64,000 nucleotides of DNA from Myxococcota bacterium (GTDB taxonomy: Bacteria > Myxococcota_A > Polyangia > Nannocystales > Nannocystaceae), in assembly GCA_039028615.1 (NCBI GenBank), contig JBCCHT010000034.1, positions 64,001-128,000 on the forward strand, given 5' to 3'. Below the pieces are notes generated by a model. It was not told the origin of the DNA. It made no database searches and saw nothing but the letters and a program-made list of their open reading frames with translations. The position numbers and the translations under genes were made by a program. This document shows, one piece after another, positions 1-64,000 of the stretch. Within the stretch, counting starts at the first letter, position 1; each line of letters begins with the position of its first letter.

Positions 1-134
1 TTGTTGGCCATGGCCAGCATCAAACCCGAGTGACGATCGTAGAGCACGGCCAACGCTTCGACCTCGCCGCGCGCGGCCTCGCGAACGACCTCGGCGTCCT
101 CCATTTCGCGGAGCGGGGGAGTCGGAGAGTCCAT
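1..134 (-). CDS. ECF-type RNA polymerase sigma-70 factor, N-terminal part (runs off the window)
   Basis: Manual translation of the minus strand from ATG at 134 gives MDSPTPPLREMEDAEVVREAARGEVEALAVLYDRHSGLMLAMAN. This fits the ECF sigma N-terminus pattern D..LV....GD..A...LY.RH. Not in the ORF track. Confidence 0.7.
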   Translation of the reverse strand, partial: MDSPTPPLREMEDAEVVREAARGEVEALAVLYDRHSGLMLAMAN

Positions 135-350
135 GCGCGTCACCCGCCACCGTAGGACGTCTGAGGATGATTGGTCAATTCGAGAACGGCGAGATTCCCG
201 AGACGGGGCCAGAGTGACGTGCACAAGATGCTCCTCGTTGCTCTTCGCAGGAGCTACGGGGCACGACCGCGCTCGGATCGATTCGAACGCGTACGGCGTC
301 GCGACCGCCACCGACGATCGCGTCCGCGGCGAGGCGTCACCGAAGCGAGA

Positions 351-764
351 TCACTGCTCGGGGCTCGGCTCGGCACTGCCCTCGGCGTTGGGCAGCTTGT
401 CGTAGAGCTTGTGGAACGCCTTGTCGTAGCGCCGCATCTGCCCCACGTTCGTCACTTTGATCCGTCCCTTGAGGAACGCGACCATCGGGTTCTTCTTGCC
501 CATTTCCACGCCGACGTAGGTCTTGGCCGGCATGCTCACCGTGCACGCCGGGTCACCGTGCAGGCCTTCTTCGACGCGGCAGGTACCGTCTTCGATCCAC
601 ACCGTCCACTCGGGCTTGTCGTCGCCACGCAGGACGAAGTGGAAGGCACCATTGAATCCCTCGACACGCTCGGGCTTCAGGCGCGCCGGAAGGCTGCGAA
701 CGATCGCTTCGACCTCGGGGGGGGTGTCGGCAACGGTAGGGCGCGTCACGGCGGGGCGCACCAT
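351..764 (-). CDS. SCP2 sterol/lipid-binding domain protein
   Basis: C-terminal part of ORF 351..1811: FHFVLRGDDKPEWTVWIEDGTCRVEEG...PACTVSM...GKKNPMVAFLKGRIKV, an SCP2 signature. Start chosen at ATG 764; the upstream extension is antisense to the 930..1862 gene. Confidence 0.8.
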   Translation of the reverse strand: MVRPAVTRPTVADTPPEVEAIVRSLPARLKPERVEGFNGAFHFVLRGDDKPEWTVWIEDGTCRVEEGLHGDPACTVSMPAKTYVGVEMGKKNPMVAFLKGRIKVTNVGQMRRYDKAFHKLYDKLPNAEGSAEPSPEQ

Positions 765-849
765 AGCAGCCCCCGATCGCCGCTTCCACGTGGCCGCGAT
801 CACCCATCGTCCACGATGCAATGTGCCCGACATCGCTCGTCGACCGAGT

Positions 850-882
850 TTTCGGTTCGTGTCGATTCTTCGTGAACCGAAA
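850..882. promoter_or_regulatory. 9-bp perfect inverted repeat in a divergent intergenic region; possible regulator site or hairpin
   Basis: TTTCGGTTC (850-858) pairs with GAACCGAAA (874-882). Confidence 0.35.
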
Positions 883-929
883 CCCCGGACCGGCAACGAC
901 CCTGATGCAGGCCGTGAGCCGGCGAGGAG

Positions 930-1862
930 ATGAGAACGATGATTCGAGGCGCATTCGATGGAGGGGCAGCGATCGTGGGTCTTTGCGCGGCAATCGCGGT
1001 AGGCGTGGCCGGCTGCGACGAAGCAGCGACGAGTCGCGGCGACGACTTCGCGAGCACGTTGCCCGAGCCCGAGGACAATCCCTGCGACGGTCTCGCCGAG
1101 CGCATCGTCGAGTGTGCCGACGACGAAGGCTGCGACCTCGACGTGTTGCAGACCGAATTCGAAGCGTGCACCGCCAGCGGCAAGGCCGATGGTCCCGTCG
1201 ACTGGATCAAAGGCGAGGTCGACGAGCTCAAGCAGTCGCTCGTGAACCGAGCGCAGGCTTGCTACGACGATCGCGACGCCGACTGTTTGTGGTGGACCTA
1301 CTGGTCCTTGGCCGCGGGAGCTCGAGTGCTCCAGCTGCCGACCGCGGCGAACAACATGTTCAACTTCCTCAACTGCGGCGACAACCCGCTGCTGCTCGAC
1401 ACCGACGCCCTGCGGGCCGATCCCACCGTCGAGTACACCGAGCAGGCCTTCCTCGATCACGCGTGGTGCGAAGGCACGGCCCTCGCCTCGATGCAGCCGG
1501 ACGTGACCACCACCGTGACCATCCCCGGCATGGTCGTGGCCGCCGAGAACTCGGACATCTGGTACGGCCTCGGCAACTTCACGATGTCGGGCGAAGCCAC
1601 GGTGGTGATCTCCGGGGGCGTGGTGCAGCAAGTCGAGCTGACCACCCGCGTGTACGACATCTACGACTGGCACGCGGGTCTGAGTGCACAGGGCGACTCG
1701 GCCGTCGTGCAAGACTTCCAAGACGAGTGGGCGGCATGGCTCGTCGAGCAGGGCGAAGCCTGCGAATTCGAGATGACCTCGGAGTGGACGGAGACGGTGT
1801 GGGAGCACCAACCGGTCGGCTGTGAGCTCCCCGATTCGGGCGAAGAACCCCGCGACGAGTAG
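930..1862 (+). CDS. Cys-rich acidic lipoprotein of unknown function
   Basis: Signal peptide with lipobox VAGC, GKADG motif common in myxobacterial lipoproteins, paired cysteines, GC3-rich codons. Confidence 0.75.
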   Translation: MRTMIRGAFDGGAAIVGLCAAIAVGVAGCDEAATSRGDDFASTLPEPEDNPCDGLAERIVECADDEGCDLDVLQTEFEACTASGKADGPVDWIKGEVDELKQSLVNRAQACYDDRDADCLWWTYWSLAAGARVLQLPTAANNMFNFLNCGDNPLLLDTDALRADPTVEYTEQAFLDHAWCEGTALASMQPDVTTTVTIPGMVVAAENSDIWYGLGNFTMSGEATVVISGGVVQQVELTTRVYDIYDWHAGLSAQGDSAVVQDFQDEWAAWLVEQGEACEFEMTSEWTETVWEHQPVGCELPDSGEEPRDE

Positions 1863-1880
1863 GCTTCGCCGTGATCACGT

Positions 1881-1908
1881 GTCCGCGTCGAACCTCTTCG
1901 ACGCGGGC
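1881..1908 (+). terminator. Stem-loop downstream of the lipoprotein gene (no U-tract)
   Basis: CCGCGTCGAA-CCTC-TTCGACGCGG, a 10-bp perfect stem about 20 nt after the stop codon. Confidence 0.45.
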
Positions 1909-2086
1909 GCGCAGCGATGAACGAGTGCATCGCATCGTGATCGAACGGAGCCCATCATGGTCCCGTCGTCGCGTCGGCGGGTAGGCAGCGGGCCCACCCT
2001 TACCGGGTGTTCACCTTCGGTTTCGCGCACTGGTTTGCACGCTACGTCGCCACCGAATCGGGCGAGCCTTTTGTTACCATGACGTC

Positions 2087-3712
2087 GTGTGGACCTCGAA
2101 TAAGCATCTCTTGGCTTGCTTGACCCTGGCTGTTGCGTGCACCCCCGACTCGGGCGGCGGCAACGAAAGTGGTGGATCGACGGGGAGTACGGGCCTCGCC
2201 ACCTCGACCTCCACCACCCCGGATCCATCGACCACCGATCCGGGCGGGACCACGGAGATCGGGACGGGGCAAGACACCACCGCGGGCAGCGAAGAAGGCG
2301 TGGACTCGACGTCCACGGGAGCCGAGTCCACCAGCACCGGCCCTGGCTGCATCCCCGGCGAAGAAGAGGGCTGCATCTGCGAGGCCGACGAGTGTGGCGT
2401 GGGCCTGGCGTGCGAAGACGACGTCTGCGTCGCGATCCCCTGCGGCAACGGGATGATCGACGACGGCGAGGAGTGCGACGACGCCAACGGCATGGACAAC
2501 GACGGCTGCGACAACGACTGCACGATCTCCGAGGGCGCCGCGGCCATCGAGGCCGGCGGCGAGCATGTCTGCGCCGCCAACCACTTCGGCCAGATGAAGT
2601 GCTGGGGCAACTTCGGCCAGGGGCGCCTCGGCTACCCCATGCAGGGCGAGGACATCGGTGACGACGAGGTCCCGGCCGACTTCGGCTATGTCGACGTGGG
2701 CGGCGTGGTCGAAGAGATGGCCCTGGGCAGCGACTTCACCTGCGTCCGCCTCGCGACCGACGATGTCATTTGCTGGGGCGAGGGCCAGCACGGTCGCCTC
2801 GGGCAGGGCAACCAGGACAATCTCGGCATCGACGAAGCGCCCGTCGACATCGATCCCATCTCCCTGTCCGGTACGCCGATCCAGATCGACGCCGGCGACG
2901 AGCATGCGTGTGCCGTGTTCGCCGATGGCAACGTCAGCTGCTGGGGTCGCAACGACCATGGTCAGCTCGGAGTCCCCGGCGAGAACATGATCGGCGACAA
3001 CGAGCTGCCCTCGGATGTCGCGAACGTCAACGTCGGGGCCAACGTCGAGCAGATCGCCGCGGGGCTGGACCACACCTGCGCCCGCCTCGGCGGCGGCGAC
3101 GTGCTGTGCTGGGGCCGCAACAACCTCGGCCAGCTCGGCGTCCCCGGCTCGGAGAGCATCGGCGACAACGAAGACCCGGCGACGGCCACCATGGTCATGC
3201 TCGACGGCGAGGCGATCAACATCGACGCGAACTACAACCACACCTGCGTGTGGTTCCCGACCGGCGAGATCCAGTGCTGGGGCGAGGGCACCCAGGGCAA
3301 GCTGGGCTACGGCAACGAAGACGACATCGGGGACGACGAAGAGGTCAACACCCAGACGACCATCGACCTCGACTTCAACCCGACCCACCTGGCGACCGGC
3401 GAGGACCACACCTGTGCGCGACTTCTGAGCACGGGCATCTTCTGCTGGGGCGACGGCGACAACGGACGCCTGGGCACGGGCAGCCCCGACGACGTGCTCG
3501 CCCCCCTGATGGACCAGATCGACGTGTCCAAGGCGCAGGGTCCGGGCAGCGTCACCGCCGGAGCGGAGTTCACCTGCACCCGCACCACGGGCAGCGAGCT
3601 CAAGTGCTGGGGCCGCAACAATCGCGGGCAGCTCGGTCAGGGCGCGGCGTTCCCCACCGACCTGGGTGACAACGAGTCGCTGTCGGTCGCCAACGCGATT
3701 CAGTTCGAGTAG
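2087..3712 (+). CDS. Lipoprotein with Ser/Thr-rich linker, myxobacterial Cys-rich repeat (DUF4215-like) and RCC1 beta-propeller
   Basis: Lipobox AVAC; CGNGMIDDGEECDDAN repeat; about seven RCC1-type repeats of the form AG..HTC.......V.CWG.N..GQLG. Confidence 0.9.
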   Translation: MWTSNKHLLACLTLAVACTPDSGGGNESGGSTGSTGLATSTSTTPDPSTTDPGGTTEIGTGQDTTAGSEEGVDSTSTGAESTSTGPGCIPGEEEGCICEADECGVGLACEDDVCVAIPCGNGMIDDGEECDDANGMDNDGCDNDCTISEGAAAIEAGGEHVCAANHFGQMKCWGNFGQGRLGYPMQGEDIGDDEVPADFGYVDVGGVVEEMALGSDFTCVRLATDDVICWGEGQHGRLGQGNQDNLGIDEAPVDIDPISLSGTPIQIDAGDEHACAVFADGNVSCWGRNDHGQLGVPGENMIGDNELPSDVANVNVGANVEQIAAGLDHTCARLGGGDVLCWGRNNLGQLGVPGSESIGDNEDPATATMVMLDGEAINIDANYNHTCVWFPTGEIQCWGEGTQGKLGYGNEDDIGDDEEVNTQTTIDLDFNPTHLATGEDHTCARLLSTGIFCWGDGDNGRLGTGSPDDVLAPLMDQIDVSKAQGPGSVTAGAEFTCTRTTGSELKCWGRNNRGQLGQGAAFPTDLGDNESLSVANAIQFE

Positions 3713-6700
3713 TCGGCGAGCCCCGCCGGGGTGACGTCTCGTACGCGCTGCTCGATCGCGTCGAGGACGTCGCTTCGGCGTCGGGCCCACTGGGCCGGAT
3801 CGACGGGGACGACCGACCAGCCGCGAAGCGCGAGCACGGCCGGTTGGTGCACGTGCTGCTCGAACACCGACAGGGCGCGCTCCCCTTCGTCACACATCAC
3901 CGCGACCCGGAAGCCCTCGGGATCTTCGGGGTGACCCACGGCCAGCGGCACCCGAAAGTCCGAGCGACCCAGGTCGAGCGCACAGTGCAGCCCTCGCTCT
4001 TCGAGGGCGAGGGCGAGCTGAGCCGCCAGCGGCACGTAGCCGTCCAGAGCCATCGCCGCCCGCTGCTGCGGCGCCCGAATGGCCTGACCGCGAACCTCGT
4101 CGAGGATGCGCTCCGCCTGCACCCGCCGCCCCTTCTCGAGGTGGTGCGCGAACTCGAGGAAGGCCTTGAACAGCCGCGGGCCGTCGTGGGTCGAGCCGCC
4201 GACGTGCAGGAGCTTGGGATCGAAGGACGCGACTAGATAGCACTCGCTCTTCGCCCGCGAGATCGCGACGTTCAGCCGCCGCTCGCCGCCGCGCTGTCCC
4301 AGCGGACCGAAGCGCGCGGGCACGTAGCGCTCCGCGCTTCCTCCCTGGCGCTTGCGCTCGACGGGCGCATGGCCGAGCGAGAAGATGATGACGTCGCGCT
4401 CGTCGCCCTGCACCGACTCGAGGTTCTTGATGAAGGGCCGCTCGTGCAGCGCCTCGGCCCCGGTTGCCGCCGTCCAGCGCTTGGCGAACGCCTCGTCCGA
4501 CTCGACCCGGGCATCGATCGTCTCGAAGATGGTCTCCCGCTGCCGAATGTTGAACGTGATCACGCCGAGGGTCGGCGCCGGGTCCCGCTGCAGCAGCTCA
4601 TCGAGCAGGTCGACGACCCGCTCCGCCTCGGGACGATTGAGGCCGCGATCGTAGGAACCTCCCTCGACGTCGATCCACCGCAACGCTGGCTTGGCCCCGG
4701 GCCCGCGAATGGAGGGGATGGTCCGCAGGCCGCCCTCGTACATCGCGTGGTTGGAGAACGCGATGAGTTCCTCCTCGCGGCAGCGGTAGTGCCACTGCAG
4801 CCCCACGTGGGGACAGCGGGCGCGAGCCAGGGCCAGCAACGACTCCCCGGAGAAGGCGTCGCGAACCGAGCGTTCCTCCTCGCTGCGATCCTCGTCTTCG
4901 GTACCGCCGCTGCCCATGCGGAAGAACGACGTGGGCGGCATCTGCTGCTCGTCGCCCGCGATCACCACTCGGTTGGCCCGCAGGGCGACGGGGAAGCCCG
5001 CCTCTACCGTGCACTGCGAAGCCTCGTCGAAGATCACCAGATCGAACAGCGGCTGCCGGGGAAAGAGCACCACCATCGTCTCGGGCGAGAGCAGCCAGCA
5101 GGGCAAGGCGTGCAGCAGGCCCTGCGGCGAGAACTCCCGCACGAAGCGGCGCATGGGCCATAGCTGGCGCTTTTTTCCGACCTCGCGGAGCAGGCCCTCC
5201 TTGAGTTTCTGCTGCGGATTTCGACGCGCTCGATAGGCCGCGTCGGGGATGTTGAGCAGCTCGGCCTGGTCGAGGCTCGCCTGCAGGCGGGCGACTTCTT
5301 GGTCACGGAGCTGGGTCTGCAACGAGCGCAGCGTCTCCGCATCGCGACCGGTCCGCTGAGCCTCGGCCCCCGTCCCCAGGTCGGCCAGCGCGGGCACGAC
5401 CCCTCGCACGCGCTCGACATGAGCGGCAGCCCAGGCCCGTGCGACGGTCTCGCGCCACGCCGATGCCGATGCCTCGGGCTCGAGCCGAGCCAGGGCATCG
5501 AGCAAGGTCCGCGCGTGCCCAAAGCGAGCGTCGAGCTGAGCGAGCCAGCCGTCGGCCTCGCGTAGGCGCTGTCCGTCGAGGGTGAGACGCTCGCGAACGA
5601 TCGCCAACACGTCTTGCGACGGCGCCCCCACCCCGGGGAAATACGCATGCACGGGCGCGAGGGCGCTCTGGAGATGATGCAGGGCCTCGACTTGAGCCTG
5701 CCGCTGCGTGACCCGAGCCTCGAACGCGGCCCGCTGCTCGAGGCTACCGGGCAAGGCCAAGCCCAGCGGAGCGAGCAAGGCTGCATCCGCCTGCGCGGCA
5801 TGGACCTGGCGCTGGAGCCCCAACATCGCCAGCAGGCATGCCTGGCCCTGCGTCGCGTCCTGGGGTGCGTAGTGCGGGTCGAGGTGCAGGCCCTGCCACA
5901 GCACCGCCATCGCATCCCACGCTTGGGTCGCTTGGATACGCGCGTGCAGGGAATCGAGGAACGCCGCCGAGAAGTCGGCCGCCGCCTGCTCGGGCCACGC
6001 CTGGGCCAGCGCGCGCCGCAGCTCTCCCCTCGCCTTCCACCAGACTCCAGAGAAGGGCCGAGTCCAACGACCGGCAAAGCTGCGCAGGATGGCGAGGTTC
6101 TGGGTCAGTGCCTCGTCGGTAGGCATCCGAACCGGCGCCGGGTACTGGGCCAAGGCCGCGGCGCGCTCCTCCCACTGACGACGAACCTCCTCGATGGGGG
6201 CCAGCGGCTGGAGCGACAGCGCCACGAAGACCTGCGCATCACGGGGCTCGGCCCGAGCCCCACTGCCGACCACCAGTCGTTGCAACGCGGCTGCCCCCTC
6301 GAGCAAGATTTGTCGATCGATGGGGTCGGTGGCCAGCGCTTCGTCGGCCGCCGCGGCCGGAGCCAGCGCTTCGTCGACCGTCCGCCGCAGCGCCATCAAG
6401 CCCGCGTCATCCACCTGAGCCAGGCTCACGCGCGGCGGCTCGCCGTGCACGCTCCGCCAGAAGCCTCTCGGCTCCCACAGCTCGCGGTACGGATGCAGGC
6501 GCTCCACCAGCTCGAGCACGGTGGCCAGCGCGTGGCGATCGAGGTCGGCCAACGCGGGCAGCGAAAGCTCGGTGGGCTCGGTCGCGGTGATCGCCAGCAG
6601 CTGCCCCACGGTGAGCTCGGTGCCCTCCGGGCGGTAGGCGAGCGCGGCCCGTCGAGTCTGGAGTCGGGCCTGGACCTGCTCGTGCTCCTGCTGCAGGACG

Positions 6701-9510
6701 CCGCGGCGGGTCGCGTCGTCCGCTCGCGGCGAGAAGCCGGTCAGGCGCGCCTGCAGCTGGCGATACAGCGCGCGGCGATCGTCGACGACGTCGTGGACCA
6801 GCGCGACCGAATCGGCGAGCCCACAGTCGGCGAGGCGCTGATACACCACGTCCAGTGCCGCTCGCTTCTCGGCCACCACCGCGACCCGCTCGCCGCGGCC
6901 CAGGGCATCGGCCACGAGGTTGACGATGAGCTGGCTCTTGCCGGTTCCGGGCGGTCCGTCGACCACCGTGACCTGGTTGCGACGACACTCCGCGGCCACC
7001 TGGCGCTGACTGGGATCGGCCGCGAGCACCGGCCACCGCAGCTCGTCGGAGGCCAGCACCGTCTCGCTCGCCACCGGTTCCGCCGCGCTGTCGCCGACGG
7101 AACCGGCGGGCAGCAGGCCCATGCCGGCCGCGAGCAGAGTCGGCAGCTCCACGCTCGGGTCGAGCAGCTGGGGCAGCAGCGCGTCGTAGTCCTGCAGCAG
7201 GTCGGAGCTCGACTGCGGAAACAGGCCCAGCACCGCGCATTCCTCCACGACGAGGAACGGCTCCTTTTCGTCGAGGTCGGCATTGCGCTCGACGAAGGGC
7301 ACCAGCGTCGTGCCCTCGCGGCGCAGCACCAGGCCCACCTCGCGCAGCTTGGCCAGCACCGCATCCACGCCACCCGCTGGATCGGCGGCCAGCTCGTCGA
7401 GCGTGCGCCCCAGCTCATCGGGAAACGCGAGCGCAGCCTTGTTGAACAGCACCCGGAGCAGCGATTGGTTGGCCAGGGGCTCGTCGTCGGGTCGGCGTTG
7501 GGCGCTGAATCCCCGCGTGCCCCGGCCATCGCGATCGAGACCGATCGGGTACAGCAGCAACGGACCGCGAACGCCATAGCCGGGCCCGGGCTCGCCGCGG
7601 GGGGCCACATTGCCGACCACGAGCGGATAGCCCAGGTACAGGTCGTTGGCCCCCGTTTCCTCGCGACGATCGCGACTGCTTCGATCGAGCTGACGCAGGT
7701 CTCGGCTCACCGCATGCGCGGCGTCGTGGCGCCCGGCATCATCGGCGGTCACCAGGCGAGCGACCTTGCCCGCCATCATCAGGGCCAGCGCTCGCTCGGC
7801 CGCGCCCGGGCGGACCCCGTCGAGTCGAGACAAGTCGAAGCTCCGGGCCGCCCGCATGGTCCGCAGCCGCACCGAGGGACTGCGGCCATCACCGGTCACC
7901 AGCTCGTCGCGGAGGCGGCTCAGGCTCGCGGCCAAGGTCTTGCGCGAGCCGTCGACGGGCTCGGGCTCGGCGGCGGCCTCCGGCACGCGAGGCCGCGTCG
8001 ATCGCAGCAGCACCCGATCGTCCAGACCCGCGTGCCCCAGCGGCGGCACGCACTCGACGTGGTGATGCAGCAAGACCCGCTCGATCCGGGCTCGCCCCTC
8101 GGCGTCCTCGACGGGCACCGCCGCCAGCCGCAGTAATCGACGGGGTGCGATCTCCATCTGCCCCCGCCGCGCCACCGACTCGCCCAGGGCTTCGAGCGCG
8201 TCCCGGACCTCGTCGCGGCGCATCGGCAGCGGCACCGCGACCGCCTCGAGGCTCTCGACCTCCACCTCGCCGCCCGCCGCCCGCACCGCGGGGCCGACCC
8301 AGCGCCGAAAGTCCGCCCCGTGGCCGAGTACGTCGCCGATCGCGAGCAGCATCTGCACCTCGCGCGGATCGATGACGTCGTCGGCCCCCATCACATGTGA
8401 CAGCAGCAGGAACAACGAGCGTGCGAGGTCGGACCCGCCCGCGCGCACCAGCTCGGCCGTCTCGTACAGCCGCTGTCGCGCCACGTCCGGGTCGAGCAGC
8501 TCCGACCAGCCGGGCACACGATCGCTGAAGGCATCCTCGATGGCATCGAGTTCCTCGGGCGCCACCACACCGTCGGCATGAGCGATGAGCACCGCCCCTG
8601 CCAGCGCGCACTCGGCCAAGAACGCGGGCGGCTCGTCGCGGACGTCGTACTCGAGCGAGACCCCACCTCCGGTGAGCGCCGCCTCGATCTTCGCGTCGAC
8701 CTCGGCCAGCGACCGGGTTCCCGGACCACGCCCAGTGAGCGCATGGAACTCGGCCGTCTCCCAGTACAGCCACTGCGCCCAGGCCCGCAGGCTATGCTCG
8801 GGGTGCGTGGTGCTCTCGGCCGCGTCCCCGGCCGAGAGCGTCTCCTCCATGAGCTCGCGACATTGCTCGAGGTACGCCTCGGTGTCCCAGCTCAGCGACT
8901 CCCCGGAGAGCCCGGTGGTCGCGGCCATCTCCAGGCGCAGCGCGGCGTCGAGATCCTGGCAGGCCAAGATGCCGAAGCGGTCCGCCGTGATCTCGCGCGC
9001 CACCACCAGCTGCCCTGCCGCCTGCGTGCCCCGGGCGCTCAGCAGCCCCTCGCTCGCCAGCACCGAGCCCGCCAGCGCCGTCGCCCCCAGATCGTTCCAG
9101 GGCCCGTGCGCGAGGTAGTGTCCCAGCTCGTGACCGAACAGGGCCACCGCGGCCTCGTCGTCGACCAGGCTCAGCATGCGCCCCTGGATCTCGAGCAGGA
9201 TCGGCGTCTGCACGAAGTGCAGCGCGGCGTTCTCTCGGCCCGAGCTCTGGTACAGCTCCATCGCCCCGGTCACCCCGAGCACCCGCGCCGCCTCGCTCGC
9301 TTGGCGATGGGCCGCCGCCGCCATCGACTCGGTAAGGCGCAGGGCCTGGGCGAGCAAACGGCGACGAATCGCGGCCGGTTCCCGGGGGACACAGGCCCGG
9401 CGATGGAGGGCAAAGCCGGGCTCTGCCTCGAGTACGGCCGCGAGGTTGCGCTCCAGCGAAAACCGTACGGCCTCGACATCGAGCTGTGAAAGCGGGGTGC
9501 GAGGATTCAT
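3700..9510 (-). CDS. Multidomain protein: M48 Zn-peptidase + TerB-like + DUF4011 + SF1 (Upf1-like) helicase + degenerate REase/Vsr-like C-terminus
   Basis: M48: HELGH, EITADR, THP. TerB: IAHADGVVAPEE and MGADDVIDPRE. DUF4011: EETGANDLYLGYP, GPLLLYP. SF1: GPPGTGKSQ, FDLVIFDEASQ, GDEQQMPP, HYRC, VQGDERD, RRLNVAISRAK. C-terminus: FRVPLAV...AVMCDE...RGWSV. Start chosen at ATG 9510 (MNPRTPL), since the upstream extension overlaps the kinase gene. Confidence 0.85.
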   Translation of the reverse strand: MNPRTPLSQLDVEAVRFSLERNLAAVLEAEPGFALHRRACVPREPAAIRRRLLAQALRLTESMAAAAHRQASEAARVLGVTGAMELYQSSGRENAALHFVQTPILLEIQGRMLSLVDDEAAVALFGHELGHYLAHGPWNDLGATALAGSVLASEGLLSARGTQAAGQLVVAREITADRFGILACQDLDAALRLEMAATTGLSGESLSWDTEAYLEQCRELMEETLSAGDAAESTTHPEHSLRAWAQWLYWETAEFHALTGRGPGTRSLAEVDAKIEAALTGGGVSLEYDVRDEPPAFLAECALAGAVLIAHADGVVAPEELDAIEDAFSDRVPGWSELLDPDVARQRLYETAELVRAGGSDLARSLFLLLSHVMGADDVIDPREVQMLLAIGDVLGHGADFRRWVGPAVRAAGGEVEVESLEAVAVPLPMRRDEVRDALEALGESVARRGQMEIAPRRLLRLAAVPVEDAEGRARIERVLLHHHVECVPPLGHAGLDDRVLLRSTRPRVPEAAAEPEPVDGSRKTLAASLSRLRDELVTGDGRSPSVRLRTMRAARSFDLSRLDGVRPGAAERALALMMAGKVARLVTADDAGRHDAAHAVSRDLRQLDRSSRDRREETGANDLYLGYPLVVGNVAPRGEPGPGYGVRGPLLLYPIGLDRDGRGTRGFSAQRRPDDEPLANQSLLRVLFNKAALAFPDELGRTLDELAADPAGGVDAVLAKLREVGLVLRREGTTLVPFVERNADLDEKEPFLVVEECAVLGLFPQSSSDLLQDYDALLPQLLDPSVELPTLLAAGMGLLPAGSVGDSAAEPVASETVLASDELRWPVLAADPSQRQVAAECRRNQVTVVDGPPGTGKSQLIVNLVADALGRGERVAVVAEKRAALDVVYQRLADCGLADSVALVHDVVDDRRALYRQLQARLTGFSPRADDATRRGVLQQEHEQVQARLQTRRAALAYRPEGTELTVGQLLAITATEPTELSLPALADLDRHALATVLELVERLHPYRELWEPRGFWRSVHGEPPRVSLAQVDDAGLMALRRTVDEALAPAAAADEALATDPIDRQILLEGAAALQRLVVGSGARAEPRDAQVFVALSLQPLAPIEEVRRQWEERAAALAQYPAPVRMPTDEALTQNLAILRSFAGRWTRPFSGVWWKARGELRRALAQAWPEQAAADFSAAFLDSLHARIQATQAWDAMAVLWQGLHLDPHYAPQDATQGQACLLAMLGLQRQVHAAQADAALLAPLGLALPGSLEQRAAFEARVTQRQAQVEALHHLQSALAPVHAYFPGVGAPSQDVLAIVRERLTLDGQRLREADGWLAQLDARFGHARTLLDALARLEPEASASAWRETVARAWAAAHVERVRGVVPALADLGTGAEAQRTGRDAETLRSLQTQLRDQEVARLQASLDQAELLNIPDAAYRARRNPQQKLKEGLLREVGKKRQLWPMRRFVREFSPQGLLHALPCWLLSPETMVVLFPRQPLFDLVIFDEASQCTVEAGFPVALRANRVVIAGDEQQMPPTSFFRMGSGGTEDEDRSEEERSVRDAFSGESLLALARARCPHVGLQWHYRCREEELIAFSNHAMYEGGLRTIPSIRGPGAKPALRWIDVEGGSYDRGLNRPEAERVVDLLDELLQRDPAPTLGVITFNIRQRETIFETIDARVESDEAFAKRWTAATGAEALHERPFIKNLESVQGDERDVIIFSLGHAPVERKRQGGSAERYVPARFGPLGQRGGERRLNVAISRAKSECYLVASFDPKLLHVGGSTHDGPRLFKAFLEFAHHLEKGRRVQAERILDEVRGQAIRAPQQRAAMALDGYVPLAAQLALALEERGLHCALDLGRSDFRVPLAVGHPEDPEGFRVAVMCDEGERALSVFEQHVHQPAVLALRGWSVVPVDPAQWARRRSDVLDAIEQRVRDVTPAGLADYSN

Positions 9511-9560
9511 GCGGGGCGAGGCGCACAGCGTATCACCCGTACCCGGACTCCGATCGCAGC

Positions 9561-12443
9561 TCAGAGTGGGGCACTTCGCGACGGGGGCACGTGCTCGGCT
9601 CGCCAAGTCTCGAGCTCGCGCAACGAGATCTTGCCTCGGGGCCCGCCCTCGACCAGCTCCACCCGCGCCCGCACGAGCAACCGTTGCACTTCGTCCCGAG
9701 GCGCTCCCGCGTCATGGCGCGCCCGGGCCAACGTGAAGCCGATCTCTCCGCGGAGCGCCAGCGGCAGACCGAGGTCGCGGGCGCTCGTGTGCAGCTGCTC
9801 CAGCGTCACCGCTGCCTCTGCGGCATGGCCCCGCCGTCGCTCGAGGTCGGCCCGGACCATGCGGCTCTGCAGCGCCGACTCGGAGTCCTCCCCCGATTGC
9901 TCGTTCCAGATCGACGTGACCCGATCGAAGATCACCGCCGCCTGCTCGTGCCGCCCTTGGTCACGTTCGAACTCGCCCAGTTGGTTCAGCGTGATCGCGA
10001 GATCGGGATGGGTGGGCCCCAGGGCGCGCTCGAAGATCTCGATCGCCCGGTGCAGCGAAGCCTCGGCCTCTTCGACTCGGCCCACCGCGCGCGCCGAGTT
10101 GCCCAGGTTGCTCAGCGTCGCGCCCACGAAGTGGTGGTCGGGGCCATAGGTGCGCTCGAAGATCGGGAGCACCCGCTCCAGGTCGGCGAGCGCCTCGCCG
10201 TATAGCCCCAGCTCGTGCTTGGCGATGGCCACGCTCAAGCTCGCCAGGGCCGTCCGCGGATGCTCCTCCCCGAGCAGCTCCACGAGCTCCGCCTGGCTGT
10301 GCTGATAGCTGGCCAGCGCCTCGTCGGGCCGCCCCTGGCTCAGCAGCGCATTGCCCAGGTTGACCCGCTGCCCCGCCAGCGTGGCCACCGAATCACCCGC
10401 CACGGCGCGCCGCATGGCGATGGCTTGCGTATAGGCGTCGATGGCTTCTTCGACGTCTTGGTGCCGATACCACACGCTGCCCATGTCGTTGAGCAACGAC
10501 GATCGCAGCACCGGGTCTCCCCCCATGCGATCCAACACGGCATTGGCCATGTCGTACCAGGCCCGCCCCTCGTCGAAACGGGCCTGGCGATCGCCGACGA
10601 CGGAGACCAACCCGTTGCCCGCTCGCACCGCGAGACGATCGTTGCCCGTTCGAAGCGCTGCCGCGACCACCTCGCGATACTCCCGCTCGCCCTGCTCGTA
10701 GTCGGCCTTGGCCACGAACACCCGGCCCAGCTCCATGCGCAGCTCGAGGCGAGCGAGCGCCTCCCCCAGGTCTTCGCTGTCGGCCAGGGCCGCGCTGGCG
10801 AGCGCCTCTGCCTCGTCCAGCCGCGACATCGAGCGCAGCGCCTTCACTTCGCGCACGCGCTCTTGCACGGCTGCGGCTCGCTCCGCCAGGGCCGGATCGA
10901 TGGGCGGTGCGGAGCGGGACCGGAGCCGCTCGTCGTCGATGCAGCGATCGGCGCTCGGGAGCCCGTTGACGGCCGTCACCGCGTGCAGCGACGAGTCGGC
11001 CTGGCCGTTCTCGATGACGTGCAGCACCGCATCGAGCTCGTCGTTGCGCTCTTGGAGGCACTGCATGCGCAGATCGAATAGCTCCGCCGATTGCTCGCGG
11101 TGCAGGTGATGGGCCTCGCAGGTCTGCTGGTAGACCTCTTTCCAGCGCCCCGTCTTGTCGTCGACCTCGGCGTGCACTCGGCTCCAGGCATGCTCGGCGT
11201 AGGCCTCGTCGCCGGCCTCGATGGCCCGGCGCACTCGGCCCTGGCGCTCGCCCGTCCACAGCGAATCCACCCGAGCACTCCCGTCGTCGCACGCCGGATC
11301 GTCGGAGGCGGCGCTGCGCCCCGCGAAGAAGGTCGCCACCGCGAGCAAGCCGGCCCCGGCCACGACCGAGGACGCGCGTCGCCACAGCGCCACCGGTTGG
11401 GCCTCGAGGGCAGCGAGCAGCTCGGTCATCGAAGGCCAGCGCTTGCTGGGGCGAGCCTCCAGGCCGCGGAAGATCACCTGATCGACCCACGGCGGCACAC
11501 GACTGTCGAGCGGCGGCAGCTCGACCGTGCCGTGCTGAATTCGCTTCACCCGCTCCGAGGGCGACGAGCTCCGGTACGGGTCCTGCGAATAGAGGGCACG
11601 GTAGAGAGCCACGCAGAAGCTGAACTGATCGCTGCGGGCATCGACCTCGCCTCCGCGCTGCTGCTCGGGAGCCATGAACAGCGGCGTCCCGATGATGATG
11701 TCGTTGCGGGTGAGCGGGGTGCTCAGGACGTCGGAGTCGAAGGGGTTTCCGCCGCCGCCAGCCTCGACCTCGGACAGAGCTGCCGCCGAGATTGAAGCAG
11801 GGTCCCCCGTCAGGCCGTCCGAGCCGCCCTGCGACGACGGATGACTGGGATCGACGCGCGCGAGGCCGAAGTCCAGCACGCGGGGTCGCCCGTCTTCACC
11901 CACCAGCACGTTGTCCGGCTTGAAGTCACGGTGCACCAGGCCCGCCTGATGCGCCGCCTCGAGGCCGCGCCCGGCCTCGATGAACATCGCGCGGATCTCC
12001 GGGGCGGAGTGCGTCCCTTCCCGCAGCCACGAGGTCAGCGTGGTGCCCCGGACGTACTCCATGGTGATGAACACCAGGCCGTCGTGCATGCCGACGTCGT
12101 AGACGTTCACCACATTGGGGTGAGACAGCTTGGCGATGGCCTGCGCCTCACGAGTCATGCGAGCCGCCGCCGCCGCGGCTTCGTAGGGATCGTCGGAACG
12201 ACGCCGCAGCAGCTTGAGCGCGACATGCCGGTTCAGCGAGGGATCGTGCGCGAGATAGACCACGCCCATGCCCCCCGAGCCGAGCTCGTGCAAGATGAGA
12301 TAGCGACCCACCTCGGTGCCCGTGGCGAGCGTGGGCTGCGGCCGCAGCGAGGCCTCGAGGTCCTGGCCGAGCGGAACCGTCGACACGCCCGCGTTCGCGA
12401 TTGCGCGCCTCATGGCTTCGCTGCCGGTCTCCACCAATCCCAC
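9561..12443 (-). CDS. Ser/Thr protein kinase with TM segment, Cys-rich region and TPR repeats
   Basis: LGSGGMGVVY, VALK, HRDFKPDN, DFGLAR, APE; TPR repeats of the LGxxHP type. Start is GTG 12443 or ATG 12413. Confidence 0.9.
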   Translation of the reverse strand: MGLVETGSEAMRRAIANAGVSTVPLGQDLEASLRPQPTLATGTEVGRYLILHELGSGGMGVVYLAHDPSLNRHVALKLLRRRSDDPYEAAAAAARMTREAQAIAKLSHPNVVNVYDVGMHDGLVFITMEYVRGTTLTSWLREGTHSAPEIRAMFIEAGRGLEAAHQAGLVHRDFKPDNVLVGEDGRPRVLDFGLARVDPSHPSSQGGSDGLTGDPASISAAALSEVEAGGGGNPFDSDVLSTPLTRNDIIIGTPLFMAPEQQRGGEVDARSDQFSFCVALYRALYSQDPYRSSSPSERVKRIQHGTVELPPLDSRVPPWVDQVIFRGLEARPSKRWPSMTELLAALEAQPVALWRRASSVVAGAGLLAVATFFAGRSAASDDPACDDGSARVDSLWTGERQGRVRRAIEAGDEAYAEHAWSRVHAEVDDKTGRWKEVYQQTCEAHHLHREQSAELFDLRMQCLQERNDELDAVLHVIENGQADSSLHAVTAVNGLPSADRCIDDERLRSRSAPPIDPALAERAAAVQERVREVKALRSMSRLDEAEALASAALADSEDLGEALARLELRMELGRVFVAKADYEQGEREYREVVAAALRTGNDRLAVRAGNGLVSVVGDRQARFDEGRAWYDMANAVLDRMGGDPVLRSSLLNDMGSVWYRHQDVEEAIDAYTQAIAMRRAVAGDSVATLAGQRVNLGNALLSQGRPDEALASYQHSQAELVELLGEEHPRTALASLSVAIAKHELGLYGEALADLERVLPIFERTYGPDHHFVGATLSNLGNSARAVGRVEEAEASLHRAIEIFERALGPTHPDLAITLNQLGEFERDQGRHEQAAVIFDRVTSIWNEQSGEDSESALQSRMVRADLERRRGHAAEAAVTLEQLHTSARDLGLPLALRGEIGFTLARARHDAGAPRDEVQRLLVRARVELVEGGPRGKISLRELETWRAEHVPPSRSAPL

Positions 12444-12844
12444 CGAAAATGCCTATGCGGAGCCAGGCCCGCCGGTTACGGAGCAGCTATTCGAACCGTG
12501 TGTAATGGAGTCCATGATCACGGGACTTCGGGGTGCAAGGCCGATCTCGAACATGTGCACCCTCGACCGACAGAGGCTTCACCTCATCGACCGGACGACG
12601 AAAAGTCGGACAAACGACGTCCTCTACTTTCCACGAAGTGGCAGACCGTTACACCGAATCGACCGAAGTCCATCGACATCGATCGTGGCCACGAAACCGG
12701 GAGCAGAGGGGTGTTCTGCAGATACGCACTCTGCGTGTGGAGCGGTGGTCGGTTCCCCCACGACTCGTTCGAATGGTCGACGTAACGCGGGTACAGACCT
12801 ACATCGCAGCAGACATGCACAGGCCTCCGCTGGGCCGCGAAGAC

Positions 12845-13894
12845 TCACACATTTGTGCGCACCATGGCTCGCACCATGATCGTGCACAGCAGCCTCGGCT
12901 CGATGGGCTTGTCGACGAAGAAGTCGGCCCCCGCCGCGAACTGAACCCGCTTGCTCTCGCTGCTGGTCAGGCCGGAGACCACGATGACGCTCCGCCGCGG
13001 CTCTTGTGACGCCAGCTCGACCAACTCTCGCCCCTGGCCATCGGGCAGCACCGCATCCACCACCACGATCTCCGGCTCGAGCTCGGCCAACCGTTGCTGC
13101 CCTTCGGCCAACGTCGACGCCGGGATCGTGGTCAGCCCCAGCGCCTCGAAGGGCCGCACCATGCCCGTCCGATGCACCAGGTCATCACCCACCACCAACG
13201 CCGTTCGCGGGCTCAAGCCATGACCGACGACGATGGCCCGCCCCACGGTACCGATGAGCTCCAGCAACGCGACGGTGAGCTCGAGCCGACCTTCACACTC
13301 TCCCACTCGGGCTCCGGCGGCGGTCATCTCGGGGAACCCGAAGCTGGTCCCGGTGCCTTTGAGGCGATGCGCGAGCTTCCTTGCGTCCCGCTGCGCGTCC
13401 TCGTTGCCGACCTGGACCCCATCGATCGCGAACGCGAGCTCGACCAACGGCACGGACAGCGACTGCACGAAGGCACGGCGAAGCTCGGCCGGGACGCAGG
13501 AGTCCATACTGGGCCCAGAGCCCGCCGCAGGGGCATTCAGCAGCTCGCGAACGAGGTCGAGCAGCGCCTCCGGTTCGGCCAGCGGCTTGGCGAGGTGACC
13601 GTCGAAGCCCAAGCTCAAAAAGCGCTCTCGGCTGCCTCCCGCATGGTCACCCGTGACCGCCACCACCGGTCGGCTGCCGACCTCCGCATTGCGTCGAAAG
13701 TGCGCCAGTACATCGCGACCATCGAAGCCCGGCAGCGAGATCTCCATGAGGACCAGGTCCGGCACACAGCGGATCAAGCCTTCGATCGCCTGAAAACCGT
13801 CTTCGAACTCGAGGACCTCGAATTCCTCGCCCAACCACGCCGACACCGTCCGGCGATGGTCGGCGTCGTCATCGACCAGCGCGATTCGTTTCAT
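12845..13894 (-). CDS. REC-Hpt-REC phosphorelay protein (first REC has Glu at the phosphoacceptor position)
   Basis: REC1: IALVDDD...PDLVLMEISLPG...LAKP. Hpt: AHRLKGTGTSFGF. REC2: EIVVVDAVLPDG...GADFFVDKP. Confidence 0.85.
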   Translation of the reverse strand: MKRIALVDDDADHRRTVSAWLGEEFEVLEFEDGFQAIEGLIRCVPDLVLMEISLPGFDGRDVLAHFRRNAEVGSRPVVAVTGDHAGGSRERFLSLGFDGHLAKPLAEPEALLDLVRELLNAPAAGSGPSMDSCVPAELRRAFVQSLSVPLVELAFAIDGVQVGNEDAQRDARKLAHRLKGTGTSFGFPEMTAAGARVGECEGRLELTVALLELIGTVGRAIVVGHGLSPRTALVVGDDLVHRTGMVRPFEALGLTTIPASTLAEGQQRLAELEPEIVVVDAVLPDGQGRELVELASQEPRRSVIVVSGLTSSESKRVQFAAGADFFVDKPIEPRLLCTIMVRAMVRTNV

Positions 13895-14242
13895 GGGAGC
13901 CACACCCGACTCGGCGGATCACGATACCGCAACGACTCGATGAATCACGAGTGACCTCGTTCCAACGTCTGCACGTTGCCCGGATGCCGCGACCTCGCTG
14001 TATGTCGGCCTCTCACCATGCATCGTTGGCGAGCGGACCGCCGCATCGTCCGTCCTCGATCGGGACAAACAACAAATCGAGGAAGTCCTCGCTTGGCTCG
14101 AACCCCTCGAGCGATTAACATGATCCAACCTGTCATACCTTCCACTGTGACAGCACCCGCTTCGTCGCCCTCGGTCGGCGAAGGTACGCAGACGAGACGG
14201 GCTCGGGACCAGGTGTGACACTGGGTCTTCGTCGGCCAAACG

Positions 14243-15580
14243 ATGAGCCAGCACCCAATGGCGGCGAGAGACAAGGCCACAGCCGACTCATTGGCACCTT
14301 CGCCGTCCGCCAGCGAGGCCACTCATCGATGTGAGCACTTCACCCGCGAGGCGCGAGGCGACCTCGAGCCGGGCCTGGTCATCGACGACAAGTACGTCCT
14401 GCGGGAGAAACTCGGCGCGGGAGGCATGGGGGTCGTGTACGCGGCCCTCGACCAGCGCCTCGATCGTGAGGTCGCGATCAAGGTCATCTACTCGAGCGCC
14501 GCATCCGACCCCGAGCTGGCGGTGAAGATCGGCGACGAGGGCCGAGCGATGGCCAAGCTTCGTCACCCCAACGTCATGGAGATCTATGACGTCGGCTCGT
14601 ACGAAGACCGCCCCTATATGGTCATGCCGCTGTGCCCTGGCCAGAACCTGCTCGCCTGGGTCAGCGGTCAGGGCCGGGGTCCCATCTCGCCTCCCGTCGC
14701 CATCGGCATCATCGGCCAGGCCTGTGCGGGGGCCAAGGCACTGCACGGCATCGGGCTCGTCCACCACGACATCAAGCCCACCAACATCATCATGTCGCCC
14801 TCGTACGAGGTCATCCTCGCCGACCTCGGGCTCACGCGACGCCGGATGGAGCACGAACCCACCGAAGACTTCACGGGCACGGTGGGCTTCGTGGCGCCCG
14901 AGTACCTGGGCACGGAGCCCGTGCCCTCTCACCTCGCCCACAAGACCGACATCTACGCGCTGGGCGTCACCACCTACTGGCTGCTCACCCGACGCATGCC
15001 GACCGGGAAGGGCACGTTTCGGGAGATCTTGGACAAGCAGCTGGCGGGAGACATCCTGCCGCCGAGCGAGGTGCGACCGGAGCTCCCCAAGATCTTCGAC
15101 CGCATCGTGCTGCGAGCCCTCCAGCTCGATCCCAGCCTGCGCCCCGAGGCGGCCGAGTTCCAAGCCGAGCTGTTCAAGGCCCGGGACGCCCATCCTCGGG
15201 CCGACGTCGAGCGCCAACGGTTCATCCTCGTGGTCGACGACGACCCCGCCGCGCTGAAGCTCACCGCCGAGTACGTGGCCTCGTCATCGGAGGCCGAGGT
15301 CGTGACCACCACCGATCCCAAGGCCGCGCTGTCGATCATCGAGAGTCGGCCGCCCGATCTGGTCATCTCCGACCTCGAGATGCCCGACATCAACGGCGTC
15401 GAGCTGGTCGCATCGGTCCGCGGCAACCCCCGCACCTGCAAGGTCCCCATCGTCATGGTCACCGGGGTGGGCGGCGCCAAGGACTGGAACCTGCTGCGCA
15501 GCATCGGCGTCGATCGGTTCCTGCTCAAGCCGATCGACCCCCAGGTCCTGCGGGACACCATCGGCCGCGTGTTGAGCTGA
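14243..15580 (+). CDS. Ser/Thr protein kinase fused to a C-terminal receiver domain
   Basis: Kinase: LGAGGMGVVY, VAIK, HHDIKPTN, DLG, APE, DIYALG. REC: LVVDDD...DLVISDLEMPD...LLKP. Confidence 0.9.
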   Translation: MSQHPMAARDKATADSLAPSPSASEATHRCEHFTREARGDLEPGLVIDDKYVLREKLGAGGMGVVYAALDQRLDREVAIKVIYSSAASDPELAVKIGDEGRAMAKLRHPNVMEIYDVGSYEDRPYMVMPLCPGQNLLAWVSGQGRGPISPPVAIGIIGQACAGAKALHGIGLVHHDIKPTNIIMSPSYEVILADLGLTRRRMEHEPTEDFTGTVGFVAPEYLGTEPVPSHLAHKTDIYALGVTTYWLLTRRMPTGKGTFREILDKQLAGDILPPSEVRPELPKIFDRIVLRALQLDPSLRPEAAEFQAELFKARDAHPRADVERQRFILVVDDDPAALKLTAEYVASSSEAEVVTTTDPKAALSIIESRPPDLVISDLEMPDINGVELVASVRGNPRTCKVPIVMVTGVGGAKDWNLLRSIGVDRFLLKPIDPQVLRDTIGRVLS

Positions 15581-15585
15581 GCCCG

Positions 15586-18500
15586 TCAGGACTCGGAGAC
15601 CATCGCGTCGTAACACTCGAGGATCACCCGCTGGGTCCGATACTCGCCGTGCGCCTGCGTGTCTTTGCGCCGCACGATGAGGAACGAGTCGAGCACGTGC
15701 GCGAGTTCATCGCGACTCAGCCCGTGGCACCGCAGGGCAAAAAACGCCTCGAGCTCGCTGGTGAGCCGCAGGCGCTGCTCGGGCTCCAGCGCCTCGGTGA
15801 GGGCCTGTGCTGCCACGCCGCGCTCGCGCAGCGCCGCGTCCACGTCGGTGGAAAACTGCGCCACCCCGGCTCCCGCTCCCGTGAGCCTCGCCACCCGCCG
15901 GGCCACGAACGCCACGTCCTCGGGCTCCAAGCTGCGCACGAAGGGCAGGCTGTCGAGCACCGTGTACGTCATCGAGAGGCTGACCTTCATGCGCGCCAGG
16001 AAGTCCATGACGAAGGTGTTGGCCAGCCCCAGCCACAGCGCGTAGTCCAGCGCGCCGCCACCTTCGAAGACGATGGTCGGGACCTTGTGACCGCACACCA
16101 CTCCCGACGGGATGAGAGCCGCGACGAGGGTGCGTTCGTTGGTGGGGCTGGCGACGTCGCAGAAGCCGATGCGGTAGCGATCGTAGCGTTGCTCGAGCTT
16201 GGCGGGCAGCTTGGTCGGTGCCAGTCGCCACTGCGGGTCGACCACCTTGCCCTCGCTGCCGAACGCCAAGGGTTCCCACACCGCCTTGCGGCCACGACCG
16301 CTGCGGTAGCCCTTCGCCCGGTGGTCGTAGTGCGCCACCATCCGCCCCTCGTATACGGCGATGCCCGCGGGGTCGGCATCGAACAAGTGCCGGTCGTTGC
16401 CCATGTCGAGCTCGCGCATGTAGTGGCGGTGGGGCTGCCCCGGCACCGCGTCGCCGAAACGAGGCGCGCCCGCGTAGACCTTGCGCGCCACGTCGATGTC
16501 GGCCTGCGTGGCGAACTCCATCAGCGCCAGCGCATGAGGGCTGAACTCACGCACCAGCGAGACCGGCACCTGCCGCAGCTCGGTCAACGCCGTCGCCAGC
16601 TCGCGCGGTCCTCGGATCACGAACGCGGTGGGCAGCTGCTCCGTCTCGCCGGGCAGCTGCGCCACGTACAGGCAGAACTTGGTGCGCGAGTCGACGTTGT
16701 CGAACCAGGCGTGACGTGCGTTCTCGAAGCCCAGCAACAGCTCCACGTGCGACCGCTCGAAGAGCGCCTCGCGAATCGCCATGCAGTTGGCTCCGTTGTA
16801 CAGCCCCTCGGGGACGATCTGCGAGCAGCGCCCCCCCTCCCGCACGATCGAAAGGGCCGTCTCCACGAACATGCGGAACACGTTGAAGTCGCCCTTGCCC
16901 AGGTTGCCGGGGGCGAACAGCGCATAGCGACCACTCCGCTTGATGAAGTGCATCGCCGCGTAGATGTCTCGACACGAGCGCGCCCACGCTTCGTCGATGA
17001 TCGGGTCCTTGCGCAGCGTGGCGATGGCCTGCTTCTGCTCGGCCGGGGTCAAAAACCGCACCTGAGGATCCCACGCGGCGAAGAACTCCTTGGCATCGGG
17101 GCTCAGCGTGTCCCACGGCGGGTTCCCGAGCACGACGTCGAAGCCCCCACGCGCAAACACGTGGGGGAACTCGAGCGGCCAGTGGAAGAAGCCGTGGTGC
17201 TGCGCCAGGGCCCGGGTCATCGATCGAGTCGGAGAGTCGGCGGGCAGCGGCTCGGCCAGCGCCTGTCGGAGGGTGGCATGGGTCGGCGCCACGTCGGTGG
17301 CTTCGCCCGATTGCTTGGGCCACACGAACGCCGCACACCACATGTCGGCCACCGACCGCGCGTGACGATACGCGTCGCCCTCGCGGATCTCCTGCCACCG
17401 CGCTCGCTTGCGCGCCAGCTGGGGCGCATCGTCTTCCGGTAGCGCCTCGAGAGCCGTCATCGCCTCGGCCAGGCTCGACCCCGTCGGCTCGGGTGCCTCC
17501 TCGGCTTGCGTCGCATCCCGCTCGCTGCGATTGCGTTTGCGGAGGAGCTTGGCCGCCTCTTTGTCGTCGCCGTCCAGCGGCTTCCAAGCGTCGTCGGGAA
17601 GACCCGCCGCCACCAGCGACGGCGTCGTCCCCAGCAGCGCGTTGCCGTGGCGGATATGCGAGTCGAGCCACGGCACGGGATGGCCCTGCTCGAGCGCTTC
17701 CATCCACAAGTTGGCGGTACACAGCTCCACCGCCATGGGATTGAGGTCGACGCCGTAGATGCAGCGAGAGACCACCCGTCGCAGCGCGTGCCGATAGGCA
17801 TCGACCGTGGGCGTGCCCCCCGATTGCAGGCGCGCGACATGAGACGCCAAGCGACGCGCCGCCCCCAGCAGGAAGTGTCCGCTGCCGCAGGCCGGGTCCA
17901 CGATGGTCAGCTCGAGCAGGGTCTCCGCTTCGCGCCCGGGGTTGTCGGCCAGGGTCTTGGCCACCACGGGCTCGAGCGCACGGTCGAGGACCACCTGCAC
18001 CAGGCTCTCGGGGGTGTAGTAGCTGCCGGTCGACTTGCGCGTGCTGCCCTTGGGGCCGTCGCTCGAGGCAAAGGAGAACGAGCGGGCGTGGTCGCTGACC
18101 TGCGGCACGAGCTCGAGCAAGCTCTCGTAGACGCTGCCCAGCTCCTCGGGTCCCATGTCGCGCCAGTTGACGCGGGACAGGCTGGAGCCTTGGTCCTGAA
18201 ACCATGACAGGTGGCGCATGCCCTGCATCGCGAAGCGGTTTTCGAGGCGCGCCGCGTCGAGGGCGGGGCAGCGATCGGGAGCGAACAGACCGCCGAGCGC
18301 AGGCAAGCCGAGCGCGGCCTCGCCTTCGACCAGGCATCGAAAGACCACCTTCACGCCCTCGAAGACGTCGTGGTGCCGATCATGCGCCCCATGGCCGACG
18401 GCGCGATCGCGAAGCCGCCGCATGCCGTAGCCCTGGGCGTAGCGCTCGCGGGCAGTCGCATCGGCATCGGGAGCGAAGAGCACCTGCCGCTCCTCCGCGC

Positions 18501-19374
18501 CCAGCAAGAAGATCAGTCGATAGACGAGCCGCAGCAGCTGCTGAAAATAGGCACTCGGGCCCAGCGTGCCGCCGCTGAGATCTCGGCGCAGCGCGCCGTT
18601 GTCCGGGTGGGCTAAAAACCCCTCGCCGAACGCGAGCAAGGCCGCCTCGACGCCCTCCCGCAAGCGCTGTCGGGCCCGCGTCCCTCGCTGACGCCCCTGC
18701 GCTCGCCATCGCTCCAGCGTGGAGTCGTCGGGCTCGGCGTCGGCGGGCCCAAAGCGCGACTGGTGCACCAAGAGCCACAGCGCGGCGAAATCGGGATAGG
18801 CGTCGTCCTCGAAGATGCGGACGAGGTCGGCCTGAATCCACGCCGGTCGGGTGAGGCGTCCCGTCGCACGGAGCAGGCGTAGCTGGAGGCCGTTGCTCAC
18901 CAGCCCCCACGCGGTCGAGGCGCGAGCGTTGAGCTGCTCTTGGCAATAGCCGAACGCGCTGCGCTCGTAGCCGCCGTCGGCCCAGCGAGCATCCCGGCCA
19001 TCGAGGCCAATGCCGGCTGGCGTGATGACCACGGGCACGCGCCCGCCCAGCGCGGTGTGAGCCGGACCGGGCTCGGCCACCAGCGACTCGAAGCCTAGAC
19101 ACTGGCCGAGCAGGGTCTCGACCCACGCGACGGTCTCCCCGGCGTCGTCGTCGGCACCGGTCCGTGCCATGTCGAACTGCCGCCACGCGACCCGGGCTGC
19201 CGACCAGGCCCGGTTGATCGCGTCGCGCAAGCCTCCGGTGTGCTCCGGCCCAAGGCCGTAGTCCCCCGCCGACTGCTCGCCCGCCTCCTGCGTGGCGACG
19301 AGGCTCAACCACTCCGGCGGCAGCAGGCCCCCCTCGATGGTCAGGGCATCGAAGCCGATCGGGGAGTGAGGCAC
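15586..19374 (-). CDS. Large N6-adenine DNA methyltransferase (Eco57I/type IIG-like; DrmMI-like)
   Basis: EELGSVYESLL, RKSTGSYYTP, motif I VDPACGSGHFL, YGVDLNPMAVEL, motif IV GNPPW; N-terminal WGLVSNGLQLRLLR and C-terminal GEYRTQRVILECYD segments. Confidence 0.88.
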   Translation of the reverse strand: MPHSPIGFDALTIEGGLLPPEWLSLVATQEAGEQSAGDYGLGPEHTGGLRDAINRAWSAARVAWRQFDMARTGADDDAGETVAWVETLLGQCLGFESLVAEPGPAHTALGGRVPVVITPAGIGLDGRDARWADGGYERSAFGYCQEQLNARASTAWGLVSNGLQLRLLRATGRLTRPAWIQADLVRIFEDDAYPDFAALWLLVHQSRFGPADAEPDDSTLERWRAQGRQRGTRARQRLREGVEAALLAFGEGFLAHPDNGALRRDLSGGTLGPSAYFQQLLRLVYRLIFLLGAEERQVLFAPDADATARERYAQGYGMRRLRDRAVGHGAHDRHHDVFEGVKVVFRCLVEGEAALGLPALGGLFAPDRCPALDAARLENRFAMQGMRHLSWFQDQGSSLSRVNWRDMGPEELGSVYESLLELVPQVSDHARSFSFASSDGPKGSTRKSTGSYYTPESLVQVVLDRALEPVVAKTLADNPGREAETLLELTIVDPACGSGHFLLGAARRLASHVARLQSGGTPTVDAYRHALRRVVSRCIYGVDLNPMAVELCTANLWMEALEQGHPVPWLDSHIRHGNALLGTTPSLVAAGLPDDAWKPLDGDDKEAAKLLRKRNRSERDATQAEEAPEPTGSSLAEAMTALEALPEDDAPQLARKRARWQEIREGDAYRHARSVADMWCAAFVWPKQSGEATDVAPTHATLRQALAEPLPADSPTRSMTRALAQHHGFFHWPLEFPHVFARGGFDVVLGNPPWDTLSPDAKEFFAAWDPQVRFLTPAEQKQAIATLRKDPIIDEAWARSCRDIYAAMHFIKRSGRYALFAPGNLGKGDFNVFRMFVETALSIVREGGRCSQIVPEGLYNGANCMAIREALFERSHVELLLGFENARHAWFDNVDSRTKFCLYVAQLPGETEQLPTAFVIRGPRELATALTELRQVPVSLVREFSPHALALMEFATQADIDVARKVYAGAPRFGDAVPGQPHRHYMRELDMGNDRHLFDADPAGIAVYEGRMVAHYDHRAKGYRSGRGRKAVWEPLAFGSEGKVVDPQWRLAPTKLPAKLEQRYDRYRIGFCDVASPTNERTLVAALIPSGVVCGHKVPTIVFEGGGALDYALWLGLANTFVMDFLARMKVSLSMTYTVLDSLPFVRSLEPEDVAFVARRVARLTGAGAGVAQFSTDVDAALRERGVAAQALTEALEPEQRLRLTSELEAFFALRCHGLSRDELAHVLDSFLIVRRKDTQAHGEYRTQRVILECYDAMVSES

Positions 19375-19376
19375 GG

Positions 19377-22151
19377 CTAGCGCCCCCCCGGCGTGAGCAG
19401 ATAAAGACCGATCACGTCGACCGGCAGCAACGGCTCGACCGCATGGGAACCAGACGCCCGCGAGGCCTTACGCGCGCGGCGATGCTCCTCGAGCAGCAAC
19501 TGCGCCCGCTCGCGCGCATGCTCGTCGAGTCGCTCACGATGCTCTCGTAGCTGCCCGAGCGCGGCCTCGATCTCGGCCGGCGAGGGAGCCTCGGGCTCCA
19601 TCCACGGCGCATCGGTGAGCAGCGCCATGGCCTCGTCGCCCGAGGACCGCGGCGCCCCATCGTCCGTCGACCAGGCCACCGCCACCGCCTCCTCGACGAT
19701 CGCGCTGCGGCGCTGCTGGGCGCGACGAGTCGTCAGCCGATGCCGTAGCCGCAGCAACGCGACCGTGGTGGGCACGGTGACCGCCTCGCTGCTCCACTGA
19801 CCGACCCGCCCCAAGCTCCCCGCCGTGCTCTCGCCCGGCGGCCGCGGAGCGAGGGTGCGGTCGAGCAGGGTCTCGGCCAGGACGCGCACCAGGGGGTGAC
19901 TGCGGTGAATCGAGCGGCAGCGCGGGCTCGCGGGATAGTCGAAGTCCACGCGGAGTGTCCCCTCGAGCCCCTCGGCGGCCAAGCCCTCGCGAACGACCCG
20001 AGGCAGATCGTCGAGCCGAATCTCGAAGCCCGGCTCCAGCGACCGCAACGCTCCGCCCAGGTGCTCCAGCGCGTGCTCCACGAAGCGCCGCACGTCCTCG
20101 CGAGAGCCGATGGAGGCCAGCGCCCGGGTCCACTGCGGCAGCACCTCCTCGGGCTGGAGCCGCCGCTGCGCAAACACGGTGCGGCTACGTCGGGCTCGCT
20201 GTGCCGCGTTCGTCCACTCGTCTTCGAGCCGCTCCGCTTCCTCGCTGGCGGAGAAGTCGAGCTCCAGCTGACGCTCGGCCCGACGCGGGTCGACGAACAC
20301 CGCCTGCATCAACGCGCGGGTCAGGGCCTCCCCTTCGGCGGGCAGCGGCACGGGGACCCCGAGTTCCGCCCGGATCTTCGCCGCCTTGCGCACGATGACC
20401 TCGAGCACCGCGCCGTCGACCGGGTTGTTGACGCCGTATAGCAGCGTGGTGCGCACGACCGGGCTGCCCTGCCCGAAGCGATCGACCCGCCCCTCTCGCT
20501 GCTCGTGCCGGGTGGGGTTCCACGACAGGTCGTAGTGCACCACCGCATCGAAGTGCTCTTGGAGGTTGATGCCCTCGGACAAGCAGTCGGTAGCGACCAG
20601 GATCCGCCGTGGCGCATCGCCCAGCGCCTCGACCCGGCGCTTGCGCTCCGCGGCCCCGAGTTCACCCGTGACCGCATCGACCGCGACGCCCTCGAATTTC
20701 AGCCGCTCGCTCAAGTAGTGCGCGGTGGCGATGTAGCGACAGAACACGACCGGATCGAAGCCGTCGGCCAAAAGCCGCCCCAGGTGCTCACGCAGGCAGG
20801 CCAGCTTGGGGTCGGCCCCGCTGGCCACCAAGCGCTCCGCCTGGGCGAGCAACACGGTGAGCAGCACCCCATCGACGGCCACCGCGGGCTCGCGATCGTC
20901 CTGGCCGCCCAGCCCCTCGACCCCGTCGGCAATGCGCTCGGCCAGCTCCTCGGCGGGGGTCTCCGCGTCGGCTCGGTTGCGCAGCGCAGCGAGGGCCGCC
21001 GCCGGGCTCGAGCCCGCGCAACGCATCAAGGCCAGCGAGGACCAATACGTCGTCGATGGCGTCGGCTCGGCCCCCGGCTTGGCCTCGACCACCTCGGCGC
21101 AGTGCCGCAGCACCTGGGCGAAGAACTCCTCTCCCTCGCCCACCAGCGCGTAGGTCAGCTCGGTCGTCTCGCGCCGCGGGAAGATGCGCCCCTGCTGCCA
21201 CTCGGCGATGTCGGGGCGGCGGCGCTGCACGAAGTGCCGCGACAGCTCGCGACGCAGCGTCTTGCGCTGGTCGGCGTCGGCATCGGCCAGCGCTTCGAAG
21301 CGAGCATCGAGCAGCCCGAGCAGCGCATGAAAAGCCCGGTCGTCACCGCTATGCGGCGTGGCGGTCAGCAGCACCAAGTGACGCTGCGGGTCCTGGGACA
21401 GCCCCTGAAGTAGCTCGTAGCGCTGGTGCCGACCCCGACCGTGGCTCGTACAGGTATGCGCTTCATCGACGATCACGAACCCCGGGCAGGCCCGCAAAAA
21501 CTCCGCCCGCCGACGCTCGCTCTTGATGTAGTCGAGGCTCACCACCGTATGCGGGTGCGCCCCGAAGATGCTCTCCCCCTGCGGGAGCCTTCGCTCGAGC
21601 CGCGAAGCGCTCGCGGCCGTGACCGCCACCGCATGCAGGTTGAAGTGCTCCTCGAGCTCGCGGACCCACTGGTCGACCAAGTGCGGCGGACACAGCACCG
21701 TGGTGCGCTCGATGTCCCCACGATCGAGGAGCTCCCGGGCGATGAGCGCAGCCTCGATGGTCTTGCCGATGCCCACGTCGTCGGCGACCAGCAGCCGAAT
21801 CGTCGGCATCCGCAGGGCCATCAGCAGCGGCACGAGCTGATACGCCCGGGGCTCCACCGCCAGCTGTCCCAGACTCCGAAAGGGGCCCGCCCCCGCCCGC
21901 GTGCACAGCACCAGCGCGTCGCGAAGCAGCCGCGCGTTGGTGTGGTCACCGCTCTCGTCCGCCCGGGGCCAACCGAAGGTCGCGGCGGTCACCGGCTCCA
22001 GCTCGAGCGGGGCGTAGATCAGCACCTGCTCCGTCTCGGAGCCCGACACCGGCCGCAGATGCAGCGTCTGCTCGTCACTGCCAGCCAAGACGATCCAGTC
22101 TCTGCCGCGAGCGCGAACCAGGCTCCCGGGACGATGGCGGGCAGCGTTCAT
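19377..22151 (-). CDS. SNF2-family helicase (DISARM DrmD-like)
   Basis: N-terminus PGSLVRARGRDW; LLVADDVGIGKT, DEAH, LLTATPHSG, SEGINLQ, YDLSWNPTRHEQREGRVDRFGQ. Stop lies 2 nt from the methyltransferase start. Confidence 0.88.
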   Translation of the reverse strand: MNAARHRPGSLVRARGRDWIVLAGSDEQTLHLRPVSGSETEQVLIYAPLELEPVTAATFGWPRADESGDHTNARLLRDALVLCTRAGAGPFRSLGQLAVEPRAYQLVPLLMALRMPTIRLLVADDVGIGKTIEAALIARELLDRGDIERTTVLCPPHLVDQWVRELEEHFNLHAVAVTAASASRLERRLPQGESIFGAHPHTVVSLDYIKSERRRAEFLRACPGFVIVDEAHTCTSHGRGRHQRYELLQGLSQDPQRHLVLLTATPHSGDDRAFHALLGLLDARFEALADADADQRKTLRRELSRHFVQRRRPDIAEWQQGRIFPRRETTELTYALVGEGEEFFAQVLRHCAEVVEAKPGAEPTPSTTYWSSLALMRCAGSSPAAALAALRNRADAETPAEELAERIADGVEGLGGQDDREPAVAVDGVLLTVLLAQAERLVASGADPKLACLREHLGRLLADGFDPVVFCRYIATAHYLSERLKFEGVAVDAVTGELGAAERKRRVEALGDAPRRILVATDCLSEGINLQEHFDAVVHYDLSWNPTRHEQREGRVDRFGQGSPVVRTTLLYGVNNPVDGAVLEVIVRKAAKIRAELGVPVPLPAEGEALTRALMQAVFVDPRRAERQLELDFSASEEAERLEDEWTNAAQRARRSRTVFAQRRLQPEEVLPQWTRALASIGSREDVRRFVEHALEHLGGALRSLEPGFEIRLDDLPRVVREGLAAEGLEGTLRVDFDYPASPRCRSIHRSHPLVRVLAETLLDRTLAPRPPGESTAGSLGRVGQWSSEAVTVPTTVALLRLRHRLTTRRAQQRRSAIVEEAVAVAWSTDDGAPRSSGDEAMALLTDAPWMEPEAPSPAEIEAALGQLREHRERLDEHARERAQLLLEEHRRARKASRASGSHAVEPLLPVDVIGLYLLTPGGR

Positions 22152-22221
22152 GCGACGAGTCGGGCGCCTTTCGGCTCGGCCTTCCTACCACAGCGTGGCC
22201 CCCGTGTTACACCCCGAGGGC

Positions 22222-22854
22222 ATGGTCACGGGGCGCTACTACGTGGTGTGGATCGGGCGCGAGCCCGGCATCTACCGCGAGTGGGCGCAGTGCCGGGCCC
22301 AGGTCGACGACTTCCCCGGAGCCCTGTATCGCACCTACCCCTCGGCGGTGGAGGCCCAACGCGCGTGGGTCGAGGCGGGCGGCGAACCCATCCCGCTCGA
22401 CGAGCCCGAGCAACCGGACGAGACCGCGTCGCCCTGGGGCGAGGACGGGCCGGCTCCGGGCGCCATCGCGGTCGATGCCGCGTGCAGCGGCAACCCCGGG
22501 CCCATGGAGTACCGCGGCGTCGAGATCGATACCGGAGAGCAGCTGTTTTTGGTGGGCCCGATGCTCGGCAACAACAACCTGGGCGAGTTCCTGGCCGTGG
22601 TGCACGGGCTCGCATGGCAGAAGGCCAAGGGTCGCAGCGAGCCCATCTACTCCGACTCCCGCACGGCCCTCGACTGGGTCCGTCGCGGCCGGGTGAGCAC
22701 GACGCTCGAGCGCACGCCCGAGACCGCCCACATCTGGCAGCTCGTCGACCGGGCCCATCACTGGCTCCACCACGAAGCGCCCGGCGTCCTCGAGCTCCGC
22801 AAGTGGCCCACGCGGCGCTGGGGCGAGATTCCAGCGGACTTCGGTCGCAAGTAG
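22222..22854 (+). CDS. rnhA: Ribonuclease HI with N-terminal hybrid-binding (viroplasmin-like) domain
   Basis: YYVVWIGREPGIYREW (hybrid-binding domain); VDAACSGNPGPMEYRGV, NNLGEFLA, IYSDS, WGEIPADFGRK. Confidence 0.88.
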   Translation: MVTGRYYVVWIGREPGIYREWAQCRAQVDDFPGALYRTYPSAVEAQRAWVEAGGEPIPLDEPEQPDETASPWGEDGPAPGAIAVDAACSGNPGPMEYRGVEIDTGEQLFLVGPMLGNNNLGEFLAVVHGLAWQKAKGRSEPIYSDSRTALDWVRRGRVSTTLERTPETAHIWQLVDRAHHWLHHEAPGVLELRKWPTRRWGEIPADFGRK

Positions 22855-22915
22855 CCCTTTGCTCGGAATGTCGCGGTGTGCAGCCGCGTCCTGGGCTGCT
22901 AGGTACGAAGAGCCG

Positions 22916-23905
22916 GTGCCGGAACAGCTCAAGGAAATCGCCTTTGCCCTGATGGGCTGGGTCCTGACCCCGGCGGGGTTGGTGCTGGCGCTCCTCGTGC
23001 GGGTCCTGTGGCGTAGGGCGGCACGGTGGCGGCCTCGCTGGCGCGTGGTGGGTCGCACGGGCGCGAGCCTGCTGGCGTTCCTCACCCTCGCCTGTCTCGT
23101 CGGCGGCAGCATCGGGCTGTGGGTGCGCTACCGGCCCCAGCCCAGCGCGACGGAGCGCACCTTGTTCCCCGGCGCCACCTACCGTCGCTTTTCTCGCCAG
23201 ACCCCGCGACCCATCGCCGTCCACGTGGTCACCCTCGACCTCACCACGCCCGGCCTGTCGCTCGTGCCCACGAGCGGCGCCACCGGGGCCTGCCTGCCCG
23301 CCACCACCACCTCCAACTTCCTCGCGGAGCAACGGGTTCAGCTGGCGATCAACACCCAATTCTTCTTCGTCTGCCCCGGCCAGCCCAACCCCGAACAGCT
23401 CACCCCCGGCCAGCTCCAGCACCCGGTGGGACGCTACGCGGTCGCGGGCGAGATCGTGGTGGGCAACCGCTGGAACGGCAACACCATGTTCATCGCCGAG
23501 GACGGCACGGTCAGCCTCTTCGATCGCCCCGAGACGCTGCACCACGCGATTTCCGGGCGTCATCGGCTGGTCGTCGAGGGGCGGGCCGCGCTGCTCGATG
23601 CGAGCGGGCTGGCCCCGCGCCTGGCTCTCGGTTTCGACGAGGCGCGCGAGCGCATGACCATCGTCCTCGTCGACGGTCGCCAGCCCGGCTTCAGCGAAGG
23701 CGTCACCCTGCCCGAGCTGGCCGAGCTCATGGTGGAGCTGGGCGTCTACGATGGCATCGAGTTCGACGGCGGTGGCTCGGCCACGCTGGTCGTCGAAGAC
23801 GAGGATGGCGAGCCCGAGGTCCTCAACTCGCCCATCCACACCCGGATCCCGGGGCGCGAGCGCCCGGTCGCCAATCACCTCGGCGTCCGAGCCCCTTCGC
23901 CGTAG
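22916..23905 (+). CDS. Membrane-anchored phosphodiester glycosidase (NAGPA family)
   Basis: Two N-terminal TM helices; AINTQFF, PRLALG, VDGRQPGFSEG, FDGGGS, ERPVAN. Start uncertain (22859-22952). Confidence 0.8.
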   Translation: MPEQLKEIAFALMGWVLTPAGLVLALLVRVLWRRAARWRPRWRVVGRTGASLLAFLTLACLVGGSIGLWVRYRPQPSATERTLFPGATYRRFSRQTPRPIAVHVVTLDLTTPGLSLVPTSGATGACLPATTTSNFLAEQRVQLAINTQFFFVCPGQPNPEQLTPGQLQHPVGRYAVAGEIVVGNRWNGNTMFIAEDGTVSLFDRPETLHHAISGRHRLVVEGRAALLDASGLAPRLALGFDEARERMTIVLVDGRQPGFSEGVTLPELAELMVELGVYDGIEFDGGGSATLVVEDEDGEPEVLNSPIHTRIPGRERPVANHLGVRAPSP

Positions 23906-23910
23906 GGGCC

Positions 23911-24792
23911 TCAGCGCACGAGGAAGCGCCGCAGCGCCCGGCCGTGGACCTCCGCGTCGCGCTCGCCCTGCTCGATGATCCGATCGACCAGCTCGGCCCG
24001 CGCATGCTCACCGCGCCGCACCGGGCTCGGCCCCGAGGGCGCCACGTAGAGCCGATTGCCCTTGTCTCCCACCTTCGACGCGGGATAACGCCGCGTCAGC
24101 AAGACCACGTTGCGCCGCACGCCCGCGATCCCGTCGGCGACCGAAGCCGGCACATCGTCCACCATGCCCCCGTCCACCAGCCGCCGCCCTCCAAAGCGCT
24201 CCGATCGCGTCAGCGAAGGCCCCGTCGACGACGCGATGATCAGATCGGTGAGCTGCTTCGGACTCCGGCACTCCCTCGCATCCACCACATGAGAGCGAAA
24301 CCCGAGGGTCCGCCCCGCCACCGGATGCACCGCGTCTCGCCGTAGCCGCTGCTCGATGGTCTTGGCCGCGATCCCCAGCACCGTCCCCACCTGCGCGGGC
24401 ACCAGGCGGGGCGGCACCGCGGTGGTCACCAGCACGGGAAAGGGCAAGGCCCGAACCTTCGGCAGCCCGTCCTCCGAGAACGCACACATCAGCGTGTCGC
24501 GAAAGACGTCGGGGCGAGGGTCGGGCCGCTGCCCGCGAAGCAAGCGACCCAACTCGAATCGCCCCCGCACCCCCTGCCGACGCGCTCGCCAAAACCGTAG
24601 CGTCTGCGTCTCTCGACCCATCAGCCACACCAGCGCCACGCAGGCCCCGACCCCGCACGCGGCCACGCCACCGATCCGCGGCCGCAGTCGCTCCCCCCAG
24701 CCATGCAACAAACCCAGCTGATAAAACGCCCGGTTGCCGCCCCCCGCGAAGGTGATGGCGACATCCCGAGGAGCAGCGGGCGTGGTCGTCAC
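23911..24792 (-). CDS. Patatin-like phospholipase family protein lacking the catalytic Ser
   Basis: FAGGGNRAFYQLG and LVDGGM present; the GxSxG position reads ACGVG. Confidence 0.75.
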   Translation of the reverse strand: MTTTPAAPRDVAITFAGGGNRAFYQLGLLHGWGERLRPRIGGVAACGVGACVALVWLMGRETQTLRFWRARRQGVRGRFELGRLLRGQRPDPRPDVFRDTLMCAFSEDGLPKVRALPFPVLVTTAVPPRLVPAQVGTVLGIAAKTIEQRLRRDAVHPVAGRTLGFRSHVVDARECRSPKQLTDLIIASSTGPSLTRSERFGGRRLVDGGMVDDVPASVADGIAGVRRNVVLLTRRYPASKVGDKGNRLYVAPSGPSPVRRGEHARAELVDRIIEQGERDAEVHGRALRRFLVR

Positions 24793-24811
24793 GAGCGTCG
24801 ATATAACCCGG

Positions 24812-26302
24812 TCAGCGCGGCGGCGCCATGATCGCCCGGCGAGCCGCTGCGGCGGGGTGTTGGTCGTCCAAAGACACCTCCCCGTCGTTCACTTGCACGC
24901 CGAGCCGAGCCATCGCCGCCTCGACATCCGGCAGCTGATTGCCCGCCAAGACCTCCTCGGCGACCCGGGTGAACAACGGCTCCCCGTGCCAGGTGTCGAG
25001 GCGCTGGAGCAGCTCGGAGGCATCCCAGCGGAACGTGGCGTCACCACAGCAGCGCCGCAGCTCGACCATCGCGTCGTCCAGCCCCCGCTCCCCGCCAGAG
25101 TCGAGGCGCAGCTGGACGTCGATCAAAAACGCGACCGAGGCCCCGCCCCAGTACACCCGCTGGTAGGCGCCAACCCGCCGCATCGCGGCGCTCGACTCGG
25201 CCAGCGTGGTCTCGCCCCCGCGCCGCCGACCGCGTTCGAACGCATCGAACAATGCCTGCCACCCCTCGAGCTCGGTGCGATGACCCATGCGCGTGCGCAT
25301 CAGCTCGGTGTAGTAGCTCACCCAGCCTTCGGCCATCCACGGCTCGCGAATGAAGGGCATGCCGTGGTGCAGCAGCTCGTGCACCGTCGTCCAGCCGCCG
25401 GGGAGCTTGGCCGCCTCCGCCTCGTCGTCGAGGAAGATGAACACCCCCGGGCCTCCGCCGCGACCGGCGAGGCCGAAGTACACGGTGCCCGAGCCTCCCC
25501 CGGACACGGGGTTGATCACCAGCTGGAGTCGATCGCGGGGGAACCGTCCGCCGAAGAGCATCGCCACCGAGTCCACCGCGTCGGTGACCCAGGTTCGCAG
25601 CCCCTCGGGTGGACACGCGACCGGGGCATCGAGGGTGGTCAGCTCGATCTCCACCCCGGCTCGCTCGAAACGATCGACGGTCAGCGCACCGAACACGATG
25701 AAGGACAGCCAGTTGAAGGCGGTGCGATCCAGCTCGTAGGTCGCGTCGGGTGTTCCTCGTGGCGCCTCCCCCCGCGTGGGCCACGGCGTGGAGACCTCCA
25801 TGCCCTCGGGCAAGTCGAAGCGCAGCGTCACCTCGGGGTCCTTGGCCAGCGGGTACGGACGCCACAGCCACAGACCGGGTCGCGCCATCAAGCTGTCGCC
25901 CGCGTCCCCGATCATGCGACCGGTGCCCTCGGCCTGGAGCAACCCGGCGAAGTCCACCCGATAGTGCACACACGCCCCGGGTCCGAGCCCGGCCAGGCTC
26001 ACCCCGTCCTCGCCGACCTCCAGCGTGTTGCCATCGTCGTCGCGGAACTCCCGGGCGAAGGGCAGAGCGACCGAGACCCCGGGGATCAACATGTCCGGCG
26101 GCAGACCGTCGAAGCACACCTGCATCCCTGCCGACTCGAGCGAGGCGTCGGGGCTCATCACGTAGTGCCAGCCGTTGCGCGCGTCGGCAGCCGCTCCGCC
26201 CGGCGCCCCCGATGCCGACGCGCCGTCGCTTCGGCACGAGCCCAACGTCGACGCAAAGACGAGCGCGAGGCCCCGGGCAACGACGAGTCTGCGAGACGCC
26301 AT
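24812..26302 (-). CDS. Secreted/lipoprotein gluzincin-type Zn-metallopeptidase (M61-like)
   Basis: Lipobox LGSC; HELLH followed by WMAEGW (third-ligand Glu); YQRVYWGG. Confidence 0.72.
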   Translation of the reverse strand: MASRRLVVARGLALVFASTLGSCRSDGASASGAPGGAAADARNGWHYVMSPDASLESAGMQVCFDGLPPDMLIPGVSVALPFAREFRDDDGNTLEVGEDGVSLAGLGPGACVHYRVDFAGLLQAEGTGRMIGDAGDSLMARPGLWLWRPYPLAKDPEVTLRFDLPEGMEVSTPWPTRGEAPRGTPDATYELDRTAFNWLSFIVFGALTVDRFERAGVEIELTTLDAPVACPPEGLRTWVTDAVDSVAMLFGGRFPRDRLQLVINPVSGGGSGTVYFGLAGRGGGPGVFIFLDDEAEAAKLPGGWTTVHELLHHGMPFIREPWMAEGWVSYYTELMRTRMGHRTELEGWQALFDAFERGRRRGGETTLAESSAAMRRVGAYQRVYWGGASVAFLIDVQLRLDSGGERGLDDAMVELRRCCGDATFRWDASELLQRLDTWHGEPLFTRVAEEVLAGNQLPDVEAAMARLGVQVNDGEVSLDDQHPAAAARRAIMAPPR

Positions 26303-26369
26303 CCGCCCCTACCATCGCACGATCGATGACCCCCGCGCCTCCACCGAAGGCAGCGCGGGTCTCGCTCGC

Positions 26370-27383
26370 TCAGGCACTCGGCCCGAGCTCCACGACCGCC
26401 ACGAGATTGGCTCCGCGGCTCCAGTCGGGACCGGTCACCCGCTCGAGCACGGGGTCCAGCCGGTCGAGGCCATGGAGCACCGCCGAGACCGCCGCCCGTC
26501 GCAGCCGGTTGCCGCCACCTCCGACGCGGGCACTGGCCACCCCGACCGCTCCATCGTTGGCCGACGCCGCCTTGCCGCCACGTCGCAGCCACTGCACGCC
26601 CAAGTCGACGCCGGTGAGCATCGAGGGAAAGATCAACGAGCGCGCCTTGGGGGCGCTCCACAGGGCATGCACCCGCAGCCCGGCCCCGCGCGCGAGGTCG
26701 GCCAGCGTCTGCCGCTGGAAGAAGGTCAGGTGATCCCCCAGCTCGAGCGGCCGGTAACGAGCTCCCCACAGCGGCCGCGCCAGGTCATCCCAGTTGGGCA
26801 CCTCGATGACCGCGAACCCCGAGGGCCGCAGGTGCGCCCGAATCCACCGCAGCGCCGCCCCGGGCCGCCGCAGGTGCTCGAGCACGTGGGTCATGGTGAT
26901 GAGATCGAAGCGCTCGGACAGCTCGACGTCACTCTCGATGTCGAGCGCGTGCACCTGGTGCCCCGCGGCATGAGCCTCGGACGCGGCGGGCGAGCGCTCG
27001 ATGCCCACCGTCTGGTAGCCGGCCTCGCGCAGCAGGTCGAGCAAAAGCCCCGTGTTGCAGCCGATGTCCAGCGCTCGACCGCCCGCGGGAGCCGGCCGCA
27101 AGCGATTGCCCGACAGCTGCTGATACAGGGCCAGCGGAGGTCGCTTGCGCTCGCTGCCCGGCCGCGGCCCGACCACCTTCGCCTGCGTGTGCACCCGATC
27201 CCCGTAGTGGGCGTCGAGAAAGCGCGGCGCGAACCCGTGGGTCGCGTGCACCAGCCCGCACGCGTCGCACTTGACGATCGCGATTCCCCCGTGCGGAGCC
27301 AACACCTCGGTGCGCTGCGCCGAATCACAGCCGGGGCAGCGCGTCACTTCAACCAGAGGCGGAGCATCGGGCTCGGTCGGCAC
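26370..27383 (-). CDS. Class I SAM-dependent methyltransferase with N-terminal Cys cluster
   Basis: CPGC and CDACG; ALDIGCNTG, FDLITMTHVLEHL, IEVPN. Confidence 0.85.
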   Translation of the reverse strand: MPTEPDAPPLVEVTRCPGCDSAQRTEVLAPHGGIAIVKCDACGLVHATHGFAPRFLDAHYGDRVHTQAKVVGPRPGSERKRPPLALYQQLSGNRLRPAPAGGRALDIGCNTGLLLDLLREAGYQTVGIERSPAASEAHAAGHQVHALDIESDVELSERFDLITMTHVLEHLRRPGAALRWIRAHLRPSGFAVIEVPNWDDLARPLWGARYRPLELGDHLTFFQRQTLADLARGAGLRVHALWSAPKARSLIFPSMLTGVDLGVQWLRRGGKAASANDGAVGVASARVGGGGNRLRRAAVSAVLHGLDRLDPVLERVTGPDWSRGANLVAVVELGPSA

Positions 27384-27409
27384 CGGTCGAGGCTACCATC
27401 GTCTGGACC

Positions 27410-29089
27410 ATGGCCACCCCGCTCGCCACGCTCGAGGTCCTCGTGGTCGATGGCCAGAGCACTGGAGCCAGTCCCGCCCACGGGCACCTGCTGGAGCTGG
27501 GATGGGCTCGGACCACGGCGGGCGCCGACCCGGACGCACTGCAGACCCACGCGCGGCTGGTGCAGCTCCCCGACGACGCCGAGATTCCCCGCACCGTCAC
27601 CCGCCTGACCGGCATCGGGCCCGACGAGATGAGCGACGCCGTGGCTCCTGCCGAGGTCTGGGCCGCGTGGCGCGAAGCGATGGAACCCGACCACCCGCCG
27701 CTGCTCATCCACTACGCCCGCTTCGAACGTCCTTTCTTGCACGCACTGCGACCGCAGGCGGCCGACGACGCCCCCGCCGAGTTCAACATCCTGTGCACCC
27801 ACGAGATCGCCCGCCGCCTGCTGCCCCAGCTGCCCCGCCGCGGGCTCCGGGCGCTGGCCGGCTACTACGGTCATGGCGTCGATGAACTCAAGCGCAGCGC
27901 CGAGCACGTCCGCGCCACGGCCTTCGTCTGGCACCACCTGGTGGCCGAGCTTCGCCAGCACGGCATCGAGACCCTCGAACAACTCGAGCCCTGGCTGGCC
28001 AAGCCCGCCCCACGACCGAGCGCCAAGCGGGCCTATCCCATGGATCGAGCCAAGCGCCTCGCCCTCCCCGAGTGCCCGGGCGTCTATCGCATGCGCCGAA
28101 GCAACGGGGAGCTGCTCTACGTCGGCAAGGCCACCTCGTTGCGTCAGCGCGTCAACAGCTACTTCACCAAGCATCGCAAGGTCCCCGAGCGCACCTTGGA
28201 GATGCTGACCCAGGCCCGCGACTTCGACGTCACGCCCACCGCTACCGTGCTCGAGGCCGCCCTGCTCGAGAGCGACGAGATCAAGGCGCACTCGCCTCCC
28301 TATAACGTCATGCTGCGCGGCGACGGACGCTCGGTCTGGTATGGCGACGCCGCGCTCGAGTCGTGGAGCGAGCACCCGAGCCCACGCCACCACGTGGGGC
28401 CCGTTCGCTCGCGCGGCCTCCTGCAGGCCTGGGCCAGCCTCACCGCGCCCGGCGACTCGATCCCGGCCGCGCTGCAACAACGCCTGTGGGCCGGTGACAC
28501 CATCGACGACGACGTGTGGCGCGAGGGTCGAGCGCTGCTGGCCACACGATGGTTCGACGGCCGCGACTCCTTCGATCGCAAGACCCTGGGCCGCGTCGGT
28601 GCTCAGCTGTGGCAGCAATGGCGCGAGGCCGATGCCGAGCCCCCGGCCGACGACGAAGACCCCGAGCCGGCCGATGCCGAGTCCGAACAACCGCAGTGGG
28701 ATCCACCGAGCATCGCCGATGCCCTCGAGCGCATCCTCGGAACCGGCGCCCACGCGCTACGGCGTGCGGCGTGGCTGCTGCGGCTGACGGAGTGCACGGT
28801 GCGACTGCGCCGAGACGCCACCACCGTGCGGGTCTTGCACTTCCGCGACGGCCAGCTCCATGAGCGCGAGGACACCACCGAAGACCGGCCACCCCCCACG
28901 CCTCCGCGATGGGCAACCCCGGCCTCGCTTCGTCGCCACGCCTTCGACCTCGCGACCTTCGACCGGCTCTGCATTCTCACCACCGAGCTTCGCCGATTGA
29001 TGCACGCCGATCCGAGCGTCGAGCTGCGCCTGAGCCCCCGCGATCGCCTCGATGCCCCGCGCCTGCGCCGGGCCCTGGCCTGGGTCTGA
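27410..29089 (+). CDS. DnaQ-like (DEDDh) exonuclease domain fused to UvrC-type GIY-YIG endonuclease
   Basis: Exo domain: VVDGQSTG, LTGI, HYARFE, LCT. GIY-YIG: PGVYRM...LLYVGKATSLRQRVNSYF, EAALLESDEIK...PPYN. Confidence 0.85.
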   Translation: MATPLATLEVLVVDGQSTGASPAHGHLLELGWARTTAGADPDALQTHARLVQLPDDAEIPRTVTRLTGIGPDEMSDAVAPAEVWAAWREAMEPDHPPLLIHYARFERPFLHALRPQAADDAPAEFNILCTHEIARRLLPQLPRRGLRALAGYYGHGVDELKRSAEHVRATAFVWHHLVAELRQHGIETLEQLEPWLAKPAPRPSAKRAYPMDRAKRLALPECPGVYRMRRSNGELLYVGKATSLRQRVNSYFTKHRKVPERTLEMLTQARDFDVTPTATVLEAALLESDEIKAHSPPYNVMLRGDGRSVWYGDAALESWSEHPSPRHHVGPVRSRGLLQAWASLTAPGDSIPAALQQRLWAGDTIDDDVWREGRALLATRWFDGRDSFDRKTLGRVGAQLWQQWREADAEPPADDEDPEPADAESEQPQWDPPSIADALERILGTGAHALRRAAWLLRLTECTVRLRRDATTVRVLHFRDGQLHEREDTTEDRPPPTPPRWATPASLRRHAFDLATFDRLCILTTELRRLMHADPSVELRLSPRDRLDAPRLRRALAWV

Positions 29090-29222
29090 GCGCCCGCGTC
29101 GACGCCGGCCTGGCGCCCGGTCCGAGACGGGACGGGTGTCCACCCCCGCCCCCGGAGCGACGCACGAACGTTTCCGGCCTGAAACGATGGTCCAGCGGGC
29201 GATCTCGGGCGTGGTCGGGAAT

Positions 29223-29258
29223 ACACCCGTGGGCCTTCCCGGTAGCCCCCACGGGTGT
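29223..29258. promoter_or_regulatory. 11-bp perfect inverted repeat upstream of the flotillin operon
   Basis: ACACCCGTGGG-N14-CCCACGGGTGT. Confidence 0.45.
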
Positions 29259-29383
29259 GAATCGAAGCCGCCGAGCCGTTGGCAGCTTCGCGGATCTTCT
29301 GCGAAGCTGGACCGCCCGGAGCCTCCGATCCAGCCGGATCGCGAGCCCGAGTCCACGGACCGCTTCGCCCGCCCGCTGCCACG

Positions 29384-30169
29384 ATGCAAGTGTTCCTCGA
29401 GACCATCCTGAGCTACCCCACCGTGTTCTTCACCGTTCTGTTGGCGGTGGTGTTCATCTACTGGATGCTCGTGATCGTCGGCGCGATGGGCATCGAGGTT
29501 CTCGATGTCGATCTCGACGGTGTGCACGAGGGTGCAGCCGAAGGGGCCGCCGAAGGAGCGGCCGAAGGGGTGACCGAGGGCCTCGCCGAGGGCGTGGCTG
29601 AAGGTGCCGCCGAGGGCGTGGCCGAAGGCGCTACCGAAGGCGTGCACGAGAGCGCCCACGAGGCGCTCGGCGACGGCATGTTCGCGGGCATCTTCTATGC
29701 CCTCAAGCTGCGCTCCGTCCCGCTGACCCTCGTGCTCTCGCTGGTCATCGTGCTGGGCTGGGTCATGTGCTTCTTCGGCACGCGGTACCTGATCATCGAC
29801 ATGGGCCTCGGCCCCTCGTGGCTCATCGGCACCGCGCTGCTCGCCACGTCGATCATCGTGGCCTTCCCCGTCACCTCCGTGCTCGTGCGGCCGCTCGCCT
29901 CCATTCTCAAGGTCGAGAAGCCCACCACGCGCCAGGACCTCGTCGGCGAAATCGTCCGCATCGACACCAGCCGCGTCGATGACCGATTCGGCATGGCCCG
30001 AGCCGAAGACGGCGGTGCGGGGCTCATCGTCCAGGTCCGCTGCCCCGCCGAGGACAACGGCCTCGGCCGAGGCTCGAGCGCGCTGGTCGTCTCCTACGAT
30101 CCGCGCCGCGAGGTCTACGAGGTCACCCCCTTCGATGACCCCTCGACCGGGACATCAGCGGACGCCTGA
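29384..30169 (+). CDS. DUF1449/YqiJ-like membrane protein with NfeD-type OB-fold C-terminus
   Basis: N-terminal TM (PTVFFTVLL...YW), VPLTLVLS, further TM helices, C-terminal DLVG..VRI.TS.VD..FG.A...DGGAGLIVQVRC; lies directly upstream of a flotillin. Start ATG 29384. Confidence 0.82.
   Translation: MQVFLETILSYPTVFFTVLLAVVFIYWMLVIVGAMGIEVLDVDLDGVHEGAAEGAAEGAAEGVTEGLAEGVAEGAAEGVAEGATEGVHESAHEALGDGMFAGIFYALKLRSVPLTLVLSLVIVLGWVMCFFGTRYLIIDMGLGPSWLIGTALLATSIIVAFPVTSVLVRPLASILKVEKPTTRQDLVGEIVRIDTSRVDDRFGMARAEDGGAGLIVQVRCPAEDNGLGRGSSALVVSYDPRREVYEVTPFDDPSTGTSADA
29522..29650 (+). repeat. Degenerate 12-nt tandem repeat encoding about 10 xxEG tetrapeptides
   Basis: Translation VHEGAAEGAAEGAAEGVTEGLAEGVAEGAAEGVAEGATEGVHE. 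Confidence 0.85.
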
Positions 30170-30208
30170 GCGCCCGTTCACCGTTCATCATCCCCTTCCC
30201 GCCCCTTT

Positions 30209-30230
30209 GACCCGGACTTCGGTCCGGGTC
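30209..30230 (+). promoter_or_regulatory. Intercistronic cUUCGg tetraloop hairpin
   Basis: GACCCGGAC-TTCG-GTCCGGGTC, a 9-bp perfect stem 32 nt upstream of the flotillin ATG. Confidence 0.6.
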
Positions 30231-30262
30231 GCTCCCCCAACCCCTGCAAGTGAGGTCGTTTC

Positions 30263-32500
30263 ATGTCTGCCCCGTCCCTGCTGGCCACGGGCGCACTACT
30301 CGCGGCGCTCGACGAATCCACCATGATCCTGGTGGGCGTCGTCGGTGTCTTCTTGGTGCTGCTCGCGCTCGGCGTCCCTCTTCTCTACGCGAAGCTCTAC
30401 CGCAAGATCGACCAGGGTCGTGCGCTCATCGTCAACAAGATGAGCCGCGTCGAGGTGTTCTTCACTGGTGGCTTGGTCATCCCCGTCGTTCACCGCTTCG
30501 AGGAGATGGACATCTCGGTCAAGACCATCGAGATCAACCGCTCCGGCAAAGAAGGCCTGATCTGTAAGGACAACATCCGCGCGGACATCAAGGTCACCTT
30601 CTTCATCCGGGTCAACAAGACCTCCGAAGACGTGCTCAAGGTGGCCCAGGCCATCGGCACCACCCGCGCCTCGCACCAAGAGACCCTCGAAGAGCTCTTC
30701 AACGCGAAGTTCTCCGAGGCCCTCAAGACCGTCGGTAAGGTCCTCGACTTCGAGGAGCTGTACACCCGGCGCCACGACTTCAAGGAGCAGATCCTCGAGG
30801 TCATCGGCGAGGACCTCAACGGCTACGTGCTCGACGACGCCGCCATCGACTATCTCGAGCAGACCCCGATGGGCGCGCTCGACCCCAAGAACGTCCTAGA
30901 CGCCCGCGGTATCCGAAAGATCACCGAGATCACCGCCGATCAGGCCGTTCGGACCAACGAGATCCAGCGCAACGAGGAGAAGGCGATCCGTAAGCAGGAC
31001 GTCGAGGCCAAGGAAGCCATCCTCGAGCTCGATCGTCAGCAGGCCGACGCCGAGGCCAAGCAGAACCGCGAGATCGCGTCCGTGCAGGCCCGCGAGCAAG
31101 CCGAGACGCTCAAGGTCCAGGCCGAGGAGCGCAAGAAGGCCGAGCTGGCGCGCATCAAGCTCGAAGAGGAAGTCTCCATCAACGAGGAGAACAAGAAGCG
31201 CCAGATCCAGGTCGCCGAGAAGAACCGCGAGCGCGTGGTGGCGGTCGAGCAAGAGCGCGTGCTCAAAGACCAGAACCTCGAGGCCATCAGCCGCGAGCGC
31301 GAGGTCGAGCTCAAGCGCATCTCCAAGGAGAAGGCCCTCGAGGTCGAGAAGAAGGAGATCGCGGACGTCATCCGCTCCCGCATCGTCGTCGACAAGACCG
31401 TCGCCGAGGAAGAGGAGCGCATCAAGGACCTCCGGGTCGTCGCCGCGGCCAAGCGGGCCAAGGAAGCCAAGGTCATCCAGGCCGAAGCCGACGCCCAGGA
31501 GCTGCTGGTCAAGGACATCAAGAAGGCCGAGGCCCAGGACACTGCGGCCAAGTTCCTCGCCAAGGAAAAGATCACCATGGCCGAGGCAGCGCTCGAAGCT
31601 TCCGAGAAGGAAGCCCGCGCCAAGATCCGGCTCTCCGAGGGTGTCCAGGCCGAGGTCGCTGCCCCCGGGCTGGCTCAGGTCAAGGTCAAGGAGGCCGAGG
31701 CCGTCGCCATCGAGAAGCAGGGCGACGCCAAGGCGCGGGTGACCCTGGGCCAGATGAAGGCCGAGGCCGAGGGACGCGAGTCCCAGGGGCTCGCCGAGGT
31801 CCGAATCAAAGAAGCCAACGCCGAGGCCATCGCCAAGACGGGCCGAGCCGAGGCCGAGGCCGAGCGCGAGCAGATGCTGGCGCGAGCGGTCGGCACCGAG
31901 CAGCAGGGCCTGGCCGAGGTCAAGGTCAAGGACGCCGACGCGGCCGCGACCGAGAAGATGGGTCAGGCCAAGGCGGTCGAGATTCGCGAGAAGCTGCTGG
32001 CCGAGGCCCAGGGCCTCGAGCACAAGGCCGAGGCGATGAAGAAGCTCGACCAGAAGTCGCGCGAGCACGAGGAGTTCCGCTATCGCCTGGAGAAGCAGGT
32101 CCAGGTCGAGATGGAATCGCTCGGCGTGCGCCGCGACGTGGCTCGCGCCCAGGCCGAGGTCCTCGGCTCCGCGATGAGCACCGCCAAGATCAACATCGTG
32201 GGTGGCGACGGTCAGTTCTTCGACCAGTTCATCCGTGCGGTGTCCTTGGGCCAGGCCCTCGACGGGGTCGTGCACAACTCGGAGACCGCCAACACCCTCA
32301 TGTCCGACTACTTGAGCGGCGACAAGAGCCTCACCGACGACATCAAGGAGGTGCTCACCCGTCCCGCTCTCGACTCCGAGAGCCTCAAGAACCTGAGCGT
32401 CTCGGCGGCCCTGACCAAGGTCATGGGACAGGTCGGTGAAGGACAGCAGAGCAAGATCCAGTCGCTGCTGTCTCAGGCGAAAAAGCTGGGCCTGGACTAG
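30263..32500 (+). CDS. Flotillin / SPFH-domain protein (YqiK-like)
   Basis: N-terminal TM; GLICKDNIRADIKVTFFIRVN, KFSEALKTVGK, DLNGYVLDDAAIDYLEQT, LDARGIRKIT; long EA/EK-rich coiled coil. Confidence 0.9.
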   Translation: MSAPSLLATGALLAALDESTMILVGVVGVFLVLLALGVPLLYAKLYRKIDQGRALIVNKMSRVEVFFTGGLVIPVVHRFEEMDISVKTIEINRSGKEGLICKDNIRADIKVTFFIRVNKTSEDVLKVAQAIGTTRASHQETLEELFNAKFSEALKTVGKVLDFEELYTRRHDFKEQILEVIGEDLNGYVLDDAAIDYLEQTPMGALDPKNVLDARGIRKITEITADQAVRTNEIQRNEEKAIRKQDVEAKEAILELDRQQADAEAKQNREIASVQAREQAETLKVQAEERKKAELARIKLEEEVSINEENKKRQIQVAEKNRERVVAVEQERVLKDQNLEAISREREVELKRISKEKALEVEKKEIADVIRSRIVVDKTVAEEEERIKDLRVVAAAKRAKEAKVIQAEADAQELLVKDIKKAEAQDTAAKFLAKEKITMAEAALEASEKEARAKIRLSEGVQAEVAAPGLAQVKVKEAEAVAIEKQGDAKARVTLGQMKAEAEGRESQGLAEVRIKEANAEAIAKTGRAEAEAEREQMLARAVGTEQQGLAEVKVKDADAAATEKMGQAKAVEIREKLLAEAQGLEHKAEAMKKLDQKSREHEEFRYRLEKQVQVEMESLGVRRDVARAQAEVLGSAMSTAKINIVGGDGQFFDQFIRAVSLGQALDGVVHNSETANTLMSDYLSGDKSLTDDIKEVLTRPALDSESLKNLSVSAALTKVMGQVGEGQQSKIQSLLSQAKKLGLD
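31667..31980 (+). repeat. Three 120-nt (40-aa) internal repeats in the flotillin tail
   Basis: GLAQVKVKEAEAVAIEKQGDAKA / GLAEVRIKEANAEAIAKTGRAEA / GLAEVKVKDADAAATEKMGQAKA at 120-nt spacing. Confidence 0.75.
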
Positions 32501-32528
32501 CCCCTAGAACCGGAAGGCCAACTCGACG

Positions 32529-35500
32529 ATGGCGGAACACAGCGGAAACGAGGCGGCGGAGGAGCAGGACTCCGCCGCCGAGCTGGAGGGCGGAAGCTAC
32601 GAGGTCATTCGCGACCGCCTCGTCGAGCAGGCCAAGGAACTCGGTCAGCGTACCGAGGCACTCAACGTGCGACGACAGGAGGTGTTCGGTGGAACCGAGC
32701 TCTCCGTCATCGCCAACGAGCGCGTCCGTACCGAGAACAACTGCACCCCCCGGGACATCGTCCAGGTGGGGGGGCGGTTGCTCTTCGGCTACAACGTGTT
32801 CCTGGGGCTGAAGACCGAGACGTCGCTGTCCGACGTCTTCAGCCTCCACTGTTTCGATCCCAAGGACGACGGCACCGTCGACCTCTCGGCCATCCCCATC
32901 GAGGAAGGCGGGCCGGGCCTCCTGGCCGACGCCGGCTTCAACGAGCACTTCCTCGAACTCTATCGTTTCTACAAGGACGCCCGGCTCGTCCAGCTGTCGC
33001 GCAGCGAGACCAAGCTGCTCGCGGTGTGGCAGATCGGCGGCGAGCTCACCGACGTCCGCGTGGCGCGGTGGACCCTCAGCCCCGACGACGTCGCCACCTA
33101 CGTCGACAACCGCGGCGAGCGAGACTACGAGTTCCCCCCGCAGCACGACTTCGAGTGGACCCAGCTCACCCGCGAAGACCAAATCTCGGGCGAGTACCCC
33201 CACATATCGATCCGCGATCGGGTCTTCGTGGAGACCACCGGGGGCGACCTCACCGTCAAGGTCGAGAACAACACCGCCACGGGGAAGGGCATCTACTCCG
33301 AGCCGGTCGAGGACGAGTACCAGACCCTCGACGACGCCGACTTCCAGTTCCACGAGATCGGGCCGCTGACGCTGATGCGGATCCAGCCCTATCGCGAGGA
33401 GCAATACCGCTACCTGGTGTTCTGCGCCCGCACCGAGGAGGTCGTCCGCATCGATTCCATCGGCCGCGCCTGCCGGAGCCTCCCCGAGGACCACGGCATC
33501 ATGTTCGCGGGCGGCTACTTCCTCCAGGATGGCCAGTACAAGGTCTTCGACGGCGACTACTCGAGCTTCGAGTTCCAACGGGCTGTGCGCTCGCCCAACG
33601 GCGAGGACGTGCTCTACGTGTTCCACGACCGCACCACCGGTCGCTACGCGCTGTTCCCCTACAACCTCATCCGCCGCGACGTCGGCACCCCGATCCAGTG
33701 CTCGGGCTACTGCCTGTTCCCCGACGGCAAGATGGTGGTGTTCCGCTACGAGTCGGACGAGCCGACCCGCGTGCACCCCATGCAGGTCTGGGACACGCCC
33801 TTCGTCTCCGACGAGCACGCCGCGGCGGCCCCCGATGCGGCTGGGTTCCTGGGCAAGGTCGGCAACGCCGAGCTCGTGCGCGGCATCTCCGATGCGCTGA
33901 GCGTCCGCCGCTTCATCCTCGACCAACGCCCCTCGCGGCAGGTCTACGAGGACCTCATCTCCAACTGTACGCGCATCATCGACGCGTACTACTGGCTCAG
34001 CGACCAAGAAGAAGTCGGCGATCTCCAGACCGTCCTCACCGAGATCCGCGACACGGCCGAGCTGGTCGTCGACGAGTTCGAGAAGGTCGTCGCGATCAAA
34101 AAGCGCGCGACCGAGGCGATGGCCGAGGCGGCCAAGACCCAAGAAGCCCTCATCCGCGGGCTTCGCCCGGAATCGTGGGAGCGCGTCGAAGACTTCATGG
34201 GCGGCCTGACCGGCCTCCGGACACAGCGCGGCCACCTCATCACGCTCCGCGAGATGCGGTACATCGACCTGCCGCAGGTCCAGACGCTCGAAGACGAGGT
34301 CATCGAGAGCTTCGACACCCTGTCCGCGGCCACCGTCGAGTTCCTGCTCCGCGACGACGCCCTGACCCCGCTCACCGGTTCGCTCGAGGAGTTGCTCGGC
34401 AAGGCAGCCGAGATCGACAAGGCGCACGAGCTCGTCCCCGTGAACGAAGAGCTCGAGCAGGTCAGCGAGGGCCTCAACGTGCTCTCCGAGGTCGCCGCCA
34501 ACCTCCAGGTCGACGACCCCACCGCGCGCACGCGCATCCTCGAGGGCATCTCCGGCGTCTTCGCCCACCTCAACCGGGTCCGGGCCACGATCGACAATCG
34601 GCGCAAGAGCCTGATGTCGGCCGAGGGCAAGGCGGAGTTCGCCGCCCAGTTCGCCCTGCTCGGGCAGTCGGTGACCTCGGCCATCGGCATGGCCGATACC
34701 CCGGAGAAGTGCGACGAGCAGCTGTCGCGCCTGATGGTCCAGCTCGAGGAGCTGGAGGCCAAGTTCTCCGAGTTCGACGAGTTCATCGGCGAGATTTCCA
34801 GCAAGCGCGAGGAGATCTACGAAGCCTTCGGCAACAAGAAGCAGCAGCTCCTCGACGAGCGCCAGCGCCGGGTCCAGAACCTGGTGCAGGCGGCCGAGCG
34901 CATCCTGCAGGGCGTCGATCGCCGCGCCAAGTCCTTCAAGGAGGCCGACGAGCTCAACGCCTACTTCGCCTCCGACGCGATGGTGCTCAAGCTCCGCGAC
35001 CTGGCGGAGCGCATTCTCGACCTCGGCGACAGCGTCAAGTCCGACGAGGTTCAGTCGCAGATCAAGTCCGCCCGCCAGAACGCGCTACGCGGGCTTCGGG
35101 ACCGCCAGGACCTGTTCGAGGACGGCGCCGACCTCATCAAGTTCGGCCGCCACCGCTTCTCGGTGAACACCCAGGCGCTCGAGCTCGGAATCCTGCCGCA
35201 CGGCGATGGCATGGCGCTCAGCCTGTCGGGTACCGACTTCCTCGAGCCCATCACCGACGAAGGCTTCCAGGCCACGAGCCCCTACTGGTCGCAGCAGATC
35301 GTGTCCGAGACCAAAGAGGTCTACCGGGCGGAGTACCTGGCCGCGTCCATCGTGTTCGACGCCGAGGCCAACCGAAACGGGCTGAGCCTCGAGTCGCTCA
35401 AGGACGCCGATCGGGCGGAGGGCGGGCTGCCCGAGCTGGTGCGCAAGTACGCCGCCGATCGCTACCAAGAAGGCTACGAGCGCGGCGTCCACGATCACGA

Positions 35501-38372
35501 CGGCGCACGCATCCTCGAGAAGCTCATGGGGCTGTACTCGTCGGCGGGGCTGCTTCGCTTCGCCCCCAGCGCGCGGGCCCTCGCCTGCCTGTACTGGGCG
35601 GTGCGCACCGACGAGCGCAAGGTCGCCTGGCATCGCCGCGCGCAGAGCCTCAGCCGCCTGCGTCGGGCCTTCCGCGCGGGCAAGGTCGGTGAGCGCCTGG
35701 TCGGCGAGCTGAACGAGGCCGTCGCCGAGTTCGTCGTCGATGCCAAGCTCGACTTCGCCGCCGATCTCTCCGACGCCGCCGCCCGCTACCTCGTGGAGGA
35801 GCTGGCCGCCGCGCGCCCGCAGTTCACCACCAGCAACGAGGCCCAGCAGCTCCGCGACGGCATGATCCGCTACCTCGACGCCGAGTCGATGCGCCACGAG
35901 TTCGAGGACGATCTCGCCGCCCTCGACGAGGACGTCGGCGCACGGGTCTCGCTGGCTCGGGTCTGGCTCGAGGGGTTCATCGCCACCACCGACGACGACG
36001 CGCTGTCCGCCCTGAGCCACGCCGTGCCCGAAGCCGCGGTCCTCTTGTGCACCGAGCGCGCCCTCGACCGCGAGAGCAACTCCGCGCTCACCTCGGTCAA
36101 CGTCGAGGGTCTGCTCGGCCAGCACGCCCTCATCACCGATCAGGTCCTGCCGCTACGCCTCGACGAGTTCATCGAGCGCCTCGGCGAGTTCGCCCGCAAC
36201 CGCGTCCCCGGCTACCTCGACTATCGCGAGCAACGCCAGGCCCTGCTCGACCGCGAGCGCGAGCGCCTGCGCCTGTCCGAGTTCGTCCCCCGCGTGCTCA
36301 GCTCCTTCGTCCGCAACAAGCTGATCAACGAGGTCTACCTGCACCTCATCGGGGACAACCTCGCCAAGCAGCTGGGTGCGGCGGGCGACGCCAAGCGCAC
36401 CGACCTGATGGGCCTGCTGCTGCTCATCTCCCCGCCCGGCTACGGCAAGACGACCCTCATGGAGTACGTCGCCAGCCGCCTGGGCCTGGTGTTCATGAAG
36501 GTCAACGGCCCCTCGCTGGGTCACGACGTGCACTCGCTCGATCCCTCCGAGGCCCCCAGCGCCACCGCGCGCCAGGAGGTCGAGAAGATCAACCTCGCCT
36601 TCGAGATGGGCAACAACGTGATGCTCTATCTCGACGACATCCAGCACACGCACCCCGAGCTGCTACAGAAGTTCATCTCCCTGTGCGACGCCCAGCGCCG
36701 CATCGAGGGCGTGTGGCGGGGCCGAACCCGCACCTACGACCTGCGCGGCAAGAAGTTCTGCGTGGTCATGGCCGGCAACCCCTACACGGAGAGCGGCGAC
36801 AAGTTCCAGATCCCCGACATGCTGGCCAACCGCGCCGACACCTACAACTTGGGTGACATCCTGGGCGGCAAGGAAGAGCAGTTCGCGCTCAGCTACATCG
36901 AGAACGCGATCACCTCCAACGCGGTGCTCGCCCCCTTGGCCACGCGCGAGCAGAGCGACATCTACAAGCTCGTCCGCATGGCCCAGGGCGAGGAAATCCC
37001 GGGCACCGACCTCAGCCACGGCTACTCCGGGGTCGAGCTCAACGAGATCAAGGCCGTGCTCCAGCGCCTGTTCCGGGTCCAAGAGGTGCTGCTGAAGGTC
37101 AACCTCGAGTACATCAAGTCCGCCTCGGCCGACGACAACTACCGCACCGAGCCGCCCTTCAAGCTCCAGGGTAGTTACCGCAACATGGCGAAGCTGGCCG
37201 AGAAGGTCGTCGCCGCCATGAACGAGGAGGAACTCGAGGCGCTGATCGAGGACCACTACATCGGCGAGTCCCAGACGCTGACCACCGGGGCCGAGCAAAA
37301 CCTGCTCAAGCTGGCGGAGATGCGCGGGGCCATGACCGACGCGCAGCGCGAGCGCTGGGAGGCGATCAAGGCCGAGTTCAAGAAGCAGAAGATGCTCGGC
37401 GGCGCCGAGGAAGACCCGGTCGTGCGCATCACGGCGCAGCTCGGCTCGCTGGGCGACAAGCTCGAGGGCATCCAGGGCGCCATGAGCAACGACGAGTCGC
37501 TCGGTCGCCTGGGCAAGGAGCTGCATGGCATCGGCCAGGCGCTCGGCCAGGCGCAGGCGCTCGGCGGCGTGGTCGACAAGCTCGAAGGCATCGGGCAGGC
37601 GCTCGCCAAGACGGATGCGCTCGGGTCGGTCGCGACGCAGCTCGAGGGCATTCAAAAGGCCATGGGCACCATGAATGTGGGGGCCGACCTCGCGGGACGA
37701 CTGGATGGTCTCACCCAGGCGGTACGGCAAGCGGCCACCGCTGCACCGCGAGCCCCCGTGGCGGCTCCGGTCGTGGCCCCGGCCGCTCCAGCCGCCCCCG
37801 TCCCCGCTGCTCCCGTCGCGGCCCCGGCCAATACCGACGCACTGACGCAGGTGCTCGGGGGCTACCTCCAGCGTCTCGAGCAGGCCATCGTCGCCCTGTC
37901 TCAGCCGCAGGTGAAGATCAGCGTGGAGCCGCCCTCGGGTGTCGAGGAGCTGCTCGCCCAGCAGATCGCGATCATCGAGCGCACGCTCGTGCCGCTGGTG
38001 CGCACCACCAACCAGCAGCTGGTCAACCCGACCAAGGTCGACGAGCGGGTGGTGGAGCTGCTGAACCTGCTGCGCAACGTCGATGAGCGCATGCGCCAGG
38101 GGTACTCGCCCCGGGCCACGCTCACGGGGAAGGGTGGCGGCGGCGGCTCCAAGGGCGGAGCGTCCGGGGGTGGCATGAGCCCCGCCGGAGGCTCGAAGAT
38201 CACGCCGCCCAACGTGGGTGGTCAGGGTGCCCGCGGAGCGGCGCCCTACCCCGCCTCGCAGCCCACGATCACCGAATCGAGCCAGCAGCAGGCCGGCACG
38301 GCCGAGGCGGACGACGACGACGAACGCCAGCAATGGCGTCGCCCGCCGCAGTTCCGCCCGCCCTCCTCCTGA
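32529..38372 (+). CDS. Giant AAA+ ATPase of the DUF3686 ('DNA repair ATPase') family
   Basis: GGSYEVIRDRL start; beta-rich N-terminal region (FVETTGGDLTVKVENNT, SPNGEDVLYVF); long coiled coil; Walker A SPPGYGKTT, Walker B LYLDDIQ, MAGNP, LANRAD. Confidence 0.85.
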   Translation: MAEHSGNEAAEEQDSAAELEGGSYEVIRDRLVEQAKELGQRTEALNVRRQEVFGGTELSVIANERVRTENNCTPRDIVQVGGRLLFGYNVFLGLKTETSLSDVFSLHCFDPKDDGTVDLSAIPIEEGGPGLLADAGFNEHFLELYRFYKDARLVQLSRSETKLLAVWQIGGELTDVRVARWTLSPDDVATYVDNRGERDYEFPPQHDFEWTQLTREDQISGEYPHISIRDRVFVETTGGDLTVKVENNTATGKGIYSEPVEDEYQTLDDADFQFHEIGPLTLMRIQPYREEQYRYLVFCARTEEVVRIDSIGRACRSLPEDHGIMFAGGYFLQDGQYKVFDGDYSSFEFQRAVRSPNGEDVLYVFHDRTTGRYALFPYNLIRRDVGTPIQCSGYCLFPDGKMVVFRYESDEPTRVHPMQVWDTPFVSDEHAAAAPDAAGFLGKVGNAELVRGISDALSVRRFILDQRPSRQVYEDLISNCTRIIDAYYWLSDQEEVGDLQTVLTEIRDTAELVVDEFEKVVAIKKRATEAMAEAAKTQEALIRGLRPESWERVEDFMGGLTGLRTQRGHLITLREMRYIDLPQVQTLEDEVIESFDTLSAATVEFLLRDDALTPLTGSLEELLGKAAEIDKAHELVPVNEELEQVSEGLNVLSEVAANLQVDDPTARTRILEGISGVFAHLNRVRATIDNRRKSLMSAEGKAEFAAQFALLGQSVTSAIGMADTPEKCDEQLSRLMVQLEELEAKFSEFDEFIGEISSKREEIYEAFGNKKQQLLDERQRRVQNLVQAAERILQGVDRRAKSFKEADELNAYFASDAMVLKLRDLAERILDLGDSVKSDEVQSQIKSARQNALRGLRDRQDLFEDGADLIKFGRHRFSVNTQALELGILPHGDGMALSLSGTDFLEPITDEGFQATSPYWSQQIVSETKEVYRAEYLAASIVFDAEANRNGLSLESLKDADRAEGGLPELVRKYAADRYQEGYERGVHDHDGARILEKLMGLYSSAGLLRFAPSARALACLYWAVRTDERKVAWHRRAQSLSRLRRAFRAGKVGERLVGELNEAVAEFVVDAKLDFAADLSDAAARYLVEELAAARPQFTTSNEAQQLRDGMIRYLDAESMRHEFEDDLAALDEDVGARVSLARVWLEGFIATTDDDALSALSHAVPEAAVLLCTERALDRESNSALTSVNVEGLLGQHALITDQVLPLRLDEFIERLGEFARNRVPGYLDYREQRQALLDRERERLRLSEFVPRVLSSFVRNKLINEVYLHLIGDNLAKQLGAAGDAKRTDLMGLLLLISPPGYGKTTLMEYVASRLGLVFMKVNGPSLGHDVHSLDPSEAPSATARQEVEKINLAFEMGNNVMLYLDDIQHTHPELLQKFISLCDAQRRIEGVWRGRTRTYDLRGKKFCVVMAGNPYTESGDKFQIPDMLANRADTYNLGDILGGKEEQFALSYIENAITSNAVLAPLATREQSDIYKLVRMAQGEEIPGTDLSHGYSGVELNEIKAVLQRLFRVQEVLLKVNLEYIKSASADDNYRTEPPFKLQGSYRNMAKLAEKVVAAMNEEELEALIEDHYIGESQTLTTGAEQNLLKLAEMRGAMTDAQRERWEAIKAEFKKQKMLGGAEEDPVVRITAQLGSLGDKLEGIQGAMSNDESLGRLGKELHGIGQALGQAQALGGVVDKLEGIGQALAKTDALGSVATQLEGIQKAMGTMNVGADLAGRLDGLTQAVRQAATAAPRAPVAAPVVAPAAPAAPVPAAPVAAPANTDALTQVLGGYLQRLEQAIVALSQPQVKISVEPPSGVEELLAQQIAIIERTLVPLVRTTNQQLVNPTKVDERVVELLNLLRNVDERMRQGYSPRATLTGKGGGGGSKGGASGGGMSPAGGSKITPPNVGGQGARGAAPYPASQPTITESSQQQAGTAEADDDDERQQWRRPPQFRPPSS
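37440..37730 (+). repeat. 4-5 copies of a 60-nt (20-aa) amphipathic repeat in the ATPase C-terminal extension
   Basis: LGSLGDKLEGIQGAMSNDES / LGRLGKELHGIGQALGQAQA / LGGVVDKLEGIGQALAKTDA / LGSVATQLEGIQKAMGTMNV; the 60-nt period is visible in the DNA. Confidence 0.8.
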
Positions 38373-38396
38373 CGGCTGCGTCCGCGAGGGCCCGGG

Positions 38397-38864
38397 CTAC
38401 TCGGGGCTGTCGATCAGCCCCGGATGGTCGGCAGGGCGCGGTCCGCTGGTGTCCCAGTGAAAGCGACGCTCGTCCTCGCGGATGGGCCGATCGTTGATGC
38501 TCGCCTCACGCCGACGCATGAGCCCCTCGTCGTCGAACTCCCACAGCTCGTTGCCGTGGGCCCGGTACCACTGCCCCGCGTCGTCGCGCCACTCGTACTG
38601 AAAGCGCACCGCGATGCGACGCTCGTCGTGGCACCACATCTCCTTGACCAGGCGGTACTCGAGCTCCTTGTCCCACTTGCGCCGCAAGAACGCCCGCACC
38701 TGCTCGCGGCCGCGGAAGATCTCGGCTCGGTTACGCCAGTGGCTGTCCTCGGAGTAGGCCATGGCCACGCGGTCGGGGTCGCGGCTATTCCAGGCGTCTT
38801 CGGCCATGCGCACCTTGGCGACGGCCGCCTCACGAGTGAAGGGGGGAACGATGGGGCTGGGCAT
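38397..38864 (-). CDS. DUF1348 / SnoaL-like (NTF2-fold) protein
   Basis: [24 protein letters not shown]...WRNRAE...[10 protein letters not shown]...[20 protein letters not shown]. Confidence 0.9.
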
Positions 38865-38989
38865 GAGCGAGTTCCGAAGCCGACAACGGACGAGCCGAGG
38901 GCTCTGTTACCGAGCGCTCGCCCACGAACTCGAGACCGGTGGGGTGGCTCCTGCCGCGCCGGGTCGAGGCAGTGCCGTTTTCTCCCCGC

Positions 38990-39556
38990 TCACGAGGCGC
39001 TGCTGCGGCGGACGGCCTCGCGCTCGAGGTCGGCGGCGAAGGCCTCGAAGGAAGGGCGAAAGTCGGGCAGCTTGCCTTCGATCATGCCCATCATCGATCC
39101 GGTGAGGACCTCGGCCATGGTCACGTCGGTCGTGCCGTCCTCCCGGGGCGTCAGCGTGAAGGTGCGGACCCCCTTGAAGGCACGGCCGCCGTCCTCCCAG
39201 ACCATCTTCGTGTGTGCGTCGAAGGTGCTGACGGTGAGGCCGAAGGTTCGCTCGGGATCGACGGTGGACTTCAGCTCGATGCGCTCGCCCGCGGCGATGG
39301 TGCCCTCGAGTGAAGTGACGGTGGAGTTCCACTGCGGGTAGGCGGGCGCATCGGTCAGCACCGCCCACACCACCTCGGGACTCGCGGGCACGTGCACCCC
39401 GACGCGGTACTCGAGATAGCGCTTGCCCTCGAGACGAGCGGCCTGACCGTCGACCTCGATCGGAGCGCTCACCTCGGCCGGAGGCGTCGACGCGCACGCG
39501 CTGAGCGCGGCGGTGAGAAGCATCGAAAGACCTCGGATAGCGGTGGAAGCGTTCAC
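38990..39556 (-). CDS. SRPBCC (START-like) domain lipoprotein
   Basis: Lipobox LSAC; ASPEVVWAVLTD...YPQWN, GVRTFTL, FEAFAADL. Confidence 0.82.
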   Translation of the reverse strand: MNASTAIRGLSMLLTAALSACASTPPAEVSAPIEVDGQAARLEGKRYLEYRVGVHVPASPEVVWAVLTDAPAYPQWNSTVTSLEGTIAAGERIELKSTVDPERTFGLTVSTFDAHTKMVWEDGGRAFKGVRTFTLTPREDGTTDVTMAEVLTGSMMGMIEGKLPDFRPSFEAFAADLEREAVRRSSAS

Positions 39557-39559
39557 GAG

Positions 39560-39633
39560 ATTGGTCTACGATTATTATCAATTAGTGACCAGAGTGCTCT
39601 TCGACAACTCTTTATTATCGAAACGGCAACAAT
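39560..39633. promoter_or_regulatory. AT-rich divergent promoter region with likely LysR binding sites
   Basis: AT-rich island in GC-rich DNA. TTATTATC(A/G)A occurs twice, 40 nt apart (39572 and 39612), and a T-N11-A element abuts the lysR start. Confidence 0.5.
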
Positions 39634-40555
39634 GAAGATCGACCTCAACGATCTGGTGGTGTTCACGGAGGTGGTCAGCTGCGGGAGCTTCACCGCCGCG
39701 GGCAAGAAGCTGAACCTGCCGCCGTCCGCCGTCAGCCGTCGGGTGTCGCGGCTCGAGACCACCCTGGGCTTTCGCCTGCTCAACCGCACCACCCGGAGCG
39801 TGGGGCTGACCGACACCGGGCGCATCTACTACGAGCGAACGGCCCGCATCGCCTACGACGTCGAAGATGCGCAGCGAGCCGTGCAGGAGTTTCGCTCGAC
39901 CCCGGCCGGGCTCCTGCGGGTCACCGCGCCGCCCGACGACGGCGGCGTGGTCTGGGCGATGTTCTCCGGCTTCGTTCGCGATCACCCCGAGGTCGACCTC
40001 GAGCTGCACCACACGCTGGACAAGGTGGACCTCATCGAGCAGGGCATCGACGTTGCGCTGCGGGGAGGAGCGCCGCCCGACTCGACTCAGCTGCGCGCGG
40101 TCAAGCTGGTGGACTCTCGCTTCGTGCTGGTGGCGAGCCCCGAGTACCTCGAGCGCAAGGGCACGCCGCAGCGCCCCGAGGATCTCGCGCGCCACGATTG
40201 CATCGCCATGGACAACTGGGTGCCCAATGCCATCCGGGCCTTGCATGGCCCCGACGGCCCGGTGCGGGTGGACTTTCGCAATCGCATCCGCAGCAACCGC
40301 CAAGAGACCGCCCGCAAGGCCGCCGTCGATGGCTTCGGCATCGCGCCGATGGTCGCGTTCACCTGCTGGCGAGAGCTCCGCTCGGGGGCGCTGGTCGAGG
40401 TGCTCCCCGGGGCGCTGCCCATGCCCGCGCCGATGTGGGCGGTCTACCCCGCCTCGCGCAGCAACACGGCGGCGACACGAGCATTGGTCGAGCACCTGCA
40501 GCGCATCGTGCCTACGCTGGCCGCCCCCGGGCCCCCGAAGAGCAAGGGCAAGTAG
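39632..40555 (+). CDS. LysR-family transcriptional regulator (CrgA/DmlR-like)
   Basis: DLNDLVVFTEVVSCGSFTAAG...SAVSRRVSRLE..LGFRLLNRTTRSVGLT; VDLIEQGIDVALR. Confidence 0.93.
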   Translation: MKIDLNDLVVFTEVVSCGSFTAAGKKLNLPPSAVSRRVSRLETTLGFRLLNRTTRSVGLTDTGRIYYERTARIAYDVEDAQRAVQEFRSTPAGLLRVTAPPDDGGVVWAMFSGFVRDHPEVDLELHHTLDKVDLIEQGIDVALRGGAPPDSTQLRAVKLVDSRFVLVASPEYLERKGTPQRPEDLARHDCIAMDNWVPNAIRALHGPDGPVRVDFRNRIRSNRQETARKAAVDGFGIAPMVAFTCWRELRSGALVEVLPGALPMPAPMWAVYPASRSNTAATRALVEHLQRIVPTLAAPGPPKSKGK

Positions 40556-40561
40556 GCGTCG

Positions 40562-41212
40562 TCAGCCGGGGCCGATGTCGGGTTCGAGCGAGAGCGTCTT
40601 GGGCGTGCCTTCGTGGCGCAGCTTGCCCGAGCCATGGGCCTCGAGCTTCTCGGTCACCGGGCCCAGGATGAGCTTGCCGCCTTCCATCTGGACCATCGCG
40701 ACGTCCGTCTTCAGGTGGGAGGCCTTCACGTCTCCGCGACCGTCGTAGTGCAGGGTGTCGAGCCGGCCATGGAGCTCCAGATCTCCCATCCACTCGAGCT
40801 CGACCCGCAGCTCGCCCCCTTGCAGATCGGAGATGGAGCCACCGCAGAGGCCATCGAGGTCGACGTCGCGAAGCTGCGGCAGGACGATCTCGACGCGCGG
40901 ATCGATGGGGTTGGAGATCGAGCCGTTGGCCTCGACTCGCAGCGTGTCGCCGAACTTGGAGACGTTGACCATCGGCAGGATGTTGTCGTCGGCGATCGCG
41001 GTGACCGAGTACTCGGGCCCGATCTTCACGTGGACGTCGAAGAGCCCGTCACACTTGATGCGCTCGAACTCCTGGAAGTCGTACGACTTGCGCGCCTCGA
41101 CCCCGCTGCCCTCGGTACCGAAACAACCCGCGCCCAACAGCGTGGCGGTAGTGAGGGCGCAAAGGGCCCATCGACGGCGGCGGGACGTGGCGAGACGCGG
41201 TTGATTCTCCAT
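40562..41212 (-). CDS. DUF2807 (GIN-domain) lipoprotein
   Basis: Lipobox GAGC; GTEGSG, FERI, ADDNILP, GDTLRV, VEIVLPQL; beta-rich repeat character. Confidence 0.7.
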   Translation of the reverse strand: MENQPRLATSRRRRWALCALTTATLLGAGCFGTEGSGVEARKSYDFQEFERIKCDGLFDVHVKIGPEYSVTAIADDNILPMVNVSKFGDTLRVEANGSISNPIDPRVEIVLPQLRDVDLDGLCGGSISDLQGGELRVELEWMGDLELHGRLDTLHYDGRGDVKASHLKTDVAMVQMEGGKLILGPVTEKLEAHGSGKLRHEGTPKTLSLEPDIGPG

Positions 41213-41317
41213 GGGGACGAGGCTCCTGCGGGACCGGACGGTCAGCGTACTGCGCGGTCGGCCACGGAACAACGCACCCCCGAGTTTCATTCTTCCCGCC
41301 GATGGAGCCAAGCCGCG

Positions 41318-42328
41318 TCAGAAACGCCCGGTGAGGCTCAAGCCCGTGAACTGCCGCGACACGCGGGGCGCGATGCTCACCTGCTGGGGGCTGAAGTACA
41401 GCCGCTCCTTGGCCGCGCGATCCTTGCGGTAGGCGACACCGTAGGCGAGCAAGCCCGCTCCGGCCGCGATGGCCATGCTGCCGAGCTGTTGCGAGCCGAA
41501 GTAGCTGGTGAAGCGACGGCGCACGCACTGGTCGCCTTCGCTGACCGATTCGCAGGCGAAGCGGCTGCGGAGCGTGAGCCATAGCGCGACCTTGGTGACC
41601 ACCCCCGCCGCGAGCAAGCCCCCACCGAGTCCGGACAGCATTGCGCCGTTGCGATCGGGTGCGCCCGCGAACATGTAGTTGGACGCATCGTAGCGGGCGC
41701 GAATACTGCCCGCCGTGGGTGCGAGCGCGTAGGTGCCGACGTTGGCCAACCACTGCAAGGCGGTGAGACCGAGCAGGCTGCCCGCGTTACGGATGCAGCT
41801 GGTGATCGAAGTCTGGGTCTGGGCGGTCGTCTCGTCGGAGACGGTGCAGGCTCGAGACACGATCACCATGCGGCCGACACCGGACGCGAAGGCAACCCCG
41901 CCGACCACGCCTGCGCTCACGATGAGGCCGATGCCCGTGTCCTCGGTGGGAGGTGGAGCCGCCGTCTTGACCGGGCCCGTGTTCAACATGGGCGGTGGCG
42001 GTGGAGTCTCCAGCACGGGCAGGATGGAGCCAGTGGGCGGCGGCGGAGTCTCCATGGTCGGCACCGAGCCGGCGGGAGGCGGAGGCGTCTCCATGGTCGG
42101 CACGGTGCCCGCCGCGGGGGCGGGCTCGGCCGGCGGCGCGGGTGTCTCGGGGGCGGGCTCGTCCCAGCTCGGATCGGGCGCGGGCTCGGTGGGAGCGGAT
42201 GTGGGCGCAGGTGCCGGGGCGGGCGCAGGCGCAGGCGCGGGCGCGGGCGTTTCGACTTGGCCCATCCCGACCGAATACGGGCTCAGGGCCAGAGGAATCG
42301 TGAGAGCCACCAACGCAAACAAAGACAT
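41318..42328 (-). CDS. Hypothetical exported/membrane protein with Pro-rich N-terminus
   Basis: Signal-like N-terminus, PA and ETPPPP repeats, several Gly-rich TM segments, C-terminal GLSLTGRF. Confidence 0.7.
   Translation of the reverse strand: MSLFALVALTIPLALSPYSVGMGQVETPAPAPAPAPAPAPAPTSAPTEPAPDPSWDEPAPETPAPPAEPAPAAGTVPTMETPPPPAGSVPTMETPPPPTGSILPVLETPPPPPMLNTGPVKTAAPPPTEDTGIGLIVSAGVVGGVAFASGVGRMVIVSRACTVSDETTAQTQTSITSCIRNAGSLLGLTALQWLANVGTYALAPTAGSIRARYDASNYMFAGAPDRNGAMLSGLGGGLLAAGVVTKVALWLTLRSRFACESVSEGDQCVRRRFTSYFGSQQLGSMAIAAGAGLLAYGVAYRKDRAAKERLYFSPQQVSIAPRVSRQFTGLSLTGRF
41990..42250 (-). repeat. Coding repeats: (PA)n run and three ~39-nt G(T/S)VPTMETPPPP units
   Basis: Translation PAPAPAPAPAPAPAP ... 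GTVPTMETPPPPA GSVPTMETPPPPT GSILPVLETPPPPP. Confidence 0.75.
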
Positions 42329-42377
42329 CGACCCCTCAAGGGTGGAAGGCCGCGGCGGCGCTTTCAAGTGGATTGTC

Positions 42378-42397
42378 GGGCCACCCTGCGGTGGCCC
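42378..42397 (-). terminator. Intergenic hairpin (terminator or mRNA stabiliser)
   Basis: GGGCCACC-N4-GGTGGCCC, 12 nt after the stop of 42410..43486; no U-tract. Confidence 0.35.
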
Positions 42398-42409
42398 TTC
42401 AAATGCGCG

Positions 42410-43486
42410 CTACTTGGCCGGGCTGAAGGAATCGCAGTCGAGGCTCGACGACACGACCCCGACCTCGGCCTTCCACTTGGAGCCAACTTCGGCCGCGTCC
42501 CACTTCGTGCGATCGACCGAGCACTCGTAGCTCTCGCCCTCGGCGTCCTTGAACAGCAAGGAGTAGTCCTCGTCGCGATCGCCCTCGCGATCGCAGCCTT
42601 TGCACTTGCCGGGCTTGCTCAGCTCGAACTCGGGCCACTTGGGCTCGGGGCTCTTGGAGTCACCCGAGGCTTTCTCGGTGCGCTTGGTCTCCCACGCGTC
42701 GACGTAGAAGTAGCACTTGTCCGCGTAGACCGGCTCCTCGCGGTACTTGGGCTTGCACTCCTTGACCTCCTTGAAGGTGCCGTCGCGGTTGTCCTTGCGC
42801 TTTTTTTTGCACTCTTGGCCGTCTTCGACCTTCTTGGTGGAGCGCTGTTCCTTCTTCTTGGTGACCTTGCGAGCGTCGCGGGGCTTCTCGTCGCACCAGG
42901 CCGAGCGCTTGACCTCGCCGAAGACCTCGATCTCCACGCTCCGCGCCCACTTGTGGCCCTGGACCTCGACCACCGCCTCGCGCTTCCAGAAGAACAACAC
43001 GAAGATCAGCACCGCCAGCACCAGGGCGATGCCGCCGACGATGAGGCCGATCTTGAGGCCGCGGCTCATGCCCTCGGGCTCGGGTTTGGCCTGGGCTTGC
43101 TGCGATCGCGCGTCGCGGCGCGCTCGCACCTCGTCGCGGGCATCTTTGGCCGACTCGCCCGCGAAGGCCTCGCCGTCGGCGACCTCTTGCCCGCTCCGCG
43201 CGGCGGCTGCCTTGGCGTCGGCCTCGAGCGGCGAGCCACACCCCACGCAGAACTGTGCGATCCCGGCGTTGGCGGTCTCGCACGCGGGGCAGACGATGTC
43301 GGCCCCGTGGTAGGCGTGATTCTCGACCGCGACCTTCTCGTCTTCGCTCGGATAGTAACGAGCCTCGGGATCCTGCGGTGCACCACAGGCGGGGCAGTGT
43401 CGGTGCGAAAGACCGAGCAGCTTGGGCGTACCGCAGCGGGTACAGTCCCACATCATCTCGTAGGTACCGAGCTCCTGTTCTTGCAT
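42410..43486 (-). CDS. Double zinc-ribbon membrane protein with Cys/Lys-rich exported domain
   Basis: WDCTRCG...CPACG and CPAC...CVGCG; one TM helix; KDNRDGTF...C and KCYFYVDAW. Confidence 0.75.
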   Translation of the reverse strand: MQEQELGTYEMMWDCTRCGTPKLLGLSHRHCPACGAPQDPEARYYPSEDEKVAVENHAYHGADIVCPACETANAGIAQFCVGCGSPLEADAKAAAARSGQEVADGEAFAGESAKDARDEVRARRDARSQQAQAKPEPEGMSRGLKIGLIVGGIALVLAVLIFVLFFWKREAVVEVQGHKWARSVEIEVFGEVKRSAWCDEKPRDARKVTKKKEQRSTKKVEDGQECKKKRKDNRDGTFKEVKECKPKYREEPVYADKCYFYVDAWETKRTEKASGDSKSPEPKWPEFELSKPGKCKGCDREGDRDEDYSLLFKDAEGESYECSVDRTKWDAAEVGSKWKAEVGVVSSSLDCDSFSPAK

Positions 43487-43576
43487 TCAGCGTTCCTCTT
43501 CGGGCAGACGAAGCGTATCAGCCTTCGGGCACCGATTCTGTAGGGCGAGCCAGGGCACGCAGGCCCTTCGGCCGCG

Positions 43577-46500
43577 CTAGCGACCGCGGGTATTGCGATT
43601 GGAGGTGCCCAGACCGGCGGGCACCAGCAGATCGGTCAGCCGCGGCACCTCGGCGCCCCCCAAAAGCCGCTGGAAGCCCATGTCGTCGGTGGGCTCCACC
43701 GAGCCGGCCAGGTCTCGCGCCTGCCGGGCGAGCTCCTGCGCCCGCATCGGATCGCGCCCCGCGGCCCACAGAGCCTGTCCCAGCACGAGCTTGGTCTCGG
43801 CCAGGTTGAGCTGATCTTCGTCTTCGTGGTCGCGGATCTCGTGGGCACGCTCGAGCGACTCGATGGCGTTTTGCGGCGCATCGAGCTCGAGGTCGCTGCG
43901 ACCGATTCCGGTGAGCGCATAGGCGATGAGGGGATGGTCCTCGGGCAGAGCGACCTCCCAGATCGTCAGCGCCTGCTGGTAGTGCTCGCGCGCCTCCATG
44001 TGCTCGCCGAGGCTCGACAGCGCGTTGGCCAGGTCGAGGTGCACGGTCCCGAGATCGGGGTGGCTCTCGTCGAGCTCGGCTTGCCAGATCTCGAGCGCCC
44101 GCCGCAGGTGGGTGAGCCCGTCGAGCGGCCGCCCCTGCTCGGTGAGCACGAGGCCGAGGTTGGTGAGCGGATAGCCCAGATCGCGATGGTTCGCACCGAC
44201 GGTGTCCTCGGCGATGGCCAGCGCGCGGCGGTGCAGGACCTCGGCCGCCTCGAGCTCTTCTTGGGTACGCTCGAGCAGCCCCTGGCGGTCGAGCACGCTG
44301 GCGAGCTCGCGACGCTGCCAGGGCGACATCGTGGGCGGCAGGGCTCCCTGTTCGTCGGTGGCGTGCACGGGGTCGAGGATCCAGCGCGCCCGCACGAAGG
44401 TGGCGTCGGCCTGCAGCTGCATGTCGGCCCCGAGCATGGCTCCACCCAGGCGGGCCAGCGTCGCGCCGACCTGCGGGTGCTGGGCGCCCAAAATCTGCTC
44501 GCGCTTGGCGAGGGCCTGCTCGTAGACTTGGCGGGCGTCTTCGAAGAGCCCGAGGCCGTCGAGCGCCACCCCGAGGTCGTGGAGGAGATCGGCCATCACC
44601 AGCTCGGACACCGGCTCCTCGCGCTCGGCCAGGCGCTCGAGGGTTTCTTCGAGCTGCTCGCGGGCGTCCTCGTAGCGCCCCTGCTCGAGCTGCAACGACA
44701 CCCGCGCCATGGTCAGGCGCACGCGCAGCGCGGGAGGATCGTGGGCGCGAACGATCGCCGCCTCGGCGGCCAGCGCCACGCGATGGCCCTCGGCATGCAA
44801 GCCCATGCGCTCGCCGACGATCCGCACCAGCTCGACCCAGGCTTCCGCTTCCAGCCCCGGACGCCGACCCGAGGCCGCCTGCACGACGACCTCCCGCAGC
44901 CGTCGCTCGGCGCCATGGGGCTCGTCCTGCATGTCGAGCGCCCGCGCCACGACCAGACCGACCTCCGCCTCCAGCCCCGGGTCTTGCAGGGCCCTGGCCG
45001 AGCCGAGCAAGGGCTCGGCCAGGCGAGCCGCCTCCGAGGGGGCGCCCGTCTGCAGCTGAACTCGGGCCTGTGCCACCAGCTCGCGTAGTGACGTGAGCCG
45101 CTGTCGTGAGTCCGAAGAGCTCGGGGGCTCGCGATCGGAGATGGCCAGCTCGAGCTCGACGTCGGCACACCGCGCCGGATCGGGCAGCGCGGTCGCGGCC
45201 ACCAGCGCTCGCGACACCGTGCCTTCGTCGGCATCGGAGAGCTGCTCGATGAGCGCGGTCAAGTCGTTGCGCTGGACGTCGAGGCAGCGCAGCCCGGGCA
45301 GCGTGGACAGCTCCTGGTCGGTCTCGGGTGCCGCCGCCTGGCACTGGCCCATCCACTCCTCGGACCAGCGCTCGGACCACGCATCGACGAGACGAATGGT
45401 GGACTGCCCCGAGGTGTCGGCGTAGGGCAGGCCCGTGGCCGAGAACGCGCTACGGACCGCTTCACGCTGCGGCGCGCCCCACTGATCTTCCAGCGAGACG
45501 GACTCGACCTGGCAACGATCCTGCTCGGGCGGCAGCGAGCTGAGATACGCACCCACCATCAACGAGCCCACGCCGAGGGTCACCGCCGCCGTCAGCCAGG
45601 GTCGCCGCGTCTCGGGCGGGTCCCGCTGCAGCTCGGCCAGCAGCGCGTCCATGGACGGAAAACGATCTTGGGGATCGATGGCTAGCCCGCGCAGCACCAC
45701 CGACCGCAGCCAGTTGGGCACCCGGCTGCCCTTGGGAGCCGTGCGCACGTGCCCTTCGAGCACGTTGATCGCGAGCGAGGCGACGCTATTGCCTCCGAAG
45801 GGACGCTCGCCGTACAGGCCCTCGTACAGCGCAACGCAGAAGCTGAACTGATCGACCCAGGGATTGGAGCTCGTGCCCTTGTGCTGCTCGGGGGCCATAT
45901 AGGCGGGCGTGCCGACCATCGCGCCCGTACGCGTGAGCACGAGGTTGGGCACGTCGAGCGGCTTGGGCACCGCGGTGGACTGCGCCTCGGCCAGGCGACT
46001 GGAGCTTTGGTTGGAGGACTGGCGAGCGAGGCCGAAGTCCATCACCAGCACCCGATCGCCGCGACCGATGAGCACGTTGTCCGGCTTGAAGTCGCGGTGC
46101 ACCAGCCCCACCGCGTGGGCGGCCGCCAGACCTCGGCCCGCCTTGACGAAGACCTCGATGATCTCGCTCCACTCGTGGTTGCCCTGCTCGAGCCACGCGC
46201 GCAGGGTCAGCCCGTCGATGAACTCCATCGCGATGAAGACCCGGTCCTCGAGGGTGCCGACATCGTGCACGGTGATGACGTGCGTGTGCGAGAGCTTGGC
46301 CATGGCCTTGGCCTCGCGGAGCAACCGCTCGCGACCGTCGCTGCCCCCGAGTGACGCGCTGGCCTGACCGTGCATGACCTTGAGCGCGACCTTGCGATCC
46401 AGCTCGGGATCGAAGGCCGCATACACGACGCCCATGCCACCCGCGCCCACCCGCTCGAGCACGGTGTAGCGCCCGACCTTGGTGCCCGCGACGATCCGAT

Positions 46501-46612
46501 CCTCGATCTCGATCGAGTCCGGGATGTCCTCGACGAAGCTGGGGGCGGTCACCTCCAGGTCGATGTCGTCGGCGGAGGCCATGCTGCGGCCAGCGCTGAT
46601 CTCGGGGTCCAT
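43577..46612 (-). CDS. Ser/Thr protein kinase with TM segment, Cys-rich region and TPR repeats
   Basis: VGAGGMGVVY, VALK, HRDFKPDN, DFGLAR, GTPAYMAPE; TPR repeats with xxHP motifs. Start uncertain (46612 or 46582). Confidence 0.9.
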   Translation of the reverse strand: MDPEISAGRSMASADDIDLEVTAPSFVEDIPDSIEIEDRIVAGTKVGRYTVLERVGAGGMGVVYAAFDPELDRKVALKVMHGQASASLGGSDGRERLLREAKAMAKLSHTHVITVHDVGTLEDRVFIAMEFIDGLTLRAWLEQGNHEWSEIIEVFVKAGRGLAAAHAVGLVHRDFKPDNVLIGRGDRVLVMDFGLARQSSNQSSSRLAEAQSTAVPKPLDVPNLVLTRTGAMVGTPAYMAPEQHKGTSSNPWVDQFSFCVALYEGLYGERPFGGNSVASLAINVLEGHVRTAPKGSRVPNWLRSVVLRGLAIDPQDRFPSMDALLAELQRDPPETRRPWLTAAVTLGVGSLMVGAYLSSLPPEQDRCQVESVSLEDQWGAPQREAVRSAFSATGLPYADTSGQSTIRLVDAWSERWSEEWMGQCQAAAPETDQELSTLPGLRCLDVQRNDLTALIEQLSDADEGTVSRALVAATALPDPARCADVELELAISDREPPSSSDSRQRLTSLRELVAQARVQLQTGAPSEAARLAEPLLGSARALQDPGLEAEVGLVVARALDMQDEPHGAERRLREVVVQAASGRRPGLEAEAWVELVRIVGERMGLHAEGHRVALAAEAAIVRAHDPPALRVRLTMARVSLQLEQGRYEDAREQLEETLERLAEREEPVSELVMADLLHDLGVALDGLGLFEDARQVYEQALAKREQILGAQHPQVGATLARLGGAMLGADMQLQADATFVRARWILDPVHATDEQGALPPTMSPWQRRELASVLDRQGLLERTQEELEAAEVLHRRALAIAEDTVGANHRDLGYPLTNLGLVLTEQGRPLDGLTHLRRALEIWQAELDESHPDLGTVHLDLANALSSLGEHMEAREHYQQALTIWEVALPEDHPLIAYALTGIGRSDLELDAPQNAIESLERAHEIRDHEDEDQLNLAETKLVLGQALWAAGRDPMRAQELARQARDLAGSVEPTDDMGFQRLLGGAEVPRLTDLLVPAGLGTSNRNTRGR

Positions 46613-46800
46613 GAACTTCGCCAGCATGCCGGAGTCCCGCGCGTAGAACAACGTGCAGACGGTCGCACCCCGCCGTCGCGCGTCGCCCGGTCCCATCGCC
46701 GGACCACCCGAACGAGCCGCGAACCACTCGCCGACGAAAAGCGACCGCTCGCGAAGCTTCGAGTGCGCCCCACCTTCACGTCCGAGGCATCATGGGTGGG

Positions 46801-47904
46801 ATGGTCACCCACGCTCCCCCGGCGTCACCGCTCGACGGGCCGGACTTGGCCGCCCGCTCGTTGCTGCGCAGCACGTTGCGGGCGCTTTTGTGGCCACGGC
46901 GCCTGGTGCCAATCTTGTTACTCGGCGCGGTGTTGGTGATCGCCCAGGAGCGATTTTCGTACGAGTCCAACGCCAAGTGGTTGGGGGTACTGATGTGTGT
47001 GGTGTTCACCCTGGTGGCGCCCGTCACATGGAGAGCCCTGTTTCCCCCTAGCCTGGATGCACGCCCGACCTTCGCTCGCCCCTTCGGGCGACTGGCCGTC
47101 TACGGCCTCACTGGAGCCGGCACCGTGCTGCTGGTGGGTGGCGTCCTGCCCCAGCGCCTCGGCATCGGCCCCACCTTCATGACCTCGGACGTGAGCCTGT
47201 TGGTCTCCATCGCGCTGTTCTGGGTCGGCGGCTACGGGCTCGGCCGCGACATCGACATGGAATCTTCGCTGGCCTACGAGCGTGCACGGGGCCGACGACT
47301 CGAGGCCGAAGCCGAGCGCGCCCACCTGCTCGCGCTGCGCAGCCATCTCGACCCCCACTTTTTGTTCAACACCCTCAACGCCATCGCCGAGTGGTGCCGC
47401 GAAGACGGCGAGGTCGCGGAGCAAGCCACCCTGCGGCTGTCGGAGATGCTCCGCACCGTGCTCGATGCCACCCACCTGCCGGCCTGGCCCGTACGCAAGG
47501 AGCTCGACCTGGCCCGCACCTTGCTCGACCTGCACCGCATTCGCGACCCCGAGCGTTTCTCCATCGAGGTTCGGGGCGCCGACGAAGTGCCGCCGACTCA
47601 GGTCCCGCCGATGATCTTCCTGCCCCTGGTCGAAAACGCCGCCAAGCACGGCCCCAATGCGGGGCATCGCGGGCCCATCGTCCTGCGGGTCGCCCCGGAG
47701 GGTCAGCTGCTCGTGCTCGAGGTCGACAACCCCGGCCGCTTCGGTGGCGAGCGACCCGATGGCCAGGGGCTCGAGCAGGTCCGCCGCCGTCTCGCCCACG
47801 CCTACGGGGGCGCGGCGCGACTCGAGATCCACGCCGAAGGGGAACGAACCCGCGCCCGCATCGAGCTGCCGCTCGACGCCCGCACCCCGGCCGCCAACGC
47901 CTGA
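46801..47904 (+). CDS. LytS/YehU-type sensor histidine kinase
   Basis: Four TM segments; LRSHLDPHFLFNTLNAI, LSEMLR, VPPMIFLPLVENAAKHG, GQGLEQVRRRL. Confidence 0.9.
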   Translation: MVTHAPPASPLDGPDLAARSLLRSTLRALLWPRRLVPILLLGAVLVIAQERFSYESNAKWLGVLMCVVFTLVAPVTWRALFPPSLDARPTFARPFGRLAVYGLTGAGTVLLVGGVLPQRLGIGPTFMTSDVSLLVSIALFWVGGYGLGRDIDMESSLAYERARGRRLEAEAERAHLLALRSHLDPHFLFNTLNAIAEWCREDGEVAEQATLRLSEMLRTVLDATHLPAWPVRKELDLARTLLDLHRIRDPERFSIEVRGADEVPPTQVPPMIFLPLVENAAKHGPNAGHRGPIVLRVAPEGQLLVLEVDNPGRFGGERPDGQGLEQVRRRLAHAYGGAARLEIHAEGERTRARIELPLDARTPAANA

Positions 47905-47911
47905 ACTTGCC

Positions 47912-48658
47912 ATGTCCGACGACGTCTCCCCTCCCCTGCTCCGCGTGCTCGCAGCCGACGACGAGCTGATCGCTCGCAAGCGCCTCACTCGACTGCTGCG
48001 GGCGATGCCCGGCGTCGAGTTCATCGACTGTCTCAGCGGCGCCGACGAGGTGCTCGAGCGGCTCCAAGAAGAGGCCGTCGACGTACTCGTGCTCGACATC
48101 CAGATGCCGGGGCTCACCGGGCTCGAGCTGCACGCCTTGCTGCCCCGGCCCGCTCCCTACGTGATCTTCGCGACCGCCTACCCCGAGCATGCCGTCGATG
48201 CCTTCGACCTCGGCGCGGTGGACTATGTGCTCAAGCCGATCGAAGCGGGACGGCTGGGCAAGGCCATCGAGCGCGCGTGCTCGGTCGTGGCCACCCAGCG
48301 CAAGGCCGACAGCGTGGGCTCGGAGCGGCTGGCTCGGCTCCCCGTCACCACGCGCGAGGGCGTGGTGCTGCTCGATCCCTCCGAGCTCAGCCACGCGGTG
48401 TTCGACGGCACCCTCGTGACCCTCACCACCCGCAGCGGGCAGCGACACCTCACCGACGCCACCTTACAGGAGCTATCGGCGCGGCTCCCCGAGGATCGCT
48501 TCGTGCGAGCGCACCGACGGGCGCTGCTCAACATGTACGAGGTGGAACTGCTGCAGCCGATCGAGTCGGGCGGGTACTCAGCCCGCACCCGCATGGGCGA
48601 CGAGGTGCCCGTCTCACGACAAAGCGCCCGCCGACTCCGACGGGCGCTCGAGCTGTAG
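47912..48658 (+). CDS. LytTR-family response regulator
   Basis: ADDELIAR, VLDIQMPGLTG, VIFATAY, AVDYVLKP; FVRAHRRALLN, VPVSR. Confidence 0.92.
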   Translation: MSDDVSPPLLRVLAADDELIARKRLTRLLRAMPGVEFIDCLSGADEVLERLQEEAVDVLVLDIQMPGLTGLELHALLPRPAPYVIFATAYPEHAVDAFDLGAVDYVLKPIEAGRLGKAIERACSVVATQRKADSVGSERLARLPVTTREGVVLLDPSELSHAVFDGTLVTLTTRSGQRHLTDATLQELSARLPEDRFVRAHRRALLNMYEVELLQPIESGGYSARTRMGDEVPVSRQSARRLRRALEL

Positions 48659-48675
48659 AGCCCCAGGACCGAAGC

Positions 48676-50259
48676 TCAGCGGGCCGTCGACGGCATCAGG
48701 CGACGCAGCGGCTTGCGGAGCGGCGAGGGCAGCGACAGCAGGCTGCGCGAGCGAACGCTGGCCGCCGCGGCCTTGCCCGCGACGACGCCGGTCGCCAAGC
48801 TCGGCACCACCCCGGGCGAGAACACCCCCGCCCCCGCGAGGAACAGCCCGCCCACGGGGCCGGTGGGGCGGAAGCCACGGTGTCCGAACTGGGCCGGGAT
48901 GGCACTCGGCCCGTAGATGGCCCCGTCGGGTGAGCCGACGAAGTGCTGGTTGGTCAGCGGCGTGGCGACGTCCTTGATGGCAACGTCCCCCACCAGGCCG
49001 GGCCAGCGGCGCTCGACCGAGGCCATGAGCACGTCGGCGGCCTCGGACTTGAAGGCCTCGTAGCTCTCGCTGCGCTTGAGCGCCTTTTCGTTCTGCCAGG
49101 CGGCAAAGGGCTGGAAGGGCGCCAGCGTGACGATCTCGAGCGTCGAGCAGCCCTCGGGAGCCATGGTCCCAGTGTCGTCCTTGAGCGAGTTGGGCGACAG
49201 GAAGAAGCCGTAGTCGTCGGGCAGCGTGCCGTCGCAGGTGGGGCCGAAGACCGAGTCGATGTCCCAGCTCGGGTAGTCCCACACGTTGAAGGCCCCCATG
49301 CCGTGATCCCGGAGGTCGCGCTCGAGGCCGAGGAACACGCACAAGCTGGCCACCGAGGGCACCGTGCGTCGGACCTTGCGGACGAGCCGACGGGGCAGGT
49401 GCTCGTCGTCGATGAGCTTGCCGTAGGTGAGGGTGGGGTCGACGGCGGAGACGATGACGTCGGCCTCGATGAACTCGCCGTCGGCCAGGGTGACCCCGCG
49501 GACGCGACCGTTCTTCACCTCGATCTTGGCGACCTCGGCCCGACGGCGGTAGCTGGCCCCCATGGCGCGGCCCTTGTCGACCAGCGCATCGCGAAGGCTG
49601 CCGCTGCCGCCCCGCGGGAAGTAGGAGCCGTCGATGAAGTGCAGCACCAACGCGGCCCCGAGCACGGCGGGCGCTCGGCTGGGAGGCAGGCCGTAGTCGC
49701 CACACTGGGCGGCCATGACGGCGCGGATCTTGGGGTTCTTGAAGCTGCCCTCGAGCAGCTGCGAGAAGGTCTGCAGGTACCAGCGCGCGCTCAGGCCCGC
49801 CCCGCGCAGCTGAGCCAAGCCCAGCCCCATCTTCTTGCGCAGGCTCAGGGCGTGCACGTCGGCGAGCTTGTCGAAGAAGGCGTCGATCTCCCGGGTGTCG
49901 GCGGGGAAGGCCTCGTGCATGCGCGCCCGGAATCGATCGAGACCCTTGGGCACGCGCATCTCGAAGTCGGGGAAGCGAAAGACGTCGAAGCCGTCCGGGT
50001 CCATCTCGCAGAACAGCTCGGTCGCGTCGATGTCGAAGCGGCCCAGCACGCGGTTGAGCATGCCGCCCTCCCAGGCCGTGCCCACGTAGTGCACGCCCGG
50101 ATCGAAGTGGTACTTGCGACGCTTGAAGGGGTTGAGGAAGCCGCCGAGTTGCTTGGCGCGCTCGAGCGCCACGACCTCGAAGCCAGACTGCGCCAGAGTT
50201 GCCGCCGCCGTGAGCCCGCCGGCTCCCGTCCCGATCACCACTGCCTTGTTTGCTCGCAT
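48676..50259 (-). CDS. FAD-dependent oxidoreductase, phytoene dehydrogenase / retinol saturase family
   Basis: VIGTGAGGL, ERAKQLGG, FDPGVHY, YFPRGGS, ATPLT...GAIYG, GLFLAG. Confidence 0.88.
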   Translation of the reverse strand: MRANKAVVIGTGAGGLTAAATLAQSGFEVVALERAKQLGGFLNPFKRRKYHFDPGVHYVGTAWEGGMLNRVLGRFDIDATELFCEMDPDGFDVFRFPDFEMRVPKGLDRFRARMHEAFPADTREIDAFFDKLADVHALSLRKKMGLGLAQLRGAGLSARWYLQTFSQLLEGSFKNPKIRAVMAAQCGDYGLPPSRAPAVLGAALVLHFIDGSYFPRGGSGSLRDALVDKGRAMGASYRRRAEVAKIEVKNGRVRGVTLADGEFIEADVIVSAVDPTLTYGKLIDDEHLPRRLVRKVRRTVPSVASLCVFLGLERDLRDHGMGAFNVWDYPSWDIDSVFGPTCDGTLPDDYGFFLSPNSLKDDTGTMAPEGCSTLEIVTLAPFQPFAAWQNEKALKRSESYEAFKSEAADVLMASVERRWPGLVGDVAIKDVATPLTNQHFVGSPDGAIYGPSAIPAQFGHRGFRPTGPVGGLFLAGAGVFSPGVVPSLATGVVAGKAAAASVRSRSLLSLPSPLRKPLRRLMPSTAR

Positions 50260-50310
50260 TGGGTTGTGCCCTTCGCCTCGGTCCCGCGCGGCGGCGTGCT
50301 GTACGCCGAA

Positions 50311-50351
50311 CAAGTAACCCGCGGTAACTTGAAAGTGAACATTGCTTACAT
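50311..50351. promoter_or_regulatory. Imperfect palindromes between the divergent oxidoreductase and tetR genes; candidate TetR operator(s)
   Basis: CAAGTAACC-CGC-GGTAACTTG (50311-50331) and AAGTGAAC-ATT-GCTTACAT (50333-50351) in an AT-rich spacer. Confidence 0.45.
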
Positions 50352-50378
50352 CGACGGAATGTGCAACCCCTTTTGTCT

Positions 50379-51005
50379 GTGGGAGCCCGCTATCACCACG
50401 GTCGGCTGCGTGAGGCCCTGCTCGAGGCCTCTCGCGAGATCTTGGGCGAATCCGGGGCCCGGGCGCTGTCGCTGCGGGAAGCCGCTCGCCGCGCAGGCGT
50501 CAGCTCGGCCGCGCCCTACCGCCACTTCCAAGACAAGGGCGCGCTGCTGGTGGCGCTGGCGCATGCGGCCTTCACTCGGCTGGATGCGCAGCTGGACGAG
50601 GTCGCCCGCGCCAACGCCGACAGCCCCGCGCTCGAGCGAGTGCAGCGGCTGGGCGTGACCTACGTCGGCTTCGCGGCGCAGCACCCCGCGGAGTTTCGCC
50701 TGATGTTCGGCGAGCTCGCGCCCGCGGCGGACAGCTCACCCGAGCTGGCGGCCATCACCGCTTCGACCGCGTCGCATCTGCCGCGAGCGCTGGCCGACCT
50801 CCGCTTCGAACACGACTCGGAATCACCGCCGCTGCAGGAACTCACGCTGCTGGCGTGGTCGATCGTCCACGGGCTCTCCACGCTGTGGCTGGACGGGCAC
50901 CTGCAACGCTTCGGAGACCACGGCGTCGAACTCGTGACCGAGCAGATCACCAGCGTGTTGGTCGCCGCTCTACAGGGCCGCATTCGCACCAAAGCTCCCG
51001 GCTAG
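50379..51005 (+). CDS. TetR/AcrR-family regulator (WHG-type C-terminus)
   Basis: YHHGRLREALL, LSLREAARRAGVSSAAPYRHF.DK, AWSIVHGLSTL. Confidence 0.92.
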   Translation: MGARYHHGRLREALLEASREILGESGARALSLREAARRAGVSSAAPYRHFQDKGALLVALAHAAFTRLDAQLDEVARANADSPALERVQRLGVTYVGFAAQHPAEFRLMFGELAPAADSSPELAAITASTASHLPRALADLRFEHDSESPPLQELTLLAWSIVHGLSTLWLDGHLQRFGDHGVELVTEQITSVLVAALQGRIRTKAPG

Positions 51006-51030
51006 ACGATGATGTAGAGTCCGCCGGCCC

Positions 51031-51648
51031 ATGGTTCCCACGCCGCCTGCACGCACGCCCGACGGGACCCTCGAGGTCGTCACCACGCACCTCGAACTGC
51101 GCCAGCAACCGCGACCCCTCCGCGTCTCGATCCTCAGCCGGACGCTCGCGGTGGTCCACGCGCAACGCTTCCCCCTGCACCTTTATCGCTACCTCTACGA
51201 CACGGTCGGCGCGCCCTACCTGTGGTGGGAGCGACGGGAGATGGACGACCAGGAGCTGGCGGCGATCGTGCTCGACGAGCGGGTCGAGCTGCACCTGCTT
51301 CAGGTCGATGGCGTCCCGGCCGGCTTCGCCGAGCTCGATCGGCGCAACCCGGATCACGTGGTGCTGGCCAACTTCGGGCTGATGCCCGACTACCTGGGGC
51401 AAGGGCTCGGCCTGCACTTCCTCGGCCGCGTGGTCGACATCGCGTGGCGTGACGAGCAGGTGCAGCGGGTCACCGTCACCGTGGCCTCGACCGACCACCC
51501 CCGGGCGCTGCTCATCCACCAGCGCATCGGTTTTCAGGCCTACAACGAGGTTCGCGAGCAGATCGAGGACCCCCGCGGCCGTGGTCTGTTCCCCGAGCTC
51601 GACGAAGACGCGCCGGCCAACACCGGCCCTTCGCCCGCGCAAAGCTGA
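51031..51648 (+). CDS. GNAT-family acetyltransferase
   Basis: YRYLYDTVGAPYLW, PAGFAEL, FGLMPDYLGQGLG, DHPRAL...GF. Confidence 0.85.
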   Translation: MVPTPPARTPDGTLEVVTTHLELRQQPRPLRVSILSRTLAVVHAQRFPLHLYRYLYDTVGAPYLWWERREMDDQELAAIVLDERVELHLLQVDGVPAGFAELDRRNPDHVVLANFGLMPDYLGQGLGLHFLGRVVDIAWRDEQVQRVTVTVASTDHPRALLIHQRIGFQAYNEVREQIEDPRGRGLFPELDEDAPANTGPSPAQS

Positions 51649-51652
51649 AACG

Positions 51653-51677
51653 AAACCGTACAATCGTACGGTTTTTT
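51653..51677 (+). terminator. Intrinsic terminator after tetR-GNAT (alternatively a palindromic operator)
   Basis: AAACCGTAC-AATC-GTACGGTTT running into a T6 tract, 4 nt after the stop codon. Confidence 0.6.
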
Positions 51678-51799
51678 CAAAGCTATTGAACCCGCCTCTC
51701 TGGCGGTGACCAGACCCGCGTGGCCGCGCCTTGTGGCGCGAAGAATCCGCGTGATAGCTCAATGATGCGGTCGATGACCGCGTGCGGATGGAGCGGGTG

Positions 51800-52906
51800 A
51801 TGGAATACGGCATTGCGAAACGAGGCGTGGTTTGGGGTCTGGGGACCCTGTTGGTGCTGGCGGGCTGCGGGACCGAAGACCCCGACGACGGCATGAGCAG
51901 CGCCGCGGGTGCCTCCGGCGGCGACGCCAACGACGACGCCGATGCTCCGGCGACCGGCGACGAGCCGGGGGACGGGACCGGCTCGCCCGCGACCACCGAC
52001 GCCGCGGAGACCGACGCCAACGACGACGACCCCCCCGGCGACGAGACCGACGGCGACGACGAGGGCACCGACGACGGAAGCACGGGCGAGCCGGGCGACG
52101 ACACCGGAGTCTCGGAGGAGCCGGGGCCCGACCTGCGCGAGGCCGGACCGTTCTCCGTCGACGTCACTACGGGCAACGCTCCGCTGTCGACCGGCTGCTC
52201 GATGAACTACGACCTGTACGCGCCCGCGGGAGAAGCCGATGCCCCGGTGGTCGTGCTCGCGCACGGGTTCATGGGCAACCGCGCCTCGATGGCCGGCTGG
52301 GCCGATCACTGGGCCAGCTGGGGCCTCACCGTGGTCGCCCCCGACTTGTGCCACGCCACCATCCTCGATGCCGACCACCCGCAAAACGGCGACGACCTGC
52401 GAGCGCTGGTCACCGAGCTCGACCTGGGCGGGGTGATCTACGCGGGGTACTCCGCGGGCGGTCTCGCGGCGGTGCTCGCCGCGGCCCAAGACGACCAGAC
52501 GGTCGCACTGCTCGGCCTGGACATGGTCGACAACAGCGGGCAGGGAGCGGCCGCGGCCGCGAACATCGACGTGCCCGCGTTCGCCATCGCGGGCGAGCCC
52601 TCGAGCTGCAACGAGAGCAGCAACGGCCCTCCCATCTTCCTGTCGACGCCGCAGGGCCTGGCGCTTCGCATCACCGAGGCCGACCATTGCGACTTCCAGA
52701 GCCCGGCCGACTTCCTGTGTGGCCTGACCTGCTCGGGCACCAACAACCAGTTCGACGACGCCTCGATCCAGGCGGCCGTGCGGGGCCTATCGACCGCGGT
52801 GGTCACCTGGCACTCGGGCGTCGAGCCCACCGGGACCCAGTGGTGGACCCCGGGCGCGCCCTACTACGAAGAGCTGTTCGACCTGGGCATCGTGCAGGTG
52901 CCGTAG
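51800..52906 (+). CDS. Lipoprotein alpha/beta hydrolase (chlorophyllase/cutinase-like)
   Basis: Lipobox LAGC, acidic linker, GPFSV, VVLAHGF, WASWG, nucleophile elbow GYSAGG, ADHCDF. Confidence 0.82.
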   Translation: MEYGIAKRGVVWGLGTLLVLAGCGTEDPDDGMSSAAGASGGDANDDADAPATGDEPGDGTGSPATTDAAETDANDDDPPGDETDGDDEGTDDGSTGEPGDDTGVSEEPGPDLREAGPFSVDVTTGNAPLSTGCSMNYDLYAPAGEADAPVVVLAHGFMGNRASMAGWADHWASWGLTVVAPDLCHATILDADHPQNGDDLRALVTELDLGGVIYAGYSAGGLAAVLAAAQDDQTVALLGLDMVDNSGQGAAAAANIDVPAFAIAGEPSSCNESSNGPPIFLSTPQGLALRITEADHCDFQSPADFLCGLTCSGTNNQFDDASIQAAVRGLSTAVVTWHSGVEPTGTQWWTPGAPYYEELFDLGIVQVP

Positions 52907-52909
52907 CTC

Positions 52910-53329
52910 CTAGGGCCGCGGCGCATCGCGATAGGTGAGGACCGCGACCTGGTCGGGGTCCTCCCACTTGATCTTGCCGGGCACGCGGTCGGTGCGGCGC
53001 TCCACGATGGGGATGCCAGTGCCGCGCACGAGCTCGGCCAACCGACGCGCCTGCTCCACGCAGACCTCGGCCTCGGCGCGGAACCAAAACCGCTCGTGAT
53101 CGAGGCCGTCGTCGGGCGCGTCGAGTTCGTCGTAGAACCAGTCGAGGATCTCGTCGAGTTCCTCCTCTTCGCTCGTAGACAACTTCGGCCGGACGTCGGA
53201 GATATACGAGAACACGCCGTAGGGCTCCGACTCGTGCTCGAAGCGGATCCACGCCGTGGTCGTGCGGAGAGCAAGCGGCTCGGGCAGCGTGCGCCCGAGG
53301 TTTCGGAGGTAGCGCTTGCGGCGGGACAT
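52910..53329 (-). CDS. Hypothetical protein
   Basis: Intact ORF filling the gap; GC3-rich codons; LDWFYDELDAP...FWF...PGKIKWEDPDQVAV. Confidence 0.65.
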   Translation of the reverse strand: MSRRKRYLRNLGRTLPEPLALRTTTAWIRFEHESEPYGVFSYISDVRPKLSTSEEEELDEILDWFYDELDAPDDGLDHERFWFRAEAEVCVEQARRLAELVRGTGIPIVERRTDRVPGKIKWEDPDQVAVLTYRDAPRP

Positions 53330-53347
53330 CGAGCCGCCAGTATAGCG

Positions 53348-54475
53348 CTACGGGCTCCAGCAGCTCGTTGCCGCGGGGTCGTGGTGGATGTGCACGGGCT
53401 CGCCGCACGCGGTCATGCCCGCGTGGTCGTTGGCCACGACACACGCCTCGGTCGCGCCGGGGTCCCGCTGAAACTCGAGGGTGTAGGACCAGTGCCCCCA
53501 CACGTTCACGCTGGGGATGTTGCAGTAGTTGCACCCGTCGTTGTTCGTCTCCCACCAACCGGTCGTCAGCTCGGTGGCGATGTCCGAGGCGGCCCCGTCG
53601 ATGTTCGCCTCCAGCACGAACAAGCCGTGATCGGAGATCGGCCAGTAGTTGAAGACCATGCCGTGCCCATCGGGTCCGGTGACGATCTGCGTGGGCAGGG
53701 GCTGCTCGCCCTGGTTGTAGATGGACTCGGAGTCGGTGCTGTCCACCGGACGTAGCGCCACGGGCACGCCTTCCATGCCGACGCCGTCTTCGTCGCGAAC
53801 CCATACGTGCAGCTCGTTGCCGTAGGTGGGCTGCTCGGCGCAGGTCCACTGGTGGTTGGCGCGGACCTTGAAGATGCCGCCGTCGATCGGAGGCCCCACC
53901 GGGCGCGGGGTGACCTCGATCTCGGCGCTGGCCTCGGTGGCCCCGTCGATGATGCTGCGCAAACACAGGCCCCCGAGCGGGACCTCGGCAATCGCGTAGT
54001 AGTACAGCGCCTCGCCGCCTTGGATCGTCGAGGGGCTCAGCGTGCGGGTGCCGTTGCGATCGACGACCTCGAGGTCCATCGGCGGGGCGTCGGTACGCGA
54101 GGTGCCGTTGGTGGCGCGAACGATGACGCTGAGGGTGTCGCCCGGGTGCGGGTCCGCCGGATCGAAGAGCACCTGGGCATCGAGTACCGGAGAGTCGGCC
54201 GCGACCGCGTCGCAGTCGAAGGGCGGCAGCGGCTCCCCCGTGCTGCCGTCCTGGCTCCCCGATTCCTCGGCCTGCCCGGTCGAGTCGGTCGACTCCATCG
54301 CGTCGGTGTCATCGGGAACCGACGCTTCACCGCCCGAGCTCGAGCCCGGCCCCCACGAGGCACCCAGACCCTGCGATCCAAAGCTCGCCCCCGCGCCGGG
54401 CTCGGCAACACAGCCCAGCCCGAGCGACACCCCCAGCAGCATCCATCTCCATCGCAACCACGAACGCACGCGCAT
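53348..54475 (-). CDS. Hypothetical Cys-containing lipoprotein with beta-rich (Ig-like) segments
   Basis: Lipobox GLGC, Ser/Thr/Asp linker, beta-strand-like segments, CNYC. Confidence 0.7.
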   Translation of the reverse strand: MRVRSWLRWRWMLLGVSLGLGCVAEPGAGASFGSQGLGASWGPGSSSGGEASVPDDTDAMESTDSTGQAEESGSQDGSTGEPLPPFDCDAVAADSPVLDAQVLFDPADPHPGDTLSVIVRATNGTSRTDAPPMDLEVVDRNGTRTLSPSTIQGGEALYYYAIAEVPLGGLCLRSIIDGATEASAEIEVTPRPVGPPIDGGIFKVRANHQWTCAEQPTYGNELHVWVRDEDGVGMEGVPVALRPVDSTDSESIYNQGEQPLPTQIVTGPDGHGMVFNYWPISDHGLFVLEANIDGAASDIATELTTGWWETNNDGCNYCNIPSVNVWGHWSYTLEFQRDPGATEACVVANDHAGMTACGEPVHIHHDPAATSCWSP

Positions 54476-54547
54476 GGACCCCCCGCGGCATCAGTTGCCG
54501 CGGAGCGCCGATGGTTCACGGAGGATCGAAGACGGCCCGACGAAGGC

Positions 54548-55570
54548 TCAGCCCGCGGCGTCGGCGCTGGCCGCCACCTCGTCGCCGCCCTCTTTGGCCT
54601 CGTCCTCGGCCGTGGGCGGCGGGGTCTTGCGGACCTCGACCGAGCCGTGCTCGGCCATCATGCGGTCCCACAGCGATTCCTCGGTGCGCAGGCCCAGCTC
54701 GGTGAGCACCAGGGGCCGCTTGAGCTGCGCCTTGCGGAAGACGGCGGGCGGCGCATCGGGCTGCTCGGGGTCGATGTCCTTGATGGTGAGCTGCTCGCTC
54801 ACCGAGACCTCGCCCTCCTCGAAGTCGAAGCTGCGCACGAGCTCGAAGCGACGGATGATGCCGCCGTCGCGCTTCATCTCGGACTCGCGAGACAGCGGGA
54901 AGGTGGCCGCACCGAGGCAGGCCTCGGTGTCGTCGTCGATGAGGGGCCGCTCGGTGAAGCGGTTGCCGTTCATCGGCACCAGGCGCATCACCCGGGCGCA
55001 CTTTTTGGGGTCGTCGGGCTCGCAGACCATGCTGTCGACGACCAGCACCGTGGTCTCGCCCATGGGCTCGAGCCGCATGCGCACACGGTTGGGGTTGGCC
55101 CGCAGCGCCCCGATGGCCCGGATGGCGATGCCGTTGGGGCGGAACTCGGCGATGGCGATGGGCCCGAGCGCGTCGCCGTCTTCGAAGTAGTCGGTGCGCG
55201 CCCACACCAGCGCCTTGCCGTCGTCGAGACCGGTGATCTCGAGGTCCTTCTCGCCGTCGAGCGCTCGCGGGTCGAGCACGGGCGAGGGGTTCTCCGGGGT
55301 GATGCAGGAGGCGACGACCTCGTCCTCGATCTCGAGCGGCTTGCCCGTGCAGTCCTTGAGGGGCCGCGCCGCCTCGCCCGTCTTGGCGTTGAAGCTCTTG
55401 AGGATGAGCGCGAACCACACCTCGGGGGGCACGTTCTGGCTCTGGGTCTCCTCGGCCTCGCCGCCCTCGACCTCCGAGGCGCACACGGGCATCGGCCCGT
55501 CCACGGTCTTCTTGCACCCGAGGGGAGCCAACAGGCCCATGCCGAGCAACGCTGCCGTCTGGAGTCTCAC
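54548..55570 (-). CDS. Hypothetical lipoprotein downstream of tagH
   Basis: MRLQTAALLGMGLLAPLGC lipobox; acidic, with paired cysteines. Start uncertain. Confidence 0.7.
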   Translation of the reverse strand: MRLQTAALLGMGLLAPLGCKKTVDGPMPVCASEVEGGEAEETQSQNVPPEVWFALILKSFNAKTGEAARPLKDCTGKPLEIEDEVVASCITPENPSPVLDPRALDGEKDLEITGLDDGKALVWARTDYFEDGDALGPIAIAEFRPNGIAIRAIGALRANPNRVRMRLEPMGETTVLVVDSMVCEPDDPKKCARVMRLVPMNGNRFTERPLIDDDTEACLGAATFPLSRESEMKRDGGIIRRFELVRSFDFEEGEVSVSEQLTIKDIDPEQPDAPPAVFRKAQLKRPLVLTELGLRTEESLWDRMMAEHGSVEVRKTPPPTAEDEAKEGGDEVAASADAAG

Positions 55571-55684
55571 GACAAGCTTCTTACCCCAAACGGCCGAGGA
55601 CAGCGACCCCACCTCGGGCACGGATCGAGCCCATCGGGGCGCGTGCGGGCGATTCGCGGCGGCGCAGCGGCGATCGAGGGCGGC

Positions 55685-57079
55685 TCAGCCCCCGGCCCCT
55701 TCGCCGCCCACCTCGGCGTATGCGCGGGCGAACTCGGGGCCGAACACGTGTTCGGTGATGTTCCGATCGGCCTCGGTGAGCTCTTCGTAGCGCTGCACGA
55801 AGGCCTTCCAGGCCGACGCGCCGCGGCTGCCCCACGCGCTCGAAACCCCGCGCTCGATCTCGGCCGGATCGAGGCGCGCGAGCAAGCTCCGCACGCCTTC
55901 CATCACGCCGTTGATGAGCGCGACCTGGTGGATCATCAGGTCCGCGTAGACGCCGGTCAGCTCCTGCGTGCGGTGGGGCCCGCCCTTTTGCCAGTCGAGC
56001 AGGTACTTCAGGACGTTCTCCGGCGTGCCCGCGGCATGCAGCGGCGTGAACTCCTTGATGGTGCGGACGCCCATCTCGCGACCGAACTGCTCCTGGCCCT
56101 TTTGCAGCTCGACGAAGGCCTTGGCGCTCGCCTGCAGCACGTCGCCCACGCAGGCCAAGAAGCGCTCGGCGTCCTCGGAGCTGCGGGGCACCTCTTCGTC
56201 GGGGCTCATGGTCTGGCTCAGCCGCTGCACCGCGGACATGCCTTCGCCCTCGCCTCCACCACCGCCGCTCGCCCCGGGCACGTTGGCCCCGAGCTGACGG
56301 GCGAAGCCCACGAACTCTTTTTCGTCGGCCAGGGCCGGGAACTCGCGGGCCAGCACCGACACCGCGAACTCGTGCAGCGACGGGTGCATGCCCTGCAGCG
56401 CAGACTGCAGCGCGTTGCCGACCTGCGACCACGACTGCCGGTACACGTCGTAGAGCGGACGCACCTGCTGGATCGCATGGTGCACGTCGGACATCTGCAC
56501 GTGCGCCGTGCCGGGCCCGGACGCGGGCACGGGCTGCGAAGGGCCGCGATCGATCGAGCCCTGCATCGCGTTGCCGGCATGGCCGTACACGGGCGCAGGC
56601 GGTTGGTGCTGACCGAGCGCGGGCCCGGGAGGCTGCGGCATCGGTGGTTGATGAATCGGCGCCGGCGGAACCGATTGCGGAGCCTGGTGTGGGACCTGCG
56701 GCGGATACCCGGTGGGCGGCGCCACCGAAGGGGCCGGAGCAGCTTCGTAGCCCGAGGGGTAGATCTGCGAGACGTCGGCGCGATTGAAGCGGAGCTCCAG
56801 CTTACCGATGGTCACCGACAACATGTCGCCGACCACCACCGCCTCGCCCGCTTGGATCTTGCGCCCGTTGAGCAGCGTGCCGTTGGTCGAGCCGAGGTCG
56901 AAGAACTTGGCCTGCCCGTCATCGAAACGCACGACCGCGTGCCAGCCCGAGACGAACGGGAACGGCAGCGGAAGGTCGTTGAGCGGATTGCGCCCGATTC
57001 GGACGGGCGACGAGCCAAACGTATGGTCTGCCGTCGTCCCCGCCTCGGAGTCGAACACGGTGATCACCACGGGCCGCAT
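55685..57079 (-). CDS. tagH: Type VI secretion-associated FHA domain protein
   Basis: FHA motifs IGRN, VSGWHA, DLGSTNGT; Pro/Gln linker; TagH-type C-terminus DLMIHQVALINGVMEGVRSLLARLDPAEIE...FGPEFARAY. Confidence 0.85.
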   Translation of the reverse strand: MRPVVITVFDSEAGTTADHTFGSSPVRIGRNPLNDLPLPFPFVSGWHAVVRFDDGQAKFFDLGSTNGTLLNGRKIQAGEAVVVGDMLSVTIGKLELRFNRADVSQIYPSGYEAAPAPSVAPPTGYPPQVPHQAPQSVPPAPIHQPPMPQPPGPALGQHQPPAPVYGHAGNAMQGSIDRGPSQPVPASGPGTAHVQMSDVHHAIQQVRPLYDVYRQSWSQVGNALQSALQGMHPSLHEFAVSVLAREFPALADEKEFVGFARQLGANVPGASGGGGGEGEGMSAVQRLSQTMSPDEEVPRSSEDAERFLACVGDVLQASAKAFVELQKGQEQFGREMGVRTIKEFTPLHAAGTPENVLKYLLDWQKGGPHRTQELTGVYADLMIHQVALINGVMEGVRSLLARLDPAEIERGVSSAWGSRGASAWKAFVQRYEELTEADRNITEHVFGPEFARAYAEVGGEGAGG

Positions 57080-57225
57080 GGACGCACGATGCCCCGGCTT
57101 CGGGCCGGAGGTGGATGGGAGCGTAACACGGGCCCCAAAACAACAACCACGGTCCAGCGGTTCAGGCCCGGCGACCGTGTAGCCGGCCGTCCTGCGCCTC
57201 GATCACATAGCGCGAATGCCGCCCG

Positions 57226-57234
57226 TGCTAGGAT
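57226..57234 (+). promoter_or_regulatory. Candidate extended -10 element for the 57282-62430 operon
   Basis: TGcTAGGAT about 48 nt upstream of ATG 57282. Confidence 0.3.
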
Positions 57235-57281
57235 GAAGGTTCGCTGTCGCGGGAACGCGCAGCGCCGGTGCTCGTGCGGTC

Positions 57282-59099
57282 ATGGCCTCCAACTCGCATT
57301 CATCGTCCGATGAGGACACCGGCTCCTCTGGAGCGCTGAGGCTGGTCACGCCTTCGGCCCAGGGCGGGACTGCGAGCGGGGACACGGGGGAGGAGTCCAA
57401 GGACTCGGGCCAGGGCGACTTCAACCTCCGCATCCTGAACCCGATGTTCAGGTACATGAGGGCCAAGTTCGGCGCCGACGTCCTGGACGACGTGGTCCGC
57501 GACTGCGGGATCGCCCCCGAGACGATCCGCCGCAACAACGAGTGGATCCGTCACGAGCAGCTCGAGCGCCTGCTCTCCGCCGCCCGGGAGATGACCGGCA
57601 GCGACGAAGAGTTCATGCGGGCCTGCACCTTCGAGCTGAAGAAGCAGTACGGCGCGTTCATCCTCATCGTCCGCGGGATGTCGGTCGGCATGACCTTCCG
57701 CATGATGGCCCGAACCAGTCCCATGGTCTGCCGGGCGAGCTACTTCGAGGTCGTCGACGGCAGCCGCACTTCGGTGCGGGTCCGGTACGTCACCCAGCAC
57801 AACGAGAGCCGACTGAGCTGCTTGTCGCGACAGGCGCAGCTCAAGATGGGCCCCACGCTGTTCATGGGCATGGCGCCCGCGCGCCTCAGCGAGCACAGCT
57901 GCGTGGCGCACGGCGACGACTGCTGCGAATACGAGCTGAGCTGGTACGAGCCGCTGCGGACCCGCCGGGTCATCGCTGGGCTCGCGCTCGGGGCCGCAGC
58001 CGCAGCCGCGATCCCCACCAGCTGGGCCGCGCCCGTGCTCGCGTTCACCGTGCTGCCGCTGCTCGGCGGCATCGCGGGCGCCTCGATCGAGCTGCGCCGC
58101 CTCATCGACGAGCACCTCAAGTTCTCCGACACCACCGCCCGCGAGATGGAGCAGATCGTCGGCCAGCATACCCAGGCCATGGACGAGCTGACCGCCCTGC
58201 AAGAGCGCGAGCGCAACTGGAGCCGCTTGCTCGAGCAAGCGGTGTCCGACCGGACCCTCAAGCTCAACACCATCGTGCGGCGCCTCAAGTCGGTGCTCCG
58301 CCGCCGCACGGGCGAGTTCCCGGCGCTGCCCAGCGACCTCCAGCAGCCCCTCGACGCGCTCACCAGCCTCGCCGACGACCTCTCCGACGACGCGTCCGAC
58401 CAGCAGTCGCCAGCCCACAACCCCACCAGCGAGAGCGCGGTCGATCGCGTGTCCAAGCTGGTCGGTGAGCTGGTCGACATCGCCGAGCACGACCCGGTCC
58501 GCAACCAAGACGGGCCCGAGGAAGTCATGGTCGACGAGCTCGTCGCTCGGATCCGCCGCCACCTCAAGGCGACGATGATCGGCCGGGACGTCCGCATCAC
58601 GGTGTTCCAGACCCGCGAGGCGCCCGAGCGCATCGTGACCGTCCGGACGATGCTCGAGCGCATCATCGACAACCTGCTGTTCAACGCCAGCCGGCACACC
58701 GAGCGCGGCAGCATCGTGGTCGAGGTCGGCGGTACGCCGGGCAGCCTGTTGCTGAAGCTCTCCGATACCGGCGAAGGGGTGGCCACCGAGCGCCTCGAGC
58801 AGGTCTTCGGCAACGACATGGCCAGCGCCAGCCTGCCCGCGCACAACTCGGGCCTGAGTTCGGCCGCCGGGTTGCTCGATCGCCTGGGTGGGCGGCTCGA
58901 GGTCATGAGCGAGCCCAAGGTGGGTACCACCTTGTGGGTCTACTTCCCCTTGGACATCCGTCGCGAAGGACAAGGGGATCGCGCTCGTAGTGAAGGCACC
59001 GCTGCCCCGCAGTCGGACGAGCCTCGCTCCGAGATGGTCGGTCGCGTCGTCACGATCCGGGCCCGCAGCGGCTCCGGCTCGCACGACGCCGCGGACTGA
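57282..59099 (+). CDS. Sensor histidine kinase-like protein with H-NOX/V4R-type N-terminal domain; degenerate H-box and G2 box
   Basis: V4R-like SCVAHGDDCCEYELSW; hydrophobic hairpin; coiled coil; H-box region PSDLQQPL; N-box NLLFNASRHT, G1 DTGEG, G2 AHNSGL, then GGRLEVMSEPKVGTT. Confidence 0.8.
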   Translation: MASNSHSSSDEDTGSSGALRLVTPSAQGGTASGDTGEESKDSGQGDFNLRILNPMFRYMRAKFGADVLDDVVRDCGIAPETIRRNNEWIRHEQLERLLSAAREMTGSDEEFMRACTFELKKQYGAFILIVRGMSVGMTFRMMARTSPMVCRASYFEVVDGSRTSVRVRYVTQHNESRLSCLSRQAQLKMGPTLFMGMAPARLSEHSCVAHGDDCCEYELSWYEPLRTRRVIAGLALGAAAAAAIPTSWAAPVLAFTVLPLLGGIAGASIELRRLIDEHLKFSDTTAREMEQIVGQHTQAMDELTALQERERNWSRLLEQAVSDRTLKLNTIVRRLKSVLRRRTGEFPALPSDLQQPLDALTSLADDLSDDASDQQSPAHNPTSESAVDRVSKLVGELVDIAEHDPVRNQDGPEEVMVDELVARIRRHLKATMIGRDVRITVFQTREAPERIVTVRTMLERIIDNLLFNASRHTERGSIVVEVGGTPGSLLLKLSDTGEGVATERLEQVFGNDMASASLPAHNSGLSSAAGLLDRLGGRLEVMSEPKVGTTLWVYFPLDIRREGQGDRARSEGTAAPQSDEPRSEMVGRVVTIRARSGSGSHDAAD

Positions 59100-59156
59100 A
59101 CGGGGCTTTGTGCCCCCTTCCTACCTTCGCCCCCTTAACCTTTGGTTCGTACTCCG

Positions 59157-60890
59157 ATGACTGCCCCAACGCCCTCCGGGGAACGCATGGTCGACATCAT
59201 GCTCCGCTACCTGCGAGCGGAGGGGACCCGCGTGGTCTTTGGTGTGCCGGGCGGGCTGCTGCACCCCTTCTTCACCGCCATCGAAGAAGACCCCGAGCTG
59301 CTGCTGGTGGTGACCAAGCACGAAGCCGGCGCGGCGTTCATGGCCGATGGCTACGCCCGCTCCACTGGCTCGCTGTCGGTCTGCGCGGGCACCTCGGGCC
59401 CCGGCGCCACCAACCTGCTCACCGGGGTCGCGGCGGCGTTCTCCGATGGCGTGCCCATGCTCGTGATCACCGGGCAGGCGCCGTCCCACACCATCGGTCG
59501 CGGTGCCGCCCAGGAGATGGCCCCCGAGGACGTCGACATCGTCGCGATGTTCCGGCCCGTCACCAAGTACTCGGTCATGATCCCCGCGCCCGACCGGGTC
59601 TCGCACCATCTCCGTCGGGCGCTGCGGCTCGCGCTCACCGGGCAGCCGGGCCCCGTGCACCTCAACGTGCCCGTCGACTTCTGGGAGCGCCCCGCTCGAC
59701 CGGAGTGGTTCGCCCCCCAGAGCTACCGCCCCTCGACCCAGACCTTCGACCGCGAGGCGGTTCGCGAGGCGTCGCGCTGGCTGGTCAACGCCGAGTACCC
59801 CGTGCTGCTGGTGGGCTCGGGCGTGGCCACCTCGAGCGCGCGTGTCGAGACGCGGGCACTCGCCGAGCGCCTGCCCGCCCGCGTCGCCACCACCCCGCGC
59901 GCCAAGGGGGTCTTTCCCGAGGACCACCCGCTATCGCTCGGGGTCATGGGCTTCGCCGGGCACACCACCGCGCGCGAGACCCTGCTCTCCGAGCGCGTCG
60001 ACGTCTTGCTCACGGTCGGCGCCTCGCTCAACGAGACCACCACCCTCAACTGGCATCCCAAGCTGATGCCCAGCCAGGCGCTCATCCAGCTCGACATCTC
60101 CGTCGACCGAATCGGCCGCAACTACCCGGTCACCGTGCCGCTGGTCGGCGACGCCCGCACCGTGCTCAACGAGCTGGCCTTCCACATCCAGCGCGAGCTC
60201 AAGGGCACCGTCACCGCGTCGCGCTGGGCCGAAGAGCCTCCCATCGACCACGGCGACAGCTTCTACTCCGAGCCCGAGCTACGGAACTCCGACGCCATTC
60301 CCGTCACGCCCCAGCGCTGGCGCGTCGAGCTGGGCGAGATCCTGCCGGGCAACGCCATCGTGTTCTCCGACATCGGCGGGCACATGCTCTTCAACATCCA
60401 AGACCTGGCCATCCGCCACCGCCAGAGCTTCATGCTCAACCTGGGCTTCGGCTCCATGGGGCACGGCACAGCAGCGCCCGTCGGGGCCGCTCTGGCTGCG
60501 CCCCATCGCCCGGTGGTGGCGATCATCGGCGACGCCTGCTTCACGATGTGCGGCATGGAGCTGCTCACCGCGGCCGAGTACGACGTGCCCGTCATCTGGA
60601 TCGTCGAGAACAACCAGATGCACGGCATCACCTGGCACGGTAGCCGGCAGGTGGGCAACGGTGAGCCGATGGACGCCATCCGCTATCGTCGCTCCATCGA
60701 GATCGCCCGCATCTCACAATCCATGGGGGTCGACTCCTGGGTCGTGGATCGCCCCGGGCAGCTGCGCTCCGCGTTCATGGAGGCGCTCGAGCGCCGACGC
60801 CCCTCCCTCATCGAGATCCTCGTCGACGGGTCCATCCCTCCCCCGCTCGGTGACCGAGCCAAGTCCATCGCGGGCTTCCGCGATCGTTGA
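59157..60890 (+). CDS. Thiamine diphosphate-dependent enzyme (acetolactate-synthase superfamily, not canonical IlvB)
   Basis: VFGVPGG, KHEAGAAFMADGYAR, TSGPGATN, PGPVHLNVPVD, GSMG, GDACF...ENN. Confidence 0.9.
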   Translation: MTAPTPSGERMVDIMLRYLRAEGTRVVFGVPGGLLHPFFTAIEEDPELLLVVTKHEAGAAFMADGYARSTGSLSVCAGTSGPGATNLLTGVAAAFSDGVPMLVITGQAPSHTIGRGAAQEMAPEDVDIVAMFRPVTKYSVMIPAPDRVSHHLRRALRLALTGQPGPVHLNVPVDFWERPARPEWFAPQSYRPSTQTFDREAVREASRWLVNAEYPVLLVGSGVATSSARVETRALAERLPARVATTPRAKGVFPEDHPLSLGVMGFAGHTTARETLLSERVDVLLTVGASLNETTTLNWHPKLMPSQALIQLDISVDRIGRNYPVTVPLVGDARTVLNELAFHIQRELKGTVTASRWAEEPPIDHGDSFYSEPELRNSDAIPVTPQRWRVELGEILPGNAIVFSDIGGHMLFNIQDLAIRHRQSFMLNLGFGSMGHGTAAPVGAALAAPHRPVVAIIGDACFTMCGMELLTAAEYDVPVIWIVENNQMHGITWHGSRQVGNGEPMDAIRYRRSIEIARISQSMGVDSWVVDRPGQLRSAFMEALERRRPSLIEILVDGSIPPPLGDRAKSIAGFRDR

Positions 60891-61609
60891 GCCTTTGCCC
60901 GATGAGCTCTGAACTCCGAGGTCCCATCGAAGACCGGCCGTGGCCGACCACCCTGCCCGGGCGCGTGGTCCGACCGGGGGCCGAGCCTCGGATCCGCGGC
61001 TACGACCTGCACGGCGACCTCGTACGGCACTACGGCTTCGCCGAGATCGCCCTCATCGCGCTGCACGGACAGGCTCCCGCGGGTAACGAGGGTCGGCTCT
61101 TCGAGCTTTCGCTGAGCTTGCTGAGTCCTTGCTCCGTCGCCGAAGCCCCCAGCCACGGGGCGCAGCTGGTGCGTCGGTGTGGCGCCCGCAGTGCAGCCGT
61201 GCTCTCGGCGGGCGCGGTGGCCCTGAGCGAGCAGGCCCAGGCCGTCGTGGACGAACATCGCGAGCTGCTCGCGTGGCTCGACGCCCCCGAGTCTGTGCTG
61301 CCGCCCGCCTATCAGAGCACCGAGCCGGCCGAGACCGACGCGGTGGCCCGCTTCGCCGAGCACGTGCGGGCCCTGGGGATCACGCTCCCCATCCTCGAGC
61401 AGACCCCGACCTTCCGGGCGGCCCTGCTCGCCGCGCTGCACCACTGCGGGCTGCGGGATCCCGAGCGCCTGCAGGTGGCCTGGGTGCTGGCGCGGCTGCC
61501 CACCGTGCTGGCCGAGGCCCTCGAGCAACCCAGCGGCGAGCTCCGCAGCTACCCCATCGACCTGCCCCACTACGCGTACGTCCCCTCCGACGACGAACCC
61601 AGCCCCTGA
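60887..61609 (+). CDS. Citrate-synthase/citryl-CoA-lyase-fold protein A (degenerate)
   Basis: RIRGYDLHGDL...FAEIALIALHGQAP, EAPSH, ARLPTVLAEALE. TTG start overlaps the upstream stop (TTGA); alternative ATG 60902. Confidence 0.65.
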   Translation: MSLCPMSSELRGPIEDRPWPTTLPGRVVRPGAEPRIRGYDLHGDLVRHYGFAEIALIALHGQAPAGNEGRLFELSLSLLSPCSVAEAPSHGAQLVRRCGARSAAVLSAGAVALSEQAQAVVDEHRELLAWLDAPESVLPPAYQSTEPAETDAVARFAEHVRALGITLPILEQTPTFRAALLAALHHCGLRDPERLQVAWVLARLPTVLAEALEQPSGELRSYPIDLPHYAYVPSDDEPSP

Positions 61610-61623
61610 GCGGCCCGCGAACC

Positions 61624-62430
61624 ATGTCCGCGCCATCCATCGTCACCCACGTGGGTCATGCTTCGTGGGGCGACAACCTCTACCGGGGCTACGGCGTGCT
61701 GAACGACCTGGCGGGCACCGACGGGTTCTGGAGCATGATCTCGATGTCGCTGGGCGGACCTCGGCTCGAACCACGCCAGTGCCGGGTGCTCGACGAGCTG
61801 TCGACCTGTAGCTTCGCCGCCGACCCGAGGGTGTGGCCGATGAAGGCGGTGCGGATGGGTGCGGCCTACGGCAGCGTCACCGCGGGCTTGTGCGTGGGGC
61901 TGCTGGCAGTCGACCACGCCCGCATGGGCCCCGCGATCGCGGGCGGAGCGGCGAAGATCTTCGTGGGCCTGATGCCACCGGGCGAGCCGATGCCCCCCAC
62001 CGAAGGACTCCACACCGAGCTCGATGCCCTGGTGGCCTCGGGGAGTCGCCTCGATGGTTTCGGCGTGCCCTTCCGTCCCCGAGACGAGCGCGTCGATGCC
62101 CTGCGGCGCTGCATGGCCGCGCACCCGGAGGACGAGGGCCCCTACTGGCGGCTGATGAACGCCGTCGACGAGTACCTCGCGGCGCACCATCGGCTCCCCA
62201 TCAACATCGCGGGCGCAGCCGCAGCGGTCGCCCTCGATCTCGGTTTTCGGCCGCGACAGATCACCCACCTGCCCGCCGCCCTGCTGCTGTCGAACTTCCT
62301 CGCCAACGCCTACGAGGGTGCAGCCCAGCGTCCCGCCGTCTTGCAGCGGCTCCCCGATGCGGTGATCGAGTACGTGGGTGAGCCCGACCGTCGCAGCCCC
62401 CGAGCCCTCGCGGCGGAACCCGGCGGCTGA
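61624..62430 (+). CDS. Citrate-synthase/citryl-CoA-lyase-fold protein B (degenerate)
   Basis: YRGYGVLNDL, ADPRVWP, RLDGFGVPFRPRDERV, LPINIAGAAAAVALDLGF, IEYVGEPDR. Confidence 0.7.
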   Translation: MSAPSIVTHVGHASWGDNLYRGYGVLNDLAGTDGFWSMISMSLGGPRLEPRQCRVLDELSTCSFAADPRVWPMKAVRMGAAYGSVTAGLCVGLLAVDHARMGPAIAGGAAKIFVGLMPPGEPMPPTEGLHTELDALVASGSRLDGFGVPFRPRDERVDALRRCMAAHPEDEGPYWRLMNAVDEYLAAHHRLPINIAGAAAAVALDLGFRPRQITHLPAALLLSNFLANAYEGAAQRPAVLQRLPDAVIEYVGEPDRRSPRALAAEPGG

Positions 62431-62435
62431 ATTGC

Positions 62436-62467
62436 CGAGCGCGCCCGGCTTGCACCGCGCGCGCTCG
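62436..62467. terminator. GC hairpin between convergent genes
   Basis: CGAGCGCGC...GCGCGCTCG 9-bp stem with inner CGG/CCG pairs. Confidence 0.4.
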
Positions 62468-62490
62468 ACTCGACGAAACCGCAGGAGCGG

Positions 62491-64000
62491 CTACTCGTCG
62501 TCGTCCGGGGCCGACTGCGTGACGTCGTCGGCACTGCCCTCGTCGTCACCGCCCGCGTCCGGGGCCTCGATCGCCGCGGGCGGCTCGGGCTCCGACGCCT
62601 CGGGCTCCTCCGACGCCTCGCTGCTCGGTGCCTGCTGCACGGCCGCCGACTGGGCGGGAGAGTCGGCCTCTTCGAAGTCGAAGTGCCAACGACCGCCAAA
62701 GCCCAGGCCAATGGTGAGCTTGGGCGGGATGTCGCCCTCGGCCATGCGCTCGAGCAGGGCGCGCGACAGGACCGGCATCAAGGAGCCTCGCATCGCGTGG
62801 TCCAGCGCGCGGGCGCCCGTCTCCGACTCGGTGCAGCGCGAGACCATCTCGGAGATGAGCGAGTCGGCGAAGATCGTCTGCAGGCCGTGGGCCTCTTCGA
62901 GGCGCTTGCCCAGCCCGCCGAGCTTGAGCTTGGCGATGTCGGTGAGGATCTCCGGGTCCATCGGGCGATACGGCACGATGCTCATCCGGGCGAGCAACGC
63001 CGGCTTGAAGTGCTTGCTCAGCGACGGCCGCACCGCCTCGAGCACGTCGCTGACGGGCGGCTTTTTGCCGTCCTCGTGCAGGCTCATGATGACGTCGGTG
63101 GCCAGGTTGCTGGTGAGGATGACGACCGTGTTGCGGAAGTTGACGATCCGCCCCTCGCCGTCGCTCAGCATGCCCTTGTCGAAGACCTGATAGAACAGGT
63201 TCATGACCTCGAGGTCGGCCTTCTCGCACTCGTCGAGCAGGACCACCGAGTAGGGGCGCTTGCGCACCGCCTCGGTGAGCACGCCGCCCTCGCCGTAGCC
63301 CACGTAGCCTGGAGGCGAGCCGATGAGCCGCGACACGGTGTGCTTCTCCTGGAACTCGCTCATGTTGATGGTGACCATCGAGCGCTCGCCACCGTAGAGC
63401 AGGTCGGCCAGCGCCAGCGCGGTCTCCGTCTTACCGACACCACTGGGGCCGACGAAGAGCATCACCGAGATCGGCGTCTGCGGGTTGCGAACGCCCGCGT
63501 GGGACATGCGAATCGACTCGGACACGGCCGCCACCGCGTGGTCCTGGCCCTTGATCCGCGCCTGGAGGTGCTCCTCGAGGTTGAGCATCAGCTCGATGGA
63601 GCTGCTCCGCATCTTGCCCACGGGGATGCCGGTCCAGTCGGCCACCACCTGCGCGATGGCGTCGCGATCGACCTCGGCGTGCACCAGCGGCTCCTCGCCT
63701 TGCGCCTCGAGCAGCGTGGCCCGGGCCTTCTCGACCGCCGCCTGCCGCTGCTCGCGGACGTTGTCGGGCGACTCCCGCAGCGCGGCCGTGGCCTCGCGCA
63801 CGGCCACGATGGCTTCGCGCTCGGCGTTGAGCTTGGTCTCGACCGTCTCGATCTCGCCGTCGATCTCGGCGATGCGGGTCCGCAGCTCTTCGACGCGCTC
63901 GCGGCTGTCGTCACCCGCGGCGGCATCGGCCAGGTCGCGGGTCCGGGAGTCGAGCTCGCGCTGGAGGCTGGCCTGCTCGGAGCGCAGGGTGACCAGGGCG
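62491..64000 (-). CDS. tssH: Type VI secretion AAA+ ATPase ClpV/TssH, C-terminal part (5' end outside the window)
   Basis: VADWTGIPVGKM, GPSGVGKTETALALADLLYGGE, INMSEFQEKHTVSRLIGSPPGYVGYGEGGVLTEAVR, ESETGARAL. Frame is open to the window edge; tagH is nearby. Confidence 0.88.
   Translation of the reverse strand, partial: ALVTLRSEQASLQRELDSRTRDLADAAAGDDSRERVEELRTRIAEIDGEIETVETKLNAEREAIVAVREATAALRESPDNVREQRQAAVEKARATLLEAQGEEPLVHAEVDRDAIAQVVADWTGIPVGKMRSSSIELMLNLEEHLQARIKGQDHAVAAVSESIRMSHAGVRNPQTPISVMLFVGPSGVGKTETALALADLLYGGERSMVTINMSEFQEKHTVSRLIGSPPGYVGYGEGGVLTEAVRKRPYSVVLLDECEKADLEVMNLFYQVFDKGMLSDGEGRIVNFRNTVVILTSNLATDVIMSLHEDGKKPPVSDVLEAVRPSLSKHFKPALLARMSIVPYRPMDPEILTDIAKLKLGGLGKRLEEAHGLQTIFADSLISEMVSRCTESETGARALDHAMRGSLMPVLSRALLERMAEGDIPPKLTIGLGFGGRWHFDFEEADSPAQSAAVQQAPSSEASEEPEASEPEPPAAIEAPDAGGDDEGSADDVTQSAPDDDE

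Follow-up and report, generated by a model that had tools for sequence, protein, structure and literature searches.

The described systems closest to the locus reported here are the furanolide clusters (cyanobacterin cybE/cybF, the myxobacterial cybE/cybF pairs of deoxyenhygrolide and the nostoclide ncl cluster), in which, in the available text of PMC12395478, PMC8777810 and PMC9324945, a ThDP carboligase is likewise followed by a partner enzyme. The same texts call CsmA a CybE homologue (PMC12395478) and describe nostoclides as furanolide mediators dependent on cell density that nevertheless did not autoinduce their own cluster (PMC9324945), a point that counts against the reading we prefer. 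The cassette found in the 64,000-nt stretch of Myxococcota DNA analysed here (the window) differs from these clusters in that a FabH-like gene is missing and neither a CoA ligase nor an ammonia lyase gene adjoins; it carries instead a pair of proteins of citryl-CoA-lyase fold and a dedicated kinase, neither of which is met in those portions of the furanolide descriptions.

The pair shares its fold and its length of about 270 residues with citryl-CoA lyase (PDB 6hxp) and the CCL module of ATP-citrate lyase, protein B giving a full-length profile match, but the cassette proteins form a divergent A/B pair in which the canonical residues are replaced. The sensor resembles the H-NOX sensors that act with cognate histidine kinases in its common fold, the Zn-site-type spacing of its cysteines and its kinase output; it differs in lacking the proximal His, in uniting ligand domain, membrane hairpin and kinase in one chain, and in being tied to a biosynthetic operon. 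The alpha-hydroxyketone quorum circuits CqsA/CqsS and LqsA/LqsS likewise pair the synthase of an acyloin-type signal with a membrane histidine kinase that serves as its receptor, but the synthases there are PLP enzymes and the receptors use multi-pass membrane domains; the likeness lies in the pairing of synthase and kinase and implies no homology. A literature search by titles and abstract openings, with most subscription journals outside its range, returned no description of the four-gene cassette, and the terms 'citrate' and 'histidine kinase' have no occurrence in PMC13288894. We propose that the cassette is a synthase-receptor module that would make an acyloin-derived, furanone-like signal, and put the probability of this reading at about 0.55.

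Organization of the locus

ORF analysis of the window places the cassette, all on the plus strand, between two type VI secretion genes.

55685..57079, minus strand: TagH, type VI secretion FHA protein (Pfam T6SS_FHA_C and FHA), divergent from the cassette across a 202-bp gap
57282..59099, plus strand: membrane-anchored sensor histidine kinase, 605 aa (Pfam HATPase_c, E 6.7e-15; AlphaFold model; alignments)
57417..57959, plus strand: predicted haem-less ligand domain of the H-NOX/V4R clan, residues 46-226 (Foldseek, VIA, hhalign; Zn-site-type residues C180, E204, C207 and C215)
57969..58088, plus strand: two predicted membrane helices, residues about 230-248 and 251-269 (hydropathy peaks 1.6 and 1.84)
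58332..58334, plus strand: Ser351 where the H-box has its phospho-accepting His (LPSDLQQPL, compared with SHDINNPL)
59157..60890, plus strand: putative ThDP-dependent carboligase, BbmA/CsmA/CybE-like, 577 aa (Pfam TPP_enzyme N, M and C; best PDB match BbmA)
60902..61609, plus strand: citryl-CoA-lyase-fold protein A, 235 aa (profile match to PDB 6hxp, E 9.1e-7, positions 27-122)
61624..62430, plus strand: citryl-CoA-lyase-fold protein B, 268 aa (profile match to PDB 6hxp, E 3.9e-17, positions 8-263)
62437..62466, plus strand: GC-rich stem-loop, possible weak terminator, between the cassette and the convergent clpV (z -1.94)
62491..64000, minus strand: clpV/tssH, type VI secretion ATPase, 3' part (TIGR03345, E 5.6e-160), convergent with the cassette

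These coordinates agree with the four co-directional genes and the gaps of 57 and 14 nt given in the preliminary description. The 4-nt overlap also given there holds if protein A starts at the TTG at 60887, within the ThDP gene, and disappears with the ATG at 60902 from which its length is counted here; the length of the ThDP enzyme is likewise counted from the ATG at 59157, and an alternative ATG at 59187 agrees with many orthologue starts. The hairpin said to close the cassette exists but is weak, since it only modestly beats shuffled sequences (9 of 200 fold equally well) and is not among the three terminator-like sites of the window's terminator scan; a sigma-70 scan of the window gave no promoter-like site. 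The remainder of the type VI secretion cluster continues on the contig beyond clpV (locus L173 shows tssG, hcp, tssJ, tssK and tssM), and in the closest relatives the cassette is located within this cluster, which might conceivably be its output there.

The ThDP enzyme

The best PDB match of the ThDP enzyme is BbmA (E 3e-128, against 1.3e-69 for AHAS I), and the structures of BbmA and CsmA (PDB 8x3x and 8x3z), which we take to be alpha-hydroxy-beta-keto acid synthases, are its best and third-best matches. Both share with it a G-x-S-L motif (GSSLGDWQT in BbmA) that replaces the G-x-R-F of AHAS. The catalytic Glu in KHE, the GD..NN motif and the GASLNETT noted in the preliminary description are all in the sequence, and KHE (E56) and GD..NN recur in every one of the 61 members of its clade, within which identity is 59-82% and the AHAS-type GxRFxDR is absent (0/61); the trees left out fragments under 480 aa, including the frameshifted protein of L057. 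The enzyme falls under the cut-off for all 25 NCBIfam models listed, the acetolactate synthase model TIGR00118 scoring 377.5 bits against the 538.35 needed. By sequence inspection, a complete ilv/leu operon, with an ilvB carrying GARFDDRAT and with ilvN-like and ilvC-like genes, lies on contig C12 of the same genome, and Pfam and NCBIfam place no ilvN or ilvC among the neighbours of the cassette, as had been claimed. From this housekeeping AHAS the ThDP enzyme stays apart in grouping (31% identity), being closest to the BbmA/CsmA carboligases, and it is predicted to be an alpha-hydroxy-beta-keto acid or acyloin synthase.

Proteins A and B

The reported likeness of the last two proteins to citrate synthase, with altered active sites, is borne out by their match to 6hxp and by the loss of the canonical His and Asp residues. 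In protein B the His of DHG is replaced by Pro, the His of HGG is lost, the His of GxGH is Val, the Asp of NVD is Ala and DPR has become DER; we presume, from citrate synthase, that these positions hold the catalytic His/His/Asp roles. In their stead B has an invariant set (D67-P-R-x-W71-P-x-K74-x-x-R77, G145-F-G147, D154-E155-R156 and N194), the motifs of which recur in the distant family A6 (hhalign 99.9%), and it misses the curated cut-off of PRK06224 (48.7 against 261 bits). One member of the 'citrate synthase' family has 947 relatives; a search of a plasmid collection gave no relative of the distant B family. Protein A is alignable to 6hxp in its N-terminal half, has no GFG/DER region and matches PRK06224 far under the cut-off (E 4.5e-6). 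B is likely the catalytic subunit of the pair and A its likely structural partner.

A adjoins B in 105 of 106 loci, and the two (30-57% conserved) are less conserved than the ThDP enzyme. The structure prediction called for in the preliminary description supports a heterodimer weakly: the score of 0.34, with pLDDT at least 87, compares with 0.01 for the best control and passes a mark that 116 of 157 solved pairs attain, as do 2 of 215 mismatched ones. Just 18 of the solved pairs attain it with a score of 0.60 or below, agreement between runs covers at least 1% of contacts, and resemblance to solved oligomers of this fold may explain the pass.

The sensor kinase

The sensor consists of an N-terminal domain of H-NOX fold, a two-helix hydrophobic hairpin, a long coiled coil, a degenerate H-box and HATPase_c. 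A fold search with the full-length model was swamped by kinase domains, and the N-terminal domain was therefore refolded alone. For this model the top Foldseek matches listed are all H-NOX (best E 7.4e-7), with no V4R structure among the matches listed. In VIA it aligns with H-NOX 4u99 at Z 13.8 (rmsd 3.2, 173 aligned) and with the N-terminal domain of VirS at Z 12.5 (rmsd 4.0, 173 aligned), while XylR/DmpR/PoxR-type V4R structures give lower values of 7.3-7.8 (PoxR: Z 7.8, rmsd 4.3, 134 aligned); these haem-free clan members have the same fold, and VirS provides a precedent for ligand binding by it. By hhalign the domain matches H-NOX at 94%. Across 46 sensor domains C180 is kept in 44, E204 in 37, C207 in 38 and C215 in 44, and 37 contain E-x2-C-x3-G-x3-C, presumably the Zn-type motif of V4R effector domains; Pfam PF02830 (V4R) matches 5 of the 46 at E 0.1 or better (best 0.0044). 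The column of the H-NOX proximal His, a residue absolutely conserved in the H-NOX set as given in the available text of PMC7108781, is occupied by Tyr in 34 and by Phe in 6 of the 46 domains and never by His; a His eight residues further on occurs in 24 (Pro in the window protein), so that the alignment register may be in error here. A strict YxSxR is found in 11 of 46 (YVTQH in the window protein), and the YxSxR-like stretch aligns to the H-NOX motif in hhalign. A haem-less H-NOX fold is thus the nearest to the modelled domain, ahead of the V4R domains of XylR type, and the V4R sensor originally described is corrected to that extent. Weak monooxygenase matches in a PDB sequence search (E 0.005) were taken as chance, an Atlas search returned unnamed clusters alone with scores below 0.9, and DUF2378 beside the ThDP and single-B loci L204 and L205 was rejected as a split sensor domain (hhalign probability 0.2%, from a single sequence). 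Alignments A1 and A3 left out the sensor of L044 and the A protein of L059.

Hydrophobic windows number two in 39, one in 14 and none in 4 of 57 sensor orthologues, and because the loop between the helices is short, the sensor and kinase domains would both be cytoplasmic. The window protein keeps the N and G1 boxes and lies outside the active class I histidine kinases, both the H-box His and the GxG-type G2 pattern being missing. Among the 57 orthologues, however, 50 have the His, L039, L107 and L187 among them (it is missing also in L031, L032, L058, L174, L074 and L089), and 45 show the G2 pattern. The term pseudokinase thus suits this protein but not the cassette at large; judging by the aligned orthologues, it is a lineage-specific loss limited to this genus. 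With the phospho-accepting His lost, the sensor would act here by binding another kinase or partner. In L187 a REC-LuxR protein is encoded next to the kinase. The cognate response regulator of L187 and L189 has no close match in the window's genome (best 53 bits), which, like the loss of the His and of the G2 pattern, counts against our reading.

Co-occurrence of sensor and enzymes

The preliminary description asked whether sensor and enzymes co-occur in other genomes, and they do. All four genes lie together in 56 of 106 distinct loci with gene B, 52 in the same order and 4 rearranged. Duplicates, 21 in number, had been taken out of the collection of loci; gene B was the route by which most loci entered it, and related loci do not count as independent observations. 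The sensor is within 4.5 kb of 58 of the 61 clade ThDP genes, the other three being at contig ends, and since the sensor domain is single-copy in the window's genome, this co-occurrence is far beyond chance. In a sample of 401 genomes, 15 of 16 sensor matches of at least 160 bits adjoin a clade ThDP gene and the 16th faces an operon with ThDP and FabH genes. The whole-genome profile searches scored 6-8 candidates per genome; a single-sequence scan of genome contigs had given 600 pattern matches with none confirmed, and the alignment-based rescan succeeded. Against our reading, 45 of the 106 loci carry ThDP and B genes with no such sensor within 5.2 kb (a few are limited by contig ends), no receptor was found near most of these, and a strong sensor match was lacking in 11 of the 24 sampled genomes in which B matched strongly. 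Also against it, L112, L122 and L131 have A and B, and about 8 kb of upstream sequence with no ThDP gene.

Exchange of enzymes and receptors

In L187 and L174 the sensor and the clade ThDP enzyme are retained and an ACP_syn_III (FabH/CybF-like) protein replaces A/B; that of L187 finds its best full-length matches in FabH-like proteins adjoining ThDP genes, while the FabH gene of L174 is convergent and not co-transcribed, a point against our reading. In the tree, FabH-paired ThDP enzymes are interleaved with A/B-paired ones (L169 is sister to L050-L054, support 1.0). The receptor varies as well. Among metagenome loci with room for the neighbour, all 58 have A adjacent and 41 of 43 have ThDP; a TonB receptor accompanies them in 50 of 53 loci and a periplasmic binding protein in 22 of 30, and a hybrid kinase/GGDEF protein often comes next. 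Beside the Myxococcota cassettes, a search at a threshold of 80 bits detected no TonB receptor. LuxR-HTH proteins adjoin the enzyme trio in L194, L195, L198 and L089, and an Atlas search with the N terminus of the LuxR protein gave unnamed or GAF-minority clusters. The receptor swaps and the replacement of A/B by a FabH-like protein strengthen the signalling reading.

Proposed mechanism and alternatives

There is strong reason, at the level of the family, to expect that the ThDP enzyme would couple two 2-oxo acids to an alpha-hydroxy-beta-keto acid or acyloin, as do CybE, BbmA and CsmA. With moderate confidence, the A/B pair would perform the role of the FabH-like CybF of furanolide clusters, an acyl-CoA and the acyloin undergoing aldol or Claisen addition at the ketone and lactonization on the neighbouring hydroxyl to give a small furanone or butenolide; that protein B is without a canonical catalytic base speaks against this step. 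With similarly moderate confidence, the hydrophobic product would enter the H-NOX-fold pocket that the co-encoded kinase has in the cytoplasm, and in most relatives this kinase would autophosphorylate and signal to a receiver protein. Of the signal-synthesis and sensing module first suggested, linkage, carboligase kinship and swaps thus support the core, while the nearest fold of the ligand domain is corrected to H-NOX and the pseudokinase to a lineage-specific loss; 'quorum-sensing-like' is a putative label, the genomic linkage of synthase and receptor being what the analysis covered.

Because the ligand domain is of H-NOX fold with a Zn-site-type residue set, a redox-sensing role is allowed: the kinase might sense an outside cue, either thiol redox by way of the Zn site or NO/O2 by means of a non-canonical haem, and might switch on a small biosynthetic operon whose product, antibiotic-like or another metabolite, is not its ligand. 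Cluster-situated regulators are common, H-NOX is the nearest fold, the YxSxR-like stretch aligns with the H-NOX motif, and the conserved Cys set equally suits a redox-sensing Zn site. The E-x2-C-x7-C spacing of the sensor, with its upstream Cys, matches the Zn-site residues Cys139, His161, Cys164 and Cys172 that the available text of PMC7108781 gives for S. oneidensis H-NOX; according to the same text, the H-NOX protein of V. cholerae senses redox state in its haem-free form. Against this stand the absence of His from the proximal-His column, the rarity of strict YxSxR and the association of the same enzymes elsewhere with periplasmic import or sensing modules, which sensing of a released product fits better, and we consider an outside cue unlikely.

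TonB receptors usually import metal chelates, and their frequency in the metagenome loci, together with the MFS and Na:sulfate/citrate-type transporters adjoining some sensor-less loci, would suit a trio whose product is a metal chelator or resembles a cofactor, or which degrades an imported substrate, with receptors that monitor the availability of that compound and not cell density; the lack of TonB receptors beside Myxococcota cassettes and the interchange with CybF-like enzymes, which points to lactone natural-product chemistry, make this improbable. A and B could be true pseudo-enzymes that bind carboxylates or esters of CoA and serve the ThDP enzyme as subunits for regulation or channelling; the acyloin of the ThDP enzyme alone would then be the product, like the alpha-hydroxyketone autoinducers CAI-1 and LAI-1. 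All canonical His and Asp positions are replaced, A is without half of the site and both are less conserved than the ThDP enzyme, but B holds an invariant, charged, non-canonical motif set in two distant families, and a protein with a genuine condensing-enzyme fold takes its place in some loci; we judge this distinctly improbable. The view that the cassette is just an additional acetolactate synthase of the usual kind, next to two decaying paralogues of citrate synthase and with a kinase as chance neighbour, is largely refuted: acetolactate synthase models do give the best NCBIfam scores, but below the cut-off (377 against 538 bits), the genome already has a complete ilv/leu operon, and the linkage survives rearrangement.

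A synthase-receptor module making a furanone-like signal is the reading we retain. More tentatively, the cassette may represent an undescribed, widespread class of signal, in which the ThDP carboligase and A/B would form a new furanone-forming system convergent with CybF, with a product whose reader would be a haem-less H-NOX kinase in Myxococcota, and TonB receptors, binding proteins and c-di-GMP kinases in other bacteria; this would give myxobacteria a dedicated autoinducer-receptor pair, possibly cross-phylum and here controlling type VI secretion. A function is thereby proposed for a large family mis-annotated as 'citrate synthase', the natural FabH-like swaps indicating which reaction to test, and the H-NOX fold would come to include a family that has no haem and is fused to kinases and cyclases. 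As a conserved, single-copy synthase-receptor cassette in several Myxococcota families, the locus offers a candidate for small-molecule signalling in myxobacteria that can be tested directly.

Cassette architecture and surroundings

The four co-directional genes of the preliminary description are confirmed as ORFs on the + strand of the window, and the sequence motifs that it gave for the ThDP enzyme are all present. The third and fourth genes, A and B, encode proteins with a citryl-CoA-lyase (citrate-synthase-like) fold.

57282–59099, + strand: sensor kinase, 605 aa
59157–60890, + strand: ThDP enzyme, 577 aa
60902–61609, + strand: gene A, 235 aa (alternative TTG start at 60887)
61624–62430, + strand: gene B, 268 aa
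62437–62466: closing hairpin, z −1.94 (9/200 shuffles fold equally well)

A 4-nt overlap, also claimed at the outset, arises only with the TTG start of gene A. The stem-loop closing the cassette exists but is weak, and it is not among the calls of a terminator scan of the window. The GC content of the cassette (0.68–0.71) is the same as that of its surroundings, and the 12.3-Mb genome has a single copy each of the sensor domain, of gene A and of gene B.

The cassette is flanked by a divergent T6SS FHA gene on one side and convergent clpV on the other, with tssG, hcp, tssJ, tssK and tssM farther along the same contig. Because T6SS flanks are found at 22 of 23 loci from the closest genera versus 0 of the 34 remaining loci, this setting is lineage-specific, and the T6SS neighborhood may be a mere insertion site. 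An unannotated conserved gene at 54548–55621 (− strand), without a match in Pfam or NCBIfam, adjoins tagH in the window and lies beside tagH in 18 loci. At two loci from relatives (L035, 9814–14637; L037, 9788–14778) photosynthesis genes for a reaction-centre H chain, PucC and a rubrerythrin-family protein directly follow the cassette in place of clpV. At another (L057, 5004–8200) the ThDP and B genes carry frameshifts, through either assembly error or decay.

Linkage of sensor and enzymes across genomes

Co-occurrence of sensor and enzymes extends to other genomes, the preliminary description having named its absence there as grounds for rejecting the module. Across 73 genomes of the order, B was matched in 37 and the sensor domain in 35, and in 23 of the 37 fetched loci the complete set of four stands in order. 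Scanning more widely brought in loci titled Polyangiaceae, Nannocystaceae, Myxococcales, Bradymonadales, Kofleriaceae and others. After de-duplication, A adjoins 105 of 106 distinct B genes, a ThDP gene is nearby in 101, and all four genes are present in 56 (52 in the window order, 4 rearranged). The sensor accompanies 58 of the 61 ThDP genes in the tree clade of the window enzyme, the other three having <320 bp of upstream sequence.

In an evenly drawn sample of 401 genomes of the phylum, free of ascertainment through B, 16 sensor matches in 15 genomes reached the threshold of ≥160 bits, the next score being 106. A clade ThDP gene adjoins 15 of these, accompanied by A and B in 13, by A at a contig end in one and by a FabH-like (ACP_syn_III) gene in one; in L189, one of the 16, the sensor faces a ThDP and FabH operon 4.5 kb off. 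The cassette is not universal, since a strong sensor match is missing from 11 of the 24 sampled genomes in which B matched strongly, 45 of the 106 loci pair ThDP and B without a cassette-type sensor (mostly with other ThDP clades), and three (L112, L122 and L131) have A and B but no ThDP gene. At L131, A and B have as neighbors an MFS transporter, a 3-hydroxyisobutyrate-dehydrogenase-like gene and beta-oxidation genes.

The ThDP enzyme

The window enzyme matches all three Pfam TPP domains, and its best NCBIfam model is acetolactate synthase at 377.5 bits, below the cut-off of 538. Among solved structures the top matches, BbmA (E = 3e-128) and CsmA (5e-93), both come ahead of AHAS I (1e-69), and BbmA shares with the window enzyme G-x-S-L at the AHAS G-x-R-F position. 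CsmA and a second enzyme are described as homologues of CybE, which in furanolide synthesis joins two 2-oxo acids by acyloin condensation (PMC12395478).

For 112 ThDP sequences, with fragments <480 aa left out, a tree built with FastTree places the window enzyme in a clade of 61 members (support 0.905) that are 59–82% identical to it, with ≥95% conservation at 204 of 572 alignment positions. It does not group with housekeeping AHAS: a separate ilv/leu operon lies on contig C12 of the source genome, and its large subunit, which carries GARFDDRAT and is 31% identical to the window enzyme, falls well outside the clade. Two more ThDP and FabH-like pairs are found in this genome (C23, 32583–35424, L169, preceded by a haem-peroxidase-family gene; C16, 76891–79823, L170) and are candidate furanolide clusters.

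The A/B pair and its replacement

Built from 48 B proteins, a profile aligns with citryl-CoA lyase 6hxp along its entire length (E = 3.9e-17). In the alignment DHG becomes DPR, the His of HGG is lost, GYGH becomes GFGV, DPR becomes DER and NVD becomes NIA, at what we take to be the catalytic positions of the fold. In their turn, G145, G147, D154, E155, R156, N194, D205 and R256 are invariant in B, and D67, W71, P72, K74, R77 and R151 nearly so. A is a distant paralogue of B (hhalign 90%), its profile matching the N-terminal part of 6hxp only (E = 9e-7). The motifs DPRxW, G-[FY]-G, DER and NxA are common to B and a distant B family, reached via L065, of at least 947 members annotated as citrate synthase or hypothetical (for example Nitrosococcus oceani Noc_1268).

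The predicted A/B complex scored 0.34 versus 0.01 for the best control (contact agreement ≥1%, pLDDT ≥87), a weak indication that A and B may associate, as most passes at ≤0.60 prove wrong unless the pairing is likely beforehand, and resemblance to solved oligomers may contribute to the score.

Other arrangements were seen. L065 (4131–13038) has a ThDP gene, an adjoining LysR-like regulator and several citrate-synthase-like genes, two of them tandem-fused double-domain forms; L194 (5472–13371) has two ThDP-A-B trios in tandem, and between them lies a LuxR-HTH protein whose N-terminal domain is unnamed. In L204, L205, L206, L063 and L067 the ThDP gene is followed by one longer citrate-synthase-like gene, with DUF2378 upstream in L204 and L205 and a ketosynthase in L206 and L067.

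At two loci the sensor and ThDP gene are retained with a different partner. In L187 the order is response regulator, sensor, clade ThDP, ACP_syn_III protein and receiver protein; L174 lacks A/B and has two P450s and an ACP_syn_III gene that is convergent. The full-length best matches of the L187 ACP_syn_III protein are FabH-like proteins adjoining ThDP genes, an arrangement also reported for myxobacterial cybE/cybF homologues (PMC8777810). Given this exchange, and because FabH-paired and A/B-paired enzymes are interleaved in the ThDP trees, A/B and the putative CybF-like enzymes look like alternative second steps. At L187 (1–5026) and L189 (7613–14925, where it is fully seen) a hydrolase-ThDP-FabH operon runs into anti-sigma/SpoIIE/STAS partner-switching genes, with the response regulator and sensor pair opposite.

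The sensor protein

The sensor model comprises an N-terminal globular domain (pLDDT 94 when folded alone), a helical hairpin, a long coiled coil and a HATPase_c domain. The Foldseek matches of the N-terminal domain are H-NOX proteins (best E = 7e-7), and VIA ranks H-NOX top (Z 13.8, r.m.s.d. 3.2, 173 aligned), followed by the haem-free VirS ligand domain (Z 12.5, r.m.s.d. 4.0, 173 aligned). Pfam hits among 46 members were weak: Arabinose_bd in 25, V4R in 5 and HNOB in 3. Against 15 H-NOX proteins of the phylum hhalign gave 94%, with YxSxR falling on a similar stretch (strict YxSxR in 11/46) and the proximal-His column occupied by Tyr in 34, Phe in 6 and His in none of the 46. C180 (44/46), E204 (37/46), C207 (38/46) and C215 (44/46) are conserved and spaced as in the reported Zn site of Shewanella oneidensis H-NOX (PMC7108781). 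From the fold matches, the missing proximal His and this spacing, the domain therefore belongs, as a haem-less member, to the H-NOX/V4R clan; the preliminary description called it V4R, but H-NOX is ahead of the V4R sensors PoxR (Z 7.8) and DmpR (Z 7.3).

The term pseudokinase fits the window copy, which has Ser351 at the H-box position, but not the system, since 50 of the 57 distinct orthologues keep the His; it is missing in all five examined members of the window genus and in L074 and L089. A genome search for a cognate response regulator gave no close match. The domain family, unnamed and with 1596 matching representatives of its profile, is also fused to Ser/Thr kinase, GGDEF, adenylate/guanylate cyclase and GAF-cyclase outputs (L175, L176, L177, L178, L182, L214 and L216), with no ThDP or A/B genes nearby.

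A proposed synthase-receptor circuit

Receptors around the enzymes also vary. The distant B family supplied 80 metagenome loci; counting only those with enough room, A adjoins in 58/58, a ThDP gene in 41/43, a TonB-dependent receptor in 50/53 and a periplasmic binding protein in 22/30, and several annotated loci have hybrid kinase, GGDEF or EAL proteins next. LuxR-HTH proteins adjoin the ThDP-A-B trio in L194, L195 and L198, and in L089 one adjoins a His-less sensor. The pairing of a single enzyme trio with three unrelated types of receptor is what one would expect of a signal synthase.

We favor, at a probability of about 0.55, a circuit in which the ThDP enzyme makes an acyloin, A/B converts it to a furanone and the sensor pocket passes its binding to the kinase output. 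Coupling of two 2-oxo acids is strongly suggested by the ThDP family; fold and partner exchange suggest that A/B, with the DER/DPRxW residues of B as a new active site, would add an acyl-CoA to the acyloin ketone, the ring closing on the adjacent hydroxyl to give a furanone like CybF products. Linkage and the VirS precedent suggest that the product would bind in the cytoplasmic H-NOX-fold pocket; in the window genus the output would have to bypass autophosphorylation.

A kinase that senses redox state or a gas and controls a metabolite operon, with H-NOX fold and conserved cysteines on one side and the absent proximal His on the other, is unlikely, though the most probable of the competing readings. 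A chelator or catabolic role is improbable; the TonB-dependent receptors that are frequent beside distant B genes speak for it, and the exchange with CybF-like enzymes speaks against it. Slightly less probable again is a non-catalytic A/B pair, in which the altered catalytic positions are to be set beside the invariant residues of B. The ThDP enzyme is hardly a spare AHAS, its nearest NCBIfam model notwithstanding, with BbmA and CsmA closer and the C12 enzyme outside its clade.

Synthases with receptors are already known, as are ThDP enzymes with a condensing partner. By the features tested the cassette is outside the AHAS, citrate synthase/CCL, haem H-NOX and cyb-type families. A literature search, largely without subscription journals, found no description of the cassette, and within that scope the A/B enzyme pair and the sensor family are undescribed. 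Nostoclides, which are cell-density-dependent mediators though without autoinduction, set a precedent for furanolide-type products as signals (PMC9324945). The cassette probably works in the manner of a furanolide-type signal circuit and, more tentatively, it may represent a new class of signal that is read across phyla.
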